64,000 bases of DNA, from positions 1,360,221 to 1,424,220 of the forward strand of contig NW_018408623.1 of NCBI RefSeq assembly GCF_002113885.1. The letters run 5' to 3'. The position numbers were made by a program, and so were the translations under genes. The notes beneath the pieces were generated by a model that ran no database searches, was not told the DNA's origin, and was given only the letters and a program-made list of their open reading frames with translations. Source of the DNA: Mizuhopecten yessoensis (taxonomy: Eukaryota). Positions 1-64,000 of the stretch are shown piece after piece; position 1 is the stretch's first letter, and each line of letters begins with the position of its first letter.

Positions 1-97
1 CCTGTAAACACCAAAAGTGTCTACTGCAGTTACTATAAGTTTCCTCACGTCCCTGTTAACACCAAAAGTGTCTACTGCAGATACCATAAGTTTCCTC
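1..97. repeat. End of a 51-bp tandem repeat (2 copies visible, runs off window start)
   Basis: cctgt(a/t)aacaccaaaagtgtctactgcag...ataagtttcctc begins at 1 and again at 52. Confidence 0.85.
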
Positions 98-300
98 TCT
101 CAAACTCATTGGGTTAACCTGCTAGGAGTTGGTTAACATTTTATGGTTACTCACTAGTTGGTAACACCCTGGACGTGATTTTATTGGTCAATCTTTAAAT
201 TGTGACATCACCGAACAACACTTTGCAACGTCATATTCCATTGTGATAATAATAAAAACTAATAATTTGAGGTTCTTATATACCTTATACGGCCTTTGCA

Positions 301-430
301 ACAGCTGAGTAAACTGGAGCAAACATAGTCAAGTATCTTCCTCAAAGATACAACACAGTGCCGTGCCGTGACTTGAACCCGCAACCCTTATGTCACAAGC
401 CCGGCGTCCTACCACTAGACTTAGCTTCCA
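301..430 (-). mobile_element. tRNA-derived SINE fragment with CORE-like central domain
   Basis: Minus strand reads GTCTAGTGGTAGG (A box) ... GGGTTCAAGTC (B box), then GTTGTATCTTTGAGGAAGATACTT...CTCCAGTTTACTCAGCTG resembling the CORE-SINE motif TGTCCTTGGGCAAGACACTT. Confidence 0.7.
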
Positions 431-1551
431 TGCCTCTATATATCATGGCAATTTTTTCTCTGACCGGAAACAGAAATAATGTATTCCTAAGAGGAACAAA
501 TGGTTTTCTAGAAATAATATCTGAACGTTGTGGGAGAAAAATGTCTCCAAACTTGTGACGGTTTATTGTTATGTTTATTTAAGTTGAGTTAGTTAATTTT
601 CAATTTTTATGGGTTTCTGCATGTCACAACAGATATAAGCTAGAACTTATTTGAAAACAATTTCAGGCCAGAGTATTTGAATCCTAGTTACTTCTCTCCT
701 CGTCATATGACAATCGATCTTTGACATATATCACTCATAATATTTTATTCTCACTGTAAATCAAGTCTCCAGTACATCACATAAATATATTCACAGGGTA
801 ATTGAGATATTTTACTGCATAAGACTACAAGGCTTAAGATTATTGATTGAGAACAGTTTCAGGACTGTTTTCACCTGAAGTTAGATATTGACGTAAGTCA
901 CGCAACACTTGGTCCCCTACCTGTCATTAGTTGTGAAGCTTTTTTTTCTATGCTTCATCAGTACCAAAGATTGTATTGATTTAATCATTTGCCCTTATTC
1001 CAACAATTTTTAAAGACGTTTGCAATAGTCCCATTGCACCTCAGCTCCCATACATAAACATGAAGAAAGGGTTTGTTATGAATGGAGAATTTGAAACTGG
1101 ATAATATAACCCAAATTTCAAGCATTATTTATTTTGTGTGAATCCTGTACTTGGCTACCTGTTCTGAATCCTAGTTTTATAAGCATAGCCACAAAAATGC
1201 AGAGAATATATTATATTGGGTTTAGTTAATTTGAAATATCAGAGCTTAGTAGTTTTCCTAAAAACCTTTACACTGTATACATAGCAAGCATGGAAACATA
1301 TGTCCAAGCAAACTGATCAAACCGCTTCAAGAAAAAGGCTGAGTCATTTTTTTTTTGAGTTCTTTGAAATACCATAAAAAAAAGATTTTGAAAAATGTCC
1401 AAATTCTTTTTGCAGAAAATTTCTAACATAGATAGTAGTAGGAGACTGTCAGTGAATCAAGTTATGATGTTTTTGTTGTTTAAGTGAACCTACCTAATGC
1501 ACACAGATCTACTGAATTATATAGTGGTAGGTATAACAAATCAAAGCAATA

Positions 1552-1574
1552 GTGTGTGTGTGTGTGTGTGTGTG
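1552..1574. repeat. (GT)n microsatellite
   Basis: About 11 GT units. Confidence 0.9.
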
Positions 1575-1777
1575 GTGGTGGGGAGGGGGTTGAGTTGTGT
1601 TAGGGGCATGATGATTTATCAAACACAATATCTTTAGAACCCGACAGGTGAAAGCTATGGAGAAAGTTTGAGGCATAAGCAGTGTAGATAAGTAGTCATT
1701 AAACACATCAACATGTAGAGTGGAGCTCCTATAAAAAAAACAGGAAACAGTGAAACCTCTCACTCCATCATGTATCC

Positions 1778-3997
1778 ACTTGTGTTGTACTAGGACTCAA
1801 GGATGGGTGTTTACTTGTATTGTATTAGGACTCAAGAATAGGTGTTTACTTGTATTGTACTAGGACTCAAGGATAGGTGTTTACTTGTGCCGTACTAGGA
1901 CTCAAAGATGGGTGTTTACTTTTGTTGTACTAGGACTCAAGAATAGGTGTTTACTTGTATTGTACTAGGACTCAAGGATAGGTGTTTACTTGTGTTGTAC
2001 TAGGACTCAAAGATGGGTGTTTACTTGTGTTGTACTAGGACTCAAGGAAATGTGTTTACTTGTATTGTACTAGGACTCAAGGATAGGTGTTAACTTGTGT
2101 TGTACTAGGACTCAAGGATGGTTGTTTACATGTATTGTACTAGGACTCAATGATAGGTGTTTACTTGTATTGTACTATGACTCAAGGATAGGTGTTTACA
2201 TGTATTGTACTAGGACTCAAGAATGGGTGTTTACTTGTATTGTACTAGGACTCAAGGATAGGTGTTTACTTGTGTTGTACTAGGACTCAAGGATGGGTGT
2301 TTACTTGTACTGTACTAGCACTCAAAGATGGGTGTTTACTTGTGTTGTACTAGGACTCAAGGATAGGTGTTTACATGTATTGTACTAGGACTCAGGGATA
2401 GGTGTTTACATGTATTGTACTAGGACTCAATGATAGGTGTTTACTTGTATTGTACTAGGACTTTGTGTTGTACTAGGACTCAAGGATGGGTGTTTACATG
2501 TATTGTACTAGGACTCAATGATAGGTGTTTACATGTATTGTACTAGGACTCAAGGATAGATGTTTACTTGTATTGTAGTAGGACTCAAGGATAGATGTTT
2601 ACAAGTGTTGTACTATGACTCAAGGATAGGTGTTAACTTGTGTTGTACTAGGACTCAAGGATGGGTGTTTACTTGTATTGTACTAGGACTCAAAGATGGG
2701 TGTTTACTTGTGTTGTACTAGGACTCAAGGATGGGTGTTTACATGTATTGTACTAGGACTCAATGATAGGTGTTTACTTGTATTGTACTAGGACTCAAGG
2801 ATGGGTGTTTACTTGTATTGTACTAGGACTCAAGGATAGGTGTTTACTTGTATTGTACTAGGACTCAATGATAGGTGTTTACATGTATTGTACTAGGACT
2901 CAGGGATAGGTGTTTACATGTATTGTACTAGGACTCAGGGATAGGTGTTTACATGTATTGTACTAGGACTCAGGGATAGGTGTTTACATGTATTGTACTA
3001 GGACTCAAGGATAGATGTTTACTTGTATTGTAGTAGGACTCAAGGATAGATGTTTACAAGTGTTGTACTATGACTCAAGGATAGGTGTTAACTTGTGTTG
3101 TACTAGGACTCAAGGAAATGTGTTTACTTGTATTGTACTAGGACTCAAGGATAGGGGTTTACTTGTGTTGTACTAGGACTCAAGGATAGGTATTTACATG
3201 TATTGTACTAGGACTCAGGGATAGGTGTTTACATGTATTGTACTAGGACTCAATGATAGGTGTTTACTTGTATTGTACTAGGACTCAAGGATAGGGGTTT
3301 ACTTGTGTTGTACTAGGACTCAAGAATGGGTGTTTACTTGTATTGTACTAGCACTCAAAGATGGGTGTTTACTTGTGTTGTACTAGGACTCAAGGATAGG
3401 TATTTACATGTATTGTACTAGGACTCAGGGATAGGTGTTTACATGTATTGTACTAGGACTCAGGGATAGGTGTTTACATGTATTGTACTAGGCCTCACGG
3501 CTAGCTGTTTACTTGTATTGTAGTAGGACTCAAGGATAGGTGTTTACAAGTGTTGTACTATGACTCACGGATAGGTGTTAACTTGTGTTGTACTAGGACT
3601 CAAGGAAATGTGTTTACTTGTATTGTACTAGGACTTTGTGTTGTACTAGGACTCAAGGATATGTGTTTACTTGTATTGTACTAGGACTCAAGGATAGGTG
3701 TTTACATGTATTGTACTAGGACTCAAGTATAGGTGTTTACTTGTATTGTACTAGGACTCAAGAATGGGTGTTTACTTGTATTGTACTAGGACTCAAAGAT
3801 AGGTGTTTACTTGTATTGTACTAGGACTCAAGGATAGGTGTTTACATGTATTGTACTAGGACTCAGGGATAGGTGTTTACATGTATTGTACTAGATCTCA
3901 AGGGTAGATGTTTACTTGTATTGTAGTAGGACTCAAGGATAGGTGTTTACAAGTGTTGTACTAGGACTCAAGGATAGGTGTTTACTTGTATTGTACT
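1778..3997. repeat. 35-bp minisatellite, about 63 copies
   Basis: Unit tgtattgtactaggactcaaggataggtgtttact with recurrent variants. Confidence 0.97.
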
Positions 3998-5535
3998 TGT
4001 ATCAGTTATCATGCGTGATGTTTAAGGAGATTTTGATAAATAGACCAAGATCATGAGACAAGTATATAGAGAATACTTAGTTACCTGTAGCAGGCAACCA
4101 TTAGATACTCAATTTACCTGCAATATTACACACACAAAACATATTTTCTTTGAAGAGATCTGGCAGTCTGGCATATAATGATGAAACTTCAATGAAATCA
4201 CATGTTGATCACATCATAGGACACAAATTTATTGTTTGTTGCATAAAAATCACCTGATTGCTGCTAAAGCTTGAGATTCTTGCTTTGAAAACATGGTCTG
4301 GCATTTAAATTACATTGTATATACTGTTCTTCATTTATTTGGATGCAAGTAGTACAAACACACGTACACTAAAGGTTGCCTTTGCATAAACTGAATCTGA
4401 ACAGGCATTGCCATTCGCATCATAGCAAACACATTTCTAATATCCTAAACAGCATCAAATTCTATTTTCAACTACAGTGATGTACTGGGTACTTTTTTTG
4501 AAAAAAATATATATGACAATTCAAGCCAGCTGCTGTTTTTTTCTGTTTTATAACAATGGTGTTATTTTTAGCCTGGTGGTAGCTATATACACAATCAACA
4601 GATAAGTTTTATTTTTATTTTGTAGCAGCCAGATAAAGTACATAAATAGGCACTATTGTAAAGTGCAAAGCTTGATTTGTAAGTTCAGTCATGGAGTAAA
4701 TTACATTAGATACATAGTTAGCTGATTTGTAACCTCCAACCTTTACAGGGGTAAGGGGTTACATTGTTTAATCAAATTTGTGACAGGTGTTCTCTTAAAT
4801 TACAAGCAACCGTTAGTAAAACCAAGTGGTCACTTTCTGTTGTTACCAGTGTGGGCTATACTTAGGTTGGTTTAAACAGTATTTTATTTCCTTCGTCATA
4901 TATTATAGTAAGTACACCGGTAAATAGCAATAGGATATGGCAACACAATTTTAAATCTTATATAAAACTATCTCAATTGAAATGTAATTACATTAAAGAA
5001 GTACTTCAACATACAGTTAATTAATACACATAAATTGTTTGAATTAACAGTTTGTGATAACACTGACCATTTCATGTGATGAACCAAAACAAAATCATAG
5101 GAAGGTATGCTAAAAGAAAGGAAACAGTAATGAAGAGAGCATGATCTATACTTAGGTTGAAGTATATTTGAATGACAAATGTTCACAAATAATATGTACT
5201 TCATGATAAGCTTTTGTTCATTAGGAATTTTAACGGGCAGTAATTAGAATCAGGATGGTTGGAATCTTGAGTAGATTAACTACTTTGATGTTTTAAGATT
5301 CAAAAACTTGAAAAATCAAGTTTATTTTATATTTGAAAATTTTAAGCAACTACAATTATATATAGAAACTGAATGTGGCGTTACAGGAATATTTTGTAGA
5401 AAGCCAGAGAGAGTACTCCAGCATTCAGCTCAATCAGCTGCTACAGAAAAGAAGTGCTGTCTGTTTTAGCACAGGGATCTAGCTGAGTTGAAGCCAAACA
5501 ATTAAAGGAAACCCCAAATATTGTAAATTCCTATA

Positions 5536-7537
5536 TGATATTGACTTTATTGCCTGTAGGTGACCCAACTGTTAAAAGTAAACTAGTGCCAACACTGAAT
5601 CAGCGTAATACCAGATTCATTATTTGTTAAGCAGTAAGTATCTTTCCTTTTATTGGAATAATATAAATCATGTGTTGATTATTCATTAATGCATGTATAC
5701 ATATTTTGATATTTGATTTAAGTAACTTTGTGATGCAGCCTTGGACTTAGTGTGGTAAAAACTACACATGGTATCACTATACAAGATAGATTCTTTCATT
5801 CACTGTATCCATAGAATAGGAATGCTTTAAAGACAGAATCAATGGCAGAAGATATCTTGGCATGTCTTAACACATAAAACATTAACACCTATGATGATTA
5901 TTGATATGATTTTTTCCCTATTGGTTATGGCATTTTAACTGCGATGTTATCAGTTATAGATAGAAATAGTGAGTTGTCAAATTATTGTTTCACACCAAAA
6001 TGGAATGGAGGTGTGTCGGTGTAGGAAGTTTGTGGTCAAGGGGAGATAATATGGAACCTAGGTTGCATGTGAAAAGTGTACTCCAACAGTGTTAGAGGTT
6101 TACACGGCGAAAAACTTTTGACAGGCGCCGCGTAACCTCTAACTGCCCATAGCTGATTTTCCCGACGCTGACTATCACATTTTCAAAGTTCAGATTAAGA
6201 AAGAGTATATCGTGTTTACATACATTTAAATGGTCAAAAGGGTCCAATAAATTATTCCTTTCCATAAATCCATGATTATATGAGAAAAATTTCATGTCAA
6301 AGACATAAATAATGAGTTTTTCCTCGTTCGAAGCGAAGCAGACAGCATTTGCCATGATTTTTCCGGTTAATACAAAAATTGATTACATGTAATGTTTCAC
6401 AAGCGGAATACAAACAAACTCCGTATCATTTCGTTCCGTTTGATATCCCCCCTGATATTTTGTATTAATCCAGAAGCCATGTTTTAAATTTAGGTCAGAG
6501 ATGTGCTACAACGACATGGACATGTATTTTGAGTGTTCTATTTCGTAATATACTATATATTTGTGTCTGTGACATACATATGAGATCTATATTATATAAA
6601 CGGTGAGTAGACATCGTTGTCATAAACTGTTAACCACTTAAGTGAGTTTTTCAAGCCAATTTTGTTCCGCCCGGATTTCGGGCGGAAACTGCATCAAAGA
6701 ATTAGTGCTTCGGAAATGAGAGGTTGCAGTCGGCAAAATCATATCCGATTGAAAAAAGGCCGACCAGCGGCCTCTCATGTTATGGGAGTAGTGAAAAGTG
6801 ATGTACATGTCAGCGGTAGATCACACATCTTCCTGAGGTTTTCGTGCTTAGTAATTCATGGATTCAATTTTCACTCGTTACACAGCAGTACCTGAATTGA
6901 TATCGACTTTATTGCCTGTAGGTGACCCAACTGTTAAAAGTTAACTATAGTGCCAACACTGAATCAGCGTAATACAAGATTCATTATTTGTTTGGCAGTA
7001 AGTATCTTTCCTTTTATTGGAATAATATAAATCATGTGTTGATTATTCATGAATGCATGTATACATATTTTGTTATTTGATTTAAGTAACTTTGTGATGC
7101 AGCCTTGGACTTAGTGTGGTAGAAACTACACATCATATCACTATACAAGATAGATTCTTTCATTCACTGTAACCATAGAATAGGATGCTTTAAAGACAGA
7201 ATCAATGGCAGAAGATATCTTGGCATGTCTTTACACATAACACATTAACACCTATGATGATTATTGATATGATTTTTTCCCTATTGGTTATGGCATTTTA
7301 ACTGCGATGTTATCAGTTATAGATAGAAATAGTGAGTTGTCAAATTATTGTTTCACACCAAAATGGAATGGAGGTGTGTCGGTGTGGGAAGTTTGTGGTC
7401 AAGGGGAGATAATATGGAACCTAGGTTGCATGTGAAAAGTGATGTACATGTCAGCGGTAGATCACACATCTTCCTGAGGTTTTCGTGCTTAGTAATTCAT
7501 GGATTCAATTTTCACTTGCTACACAGCAGTACCTGAA
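5536..7537. repeat. Tandem duplication of a ~640-bp unique segment (copy 1 5536-6896 interrupted by an insertion; copy 2 6898-7537)
   Basis: tgatat(t/c)gactttattgcctgtaggtgacc ... acacagcagtacctgaa occurs twice, roughly 3% diverged by eye. Confidence 0.95.
6079..6790. mobile_element. 712-bp non-autonomous DNA transposon-like insertion, 10-bp TSD GTGAAAAGTG, short imperfect TIR (TACTCC...GGAGTA); superfamily uncertain
   Basis: GTGAAAAGTG at 6069-6078 and 6791-6800; uninterrupted site gcatGTGAAAAGTGatgtac in duplicate copy near 7432; first 20 nt match the reverse complement of the last 20 nt at 14/20; CpG-rich versus flanks. Confidence 0.9.
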
Positions 7538-8661
7538 GCATTATTGATATTTTGAATTTCATGATAAATATTTCATGACTGGTTGACATTTCTCCAATAT
7601 CAACTATATAGGTTTCCTCACTCCCAAGCTGTGGGATAAATCTGCTAAAAATTGGTAAACATTTTTAATTACTCACTAGTATATGGCAGTATGATAACAC
7701 GTATGATCTACACATAAAATACAAAGCAGTTTTTTAGTCAAAGAATTTTGATACCCTTCGAAAAACATTCTCAAACACTGACCCCATAAACTGACTTAAA
7801 CCTGGTGCTATTTTAAGTTGAAGTGGACATTACAATGTATGTGTTAAGTTATGTCTAAGAAGCTATTCACCTGACTTGTCTAACATAAGGGCGATCATCA
7901 TATATTTTTTTAACAAATTTGAAGCATATCATTCATTGATCAGCAATTTCTCAATGGTACCATAATTCTTGATGTCCCCTTTTTCTGTATCATGTATTTA
8001 TAAAGTTTCCATTTATCAATTCAAGAAGTCCCATTTTACCTTATCAGCAAGACTATCACATGTGTACTGCCTACAATTTGATAAAGAACAGGGAATCAAA
8101 CCTGAAATTTAGGTCGCTGAATTTTCTCTGCAATGTCCACGACAATTAGTGAGAGAGCCAGCAGAGTTATCCCCCTTTGTGAATTGTTTCTCCTTCTGTT
8201 TGTAAAGAATCTTATACATTAATTTGTATTACTATATTTGAAGTGGCATGGACATTATAAATTTTCATTACACTATTCATTTATTAACTCATTGTATGGA
8301 CACATCAGTTGTATTCTACTTATTGGCATTGTACATTTATTTGTGTATTGTAATTGGTTTCTCAGAGACAAGACATTTATATTTTTGATAGAGTTATTTC
8401 CCTTTAGACACAGCCCATGGCCAAACTAACATTATGACCTCTGTACACATTAGTTACAATACGAGAAGCCGGCTGCTTTCAAGGAGATATAATTATACTC
8501 AGATTGACAACTGCTATCTTATCACAAATGTAGGTGACAGCTCCCATCCTATTACAAAGCTGTAGGTGTTCTATTGTAAAGACAGTACTCAAATATTCAC
8601 CATCTTACAAATAGATCACAAAGCTATTACTGATTATTGTGTAGACAAATGACTCAAAATA

Positions 8662-11113
8662 TACCATTAAGGATTATTCAGTCCACAGTACTGGTACTAC
8701 AGGGTTATGTAGGTATGACATCACACCATTAAGTGTTATAATGTCACAGTACTGGTCATACAGGGTTATGTAGGTATGACATCACACCATTGAGTGTTAT
8801 AATGTCACAGTACTGGTACTACAGGGTTATGTTGTTTTGACATCACACCATTGAGTGTTATAATGTCACAGTACTGGTACTACAGGGTTATGTTGGTACG
8901 TGGTTATGTTGGTATGACATCTCACCATTGAGTGTTATAATGTCACAGTACTGGTCATACAGGGTTATGTAGGTATGACATCACACCATTGAGTGTTATA
9001 ATGTCATAGTACTGGTCATACAGGGTTATGTTGGTATGACATCCCCCCATTGAGTGTTATAATGTCACAGTACTGGTCATACAGGGTTATGTAGGTATGA
9101 CATCACACCATTAAGTGTTATAATGTCACAGTACTGGTACTTCAGGGTTATGTTGGTATGACATCACACCATTGACTGTTATAATGTCACAGTACTGGTA
9201 CTACAGGGTTATGTAAGTATGACATCACACCATTGAGTGTTATAATGTCATAGTACTGGTCATACAGGGTTATGTTGGTATGACATCACCCCATTGAGTG
9301 TTATAATGTCACAGTACTGGTCATACAGGGTTATGTTTGTATGACATCACACCATTGAGTGTTATAATGTCACAGTACTGTTATGTTGGTATGACATCTC
9401 ACCATTGAGTGTTATAATGTCACAGTACTGGCCATACAGGGTTATGTTGGTATGACATCACACCATTGACTGTTATAATGTCACAGTACTGGTACTACAG
9501 GGTTATGTAGGTTTGACATCACACCATTTAGTGTTATAATGTCACAGTACTGGTCATACAGGGTTATGTTGGTATGACATCCCCCCATTGAGTGTTATAA
9601 TGTCACAGTACTGGTCATACAGGGTTATGTTGGTATGACATCACACCATTAAGTGTTATAATGTCACAGTACTGGTACTACAGGGTTATGTAGGTATGAC
9701 ATCACATCATTGAGTATAATAATAATGTCACAGTACTGGTACTACAGGGTGATGTTGGTATGACATCACACCATTGAGTGTTATAATAATGTAACAGTTC
9801 TGGTACTACAGGGTTATGTAGGTATGACATCACCCCATTGAGTGTTATAATAATGTCACAGTTCTGGTACTTCAGGGTCATGTTGGTATGACATCACACC
9901 ATTGAGTGTTATAATGTCACAGTACTGGTCATACAGGGTTATGTAGGTATGACATCACACCATTGAGTGTTATAATAATGTCACAGTTCTGGTACTTCAG
10001 GGTTATGTTGGTATGACATCACACCATTGAGTGTTAGAATGTCACAGTACTGGTCATACAGGGTTATGTTTGTATGACATCACACCATTGAGTGTTATAA
10101 TAATGTCACAGTTCTGGTACTTCGGGGTTATGTTGGTATGACATCACACCATTGAGGGTTATAATGTCACAGTACTGGTCATACAGGGTAATGTTGGTAT
10201 GACATCACACCATTGAGTGCTATAATGTCACAGTACTGGTACTACAGGGTTATGTAGGTTTGACATCACACCATTTAGTGTTATAATGTCACAGTACTGG
10301 TCATACAGGGATATGTTGGTATGACATCACACCATTGAGTTTTATAATGTCACAGTACTGGTACTACAGGGTTATGTAGGTTTGACATCACACCATTTAG
10401 TGTTATAATGTCACAGTACTGGTCATACAGGGATATGTTGGTATGACATCACACCATTGAGTGCTATAATGTCACAGTACTGGTACTACAGGGTTATGTC
10501 GGTATGACATCACACCATTGAGTGTTATAACGTCACGGTACTGGTCATACAGGGTTATGTAGGTATGACATCACACCATTAAGTGTTATAATGTCACAGT
10601 AAGGTATGACATCACACCATTGAGTGTTATAATGACATCACACCATTGAGTGTTATAATGACATCACACCATTGAGTGTTATAATGTTACAGTACTGGTC
10701 ATACAGGGTTATGTTGGTATGCCATCACACCATTGAGTGTTATAATGTCAGAGTACTGGTCATACAGGGTTATGTTGGTATGACATCATACCATTGAGTG
10801 TTATAATGTCACAGTACTGGTCATACAGGGATATGTTGGTATGACATCACACCATTGAGTTTTATAATGTCACAGTACTGGTACTACAGGGTTATGTAGG
10901 TTTGACATCACACCATTTAGTGTTATAATGTCACAGTACTGGTCATACAGGGCTATGTTGGTATGACATCACACCATTGAGTGTTAGAATGTCACAGTAC
11001 TGGTCATACAGGGTTATGTAGGTATGACATCACACCATTGAGTGTTATAATGTATGACATCACACCATTGAGTGTTATAATGTCACAGTACTGGTCATAC
11101 AGGGTTATGTAGG
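8662..11113. repeat. 61-bp minisatellite, about 40 copies
   Basis: Unit gtatgacatcacaccattgagtgttataatgtcacagtactggtcatacagggttatgtag; period 8713 to 8774. Confidence 0.97.
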
Positions 11114-13487
11114 AAAGATGTGTGACTTTATTAATAAATGTGGATTCAGCTTTGAAGTTAGATAGAACTATCATGTCTGTCCTGGACAAATGTAGAAAAA
11201 AAATAAGCAAGAGTGCTTTTTAGGAAAATTTGTTTAAATAGAGGCCACAGGGCCATTACGTAGGGAAAAATAGTATATGTATATATTCAGCAGTACTGGA
11301 CATACAGAAGTAAAATGACAATAGTTAATGTGAAAGCCTGCATATTAAGACCCTGAGACACTGAAGTTCCCAGGATAGGCATTGTAACTTCTGTAGTAGA
11401 AAGAGAAGAGCATTATTTTCAAGGTTGTTGTGAAGGTCACCAGGTATAGCTATAAGCCGTAAAAAGTGGGTTGTCTAAGGTGCTCTTGTTTGTGAAGAGG
11501 GAATAGGGGAAACCAAAACAGCACTTTTTCTAGTGAATATAATCTCCATGTACTAGGTTTATGTTTTGGCAATCAGATAGAATATTTGATGGGCATACAT
11601 TATCAAGTATAAAGATGATGCGAGTTCATCCTAGGCCATGTTCCTGTGGGATGTTGTGTCTCCATACCGCTGTTTACCTTGGCGCTGGCTGCATCACCTT
11701 ATGATAGCGAATTCTAGCTATGCTGAAGATAATGGAACAAACTGTGGCTGTTAAACCAACATCTGTTGAGCTTTTTAACTGAGGTTTTTCTCCTGTTTCC
11801 AAACAAACTAACACAAAGTCAAAGAAAGTGTGTCTCAGGTTAGCTGTATAACATCAGTGAGGTATCATGTGGGTGGGGTGTCTTTCATCTCGGTAAAAAA
11901 ATAGATATATACATACAGACGGGCCACATATACCCCTGTCTTACATTAACGCAACAAACATGCAAACCACACAGACGTCCCGTACCAGAGCGGCCATGAA
12001 TATGTAAAATCTGTCTCGGTGTGTATGTACTAAGACAGGATCAATTAAAGGCTTAAATCTTAATTATTGGGCCCGGAACTTAAAGAGCTATGTATATTAT
12101 TGTCATACAGGTGATTGTTGTATATAAATATATATATATTCTTATATTCCCTAGGAAACAAGTATTTCTGTGTAACAATGCTTCATTAGACAAGGAATGT
12201 TGAGTTGGGATACTGACTTCAGGACCAAGGATGTTCTAAAGGGTCAAAGATATTTTCTAGGGGTGGAAATACCTTTATGATCAGGGGACAAACATTTTTT
12301 AGAGGTCAAGGACACTCACAAGTGACAAGAATACTTTCAAGGGTCAAAGTTATTCTCAAGAGATATGGAAACTCACATGGGAACGAAAAGTCTCTCTTTG
12401 ATGTCAAGAATATTCCTTGCTACCAGAACAAATACAGTGTTGGTGGAGGCAAAAACATTCATAGGATAAAAATATACTTACAGTGGATAATGATACTTTT
12501 AAGTGTAAAAAGATGCTCTTAGGTGTAATATGCAGCTCTATGTTTAGATTGTATGTAGACAAGTACATATGTTTAAGTATTTAACCTCAGAGCACTGAGT
12601 TTGCATTTGCTAGTGTTTCGCAGTATATCAATATAAGCTATTTAACCTTAGCTGCCCTAATACTGAACAAGCTTTTATCAGGGGCTCCCATGTTTTACGC
12701 ATTCAGGAAATAATACAATATTAGCATACACTAATTATGGGGTTGTAAATCAGTCACTTTTGCTGGCTGTCTGTTTGCATTTTGTCCAGATGGAAAGATT
12801 GATATGAAAACATACAGTTGTGTGCCCTCAAGTTGAAGGTCACAGGTGTCAAAGGTCAATTCAATTTCACTGCAATGGTTCCAGTGAAAAACTTTTCTCT
12901 TTTGGACCAACTCACACATAACAGTTTATCATAAATAGATGCTTTGCCATAGTTCTGTAAGGTATACCATAGTTATTTTTCAGGAATGATTTATCGAAGC
13001 TATAGTATACTGGAAAAAAACCTTTCCAATGCATAGCTACAGTTTTTGGCAGTGGTACGTGGATTGTAAACTAAGTTTGTTTTGTTGGGTCAAACATGCT
13101 GTGTCATGAATTAGATTGATTTTGTGAGGGTTTTTTTCTTTTCTAATATATGGTACAGAAAAGTCATGTTTTGTTCTTTAGACAAAACATCCTTACATAC
13201 ACTTTAAGAATATATATTACCTTCGAGACAATTTTCAGAATATAGTACAAAGACCTGTAGTGTAGATAGCCCATCCTGCAAGTCATCAATGCCAGGTGCA
13301 TTGTTTTAGAGTTTGTGAAGCTTTGCAGGTTGTCAGGTATGACACAACCCTACCTTTCTGGCTGTGTGGGATAGAGGGAATACACTTGGATCCCTACAGT
13401 CTAGCTCAATAGGCCAGTGAATAATACATGCCCATGATGTAAGACAGGTATTTTATGTTCCTAAATCATTTAACTTTTTATTTTCAG

Positions 13488-13528
13488 GAGAAGACTTCCA
13501 TTGAAGGTTCCTTGTTTTTGTACCAAAG
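13488..13528 (+). other. Candidate 41-bp spliced micro-exon (probably 5'UTR) of an unidentified host gene
   Basis: Acceptor tttaactttttattttcAG| and consensus donor AAG|GTGAGT; two frames open (EKTSIEGSLFLYQ, RRLPLKVPCFCTK) but no recognisable homology. Confidence 0.6.
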
Positions 13529-14660
13529 GTGAGTAGTATTTATTTCACCTCGTAGTTCGCTGGGTTCCATTAATTTACTTTTCTTTATATCACACTAATT
13601 GTTTTGCGGAAAATCAAGCTTAAAAAAAACTAGTAACCCAACAATTGATTGTGGTATAAAGACAAAGGCAAAGTCATGAATACAATCTTAGGTCCTGCCT
13701 TCCATGATCAGGAATGCTTGCACTGTGTACCATACACCAGACCCACGCTGTGTTTTGCTTCGAATCGCTGTAAAATGTTAAATGTTCGCCTCCATTTTAT
13801 TTTGTGCATTTCACTTAAAGAGAGAAGCATTACTAAAATGATTTCTAACTATAAGGTATTGTGTAAATTTTTAGTCTTCATTACAATACATATTGTGATA
13901 TTCCATGAAATAATGAGAACAAGAGTCATATTTGGCCAGCAGGTTTCAGGTCTCAAAGGACAAAAATTGAAGAAGAAAAACTTGGCATAATTGGGAATAG
14001 AAGAAAACATTCAGATTTTTATTTAACCTTTTCATATACTGTTGAAAAATCAGTTTGTAATAAATTTTCATTGTAGCAAAGTTCTATTGCAGGAAAACAT
14101 CTTATTTCCAGTGTATTTCCACTCTGTTGTTTGAGCATGCTTTTCTGTTTGTTTCAGTGTTTTTCATATTTCAAACAAAGTCATTGATGTTATATGAATT
14201 CTATCAAGACTTGCCTGACATTTGGGACAGACAAGTCTACGACACTATATAATTGATTATTTCAATTTCAAATGAATAATTTTATTCCTATGAAGCAATA
14301 TCAACATTAAAAACTCACAGGAGAAGACAACTGTAGAAAAGTAGCATGTACCCAATATTAAGACAGGAATGTGAGCCACACACACTGGTAAGGGTGTGAA
14401 TACCACATCGGAAACATCAATTATATCTCTGGGCAGAACACGGCAAAACAGAAGTGACTACTGTTTTTTGTTTATAGCTTGTTTCTGGAACTGCTGTCAG
14501 GAGTGACAACTCCACAATCTAGTGCAGGCCTTTTGTTTAAGACTTTCTCACCAACTCCATCCAGATCAATGAGTTGTACAGAGTCATAAAATAGAGCATC
14601 TTAATAGGAATACTACACCATTTTCTTTCTTCACACAGATTTCATCCAGGTTAAGTGAGG

Positions 14661-14952
14661 GGCTGTAAACAAGTCCACATCCCGAGTTGTCAGTTACTGT
14701 ATTAAACTGGCTGTAAATAGGTACACATCCCGAGTTGTCAGTTACGATAGAAGTATATTGACTGTAAACATAACTAACGAAACAAAGATTCAGTTGTCAC
14801 TTATTGTAATACACTGGCTGTAAACAGGAACACATCCAGAGTTGTAAGGTAAGGTAGTACACTGGCTGTAAACAGGTACACATCCAGAGTTGTAAGGTTA
14901 GGTAGCTATAGTACACTGGCTGTAAACAGGTACGCATCCAGAGTTGTAAGGT
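14661..14952. repeat. Degenerate ~48-55-bp tandem repeat, about 6 copies
   Basis: Recurring ctggctgtaaacaggtacacatcc(c/a)gagttgt. Confidence 0.8.
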
Positions 14953-17900
14953 ACTGTTGTATGTATAAACATTTTGAGTGCATCATTTTTACTGTTATTA
15001 AATTGCTATGAAGATCAAAGTTTGATTTTAACACCAATAATTACAATTCCATTAGTGGAGATGGAGATAGGCAGCACAAGGTTGCTGTCTATAATGTCTG
15101 CACAACGTACTTTGGATTTGTTCTGTTGAAAGTTGAGTTCGCTTAAAAGCATACTTCAATGACAACTATTCAGTAACATTACTTTTGCAACCAACATATC
15201 ATCTGATTATTGTAATGTAAATACAATGTTTTTTGGGGTTATCAGGTCTGATTTTGGTATGGTTGTTGTAGTTCAAGGGGTTTTTCCAAGGATATTACAT
15301 GTTCTGTTATATCTGTATTTATCAGGAAGTTCGATACAGCATTCTGTTGAACCAGCACTCTGCCACGCGGCATTTGGGCTGTGACAGAAAGCAGCTCTGG
15401 GTCGACAGCATAGGGTCAGACCCTGCGTACTGTGTTGTATGTTTACCCTTTCAATATCCAGTATAGAATACAATTTGTGTGATAAAAAGTTACTGGTAAA
15501 ATCAATCAAGTGTATTTAGCTGTGACAAGTGTCAACACTCTGGCTACGTGGATCATAGAACCCATTGTGGACCTGGTCTGGCCTACAACAGCAGATTCTA
15601 ACACAAGAAATATCCAATATAACTATCAGTAAAAATGAATAAAAAGAAAAAGAAAATTCTATAAAAAAAATCTATCAAAATTGATTGAGAATACTGTCTG
15701 AGTGGTGTTGTTACTGAAGCTTCAACAGAGCTAGTACAATTACCAGCCTAAGGACTCTCCAAGGTTTAACACTGATAGAACATCAGGATTACGTGAATAG
15801 GAAATCTACTGCAAAGGCGGACATATTGTGAGGACAAATTTGATCAGAACTGCCGACGATACTTGAAACAAGTTGTCATTCATGAGCTCTGATTTATTCT
15901 GACAACGTCAAGGTTGCTAAGATGGGGGACACAGGGTTCTGACACAGAGGAGAGGTCCCAATAGTCTAATGAGATTTTCTCTTTCTTGTCTGAATTATTC
16001 ATCAAAGACATTCTGCCTACACCAAACACTAAGGGAGACTACTCACGTGACACTCTCTGACCGAATTCAGCCTCGATCACAGTGTAATGGACCACTTTGA
16101 TGTTCAAGTGTAGCATATATTTATTGGATCTGTTTTTAACCATAAAATTGAAACATTGTTTTAGAGAGGTTTGGTACAGTTAAGGTTTTACATCTTTACA
16201 CAATACAAGATCATACTCCAATCAGTGTACACTGAAGATGGGGTCATTTATGATAAAGGGCTACTTTCAAAGTGCTATCTTCCTGAAACATTGGAACCTG
16301 GAGGTTAGCATGGCACCCCACCTGGTCCCATATTTGTGAAAACATGTTAGGGAGGCACCAAACCAGCTCTTACACCTTGGATTCGCTTTTTTACATCCAA
16401 GAGAGTCAACTCACTTTTGTCCAATCCTTTTGATTGCTATTAATCAATCAAATATATATGATGAATTAAATAAATTCAATCTGTCTGTGCAAATGGATGG
16501 CGCTTACTTAAAGATTATTTGGTACAGGTATATGATGATTATGATATTTATAAAGCCAGATTTATTGGAACTACAAATAGCTAGATATTGACTTCCTATG
16601 AGGTGTACACAGAGTAAGATGTACTTCTATTGTACAATTCGTTACTAAGTACTGAATCCTTGCTGTCTGTAAGGATTATAAAAGGTACTGGTAACTAGTT
16701 GTATAGGGACCCCAGTCTACTCCATCCTTGTCTAAGAGTTCTGTCCAAGTGCAGACCAAGCACAATTGACACCTCGTGAGTTTTTATAGAAATATGTGTG
16801 TAGAGTTTATCTATCTGTGCATCCATGTAGACGGTCTGTGTAATTACGCATAAGTTGCACTCTAAATTGTCTGTGGCCAGGAGCTCAGAGGTTCAAGACA
16901 GATGGCCACCAGCTCTTAGATACAAGCTTTCGCCCCATTACCAGTTGAAGGAGTTAGATACGATGTACCTGGTGTCCCACAGGGGTCGCTGATGAGTCCA
17001 GCATCTTGGTAGATTTAAGGGGTGAGGAGTCTATATATCTGACATATATTCTGTAAATTATTGACATGCTTTTAGTTGTTTCTGACACCAAACATCTGGA
17101 AATAGGCTGTGAAGTCCATAGAGAATGAAACACTCGAAAAATCATTCTTACCTCTTAAGATAACCACACTTGGGGCTTGTTCTTATAAAGAACATTTATT
17201 TGAAAATTTTGAAAAATGAAAATTTTTTTATAGAGTACGCTGAAGTGCATTATCAAGGTTTGAGCACGCTAGATTATGTCACACACAGGGAACAAAAGAG
17301 ACGGGTTGTCTCCCTTACCCTCATGATCAATCTATATAACCTTACCTACTAATTAGCTATATGTTGGAGCCCAACATGCATGGTTTCTACTGTGACATGC
17401 TTAGGTCGCTATGAAAGTCAAAGTCATTCCAAAACACAACTCGCTAGTTCCACGATCATGAACACAATTAAATATAATCTGGTTTGCTTTTATTACGTTT
17501 TCTTTGTGACATAGCATGCGTGCGGCAATCTCTGTATTACACCGAGTGCTGATTGCAGGTGCATTAGAATTATGTGGTTTGTCTGGGTGTGCTGATGCCA
17601 TGGAGAGCTGTACTGTTTATTGCTTCTTGAAACAGCTTGTTCATGAGGATTTCAACAGGCGAATAGAACACAACGGCTACATATCCATTGTTTAATCATT
17701 TGTTTGAGATTTTAAAATCCTCGCTTCAGCTAAGATCATGTTTAATCATGGCTGAATAAATAAATATTCAGGATATATTTGGATACAGGATCAGCTTCCC
17801 TGGCAAATTAATGAAAAGAATATCTGTCTCATAAAGTGTTAGTGATTTACAATAGCAGATAGGTTCATCATAGACTCCGTTACCTGATATACTTATGTAT

Positions 17901-17979
17901 CAGAGAAAGCTAACATACTGGTACAAATTGTCCATCATTAGGATGGCTAACACTAATAGTGTTATGGATTGTCCTTGAC

Positions 17980-18348
17980 CTGTCTGGTCACCCATAGGTA
18001 CACCAGTGCCTTAGTACCATGGTCATCTATCTGTTTGGTCACCCATAGTTACACCAGTGCCATAGGACCATGGTCATCTATCTGTTTTGTCACCCATAGT
18101 TACACCAATGCCTTAGGACCATGGTCATCTATCTGTTTGCTCACCCATAGGTACACCAGTGCCTTAGGACCATTGTCAGCTATCTGTTTGGTCACCCATA
18201 GTTACACTAGTGCCTTAGGACCATGGTCATCTATCCGTTTGGTCACCCATAGGTACACCCGTGCCTTAGGACCATGGCCATCTATCTGTTTGGTCACCCA
18301 TAGGTACACCAGTGCCTTAGGACCATGGCCATCTACCTGTCTGATCAC
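17980..18348. repeat. 51-bp minisatellite, about 7 copies
   Basis: Unit ctgtttggtcacccataggtacaccagtgccttaggaccatggtcatctat; yields the 17-aa repeat ORF 17969..18370. Confidence 0.95.
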
Positions 18349-19280
18349 TTATACATACAGAAACCCTTAACTTAGGCATTTGATCATCTAGGGTATGTAA
18401 ATACTATTGTGGGCAGTGGTCGGTCATCTACCAGACATGTCAATCATTATAGGTACAGCAAATTGTATTGGATGTAGGTATGTCAAGGGTCTGATGATAG
18501 GGGTCATTATGGTAGTTGTTGTGAAAGACATTCTCCTACATTACACTAACATTGCAGAGAGTTCTTGCTCAAGTAAAATGGTATGAAATCACACATATGT
18601 TGGCTGGGACTCAACTGTTTGTGGCTAATTCTGTCAAGTTCTTGTTGACCTTTGTACAGTAGTGTTTATTGCAATGTTGATATGGACAAACTGACCCGGT
18701 AGGTACTGGAAGGAAACCACTTAACCAGTATTTGTGTAATTGGTAAGGTAGTTTATATAGACAAGGCCTGGTACAGTTTAGTCTCATCCAAGATATTTAG
18801 ACAGGACAGCAGCCCTCAAATACCTACTAGTTAGGATTATATTGATAGCATTCCTATCACAGAGCCTTGCGTTCATGAAGCCATGAAACCCCTTTTACCT
18901 GTAATTATCAGATTTAACTCTCTGCGGTAGCCCCAGCATCCAGGCTTCAGATGTAACTTTTGGCTATGTAAAACATCACAACAGTGGTTATGATTAAGCC
19001 TCTTGGATTGCCGGAAATAGGTACCCATCTATAATGTACTGAGGAAGGAGGGCACATTGATCTAGGACTGCATGGTTTACAAAAACATACTAACCTGTGG
19101 CTTATTTGCTTGTAGATCGTTAGGTTGTTCACCTCCTCAACTTAATATCATGCTGCCCTTCAGGGAAAAATAACCTCTTGTCATTTTGTCCAATTCCCAG
19201 AAGTATATGGGGTTGCAGAAGTTAATTGAAGAATGGCAACCCGATTTTATTGTAGGGAAGGACCCACCTCACATATCACT

Positions 19281-20411
19281 GTTTTGGTGCAGGAAGTGAC
19301 CACCTCCCGTGTCAATGTTTTGGTGCAGGAAGTGACCACCTCCTGTGTCAATGTTTTGGTGCAGGAAGTGACTACCTCCTGTGTCAATGTTTTGGTGCAG
19401 GAAGTGACCACCTCCTGTGTCAATGTTTTGGTGCAGGAAGTGACTACCTCCTGTGTCAATGTTTTGGTGCAGGAAGTGACTACCTCCTGTGTCAATGTTT
19501 TGGTGCAGGAAGTGACTACCTCCTGTGTCAATGTTTTGGTGCAGGAAGTGACTACCTCCTGTGTCAATGTTTTGGTGCAGGAAGTGACTACCTCCTGTGT
19601 CAATGTTTTGGTGCAGGAAGTGACTACCTCCTGTGTCAATGTTTTGGTGCAGGAAGTGACTACCTCCTGTGTCAATGTTTTGGTGCAGGAAGTGACTACC
19701 TCCTGTGTCAATGTTTTGGTGCAGGAAGTGACTACCTCCTGTGTCAATGTTTTGGTGCAGGAAGTGACTACCTCCTGTGTCAATGTTTTGGTGCAGGAAG
19801 TGACTACCTCCTGTGTCAATGTTTTGGTGCAGGAAGTGACTACCTCCTGTGTCAATGTTTTGGTGCAGGAAGTGACTACCTCCTGTGTCAATGTTTTGGT
19901 GCAGGAAGTGACTACCTCCTGTGTCAATGTTTTGGTGCAGGAAGTGACTACCTCCTGTGTCAATGTTTTGGTGCAGGAAGTGACTACCTCCTGTGTCAAT
20001 GTTTTGGTGCAGGAAGTGACTACCTCCTGTGTCAATGTTTTGGTGCAGGAAGTGACTACCTCCTGTGTCAATGTTTTGGTGCAGGAAGTGACTACCTCCT
20101 GTGTCAATGTTTTGGTGCAGGAAGTGACTACCTCCTGTGTCAATGTTTTGGTGCAGGAAGTGACTACCTCCTGTGTCAATGTTTTGGTGCAGGAAGTGAC
20201 TACCTCCTGTGTCAATGTTTTGGTGCAGGAAGTGACTACCTCCTGTGTCAATGTTTTGGTGCAGGAAGTGACCACCTCCTGTGTCAATGTTTTGGTGCAG
20301 GAAGTGACTACCTCCCGTGTCAATGTTTTGGTGCAGGAAGTGACTACCTCCTGTGTCAATGTTTTGGTGCAGGAAGTACTGACCTCCTGTGTCATTGTTT
20401 TTGGTGCAGGA
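19281..20411. repeat. 36-bp minisatellite, about 31 near-identical copies
   Basis: Unit gttttggtgcaggaagtgactacctcctgtgtcaat. Confidence 0.98.
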
Positions 20412-21557
20412 AAGAACCCACCTATAATGTATTGTTTCAAGGTTTGCTGTTGTAAAGTACATATAGAAACACAATGATCTTGGGAAACGAAAGAAAAAAG
20501 ATGACTTTATGTATGCAAAAATTATGCCCAGGTTTTCAAAACATGAAAAAGAATATTTTGGTTTAGATATCCATCTATTTCAGTTGCAGAATTAGAGGGT
20601 GAGTGTGGGTATTATTTCAGTACCAAGGTGTTGTTTTTGTCGTGAAACAATGTTTCTACAGATTTTTCTAATAAGTATAACCTCTTACTACATGTGTTAA
20701 GACCCGCCTTATGAAAGTCATAAACCTGTGTCTTTATCTAGATAACTGTAATTCAGACAGTATGGCTTAGCTATATCCAATTATACTGTTGGAGATTGAA
20801 AGCAGATGGGACGAAATTGACTGGTCCATTTATTGATCTTAAATTCATAATTTTAAGTTGTAAAATGTGTTCTTTGTACAGCTTCCTTTTTTTTTTAAAT
20901 AAAAGTAATAAATACAACTATCCTTCTGTGTTCTTGTTATAGGTATAGGCCTATACTTCTAAACAGGAATGTAAACAGACTCAACCCTCTACTGCTACAC
21001 ATTGTTAGGTTTCTGCCTGATTCTGTTGAGAAATCGGCCTTTAGCTCTAAACAGAGCTTAGTTTGAAGCTTAATAGAGTACCACCTGTCTAAATAAGATA
21101 CAACTAGAACCAAAACTTTAAAACTTGTCATTAGTGTCTATGTGCATATTTTTTGTTTAATTTCTTCCTTCATGCTTTTTTTAGCCAGATTCACTGTTGT
21201 AAAGTCAGATGTCAGATACAGACTTACAAGTAGGGTATTGTTAGCTGTGTGTGGACATCTATGGATCTCCAGTCTGATTCCTGGAGACAAGTGTCACATG
21301 CGTCCAGCGTTTATAAGTCTAGTGTTTGATTTGATACTTGACCAAGACGTTGCAATGAACAACCCTAACAACAATTGAAGCAAACATTACAACATTTTTC
21401 ATTGCTTTTTCTGTTGTTTTTTTTTTTAAATGTATGGATTAGTTAATTTTTGAATGTGATATAAAAAAGCAAGCAAACTATTTCCTCAATAATATGAAAT
21501 TTGAGATCCTGCATTACTTTTACATAAACTACAGTTGACCTGAACCCCAAAAGGGAA

Positions 21558-21813
21558 AGCACTGACTTGAACCCTGTACCTGCCTGCTAGAGACAGTAGA
21601 AGGTAGGAGAAGGTGCTGTGGCCTTGTCAAGTTCTCTGTAATAGAGAGCACTGACTTGATCCGTGTACCTGCCTGCTAGAGACAGTAAAAGGTGTGAGAA
21701 AGTGCTGTGGCCTTGTTAAGCTCACTGTAATAGAGAGCACTGACTTGAACCGTGTTCCTGCCTGCTTGAGACAGTAGAAGGTGTGAGAAGGTGCTGTGGC
21801 CTTGTCAAGCTCT
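21558..21813. repeat. 89-bp tandem repeat, about 3 copies
   Basis: agcactgacttga starts at 21558, 21647, 21736. Confidence 0.92.
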
Positions 21814-22145
21814 CCCCATTACCTTAAGTATTAGTTCTGACACAGATTGGTAAGGTAGGTAATGTGTAGATCTGTATCACCTATCGCCCCTCACAGTGAT
21901 GGTGCACCCTCCCCAGACAGTACACCTGTCGGGTGATGGGGCCAGCACTTAGACACAATATGTAGCATGATGGTATCTTCATTCATCCCCACCATCTTAC
22001 CTGTAATCTCACAGAACCTGCCAGTAGTTTCTCCTAATGAGATACTTCCACAGATAGATAGATGTATAGAAACCAAAAAGCATTTGTCTTGGATGATTTT
22101 TATCCTTGTTGATGTAAATTTGTACTAATTCTGAAGCTCCAGTCA

Positions 22146-22236
22146 TTAACTCATTCACCCCTGAAGACACATTTGAACTCTTCCAATTCAAAAGATGGAA
22201 TAGTTCAATATGAAATTTCAGGGGTGAATGAGTTAA
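22146..22236. mobile_element. Short TTAA-flanked MITE (piggyBac/Kolobok-type target), copy 1
   Basis: TTAActcattcacccctgaa ... ttcaggggtgaatgagTTAA perfect 20-bp inverted ends; near-identical copy at 39967-40057. Confidence 0.9.
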
Positions 22237-23223
22237 GTCAGATATATTGTGTTCATTGAAATCTACTTATCTATATTAGCTAGTGAACCTTTAAATTTAC
22301 AATGGATCTGAACAAATTTTGAAAACGGGAAAATACATCAGTGAGAAATCTGTTTCAATTCTCAAATTCAATTCTGTGGTGTCATTATTCAACCACTTCA
22401 CAATCCTAGATTTTAGAGAAATTAGATATATTTTTTTTCATTTAGAAGAAAAACAAAGTTGTGGAGGGAGATAGACCTTTGACAAAATTGTCCTGTGCTT
22501 GCCTGGAAAGCTTGATTTTCGGACACTGTTGTTTGGGAATTTATCTTTCTGGAGGACTATTTGTTGTTTCAAACTCAGTGCTTAATTTTAATTATTGATG
22601 GTAATAAAAGTTGGCAGAAAGTCTAACGGAGTTTAGTATGATACTAATACCACATCTAGACTTTGACTTATGAGGTGGCTATGTGTAAAATCATACGATA
22701 GCGGTTCTCTAAAGGTAAACTTGTACACCACAGCGTCCATACATCTAGTGGTGACATCAGCCGGAGGAATTTGGAACAATTCATAGTTAACAGAATGTTC
22801 CAAGGTGAAGGTAGGCCATCAACAAGTCTTGTTTTACATAACATTCAAGTAAAACTGTTTTGTCATAAATTGTCGTACCAGTACACTATAGTCTTTGTAC
22901 ATCCTGCAGTGTGTTTATAAAAACGTTAAAAACACATTATGTTGGGCAATATAGCCTCACAGTGCCCAGTTATATATGAACAGATAGCCGGTCCCTACTT
23001 CCTGTTAGACACATAGCTCCGAGTATAGAAACCAGGCATCCCGTAAATTATTCAATGAGGAGAAATCAATCTCTTTCACAAGTTAATTCCTTGTTTAATT
23101 ATTCATGTTTGATTTCAGTTGTGTGCCCTTTGTCTGTAACCACTGGGCATGTTTAGGTAATTGTTTTACTCTGGAAAAAACACAGTCATACCCGACATCA
23201 GTGTAGACCCCAAGTACGCCCGA

Positions 23224-26200
23224 ACAGTCATACGTATAGACCTTCTATAGTAGACCCTACAGTCTTACGTATAGACCTTCTATAGTAGACTCTACAGTCA
23301 TTCTTATAGACCTTGTATAGTAGACCCTACACTCGTACGTATAGACCTTCTATAGTAGACCTTACAGTCATACGTATAGACCTTCTATAGAAGACCCTAC
23401 AGTCGTTCTTATAGACCTTCTATAGTTGACCCTACAGTCATACGTATAGACCTTCTATAGTTGACCTTACAGTCATACGTATAGACCTTCTATAGTACAC
23501 CTTACAGTCGTACGTATAGACCTTCTATAGTAGACCCTACAGTCTTACGTATAGACCTTCTATAGTAGACCCTACAGTCATACTTATAGACCTTCTATAG
23601 TAGACCTTACAGTCATACGTATAGACCTTCTATAGTAGACCCTACAGTCGTTCTTATAGACCTTCTATAGTTGACCCTACAGTCATATGTATAGACCTTC
23701 TATAGTTGACCTTACAGTCATACGTATAGACCTTCTATAGTACACCTTACAGTCGTACGTATAGACCTTCTATAGTAGACCCTACAGTCGTTCTTATAGA
23801 CCTTCTATAGTAGACCCTACAGTCATATGTATAGACCTTCTATAGTAGACCCTACTGTCATACGTATAGACCTTCTATAGTAGACCCTACAGTCGTTCTT
23901 AAAGACCTTCTATAGTTGACCCTACAGTCGTTCTTAAAGACCTTCTATAGTAGACCCTACAGTCATACGTATAGACCTTCTATAGTAGACCCTACAGTCA
24001 TTCTTATAGACCTTCCATAGTAGACCCTACAGTCATACGTATAATCCTTCTATAGTAGACCCTACAGTCATACGTATAGACCTTCTATAGATATGACTGT
24101 AGGGTCTACCATAGAAGGTCTATACTTATGACTGTAGGGTCAACTACATAAGGTCGGTACGTATGACTGTAGTGTCTACTATAGAAGGAGTATACGTATG
24201 ACTGTAAGGTCCACTACAGAAGGTCTATACGTATGACTTTAGGGTCTACTATAGGAGGTCTATACGTATGACTGTAAGGTCTACTATAGACCTTCTATAG
24301 TAGACCCTACAGTCATACGTATAGACCTTCTGTAGTAGACCTTACAGTCATACATATAGACCTTCTGTAGTAGACCTTACAGTCATACGTATAGACCTAC
24401 TATAATAGACCCTTCAGTCATACATATAGACCTTCTATAGTAGACCTTACAGTCATATGTATAGACCTTCTATAGTAGACCCTAAAGTCATACGTATAGA
24501 CCTTCTATAGTAGACCCTACAGTCATACGTATAGACCTTCTATAGTAGACCCTACAGTCATACGTATAGACCTTCTATAGTAGACTCTACAGTCGTTCTT
24601 AGACCTTCTATAGTAGACCCTACAGTCGTACGTATAGACCTTCTGTAGTAGACCTTACAGTCATAAGTATAGACCTTCTATAGTAGACCCTACAGTCATA
24701 CGTATAGTCCTTCTATAGTAGACTCTACAGTCGTTCTTAGACCTTCTATAGTAGACCCTACAGTCGTACGTATAGACCTTCTGTAGTAGACCTTACAGTC
24801 ATACGTATAGACCTTCTATAGTAAACCCTACAGTCATACGTATAGACCTTCTATAGTCGATTCTACAGTCATACGTATAGACCTTCTATAGTAGACTCTA
24901 CAGTCGTTCTTAGACCTTCTATAGTAGACCCTACAGTCGTACGTATAGACCTTCTATAGTAGACCCTACAGTCATACGTATAGACCTTCTATAGTAGATT
25001 CTACAGTCATACGTATAGACCTTCTATAGTAGACCTACAGTCATACGTATAGACCTTCTATAGTAAACCCTACAGTCATACGTATAGACCTTCTATAGTA
25101 GACCTTACAGTCATGCATATAGCCCTTCTATAGTAGATTCTACAGTCATACGTATAGACCTTCTGTAGTAGACCTTACAGTCATACGTATAGACCTTCTA
25201 TAGTACACCTTACAGTCGTACGTATATAGACCTTCTATAGTAGACCCTACAGTTGTACGTATAGACCTTCTATAGTAGACCTTACGGTCATACATATAGA
25301 CCTTCTATAGTAGCCCCTACAGTCATACGTATAGACCTTCTATACTAGACCCTACAGTTGTACGTATAGACCTTCTATAGTAGACCTTACGGTCATACAT
25401 ATAGACCTTCTATAGTAGCCCCTACAGTCAAACATATAGACCTTCTATAGTAGGCCCTACAGTTGTACGTATAGACCTTCTAGAGTACACCTTACAGTTG
25501 TACGTATAGACCTTCTATAGTAGACCCTACAGTCATATGTATAGACATTCTATAGAAGACCCTACAGTCGTTCTTATAGACCTTCTATAGTAGACCCTAC
25601 AGTCGTACGTATAGACCTTCTGTAGTAGACCCTCTGTATACCGTACTCCCAGCTTCCAGCACCTACTCTTCTATAGTAGACCCTACAGTCATACGTATAG
25701 CCCTTCTATAGTAGACCCTACAGTCACACGTATAGACCTTCTATAGTAGACCCTGCAGTCGTTCTTATAGACCTTCTATAGTAGACCCTACAGTCATATG
25801 TATAGACCTTCTATAGTAGACCCTACAGTTGTACGTATAGACCTTCTATAGTACACCTTACAGTCGTACGTATATAGACCTTCTATAGTAGACCCTACAG
25901 GTGTACGTATAGACCTTCTATAGTAGACCCTCTGTATCCCGTACTCCCAGCTTCCAGCACCTACTCTTCTATAGTAGACCCTACAGTCATACGTATAGCC
26001 CTTCTATAGTAGACCCTACAGTCACACGTATAGACCTTCTATAGTAGACCCTCTGTATCCCGTACTCCCAGCTTCCAGCACCTACTCTTCTATAGTAGAC
26101 CCTACAGTCATACGTATAGACCTTCTATACTAGACCCTACAGTTGTACGTATAGACCTTCTATAGTAGACCTTACAGTCATACATATAGACCTTCTATAG

Positions 26201-26277
26201 TAGACCCTACAGTCAAACATATAGACCTTCTATAGTAGACCCTACAGTTGTACGTATAGACCTTCTATAGTAGACCC
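23224..26277. repeat. 35-bp minisatellite, over 80 copies, with an internal inversion and captured flank
   Basis: Unit tagaccctacagtcatacgtatagaccttctatag; reverse-complement units at 24091-24290. Confidence 0.97.
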
Positions 26278-26333
26278 TCTGTATACCGTACTCCCAGCTT
26301 CCAGCACCTACTGGAAGTGATATAAAACGACGG

Positions 26334-26505
26334 TACCATTCTTATCCGGCAAGAAGCCCAGGGGGCCAACATATTAGCTCTGTCTCCGACTAGGGAGATG
26401 GGCTTATTACAGCATAATGAAATATCATCTTTTCATTTCTAATGAAATGCAATTGATATGGGTGGGCTTATTAACAGGCGTGGGCTTATTGCAGGATAAA
26501 CAGTA
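26334..26505. mobile_element. TA-flanked Tc1/mariner (pogo-like) MITE, degraded
   Basis: TAccattcttatccggcaagaagccca ... tgggcttattgcaggataaacagTA imperfect TIRs; internal TGGGCTTATT x3; related partial copy at 48329-48405. Confidence 0.7.
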
Positions 26506-27913
26506 TTTAGTTGAACGCTATGAATAGTGTGATAACTGATATGTTTTTGTGTTAGTTAGGTGTTATGGACAGATATTATTATACAATGTTCACCTGAAGA
26601 GTCCTTTGTACCAGACTTAGCACTACCCGTAGTGTAGTGATGGTTGTTTAGTGTGGTGTTTTATCACGTTTCACATTTCCAGAAGCAATGTAGTACATGC
26701 TAAGTGTAAGTAACCTCTGTAACTTGATCAGTAAAGCTTTTAAACGATGTTCTGAAGTCTGATGACAGTAAAACCTTGAGACTATTGACATGTGTGCCAT
26801 TTGGGGCGGCCAGATGTTCAGTTAATACACAAGATGACACCTGTTCCGATGCCAATCCTTGCATTATCTGATTACAGGCGGCTGCATTTTGGACACAACA
26901 CTACGGTTTTGTTGTAGCGTACATACATACAATATCAATTAACCATCTTGTTACACCTAAAACAAGACTGGTAAGCTCCCCGCAGTAATTACCTGTGATA
27001 GTGGTACTTATTAGACTATAATTTCAATGATGGCCTCGGTCAACCACATACATGCAAAGGTGGACCTCCGGCAGAATAACCCACAAAGCTTTGCCTGTTT
27101 ATTACCAGGTTTCAAAATGGCCAATTTTCAAAGTAGATGATATCATTAACCACACGATTCCGTACAAAAGCTATTCACATCGACCTTAGGCCTTTGGTTA
27201 ACAGTTCTATTGACATTTTTGACATCATTGCCATGGTTACGACTTACTTTCATGCAGGTTCTGTGTTAGATTAGATTAAGTTAACGTTCAATGGCATTTT
27301 GGGTTTTATTTGATTTCTAGCGCTGAGGGTTTTCTAATTCGCACACAAACTATACTTGAAGTTGTGGTTTTTGAGGACAACTGGAACGTCCACATCAATG
27401 ATATGTTCACCTTTACTAACCAGTATTCTGTGGTTGTGGTTTTCAGAAGAAAACCACTACAGCTTCCACGTCAATGATGTGTTTTCATTCACAGACACTT
27501 TGTACTGTAATGTTTCAGTGGTTCGTAAGAACTACTTATTTTTCCACATCAGCAATAGAAATGATCACCATGTTAATTGAGGGTATGTTTTTGTCTCCCT
27601 GAAATGCGCTTTGACTTTTTGGGTTCAAAGACATGTCTGTTTGACCTGTGTTTTGACTTGCAATATTTCAGGGAAAATGTAATTTGACTTCTGAAATATC
27701 TAAATGTCACGGGTCAGCTGAAAGCCCTGAAAAGGCACAATTGCATTATGAAGTAAAAATGATATGAATTTCTGGTTGGTGCCACAAGAAGACCAGGCAA
27801 AGTGTGTAAGAATACGTTTATTTGAACTCCCAACGTGTCCACCAAGCATCTGAACACCTACAGAAGTCTACAGCCTTGATCAAATCATTGTTGGCTGATT
27901 AACATGTAAGTAT

Positions 27914-28125
27914 GGAGTGGTCGGGTGACACAGGGGATGACAAACTCGCCTTTCACAAAGGCGGCCTGGGTTCAACTCCCTGATCAGATGTGGAAAGGTA
28001 TGGGGTCGCATGGCATGGGTTTTCCCCTGGTACTTGGGGTGACTCCATAAATAAGACCCTTGTCGGGCTACAATCTGGGCCAACAATAGTGATAAATTTA
28101 AGTTATTAAACTTGTTTCATAAACG
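27914..28125 (+). mobile_element. tRNA-derived V-domain SINE (bivalve V-SINE-like), diverged
   Basis: cgcctttcac...ggcggcctGGGTTCAACTCcc B box, then gggttttcccctggtact (V-domain-like GGGTTTTCTCCGGGTACTCCGG) and an AT-rich tail; homologous inverted copy at 43381-43588. Confidence 0.75.
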
Positions 28126-28165
28126 GATGAGGTGGAGGAACTTTCAGATCTTATATTTTTGTACA

Positions 28166-28430
28166 TATGGTCAAAGCTGTATTACCAGACCACCATTGGA
28201 AAGTTTAAAAAAGTGGTCTTTTAACACAGATTCTTAAAACTGGTTCAAATCACAAGGAAATCACTTCAATAGGGAAATTTTAAGTGATACCTAAACACAT
28301 GTGGTCTCTTAATCCTTTCACCCCTATGTAACTTTAGTAGACTCTACCATGCATTGATCTGAATGAGTCCATTTTGGTCTACAGTGGTAAAAGTTGTAAT
28401 GGAAGTGGTTGCATGATCAGATTTGACTTA
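28166..28430. mobile_element. Degraded pogo/Tigger-like MITE carrying a nested TTAA MITE
   Basis: Ends tatggtcaaagctgt / cagatttgactta resemble TACAGTCAAACCTG TIRs; internal GACCAC/GTGGTC motifs. Confidence 0.6.
28309..28399. mobile_element. Diverged ~90-bp TTAA MITE related to 22146-22236
   Basis: TTAAtcctttcacccct ... agtggtaaaagttgTAA; same length and layout (inner gactc...gagtc inverted pair). Confidence 0.6.
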
Positions 28431-29148
28431 ACCTTGTCAGGTTACAGATGACCTTGCTATATACATGTACTTCTTTTGGGATAATAATCTTCATAGTGCT
28501 AAGCCTTACTCTACCTGAACTACACACGGAAAATCCACAATAATTCAAAAACTCCAAAGCATCATGGGAAGTATGTTCCAAAATGGAAATGATTGTCTAC
28601 CATCTTAATTTATATGTTCCAGCTATGAGATCAGCTTCCTGATATTATTTGATATAAATACTGAAATATTTTTATATAATTACTCACCCAAGGTTGTATT
28701 TGGTTTATATATAGCATTTCAATAACATCAGAATCGTGATCGTAAATGGGAACAACATGGGGTTCATTTTAAACGTTCCAAGATAATGTAACAATGATGT
28801 ATCGAGAAATGATGCCAAAAAATTTGGTTTGGAAATTTCAGTTTTCAAAATTATCCTTTAGGCATGGATAAACAATGTCATGTTTTGCAACAAGGCAAGG
28901 ACAAAACTGAAGAGACGAAGAAGAATTGGAGTCCTTCAGAGCACCATTTGCTATAGTAAGATTTATATCTACTTGATGTACCAGTGTAAGAAAAAAAAGT
29001 GGGATAGATGTGTGTATTGCACAGGCCCTCTCAACTGGTGGTGTATTTATAGCCGAGGCATTGGAACATGTGTTTTATTTTGTATGGTGTTACATAAGAT
29101 GGGAAGAGGCCTACTGCTCTGTGTAAAGCTGTGTCAGGGGTAATGGTG

Positions 29149-29243
29149 CACCACCCTATCTGTCAGTGTTCCTACAGGTGACAGGTACAGCTACACCACC
29201 CCATCTGTCAGTGTTCCTATTTCAGGTGACAGGTACAGCTACC
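29149..29243. repeat. ~45-49-bp tandem duplication
   Basis: caccacc..atctgtcagtgttccta..caggtgacaggtacagcta twice. Confidence 0.85.
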
Positions 29244-29590
29244 ACATGAAGTAGTTAGGCCCACTGGTCATGTATCATTGCAATCAGCGATTCTATGCAG
29301 TGCAAACTAGGGGTCTCTTTAATAGTGCAAAACAGGGCATTATTATAAAAAAATTTGGGGTGGGGGTGCAAAATTCCCAATTGACATCCTTGCAATGAGA
29401 AAATCCTCAGTTCTTAAGGCCCCAGCACCCTGTTTCCAAAAAACCTGATAATAGGCCTTAAGACTGGACAATCTTAACAAGTATAGCAAATAGTATGTGT
29501 TGTATAGTAGCTCATCATTATTAATTGCTAGTATCAAAGCTACATCGCTGCCTCTGATATTGTAGTCCAATCATTGCTTCCCATTTTCAC

Positions 29591-31490
29591 TATCACTCCC
29601 CCTAATGTTGTAGCCGATCGTTGGTTACCAATTTCACAACTATCACTCCCCCTAATGTTGTAGCCGATCGTTGGTTACCAATTTCACAACTATCACTCCC
29701 CCTAATGTTGTAGCCTATCGTTGGTTACCAATTTCACAACTATCACTCCCCCTAATGTTGTAGCCGATCGTTGGTTACCAATTTCACAACTATCACTCCC
29801 CCTAATGTTGTAGCCGATCGTTGGTTACCAATTTCACAACTATCACTCCCCCTAATGTTGTAGCCGATCGTTGGTTACCAATTTCACAACTATCACTCCC
29901 CCTAATGTTGTAGCCGATCGTTGGTTACCAATTTCACAACTATCACTCCCCCTAATGTTGTAGCCGATCGTTGGTTACCAATTTCACAACTATCACTCCC
30001 CCTAATGTTGTAGCCGATCGTTGGTTACCAATTTCACAACTATCACTCCCCCTAATGTTGTAGCCGATCGTTGGTTACCAATTTCACAACTATCACTCCC
30101 CCTAATGTTGTAGCCGATCGTTGGTTACCAATTTCACAACTATCACTCCCCCTAATGTTGTAGCCGATCGTTGGTTACCAATTTCACAACTATCACTCCC
30201 CCTAATGTTGTAGCCGATCGTTGGTTACCAATTTCACAACTATCACTCCCCCTAATGTTGTAGCCGATCGTTGGTTACCAATTTCACAACTATCACTCCC
30301 CCTAATGTTGTAGCCGATCGTTGGTTACCAATTTCACAACTATCACTCCCCCTAATGTTGTAGCCGATCGTTGGTTACCAATTTCACAACTATCACTCCC
30401 CCTAATGTTGTAGCCGATCGTTGGTTACCAATTTCACAACTATCACTCCCCCTAATGTTGTAGCCGATCGTTGGTTACCAATTTCACAACTATCACTCCC
30501 CCTAATGTTGTAGCCGATCGTTGGTTACCAATTTCACAACTATCACTCCCCCTAATGTTGTAGCCGATCGTTGGTTACCAATTTCACAACTATCACTCCC
30601 CCTAATGTTGTAGCCGATCGTTGGTTACCAATTTCACAACTATCACTCCCCCTAATGTTGTAGCCGATCGTTGGTTACCAATTTCACAACTATCACTCCC
30701 CCTAATGTTGTAGCCGATCGTTGGTTACCAATTTCACAACTATCACTCCCCCTAATGTTGTAGCCGATCGTTGGTTACCAATTTCACAACTATCACTCCC
30801 CCTAATGTTGTAGCCGATCGTTGGTTACCAATTTCACAACTATCACTCCCCCTAATGTTGTAGCCTATCATTGGTTGCTAGTTTCACAACTATCACTCCC
30901 CCTAATGTTGTAGCCTATCATTGGTTGCTAGTTTCACAACTATCACTCCCCCTAATGTTGTAGCCTATCATTGGTTGCTAGTTTCACAACTATCACTCCC
31001 CCTAATGTTGTAGCCTATCATTGGTTGCTAGTTCCACAACTATCATTCCCCCTAATGTTGTAGCCTATCATTGGTTGCTAGTTCCACAACTATCACTCCC
31101 CCTAATGTTGTAGCCTATCATTTGTTGCTAGTTTCACAACTATCACTCCCCCTAATGTTGTAGCCTATCATTGGTTGCTAGTTTCACAACTATCACTCCC
31201 CCTAATGTTGTAGCCTATCATTGGTTGCTAGTTTCACAACTATCACTCCCCCTAATGTTGTAGCCTATCATTGGTTGCTAGTTTCACAACTATCACTCCC
31301 CCTAATGTTGTAGCCTATCATTGGTTGCTAGTTTCACAACTATCACTCCCCCTAATGTTGTAGCCTATCATTGGTTGCTAGTTTCACAACTATCACTCCC
31401 CCTAATGTTGTAGCCTATCATTGGTTGCTAGTTTCACAACTATCACTCCCCCTAATGTTGTAGCCTATCATTGGTTGCTAGTTTCACAGC
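29591..31490. repeat. 50-bp minisatellite, 38 copies in two homogeneous variant blocks
   Basis: Type A tatcactccccctaatgttgtagccgatcgttggttaccaatttcacaac x25 (29591-30840); type B ...tagcctatcattggttgctagtttcacaac x13 (30841-31490). Confidence 0.98.
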
Positions 31491-32356
31491 TACATGTATT
31501 ACTGTCCATTCTATAGTAGAGCATCATTACTAGTTATCTGTTTCACAATTACCAAAGCCTTAAATATTATAGCCCGTCATTGGTTATTGACAGTTTGACA
31601 GTTATCACTGACCCTAGTTTACTATATTGGCGTATCATTGCAACACTTTGTCAGTGTTACATTAATCATTGCCCGTTTTGCAGTCAATACTATCAGATAT
31701 TGTGACTTGGGATATTGTTGGTGAGATTCTCAATGCTATCTATCAATTCAGTATTATAAACCATCGTTGACATGAATCAGGGAACTGTTAGAAATTTGCC
31801 AAGTTGTATTGCATGTGAGATGATGCGTGTTTCCTGGGTATGTGGGTGAGCAGCGACTGATTCCTGTACAGACATGGCCCCTGACATGCTTGTTGTGCAG
31901 TGGAAGTAACAAGACTCATGGGGCACCTGCTCAGGCCAAACAGTTCAGTCTAGTTTGTCATCACTAGAATAATTACATGTTGACTGACATCAACTGCTCC
32001 TTGTCTACAGCCACTGACAGGCAGGGTCTTCATTACAGGATAGGAGACACGTGCTTCAGTCCAAAGTTACTGCCAAATCCTGTACCAAACCTGGTATGGT
32101 GCTGTCAAGGGTCTTCTTCCTTAAATCTCCTATTCTACAGTGTGAATAAAAGAATATGATCCATTTTGTTGGCAGATCATATTCCATAAACAGTCCACAA
32201 TGAATCCCAATAAATGCATTTCTTTACCAGTATGTTACATACATGCTATATTTATATTTGTAGTAGAACAACTGTGTTCTCATTGGATCTGCAACATCAT
32301 TTGTCACAAACAATTTAGAAATAACATTCTCAGGTTTTTGTCATATCGTTTATATA

Positions 32357-32502
32357 GGATCTTACATGAGTTTCCATTTCATATGAGATTTATGAAACGA
32401 GTCTAAGAAATTTTCAATTTAGCGAGGATCTGGCGAGCTAAAACGAAAAATTTGTGACGAGTTTCATAAATTTCATATGAAATGAAAATGAGTGTAAGAT
32501 CC
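32357..32502. mobile_element. 146-bp foldback (palindromic) non-autonomous element, possibly Crypton-associated
   Basis: ggatcttaca..catttcatatga.atttatgaaac..gtc mirrored by gac..gtttcataaat.tcatatgaaatg..tgtaagatcc around a central gcgaggatctggcgagc; no TSD seen. Confidence 0.7.
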
Positions 32503-32809
32503 TTTTGACGTCATGTACTTGTCCTAGGCGTGACGTCACCATTGAAACAATTGGAACTTACAGCCAATCACAGGGCTGATAGGTCATATTACACATACAC
32601 ATGTATGCTATAATATATAGAGAGTTGTTTTTAAATACCCAATATAAAATAAAAGAAATTATTTGAAAATATTTTCTATTTTTAAATTCCTTTCTGTGAT
32701 ATATTCTCTCGGGTTGTATTTGGTAGATTATGTTGTACTTTATGGTAGGTAGTGTACACTTTTTTCTAGGTGTGGTATAATCTTTTTAGTTGTAAATATT
32801 TCTCAATGA

Positions 32810-34380
32810 TTTGAGAGTGGTAAACTTACTATGGTGGTGTATGCCAATATATAATATATGGTAGTGCTTAATGGTATTTATTCTATGGTAATGAAAGTAA
32901 TATACATTCTATGGAAATGAGAGTGGAATACATTTTTATTAGTGTAAATAGTGGTATACATCCTTCAGTAGTTAAGAGTGGTATACTTCCTTTGGTAGTT
33001 TAGAGTGGTATATATCCTATGGTAGTTTTAAAGCGATATACTTCTTATAGTAGGTTAAAGTGGTATACTTCCTATGGTTGATTAGAGTGGTCTTCTTCCT
33101 ATGGTAGTTTAGAGTGGTCTACTTCCTATGGTAGTTTAGAGTGGTCTACTTCCTATGGTAGTTTAGAGTGGTATACTTCCTATGGTTGATTAGAGTGGTA
33201 TACTTCCTATAGTTAATTAGAGTGGTATACTTCCTATGGTTGATTAGAGTGGTATACTTCCTATGTTTGATTAGAGTGGCATACTTCCTATGGTTGATTA
33301 GAGTGGTATACTTCCTATGGTTGATTAGAGTGGTATACTTCCTATAGTTGATTAGAGTGGTATACTTCCTATGGTTGTTTAGAGTGGTATATTTCCTATG
33401 GTTGATTAGAGTGGTATACTTCCTATGGTTGATTAGAGTGGTATACTTCCTATGGTAGTTTAGAGTGGTATACTTCCTATGGTTGATGAGAGTGGTCTAC
33501 TTCCTATGGTAGTTTAGAGTGGTATACTTCCTATGGAAGTTTAGAGTGGTATACTGCCTATGGTTGATTAGAGTGGTATACTTCCTATGGTAGTTTAGAG
33601 TGGTATACTTCCTATGGTTGATTAGAGTGGTAAACTTCCTATGGTAGTTTAGAGTGGTAAACTTCCTATGGTAGTTTAGAGTGGTCTACTTCCTATGGTA
33701 GTTCAGAGTGGTATACTTCCTATGGTTGATTAGAGTGGTATACTTCCTATGGTCTGTTAGAGTGGTCTACTTCCTATGGTAGTTTAGAGTGGTCTACTTC
33801 CTATGGTTGATTAGAGTGGTCTACTTCCTATGGTAGATTAGAGTGGTCTACTTCCTATGGTAGTCTAGAGTGGTATACTACCTATGGTAGATTAGAGTGG
33901 TCTACTTCCTATGGTAGTTTAGAGTGGTATACTTCCTATAGTTGATTAGAGTGGTATACTTCCTATGGTTGATTAGAGTGGTAAACTTCCTATGGTAGTT
34001 TAGAGTGGTATACTTCCTATGGTTGATTAAAGTGGTCTACTTCCTATGGTAGTTTAGAGTGGTAAACTTCCTATGGTAGTTTAGAGTGGTATACTTCCTA
34101 TGGTTGATTAGAGTGGTATACTTCCTATGGTAGTTTAGAGTGGTCTACTTCCTATGATTGTATAGAGAGGTCTACTTCCTATGGTAGTTTAGTGGGATAT
34201 ACTTCCTATGGTTGATTAGAGTGGTATATTTCCTATGGTGTTATATTATAGTATCTTATGATTGTATAGAGAGGTATACTTCCTATGGTAGTTTAGTGGG
34301 ATATACTTCCTATGGTTGATTGGAGTGGTAAACTTCCTATGGTGTTATATTATAGTATCTTATGATTGTATAGAGAGGTA
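32810..34380. repeat. 27-bp minisatellite, about 50 copies, degenerate edges
   Basis: Unit agagtggtatacttcctatgg(ttgatt/tagttt); two interspersed variants. Confidence 0.96.
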
Positions 34381-34647
34381 AGCCCTGTAAAGACAGAGGT
34401 GTAGTGTAGCTGTGATTGTTGATGGGAGAAGATGCTGAATGTTTAATGTGGGGTCACACAAACACCTGATCTGGCTCCGATGGAAAAGCTGCCATTATGG
34501 TTAACCAAGACCATTGTTGTACAGGCATTTGAACCAAGTGCTGTACAAGTCTCCAAACCAAAATAAAGAGATTTTATAATGTCACGTTGACTGTTTCTGG
34601 CTCCTTAGAGATAAAGCTGTAACGACCTGTCAGTCTGAATCGGCATC

Positions 34648-34873
34648 AGGGATAGTGTCACACCACAATGTTTACTGAGTGTAGGGATAGTGTCACACCA
34701 CAATGTTTACTGAATGTAGGGATAGTGTCACACTACAATGTTTAGTGAGTGTAGGGATAGTGTCACACCACAATGTTTACTGAGTGTAGGGATAGTGTCA
34801 CATCACGATGTTTACTTAGTGTAGGGATAATGTCATACCACGATGTTTACTGAGTGTAGGGATAGTGTCACAC
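34648..34873. repeat. 35-bp minisatellite, about 6.5 copies
   Basis: Unit agggatagtgtcacaccacaatgtttactgagtgt. Confidence 0.94.
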
Positions 34874-35512
34874 AGTGAGGTTCTATAGGTTATACCAAAC
34901 ATTTTTAAGTGTAATAGAGATACTTAGGTAAGAACAGGTCAAGAGAGGTGGCAGGCCATATAGATTTATAAATTACGAAATTTCAGTGTCATTTGTTAGG
35001 TTGGTGAAATCAATAATGCCTTCTTTACATTGTCGGATAAAATAAAGTGTTATTTCTTTGCCTTTCACTGAGACAAGGCCAAGAGAAAGTATATATCTTC
35101 ATTACTGTATACCACTCATCCTGCTTTTATCTTTTATTATTGTCAGGACTGACATTTGGTTTATCTATAGGGAGTGAAACAGTGGTGAATTGTGAGAAGC
35201 AGGCTTGGCCAGGTACCTACAGCATGTCCGGGAATACAAGCTTCTGGCCAAGCTCAGATTTTGGATTCCACACGCTATAAATTCAGATTTCTGGGGCACA
35301 GTACTCATAAACATGTTAGAAACTCTAAGAATGAATGTCCAAGAGATGGCTTATCTGCACAGGAAAGAATATAAAGATGTGAATAGGTGGGGATTGTCCT
35401 ACGGTTGTCTCAGTACCACTGCACACATGTACTGTATGATAGGAATCTACCCCCACAAAATGATTACTGTGTGTTTAGAATGGTGAAGATTGTCTATACC
35501 TTCACACAAAGA

Positions 35513-35918
35513 ACTGTATGATAGGTATAGCAGGGTGAATCTGGACCTCCACACACTGTACTGTGTGATAGGAATAGAAGGGAGAATCTGGACCTCCACA
35601 CACAGTACTGTGTGATAGGAATAGTAGGGAGAATCTGGACCTCCACACAAAGTACTGTGTGATAGGTATAGCAGGGTGAATCTGGACCTCCACACACTGT
35701 ACTGTATGATAGGTATAGCAGGGTGAATCTGGACTTCCACACACTGTACTGTGTGATAGGAATAGAAGGGAGAATCTAGACCTCCACACACTGCACTGTG
35801 TGATAGGAATAGTACGGAGAATCTGGACCTCCACACACAGTACTGTATGATAGGAATAGTAGGGAGAATCTGGACCTCCACACACAGTACTGTGTGATAG
35901 GAATAGTAGGGAGAATTT
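35513..35918. repeat. 47-bp minisatellite, about 9 copies
   Basis: Unit tactgtgtgataggaatagtagggagaatctggacctccacacacag. Confidence 0.95.
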
Positions 35919-36740
35919 GGGCTGGGTTATAGGTACTGTTGGTCCATTATTCCTATACCTATTTACCATTTTAGATTAACATCTCCTGGAATAGCACTGT
36001 TTTATATCTTGGTCCCTTCAATCTAGTTTGTCCTCCTCAAAGCTCTTCTTCAAGTGTTTCTGCCTTTGTTATATATGTGTTTATAATTCCACTACATAGC
36101 CCTACTGTACTCTTCCTGATAGCTCCTTTCTTCCTTGTACCCAGTCTTAGTAAAGATGGTATTTCCACTGTTTATCCTTGTATATAGCCCTGGGTTTATT
36201 CAGGGTATCAGTTTACCTTAGATTTTTATCTATAATCAGTAATGTTAGAAAATATATTAAATATATTTGCCCCATAATTTTGCCTTTATTTGCATATCTT
36301 CATTTAAATCTATGCAATGTAGTTGTTGTTAATTATTGATTTGACATTAATGTTTTTTCCTGAAATGTATTTCAATAATTCTACCGATCCTTTTTGGCCC
36401 TGTAGCCATGTCTTTGTATTTTGAGTTGCGTTGCGGATACTGCATTGAACTAGGACACTGTTGCTAGTAGTGCCAGTGTGGTTATCCTGGAATCATTGTT
36501 AGCAATCCCGTGATTGTTTTGGCTGGGGAATTCATTTAAATCAACACTACCTTAACACATTAATATTTCATTTCATTGGCCTTGTCATCCAGTCATACCA
36601 AAAACCAACATGTAGGGAGCTTTTTGTTTCCCCGTTGGGTGCTCCAATATGGACACGGTGCCACAGAAGTGTTTATCGCCATGGTCACTTGGTTCTGTGT
36701 ATCAGACTCAATAACATAATGAGTATATTCCATTTGTCAT

Positions 36741-36918
36741 TGTGTTAGTTAAGGTTATATGCTACATTACACATTATACCTGTGGTTTGTGTTAGAATTA
36801 AGGTTTTATGCTTCCTTATACAGTATACCTGTGATTTCTGTTAGAATGAAGATTATATGCTTCCTTATACATTATACCTGTGATTTGTGTTAAAGTTAAG
36901 GTTATATGCTACCTGTGA
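36741..36918. repeat. ~48-bp tandem repeat, about 3.5 copies
   Basis: tgtgttag..ttaaggttatatgct..cttatacattatacctgtgatt. Confidence 0.8.
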
Positions 36919-39044
36919 TAATTCAGAGATGATGTGGAATTTGACCGGTGTGTGTGTGTATTTTCAACATTTTGTGAAGTTTGTCTTGTAACAAATTCCA
37001 GTCCATTTTAATAAGATCTTAGGAATTTATCTTAATTCATCCATGATAACCTGAAAAATGAAAAATTGATAAAAGTGATTCTTTGTGTTAAAACTGGATG
37101 GGGAAAAATAATTTTATTTATTACCTGTTTTTACAGCTTTTTTCAAGTTTTAGTCTATTTATCCTGTCATGGTTACAGCATAATATTAGTTTTCTTTGAT
37201 ATGCTTTGTTGGACATGGACAGGTCTCCACATTTTATTCCACTCCATTTCCAAGGCATGCGTCCCCTACGTAGCATCAGCCTACCGTGTCCCCCCATACC
37301 TGACACCATTATATAGTTGCTATGTTCACATACCCCTAACAACACCTGCATCCTCTTATGTGAAGATATATAACCCACATATATAAAACACATGTCAGAC
37401 ATTTTCTGGATCATTCCCTTAATACCCAGTGGTAAGTGTATGGTGATTGTGTGTTACCGATGCCTCATCCTATGTCAGATACACTCATTCTCAATCCCCC
37501 CCTCCCCACCCCCTTTCCTTCCCCAACACAATAGAGTCTGCTTTGTTAGACAAAGGAGATAGATTTGTATGTCTCCTTCACAAAATGCGTCAATTCCAGT
37601 CAAATCCGCCGGTCCCTTCACACTATGGAATCTGACTTATCCTTCTCCTCACACAGCAGAGTCGGGTTCGTCGCCTCCCACTCACAGTGCGGACGGATGT
37701 TTCCTCCCCATCACCTACTGGAGTCTTATTTTCCTTTCCCACACACAAAAGAGTCTGGTTTGTCCCTCTTTTCAACATGGAATCTGGTTGGTCAATCCCT
37801 TCACACTATGGTTTGTCTTGACACAAGTTTAATATCGCCACTAGAATTAAATCAGGTATAGTTTGTCTTTATTTATGAAATCAAGTCTGATACAAACATG
37901 TCTTGAAAGTCACTGTTGCAGACTATGATATCTAAAATGAATGTGGTTTGCTGTGTCAAATTTTCAAGGGATAGAAAATGTCACCTGCTTTAACTTTTAA
38001 TCATGTCTCAGCCATCACCATGCTGATGTTTTCACTTTTAAGCTGAACGCCAGAATGAAGACTTAATTGCCTTGCACTGGACTGTTCTAACCACCGGAAC
38101 TACACTAGCGAAGCCAAGACTTGGGGCTACTGTGATCTGGTATAATGGTTCAATGCTGTTAATCAAACAGGATATTATTGTGATGACCTGCTGATTTGCC
38201 TTCAATTAAACCTGATCTTTACTGAGCATAACCATATTAGGGTGTAACAGAGAAAACAAAACAAGCACATTTTTGTATTGTATTAACGATTTATAAAAAA
38301 AAAATGATGCCTTATGGATGTTTTAGAAGATTTCTTAAAATTTACAAATGACTTTGACTTACTTGGCTTTAGAAGATATCTTTGCTATATACCTGCAATT
38401 GGACAACCGACTTAGAGGATTTGACTCTATTTTTGCTTGCGTGATTATTATGACAGATAGTTTGTAATTCTTCAACAAGTGTTTCCCATTTAGAGATTTA
38501 AATATAATAAACATTGACGGCCAATACAACTTCAGTGTCCCCTTTTCCCATTTTTCCTAACAATTGTTTTATCTCCATCAATATTTTGCCACACCCCTTT
38601 GCCACACTCCAAAACTTACCACTGGTTTAAATGTATATTGGTATGGATTATATGAGGAAAAAATGGTTCCTGTTAGTTATTGTCGATTGATAAGTTTGTG
38701 TAGCTGTGTAATAGAGATTATGTTTGTTGTTACTCCTGATTAATACAAAGCAATGTGTGTTGCCACCAGTACCAGTCCTCAGGGTTGTGGAGGTAAGCAG
38801 TATGGAGGGTCATTGGTTAGGAAAGATGAGGATCTCACCAGGGCCGACACACCACAAAGGTCAATGGCAAGGGCTGGACACACCATTCCAGCGTTTTAAT
38901 CAATGATGACAAATATTTAGTCTGTACAGAGGTGAACAACACAATTAATCAAATACCACGGATCTGATAGAGTATAGACACACCTGACCCTGATCCAGGC
39001 TGGACCACAACAGGAGACAGAAAGAGGACAGAGTGTTAGCCAGT

Positions 39045-39386
39045 ACAGAGTGTTGGCCTGTCCATTGCATTGTGTCCGTCTAGCTCTGGACAGAGTATTT
39101 GTCTGTCCATTGTATTGTGTCCGTCCAGCTCTGGACAGAGTATTTGTCTGTCCATTGTATTGTGTCCGTCCAGCTCTGGACAGAGTATTTGTCTGTCCAT
39201 TGTATTGTGTCCGTCCAGCTCTGGACAGAGTATTTGTCTGTCCATTGTATTGTGTCCGTCCAGCTCTGGACAGAGTATTTGTCTGTCCATTGTATTGTGT
39301 CCGTCCAGCTCTGGACAGAGTATTTGTCTGTCCATTGTATTGTGTCCGTCCAGCTCTGGACAGAATGTTCGCCTGTCCATTGTGTC
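39045..39386. repeat. 45-bp minisatellite, about 7.5 copies
   Basis: Unit cagagtatttgtctgtccattgtattgtgtccgtccagctctgga; generates five overlapping 15-aa repeat ORFs. Confidence 0.96.
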
Positions 39387-39780
39387 TAACGTAAAAACGA
39401 AACATTCGGCTGGTCAAATACAATACTGGAAACAACATCAGGCACTTACCTTTCATAGGTCATTTAGCTGGAATTAGGGATCGTATTAAAAATCAGGTCA
39501 TTGTACTTGTCAACTTCTATGAGAGAATATCCATTATTGTATTTAATTGTCCAGAACCTATTGAATTTGATTGTCGAGGACAGAGTCTGCTGGGTGCAGC
39601 CACGAAGGTGTAAAAGAATCCAATCTGTCTAGGAAAACAGATATTTGTTCAGTAGATGCCCAGACGTTATCATGACGTTATGTACTTTTACAGATAATGT
39701 AAGCTTCACTTCACTGTACTTAAGGATGCCCATACCACTGCCAAAAAATGTAGCTAAGTGTTGGAAACTGTTTGTTTCAG

Positions 39781-39857
39781 TGGGGCTAGACTGGGGTTTG
39801 AACACTTGACTTCAGATTGTTATGCTATCGCTCTAACCAATCAGAGCTACCAGCTGG
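39781..39857 (-). pseudogene. Decayed tRNA-like sequence (SINE head or tRNA pseudogene)
   Basis: Minus strand GGTAGCTCTGATTGGTTAGAGCG (A box/D arm) ... GTGTTCAAACCCC (B box); stems do not pair well. Confidence 0.6.
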
Positions 39858-39966
39858 TAAAAGGAAGTGTCCTGGCCCTACCATGCTTCAGGTATATCCA
39901 AAAGGAAGTTAAAGGGAGGTAACTGTATAATATAAGAAAGACCACAGTGCAGTGGAACAAGAACCC

Positions 39967-40057
39967 TTAACTCATTCACCCCTGAAGACACATTTGAACT
40001 CTTCCAATTCAAATGTTGGAATAGTTCAGTATGAAATTTCAGAGGCGTATGAGTTAA
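39967..40057. mobile_element. Short TTAA-flanked MITE, copy 2
   Basis: Near-identical to 22146-22236, same orientation, different flanks. Confidence 0.9.
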
Positions 40058-54039: not shown

Positions 54040-54136
54040 GTGGTGCTGGGGAGGGGGACCGGCAGACAAATGTGGTGCTGGGGAGGGGGACCGGCAGACA
54101 AATGTGGTGCTGGGGAGGGGGGACCGGCAGACAAAC
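54040..54136. repeat. 32-bp G-rich tandem repeat x3
   Basis: gtggtgctggggagggggaccggcagacaaat. Confidence 0.92.
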
Positions 54137-56131
54137 GGGGATCAAACATCTGACACAAATCATTGCTTTTCTCCTGATGAAAATCTATCATACATTTCTC
54201 TCATGATGCAAATCTATCGTAAATGTTACACAGGGATAAAAAAAACTCATTTTGTAGACTGAGGATTCCAATAGCTGTATCTATGCTAATGGATAGCACT
54301 TTTACACCTCATAAATTTTTCAGCAATTTTAATTGATTGGTGACATTTTTGTATCACGTACCACACTATACATGTACAGCACTGACGGTAGTGTTATACT
54401 AGTACGGATAGGTATTCTGTTCGTTGAATCGTAGGTATAGATTTTGTTATAACAATTGAAGTGAGGTATTGATTTAGATTGGGCTGAATTGGCTGGGCCC
54501 AGCTGTCACTGGATTAACAGGAGCTGGTGGGTACCTTGCACGTTTCATAGTTTGATGATAACGGGCATTTTACAGATGTTTATCTACACAACCCGTTAAC
54601 ATGCCTTTAAACCTTTACACAGGTGACAGACAGTCCTCACTGAAGCTAGATATAGCAGACATTTATATTCTGTAAAAAAAATCCCTGCCGATAAAACTAT
54701 AAGAAAAGTGTACTGATGACAGTGGTGGACACTACCCCCAGTGTCAGCCTCGCCGCACTTACCTTAGAGAGGAAAGAATAGCTAGTGCACGTAATCCCAT
54801 TTTGGTTTTTTTTTTTTCCACTATGACTTTTCCTATGTGTGTGTAAAACTGGATTTGTACAGGGCTGATGTAACAGCAGGTTCAGGCTGCACTGATTGGA
54901 AACTTTGCGGTGTTGTTGTCTGGTCGTAACACACTCCTAAGATAATCCAGGAAATCGTAGGATATCTCTTGTTTAATTCCCATACAAAGCACACGACTAG
55001 AGCTCCGAGGATAATAATTCCAATTACAAGATGAAAATGGTTGCAGTAGAGGGAATCTGTATGTAGATGGTCCTACACTGGTGCACACCTAGGTAAGTAG
55101 AGCCGTGAGAGAGAGCTAGCTCACCACTACACAGGCCTAGCAGCTACACTCCAGCCCAGTATTGAACACTGATATGGGGTAGTATCACAGTCAAGGTGGG
55201 GACAACAGTCCCCTCCAAAGCTATTACCTCCCCAGGGCTCCTCATTAAAAGTTTGACCACTGGTCAGCCAACTCTGACCACACAAGAGCAGGTACTTTCA
55301 CTTTAGGTTATACACCTGGTGTGTTTACCTATATCAACTCCGTTCAGACAGGTAAGTGGAGCCCAGGTGATCGTGTGTATTCACATTGGTGGTATGTATA
55401 ATTCTTCCCATTGTAGTGAGAAACCAGTGTGTTCAGGTTCTAATCAATATTTGCTGTATTTTTATTTCACAAAGAGTTATATACATCATCAATTTTAAAT
55501 CAGCAGACTTGTTTTATTCGTACTCTGGTTTTACCATCATTAATTTTCCAACATCATTGCAATTTTCTCACATCATGATTAAAATGCCTGGATTCTTTAT
55601 TCCTTGGCAATCAGGTTCATGATTGCATGTGTACTCAACTACATGGACTGAAAGGTTGTTTTTTTAAATTATGGGTACGTTAAAAGATTAGGTAATGACA
55701 ATGCAATTTTGTTCAGTTTTTGCCAATTAGGTGAGGATTGTAGCGGTACATGTAATTGATAGAGCTGAGGGTGAGGTGTAACTTTGGGTGATACTTTCTG
55801 CACCTTGTTAAGTGTTTGACACAGAAGTGGTTGTAAGGGTAATTGAATTCAACAGTGATGGTGTGTTGATCAATATCAGTGGTACATGAGTAAGGAATGA
55901 GGCAACTCCTCCCAAAATATAGGGTTTGACATCTTTACTCAAGCACCAAGCTCCACCTCCAAAAATATCATGACCCACAACTAAACCCAGGCACCACATC
56001 TCAGCTCAAACAATATAGGGACTGACAGCTATACCCAAGCACCACATCTCTGCTCACACAATATAGGGGCCAACAGCTATACCCAGGCACCACATCTCTG
56101 CTCACACAATGTAGGAGATGACAACTATACC

Positions 56132-57115
56132 TAGGAGTGAAACGATTCACCGCGATTATGGTGAACCGCGATTACTTGCTCCCGATTCGATTCTCGATTC
56201 ACAACTCTGATATTTCGATTCGATTCTTACAAATTCGGTCCGTGTTTGACTTTACATTTAGACGCACTCCTAGTCCTGTTAAAACGCAGATTTTGATTGG
56301 CCAACACACTTTGCGTAGGCCAATCAAATTGCGCGTTGCTGTTACTGCAAACTACTGCAAACATGGAGTACGAGTTAGCCGACCCGCCCGCATCATATAA
56401 ATCTCCCGTGTGGAAACACTTTGGGTTTCCAATCGTCGACGGAAAAACGGAAAAAAATGTCACTATTTGCAAGATATGTTATTTAAAGATGTCATACAAA
56501 GCTGGCTCGACGACAGCAATGAACGCACATCTAAAACGTAAACACAATGTGGACTGTGATAAAGCTGCTTCGGTCAGTTCGGAGTCTTCCGCTAACAACG
56601 ATCGTCGGTCTGAACAAAAACCAGAACATGTTGATATGCTCATTTTCCTAGCAAAAAACTTTGTAGTTTAAATGCATATGTGTTTACTCTTTATTGCTTT
56701 AAGTGAAGTTATCACATTATAGTAATTCCAGTTGAACTTTCAAGAATTGTTCAAGAACTTGTGAATATTGATTCATTTCTAGTCAAGGATCTATCTGGTC
56801 AAAAGATTATGTGTGTTAAGTTTTTGTGATACATTTCTTTCAATATGTCAGAAGTAGACAAAGACTTAATTGTTTACAGTGCTCTGATGCATGACTGCAA
56901 TGTTTATATGATTTTGCAATAAACTTGCAACTTGTAAAAGTAATTTTACCTATTTACAAAGTGGTTTTTTTCTGACTTCTCATCTAAATTAGTAAATATG
57001 TTTGAAAAATCATGTATTTCTTGGATGCTAATAATCGAATCGAAATTAATCGAATCGGAAGTCACAAATCGAGATTCGAATCGAATCGAGATATACCCGA
57101 ATCGTTGCATCCATA
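56132..57115 (+). mobile_element. 984-bp hAT (Ac/ZBED1-like) internal-deletion derivative
   Basis: 8-bp TSD ACTATACC (56124-56131, 57116-57123); 17-bp imperfect TIR TAGGAGTGAAACGATTC / GAATCGTTGCATCCATA; subterminal CGATT/AATCG repeats at both ends; zf-BED ORF. Confidence 0.95.
56363..56671 (+). CDS. Truncated hAT transposase N-terminus: BED zinc finger only, 102 aa
   Basis: KSPVWKHFGF...CKIC...Y...STTAMNAHLKRKH matches the zf-BED pattern (W..F, CxxC, HxxxxH); ATG in context AAACATGG; catalytic DDE and dimerisation domains absent. Confidence 0.8.
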   Translation: MEYELADPPASYKSPVWKHFGFPIVDGKTEKNVTICKICYLKMSYKAGSTTAMNAHLKRKHNVDCDKAASVSSESSANNDRRSEQKPEHVDMLIFLAKNFVV

Positions 57116-60100
57116 ACTATACCCAGGCACCACATCTCTGCTCACACAATATAGGGACTGACAGCTATACCCAGGTACCATATCTCTGCTCACACAATAA
57201 AGGGGGCCAACAGCTATACACAGGCACCACATCTCTGCTCACACAATGTAGGAGATGATAACTATACCCAGGCACCACATCTCTGCTCACACAATATAGG
57301 GACTGACAGCTATACCCAGGTACCATATCTCTGCTCACACAATAAAGGGGGCCAACAGCTATACACAGGCACCACATCTCTGCTCACACAATGTAGGAGA
57401 TGACAACTATACCCAGGCACCACATCTCTGCTCACACAATATAGGGACTGACATCTATACCCAGGTACCATATCTCTGCTCACACAATAAAGGGGGCCAA
57501 CAGCTATACCCAGGCACCACATCTCTGCTCACACAATGTAGTAGTTGACAGCTATACCCAGGCACCACATCTCTGCTCACACAATAAAGGGGCCAACAGC
57601 TATCCCCAGGCACCACATCTCTGCTCAAACAATATAGGGGCCATCAGCTATACCCAGGCACCACATCTCTGCTCACGCAATAAAGGGGCCAACAGCTATA
57701 CCCAGGCACCACATCTCTGCTCACACAATATAGGGACACACAGCTATACCCAGGCACAACATCTCTGCTCACACAATATAGGGACCCACAGCTATACCTA
57801 GGCACCACATTGCTGCTCAAACAATATAGGGACCCAAAGCTACACCCAGGCACCACATCTCAGCTCAAACAATATAGGGACTGACAGCTATACCCAGGCA
57901 CCACATCTCTGCTCAAACAATATAGGGACCCACAGCTATACCCAGGCACCACAACTCTGCTCACACAATATAGGGGCCAACAGCTATACCCAGGCACCAC
58001 ATCTCTGCTCACACAATATAAGGGCCAACAGCTATACCCAGGCACCACATTTCTGCTCATATAATATAGGGACTGACAGCTATACCCAGGTACCATATCT
58101 CTGCTCACACAATGTAGGGGCCAACAGCTATACCCAGGTACCACATCTCTGCTCACACAATATAGGAACTGACAGCTATAGTCAGGTACCATATCTCGGC
58201 TCACACAATGTATGAGATGACAGCTATACCCAGGCACCACATCTCTGCTTCCACAATATAGGGGCCAACAGCTATACGCAGGCACCACATCTCTGCTCAC
58301 ACAACATAGGGACCCACAGCTATACCCAGGCACCACATCGCTGCTCAAACAATATAGGGAATGACAGCTATACCCAGGCACCACATCTCTGCTCTCAAAC
58401 AATATAGGGACTGACAGCTATACCCAGGCACCACATCTCTGCTCACACAATGTAGGAGATGACAGCTATACCCAGGCACCACATCTCTGCTCACACAACA
58501 TAGGGACTGACAGCTATACCCTGGCACCAAACTCCTAACACAATAAAGGGGCCAACAGCTATACCCATGCACCAAACTCCTCCTAACACAACATAGGGAC
58601 TGACAGCTATACCCAGGCACCAAACTCCTCCTAACACAATATAGGGGCCAACAGCTATACCCAGGCACCAAACTCCTCTTAACACAATATAGGGGCCAAC
58701 AGCTAGACCCAGGCACCACATCTCTGCTCACACAATAAAGGGGCCAACAGCTATACCCAGGCACCAAACTCCTCCTAACACAATATAGGGACTGACAGCT
58801 ATACCAAGGCACCACATCTCTGCTCACACAATAAAGGGGCCAACAGCTATACCCAGGCACAAAACTCCTCTTAACACAATATAGGGGCCGACAGCTATAC
58901 CTGGGCACCTTACCCCACCTCACAAAGGGGCCGACATGTGTACAGCTATACCCGGACATTACACCTCTGCTCACACAATATAGGGGCTAACAGCTATACC
59001 CAGACACCAAAACCTTCCTCCCATTGCCACCTTTCACATTTCAGGGGCAGATACTTCAAAGGAGAAGGGGAGATTTTTTACAATACTAAGGTTATGAAAT
59101 ATTATTTTATTTGACCCAGGATAAGTGTTCTTGTATAAAACTGCTTTTATTGGGGGGGGGGGGGGGGGGGAATGGACTTTTACTTCCCTATTGCAATAGA
59201 TATGACATTGTATATATTTTCAGTTTATTATTCTGTGTTGCCAGCACGCCTATCTGACATTATGTGTGGCTTGAAAATTCAATTGTAATATTGTTAATTG
59301 TATGACCGTAGAAGAAAGTGTGATTTTTTGTGTTTAACAGAGTGGAGATAGGGACAGTTTTGTAACTGATTACTCGACATGTTCCTGTTGGTTAACCTCT
59401 CCCGTGGAAATAACAGTGATGTGTTTTGAAAAGTGTTCTTACACTCTGGAGTAATTGTATTATTCCAAAATTATAGGAACATAGCTGTTGTTTATTGGCC
59501 AGTCACTTCTAAAACAACAAAAAATAGCGGCATATATTGGCGCTCCCCTGAGAAAACCGTCTTGTGAACATAAACCTTACGTAATTTGTGGTAAGACAGG
59601 AGTACAATTACATGTTTATGATCCAACATGTAAATTAATGATGGGAGGTAACAGCTGGCTGCGACTTGGAACCTTCAGCGTAGGTTACCAGCGTACCTGT
59701 ACTTTAACAGAACTACGATAGATACAACATTGTCAATCTACTGATCTACCTGTTCTGTAACGTGGAATTTTAGAAGCTATTTGTAATTCAAATGTTAGTC
59801 GATTAAAACTGGCCTGTTACTACTTTCCAAACTGTGGAGATGTCTCCTTAGTCCTCATTAAGGCAATTAATTATGCGTGTTATGTTAATTAATGCTGTGA
59901 GGCACAGCAGTGTATCTGTACATGACCTTGTGTCCTGTCCTTGTAATTAATTATGGGAAATTCATGACTTGGAATGGTAGACACAATCATATGTATCTTC
60001 AACTAAAAAAAAAAATCTATGTCTTATTTATTTACTTATATTATTATATACCAGGAAATGTTTGCAGCATAATAGCATGAATCTTTCAACAACCTTGTAA

Positions 60101-61929
60101 AAGACAAATTAGTTACTATGTGATCCATTGGTAAGCGGCTTGTAAAATTTCCATTTTGAAGAATGGATTTACTGGTGATTTTACTGAAGAGTAACCATTA
60201 AGCTGGATGTATAAAATATTTTAATAAAGGGCAATAGTGATTTCCTTTTTTATTTGTGGCACTAGCAGCACATCTATAGATATGTAGAGGGCATGACAAG
60301 GTTTCCTTGACCTGGTAAGGTGATAAAGCTGTTGTGATTGGACGAATATTTTACACTTGGGCTCAGATTGGACCACTTGCGGCTGATGTGATTTTATGTG
60401 GTGCCTCATACAGGCTTCTGTAGCTTAGTGGCCCAAGTACTCCGGAACAATGACCACACAATGCTAGAGTGGTCTAGACCCTAAACCCTGAAAGCACCTG
60501 AACATTCAACTTTAAAATATTTGACTTTATATACAATCATCAACTTACAATGACAGTTAATATGAAAAAAATAATAATATTCTGATTAAAAAAACATAGT
60601 TTTTTTTATTCGGTCCGTTATTATTTTGATATACCTAATTGAGGTCTACTGACCCATTACAGGGCTTGGCTGGTTTGTCTTCCTATAACCTAAGTTCATG
60701 CATCTTTATCATACAAACTTTGCCAGTTTGTCTTCTTACAAGCTAATCTGATGCATCTTTGTCATATGACCTTGGCCATTGCGAGGACTGAAAACCCTTT
60801 ACAAATGTTCAGTCACCAATCACTAAACCAGCTTTTGGTCAACTCCATTCTCTTCTTGTGCTGCCAAACACTCCATTGACATTACATTCTTTGAACGATT
60901 TACGTCTATTTCAACCTTATAAACCTTATTGGTATATATATATCTGTGGTGTTTTAATTAAGATTTGTTCCCCAAATCAACCTAATGGGTAAAATGAGAT
61001 GAACAAGCTACCAAGTCTAGTACCATTGGCGTGAGTGCCAGGGTAGATGTGACGTATTTAATGGTCCAGTGTTATCATTAGATGGTAAAATGGTTCTGCA
61101 GTAAAGAACATGTCTTGGCTCAATCTTTTCAACCCCCATCCTAAAATGTTTGCTTTTGGCCAATTATAAATCTCATTTTTGGCAAGACTGCTTCCGACGT
61201 AATATTGGCCCATTGTTATTATAAGAGTTTAGAATCTGTTCTTGTTTGTAGAAATTTATCAATGCCACATGTTGGAAAACAAATCGCATTAATCACAATT
61301 TAAGTGTATGTTAGATTTTTTGTTCCTGTATATACCTTGGTATACCTTGAGGAAGTGATGCTGTGGAATGGGACTGCAGGGTAGCAGAAGAGGATTCTGT
61401 GTAACAGGAGTTTTCTATGGGTTGGAGATGGTTCTATTATGTATTATTTTTTTCCCGAAAGTCATAGATTACGTTATTTTCACATGTAAACATGTGTTGT
61501 ACAGATCACCTACCACTATTTCACAGTGTTTCTAATTGATCTAAATGGTGTCATAATGTTTTACACTCAAACACACACCCTTTGTACCCAGTAGTATCCT
61601 GCTGGAAAAAAATGTTTCTTTGCAGTAAATAAATTTAAGAAGAATTGTTTTTGACATAATATCTGGTCATGAAAATTTCAGCAATTGATGGTCATACTTT
61701 CCACTATATGTTGTAGGGATGCTTTAAGCCTACTATTCATGCTCTTCACACCCTGGTTGCTTCACTTGCTATTCAAGTCTCATGTCATCTTAACCAGGTT
61801 TTGGTGGAGTTGGAACGCAGAGAAATTAAGTAGAATCTTATTGTACAGGAAAGAACATGTTCATGTGAATATGTGGATCTGAAGGTCTTCACCACAATAA
61901 TGTGTCTCGTTCTAATTGATCATCTTCAA

Positions 61930-62475
61930 GCATTGGGTGTGCTTAGGACTGGAATGGCATCAGAAGCTGTTAGATGATGTTTCCGTGTTCATTGGAACAC
62001 TTACTTCAGGAGAAATGTTATTGACAGTTTGTGATAACTTCTATGTTCAGTTCTCCTTTGTGATATCATGTCTGTGTCATCAGGCCAGTGCATGCACAGA
62101 ATCATTTACAAACAGCAAGTCTGACCTTCCAAACATCGCATACAACCATTTGGCATTGAATACAATACCCAACATCCAGATATTTGATGTCATAGTCTTT
62201 CAGTCCCAGTGACATTGTATCATATTACAACATGACAATGTCCAACCATATTATTTGTAATGATGGACAACATCTACTGCCATGCAGTCCAGGACAGTTG
62301 CTACACCCAAACTGCTTGCCATAGAACAAGCTTAGGACAAGATTGAGGAATAAACTCGTCTGGGATGATATTGACAGACATGGCAACATCACAAGCGCAT
62401 ACTTTTCAAGAATTCTGGTCCTTCGAGCAAGAGAATTTGAAAATAAGATTGAGGCAGGTGAAACAAACAGGTACA
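61930..62475 (+). pseudogene. Highly decayed Tc1-like DDE transposase relic
   Basis: Collinear motif remnants across frames: WHQKLLDDVSVF (~W..VLFSDESRF), LQHDNVQPY (~FQQDNARPH, 62225), LLPCSP, AIEQA*D (~PIEHxWD), WDDI, EAGETNRY (~AxGGHTRY). Confidence 0.5.
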
Positions 62476-63467
62476 TTTTACTAAATGAGCCTTTGTAACA
62501 TGATAGTCTTTTAATAGAAACAGAGGTTCTTTGCCTGTCCATTGTATCAAAAAGAGTATGCTGGAATATAGAAATATTCAATAAAAATATACTGCACAAC
62601 AGTCCATCGGCCTAGTAGACAAATTTTCAATTGACTTGGGCCATCAGACCTGAGATTGTTCTTACCCTGGATGGATGAACATGTCTGGGACAAAATTGAA
62701 GGAATTGATATGTGTGGTCATGATTGAGCGATGCTTACATTATCTTCATAATCATCATGAGTCGACGAAGTTGAGACCAGTCTGAATCTAAATATGTACA
62801 CGTTTAATAACACCAGTTTATCTAAAATAAACATAATGGCAAAAAAAATGTAATTTATATAATACCGAGGTTTAAGTGACGCACAGGTTTTTTTCCTTAG
62901 TGAAAATTGCGAAATAAAATTTCACAATTTACAATGAAATGTTCTTTCCTTAAAGTGTTTCCAGGTATTTGAATGTCAAAGATGAAGTCCTTGAAGATAA
63001 ACTGCACTATAGATAGCTATGTATTTATAAGTATTTATAGTCTGACAATGACGTAGGTTTCCATTTACTAAACAAAAAAACGTACAAATGATTAATAAAA
63101 TTTATACCGAAAAGATCCCTCACAATACTCTTCAAATGAAACACATGCCAAAGTTATGCATGCTGAATTTAAAATATAATCTTAACTTTTTTTAAATATT
63201 TGTTTATAGATGTTTGCCAGCAAATCGCAGGTTCAGTAAAAGAGTTAAATATAGAGCGTGCAATAAACGTCTGAATGTACCTCTTTTTTGTCTAGTTTCA
63301 CAAAAGCTTTCAAGAACATGGCTGACCTTGACATTGTTTTATGAAGGTCATGAAAGTGGTATTCTACAAACTGTATAGTGGTGATATACTTGCATTCATC
63401 AAATTTCTCCCTGACAAAATGGTGGAACTGATAGATGGTAAAACAGGTGAACATACTAAAATTACCG

Positions 63468-63686
63468 ATGTCGCCTCCCCTATCCCTTTATTTTACTTAT
63501 ATGTACAGTAGGGGATGTTGAAATTTCAAATATCGCCTCCCCTATCCCTATACATTACTTATATGTACAGTCGGGGATGTTGAAATTACAGATTTATATG
63601 TACAGTAGTGGATGTTGAAATTACAGATTTATATGTACAGTAGGGGATGTTGAAATTACAGATATCGCCTCCCCTATCCCTTTATT
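63468..63686. repeat. Irregular ~63/35-bp tandem repeat
   Basis: tcgcctcccctatccct x3 and tatatgtacagtaggggatgttgaaatt x4. Confidence 0.85.
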
Positions 63687-64000
63687 AGTCCCCCACTGGT
63701 GAAACCGGGGGGACTCTAGTTTTCCCCTCCGTCTGTCCGTCCGTCCGTCTGTCTGTCTGTCCGTCCGTCTGTCCGTCTGTCCGAAGAGGTTTGTCAGCAC
63801 TCTAGAGCCTTCATTCTTTGATGGATTTTAATCAAACTTTACACACATGTAAAGAATTAAAATATCTTCAACAAGTTCGAGTTTCAAGGTCATCGGATCA
63901 AGGTCAAGGTCATTATTACTATAAATAGAAAAACTTTGTCAGCACTCTAGCGTCTTCATTCTTTCTTGGTTTTTAATCAAACTTCACACAGTCATAAAGA
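63683..64000 (+). mobile_element. Helentron-associated non-autonomous element (HINE / DINE-1 / pearl-like), 5' part, truncated by window end
   Basis: T-rich insertion site, 5' inverted repeat AGTCCCCC...GGGGGACT, (GTCC/GTCT)n microsatellite 63729-63783, then central tandem repeats of about 145 bp (tttgtcagcactctag at 63790 and 63935) containing aaggtcaaggtca. Confidence 0.9.

What the first reader, a model, noticed from the sequence alone, without database searches (positions are those of the whole stretch)
6069..6800. Young 712-bp insertion with exact 10-bp TSD and atypical TACTCC termini, proven by an empty site next door
Seen: the duplicate segment at ~7430 has a single GTGAAAAGTG, while copy 1 has GTGAAAAGTG[TACTCC...GGAGTA]GTGAAAAGTG, so boundaries and TSD are unambiguous. 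The TIR is only 6 bp perfect (14/20 extended), the element is CpG-rich, and it has no transposase. Known: 9-11-bp TSDs are typical of Mutator/MuDR, whose ends usually start with G and often have long TIRs; TA+CTCC ends resemble Stowaway MITEs, but those duplicate only TA and the empty site has no TA here. Inference: a non-autonomous member of a poorly characterised or unclassified DNA transposon family.
Basis: partly seen in the sequence, partly recalled or inferred. Interest (0 to 1): 0.72.

Follow-up and report, generated by a model that had tools for sequence, protein, structure and literature searches.

The report
Scallop miniature transposon, probably Academ-type
The 712-bp insert is a real, recently amplified, non-coding cut-and-paste jumping element of the Yesso scallop; its 9-10-bp target duplications and TAC...GTA ends fit the little-studied Academ (AcademH) group, so it is a new family of a known kind, not a new kind.

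Summary
The element is window 6079-6790 (712 bp), flanked by GTGAAAAGTG twice, with one copy of that 10-mer at the paralogous empty site 7432-7441.

The genome is Mizuhopecten yessoensis; its assembly size matches GCF_002113885.1. It holds about 155 copies with the internal region and about 600 recognisable 5' ends. Thirty full-length copies lie 0.1-2.1% from their consensus and all end TACTCC...GGAGTA. Their TSDs are 10 bp (22) or 9 bp (7).

Most other copies are internal-deletion derivatives with many different breakpoints. This pattern suggests interrupted gap repair after excision. One of four resequenced individuals carries an insertion-free form of the site.

Each end is a 12-nt tip followed by a hairpin. 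Targets favour CAN-N10-NTG.

The termini are not atypical. All 18 curated bivalve Academ consensus sequences I saw begin TA(G/C) and end (C/G)TA, and AcademH is reported to make 9-10-bp TSDs. The MULE examples begin GG.

No autonomous partner with these ends was found, so the superfamily call stays an inference (about 0.6). It is a new member of a known kind, of modest interest.

The parts
6069..6078 (.). left copy of the 10-bp target site duplication GTGAAAAGTG; preceded by CAT (C at -3, A at -2)
6079..6790 (+). 712-bp non-coding, non-autonomous transposon copy (TACTCC...GGAGTA); 16 differences from the consensus of 30 copies
6079..6090 (+). 12-nt unpaired 5' tip (TACTCCAACAGT), the outer part of the imperfect TIR
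6091..6143 (+). 5' subterminal palindrome/hairpin (about 18-bp stem starting at TTAGAGG, 16-nt loop), DNA fold z = -3.7
6665..6687 (+). internal 9-bp-stem GC hairpin (TTCCGCCCGG...CGGGCGGAA)
6716..6778 (+). 3' subterminal palindrome/hairpin (stem based on GAGAGG/CCTCTC), DNA fold z = -3.6
6779..6790 (+). 12-nt unpaired 3' tip (GTTATGGGAGTA)
6791..6800 (.). right copy of the TSD GTGAAAAGTG; followed by ATG (T at +11, G at +12)
7432..7441 (.). paralogous empty site: a single GTGAAAAGTG in the second unit of the tandem duplication
5536..6896 (.). unit 1 of a locus-specific 640-bp tandem duplication (carries the insertion)
6898..7537 (.). unit 2 of the tandem duplication (uninterrupted), 97.5% identical to unit 1

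Best explanation
The insert is one copy of a MITE-like, non-coding, non-autonomous cut-and-paste DNA transposon family of the Yesso scallop. It is most likely moved in trans by the DDE transposase of an Academ element of the AcademH lineage.

Proposed mechanism:
- The transposase recognises roughly the outer 45-70 nt of each end. Each end is a 12-nt tip beginning TACTCC, followed by a palindrome whose base is AGAGG.
- It cuts the element out and joins it to staggered nicks 10 bp (sometimes 9 bp) apart, in a target that weakly favours CAN-N10-NTG. Gap filling then gives the TSD.
- Double-strand breaks left by excision are repaired from another copy. When that repair aborts, an internally deleted copy remains. 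This would explain the hundreds of short derivatives with different junctions between the two hairpins.

Shown: insertion with TSD, exact ends, copy number, low divergence, the deletion series, and an insertion-free form of this site in another individual.

Inferred: the identity of the transposase, the cut-and-paste route, and the gap-repair origin of the deletions.
For: Transposition with fixed geometry:
- 30 of 30 copies share the same end nucleotides. TSDs are 10 bp in 22 copies (19 exact) and 9 bp in 7, with one unclear.
- An empty paralogous site sits next door.

Young burst:
- Copies are 0.14-2.1% from consensus. 98 of 135 variable columns are singletons. Median pairwise difference is 2%.
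- CpG o/e is 1.18 in a genome window at 0.34.

Census:
- 155 matches to an internal 30-mer with up to 3 mismatches.
- 638 matches to the 5' 20-mer with up to 1 mismatch, including about 40 from one tandem array.

Deletion series:
- Of the 216 ends that lacked the internal C-run at the expected distance, most rows listed show the first 27-60 nt joined to the last 14-70 nt at many different junctions.
- The same junction classes appear as joints 6102-6138 to 6720-6752 in contigs of four individuals.

Segregation: run X3 has a 164-nt unitig that reads 6049-6068, then one TSD copy, then 6801-6934, with no mismatch and running into the unit-1-specific flank.

Constraint on the ends: a relative in a foreign contig (L061) is 84-85% identical overall. 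Its first 70 nt show 4 differences and its last 95 nt about 7. One stem pair is changed on both sides (ATGAGAGG/CCTCTCAT to ATAAGAGG/CCTCTTAT).

Target preference: C at -3 in 11/19 copies (p = 2e-4) and G at +12 in 13/19 (p = 4e-6), placed symmetrically.

Superfamily:
- AcademH makes 9- or 10-bp TSDs (PMC10045372).
- 18 of 18 curated bivalve Academ consensus sequences seen start TA(G/C) and end (C/G)TA, two of them with TAC. 3 of 3 MULE and 2 of 2 Kolobok start GG or AG (PMC10294476 supplement).
- Academ is expanded in bivalves: 100 curated families against 39 MULE.
Against: - No longer element bearing both ends was found. Stray ends whose sequence departs from the family after 22-60 nt are all singletons on different scaffolds.
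- None of these stray ends lies near a MULE, XPG_I or Helicase_C match.
- Pfam has no Academ transposase model that I know of, so Academ transposases could not be searched for directly.
- The TA(G/C) signature was read from consensus sequences labelled Academ-1, from two non-scallop bivalves. It was not read from AcademH proper.
- I could not read the AcademH paper.
- 9-10-bp TSDs are also within the Mutator range.
Confidence: 0.6

Rival explanations
1. The same kind of non-autonomous cut-and-paste element, but mobilised by a Mutator-like (MULE) transposase.
For: MuDR-group elements make TSDs of up to 10 bp. The genome holds at least 90 matches to the MULE domain PF10551, several in open frames of 500-1000 codons.
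Against: The ends start TAC, not the GG/GGG seen in the three curated bivalve MULE consensus sequences. The TIR is only 6 nt perfect. None of 30 MULE loci has the end motifs within 1.5 kb. No MULE match lies near any stray end. 10 bp, not 9 bp, is the main TSD length.
Confidence: 0.22
2. The family belongs to an undescribed DDE (or other) transposon group. The tip-plus-hairpin ends would then reflect a recognition or processing mode not shared with Academ or Mutator.
For: No partner was found. The two ends share only the 6-nt tip and the AGAGG motif, yet both carry a hairpin placed exactly 12 nt from the tip. One stem pair is changed on both sides between species.
Against: TSD length and terminal trinucleotides both fit one described lineage. 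Subterminal palindromes are common in MITEs. The single two-sided stem change could be chance: I estimate about 0.3 for one such pair among about 36 at 15% divergence (my own calculation).
Confidence: 0.13
3. The insert is not a transposition product of a transposase. It would instead be a retroposed SINE-like copy, a Helitron-type rolling-circle copy, or DNA captured during break repair.
For: It has no coding capacity and very high copy number. Somewhere else a tandem array repeats the first 27 nt of its 5' end, which recalls Helitron end arrays.
Against: TSD length is fixed at 9-10 bp and the ends are invariant. There is no tail, no tRNA/7SL/5S-like head and no Rfam match. Helitrons make no TSD, and repair capture would not recur with the same ends.
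Confidence: 0.03

Closest known systems
AcademH lineage of the Academ superfamily (Kojima 2020, Mob DNA 11:15; cited in PMC10045372)
   Same: TSD of 9 or 10 bp. Terminal TA(G/C)...(C/G)TA as in curated bivalve Academ consensus sequences. The host group (bivalves) is one in which Academ is expanded.
   Different: No transposase or helicase is encoded here, and no autonomous element with the same ends was found. The hairpin 12 nt from each tip is not a feature I can document for Academ.
Non-autonomous Mutator-like elements (MULE MITEs)
   Same: Long TSD (9-10 bp), no coding capacity, many internal-deletion derivatives.
   Different: Ends begin TAC rather than G-rich. The TIR is very short. 10 bp rather than 9 bp predominates.
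Stowaway-type Tc1/mariner MITEs (TA + CTCC... ends)
   Same: The first six letters look like TA plus CTCC. Both are small and non-coding.
   Different: Stowaway duplicates TA only. Here TA is part of the element, the empty site has no TA, and the TSD is 9-10 bp of any sequence.
Internally deleted P, Ac/Ds and Mu elements produced by abortive gap repair
   Same: A series of copies that keep both ends and lose the middle at many different junctions.
   Different: This is the same process, not the same family. Here the junctions cluster between two subterminal hairpins that share a complementary ACCTCT/AGAGGT motif.

Membership tests
Academ / AcademH | TSD of 9 or 10 bp (AcademH; AcademX makes 3-4 bp) | tested here: met
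   22 of 30 copies have 10 bp and 7 of 30 have 9 bp. The criterion comes from PMC10045372.
Academ / AcademH | Terminal signature 5'-TA(G/C)...(C/G)TA-3' | tested here: met
   The element ends TACTCC...GGAGTA. 18 of 18 curated bivalve Academ consensus sequences start TAG or TAC, against 0 of 5 MULE/Kolobok. The signature was derived here from a published library. It is not a stated definition and is not specific to AcademH.
Academ / AcademH | Autonomous partner with an Academ DDE transposase and an SF2 (RecQ-like) helicase sharing the termini | tested here: inconclusive
   No long element with both exact 20-nt ends was found. No Helicase_C match lies near a stray end. There is no Academ profile to search with, and loci could not be cut out.
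Academ / AcademH | Repbase rule for non-autonomous elements: same TSD length and alignment of terminal positions 1-11 (at most 1 mismatch) to a classified element (PMC4455052) | tested here: inconclusive
   Exact 10-12-mers of both ends were absent from the stored part of the bivalve library. That file is cut and holds no scallop entries. Repbase and Dfam are not available here.
Mutator-like elements | TSD of about 8-11 bp, usually 9 | tested here: met
   TSDs are 9-10 bp, compatible, although 10 bp predominates.
Mutator-like elements | G-rich termini and usually long TIRs | tested here: not met
   The ends start TAC and the TIR is 6 nt perfect, 15/20. Curated bivalve MULEs start GG.
Mutator-like elements | A MULE transposase element sharing the ends | tested here: inconclusive
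   30 MULE loci lack the end motifs within 1.5 kb. No MULE match lies near a stray end. Flanks were short and only the best 30 loci were read.
Stowaway / Tc1-mariner MITE | TA target site duplication | tested here: not met
   The empty site has no TA at the junction, and the TSD is 9-10 bp of varied sequence.
MITE (descriptive class) | Under about 800 bp, non-coding, TIR, TSD, high and homogeneous copy number | tested here: met
Helitron / Helentron | No TSD; TC...CTRR ends with only a 3' hairpin | tested here: not met
   A TSD is present in 29 of 30 copies. Ends are TAC...GTA, and both ends carry a hairpin.
SINE / retroposed copy | Pol III head or A-rich/simple tail, and TSDs of variable length | tested here: not met
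   No Rfam match, no tail, and fixed TSD length.

The most novel reading that the evidence does not exclude
The family is moved by a transposase that has not been described, or by an Academ-type enzyme that needs a DNA hairpin 12 nt from each tip. In that case its very young, homogeneous burst and its readable deletion series would give direct access to an active, uncharacterised transposition system in a bivalve.
Probability: 0.13. Interest if true: 0.6.

Novelty: new member of a known kind. Interest (0 to 1): 0.33.

Why it matters
Academ is among the least studied cut-and-paste superfamilies, and no transposition assay exists for it to my knowledge. This family offers several things such an assay would need:
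- Several hundred nearly identical non-autonomous copies with sharply defined ends.
- A defined minimal end, inferred from the deletion derivatives.
- A symmetric target preference.
- At least one site that appears to segregate in the population.

For the scallop genome it also marks recent or ongoing DNA-transposon activity. Beyond that it is an ordinary MITE-type family.

Tried and rejected
- Search for an autonomous partner with 'anchor plus exclusion' patterns: a 20-nt end, then a fixed gap, then not-C (or not-G) where the family has a C-run. This gave 117 + 45 + 54 ends. Most of the rows listed are deletion derivatives. The few ends that run into foreign sequence are singletons and never pair on one scaffold.
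- Cross-matching those places with MULE, XPG_I and Helicase_C matches found none within 30 kb. XPG_I gave only nine exon-sized hits, so the genome shows no XPG-carrying Academ with a long ORF.
- MULE loci L031-L060 lack the end motifs.
- Public scans with the 5' end found nothing in viral contigs and one metagenome contig with an 85% relative. The flanks of that contig match this genome only through 66-80% repeats, so it comes from another organism. That copy shows no TSD.
- Rfam found nothing. Stop-free frames in the element reach at most 65 codons.
- The AcademH paper is not held. The stored bivalve class II library is cut before the scallop entries.
- Substitutions show no excess of CpG transitions (19 of 221), so methylation decay cannot be used for dating.
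I did not try to obtain genome DNA by another tool. The stray ends, the C798 array and the large helicase ORFs were therefore not read.
- A majority-rule consensus of this non-viral MITE was used only inside scripts to measure divergence.

Full report
**The observation**

One search shows GTGAAAAGTG at 6069-6078 and 6791-6800. These bracket a 712-bp insert (6079-6790) that begins TACTCC and ends GGAGTA.

The next 640-bp unit reads straight through a single GTGAAAAGTG at 7432-7441, with the same 20 nt on either side. The repeat finder places the two units at 5536-6896 and 6898-7537. With the insert and one TSD copy removed, they align at 97.5%. The unit occurs nowhere else in the genome. It is therefore a local tandem duplication, and the insertion came later.

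- TIR 6 nt perfect, 14/20 in this copy.
- CpG o/e 1.17 against 0.34 for the window.
- No coding capacity: the longest stop-free frame is 65 codons.

**The host**

The window's assembly has 987,588,634 bases in 82,659 contigs. Table S1 of PMC10294476 gives that same size for Mizuhopecten yessoensis GCF_002113885.1. The host is therefore the Yesso scallop.

**A family, not a one-off**

The 712 bp finds at least 40 full-length copies at 96-98% identity, out of 858 first-look candidates. I read 30 of them with flanks.
- All 30 start TACTCC. All but one end GGAGTA; L018 ends GGAGGA.
- TSDs are 10 bp in 22 copies (19 exact, 3 with one or two mismatches) and 9 bp in 7. One is unclear.
- Copies differ from their majority consensus by 0.14-2.1%. 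The median pairwise difference is 2%. 98 of 135 variable columns are singletons. This is the pattern of a recent burst.

An internal 30-mer matches 155 places with up to 3 mismatches. The 5' 20-mer matches 638 places with up to 1 mismatch, about 40 of them in one tandem array.

The window's copy has 16 differences from the consensus. Thirteen of these are not shared with the other 29 copies. Two of them (G at position 11 and one T fewer after AGAGG) recur in many elements elsewhere. This copy therefore comes from a side lineage or is older than the youngest copies.

**Deletion derivatives**

I searched for ends not followed by the family's C-run at the expected distance, hoping to find a longer, autonomous relative (216 hits). 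Instead, most of the rows listed join the first 27-60 nt directly to the last 14-70 nt. There are many different junctions, and a few of them recur.

The same classes appear independently as joints 6102-6138 to 6720-6752 in the contigs of four resequenced individuals.

A series of copies that keep both ends and lose the middle at varied points is what interrupted gap repair leaves after excision of P, Ac/Ds or Mu elements (established knowledge). I take it as indirect evidence for cut-and-paste movement.

The junctions lie between two subterminal hairpins whose inner arms share a complementary ACCTCT/AGAGGT motif. This may favour template switching there; that link is my inference.

**Anatomy of the ends**

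Folded as DNA, each end is a 12-nt unpaired tip followed by a hairpin with a stem of about 18 bp. The hairpins lie at 6091-6143 and 6716-6778, with z-scores of -3.7 and -3.6. The two stems share only the AGAGG at their base.

A relative in a foreign contig (L061, 742 bp) is 84-85% identical overall. Its first 70 nt show only 4 differences and its last 95 nt about 7. One stem pair has changed on both sides, from ATGAGAGG/CCTCTCAT to ATAAGAGG/CCTCTTAT. The same two states, plus two mixed ones, are seen among scallop copies.

The ends are thus under constraint. The single two-sided change is only a hint.

The flanks of L061 match the scallop genome only through 66-80% repeats. The contig therefore comes from another organism. 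The whole non-autonomous unit appears to be older than its recent burst here.

**Target**

In the 19 copies with an exact 10-bp TSD, the TSD itself has no consensus. The flanks do:
- C at -3 in 11/19 copies and A at -2 in 11/19.
- T at +11 in 13/19 copies and G at +12 in 13/19.
- Binomial p is 2e-4 for the C and 4e-6 for the G, before correction for about 120 tests.

The preferred target is thus the symmetric CAN-N10-NTG. The window's site (CAT-GTGAAAAGTG-ATG) fits it.

**Segregation**

In run X3, a 164-nt unitig reads 6049-6068, then one copy of the TSD, then 6801-6934 without mismatch. It runs into the unit-1-specific variants and the start of unit 2 (tables 5 and 8).

No such sequence exists in the reference. 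The simplest reading is an allele of unit 1 without the insertion. An allele with three units is not excluded.

In the other three runs the empty-site unitig stops at the variant that separates the two units, as expected if both continuations are present.

**Superfamily**

Only Mutator-like elements and AcademH make TSDs this long. That comparison rests on my own knowledge. The paper read (PMC10045372) supplies only the MuDR range (4-10 bp) and the AcademH lengths: 9- or 10-bp TSDs, against 3-4 bp for AcademX.

The class II library of PMC10294476 is held in cut form. I read the ends of 18 Academ consensus sequences from it.
- All 18 start TAG or TAC and end CTA or GTA. Examples are TAGTCC...GGACTA, TACTGAG...CTCAGTA and TACTCTAGG.
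- Three MULE consensus sequences start GG, and two Kolobok start GG or AG.

The same paper reports a bivalve-specific expansion of Academ: 100 curated families against 39 MULE.

Earlier notes of this scan, which are unchecked, report AcademH-type elements (a DDE transposase facing a RecQ-like helicase) and miniature derivatives of them in this same genome. I did not test those notes.

**What is missing**

No autonomous partner was found.
- Ends that run into unrelated sequence are singletons on different scaffolds.
- None lies near a MULE, XPG_I or Helicase_C match.
- 30 MULE loci lack the end motifs.
- Pfam has no Academ transposase model that I know of.
I did not seek the DNA by another route.

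By the Repbase rule for non-autonomous elements (same TSD length and terminal positions 1-11 aligned; PMC4455052), the assignment is not yet formal.

**Verdict**

The element is a non-autonomous cut-and-paste transposon of a young, abundant scallop family (confidence about 0.95). It is most likely an AcademH-dependent MITE (about 0.6). The alternatives are a MULE-dependent element (about 0.2) and an undescribed partner (about 0.1).

It is a new member of a known kind. The tip-plus-hairpin ends, the symmetric target and the deletion series are useful details rather than surprises.

Noticed in passing
G000:C798:673623-675017 (not in the window): A tandem array of about 40 units. Most are 36 bp apart and some are 108-144 bp apart. 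Each unit starts with the element's first 27 nt, tip included (TACTCCAACAACGTTAGAGGTTTACAG). This is a satellite grown from a transposon end.
   Followed up: no
G000:C5302:1948305-1995068 (not in the window): Three Helicase_C matches sit in very long open frames (1719, 1725 and 1809 codons) within 47 kb, on both strands. They could be a host gene cluster or helicase-carrying transposons.
   Followed up: no
G000:C1687:167761-167952 (not in the window): A weak MULE-domain match (34 bits) lies inside an open frame of 2912 codons.
   Followed up: no
L061:2947-3688 (metagenome contig NSIT01000330.1): A 742-bp relative of the element (84-85% identity) lies in DNA of another organism. No TSD is visible at its ends, and a GACG-type microsatellite follows close behind. 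The contig's first 446 nt resemble a tandem repeat of the scallop at 66-79%.
   Followed up: partly
window 5536-7537: A 640-bp tandem duplication unique to this locus (97.5% identity between units). Resequenced individuals differ in the structure of its distal end: run X3 lacks the reference's unit-2-type end.
   Followed up: partly
window 19233-20477: Three overlapping open frames of about 400 codons lie on both strands of the same 1.2 kb. GC is raised here (0.44 for 18001-20000). This is probably a low-complexity or tandem-repeat stretch. Pfam gave only sub-threshold hits.
   Followed up: partly
window 2001-4000, 30001-34000: Strong local GC-skew swings: +0.39 at 2001-4000, -0.26 at 30001-32000, then +0.23 at 32001-34000.
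   Followed up: no
30 family copies (L001-L030): Substitutions away from the family consensus show no excess of CpG transitions (19 of 221, with 30 CpG sites in 712 bp), although the surrounding genome is strongly CpG-depleted. T>G is the commonest change.
   Followed up: partly
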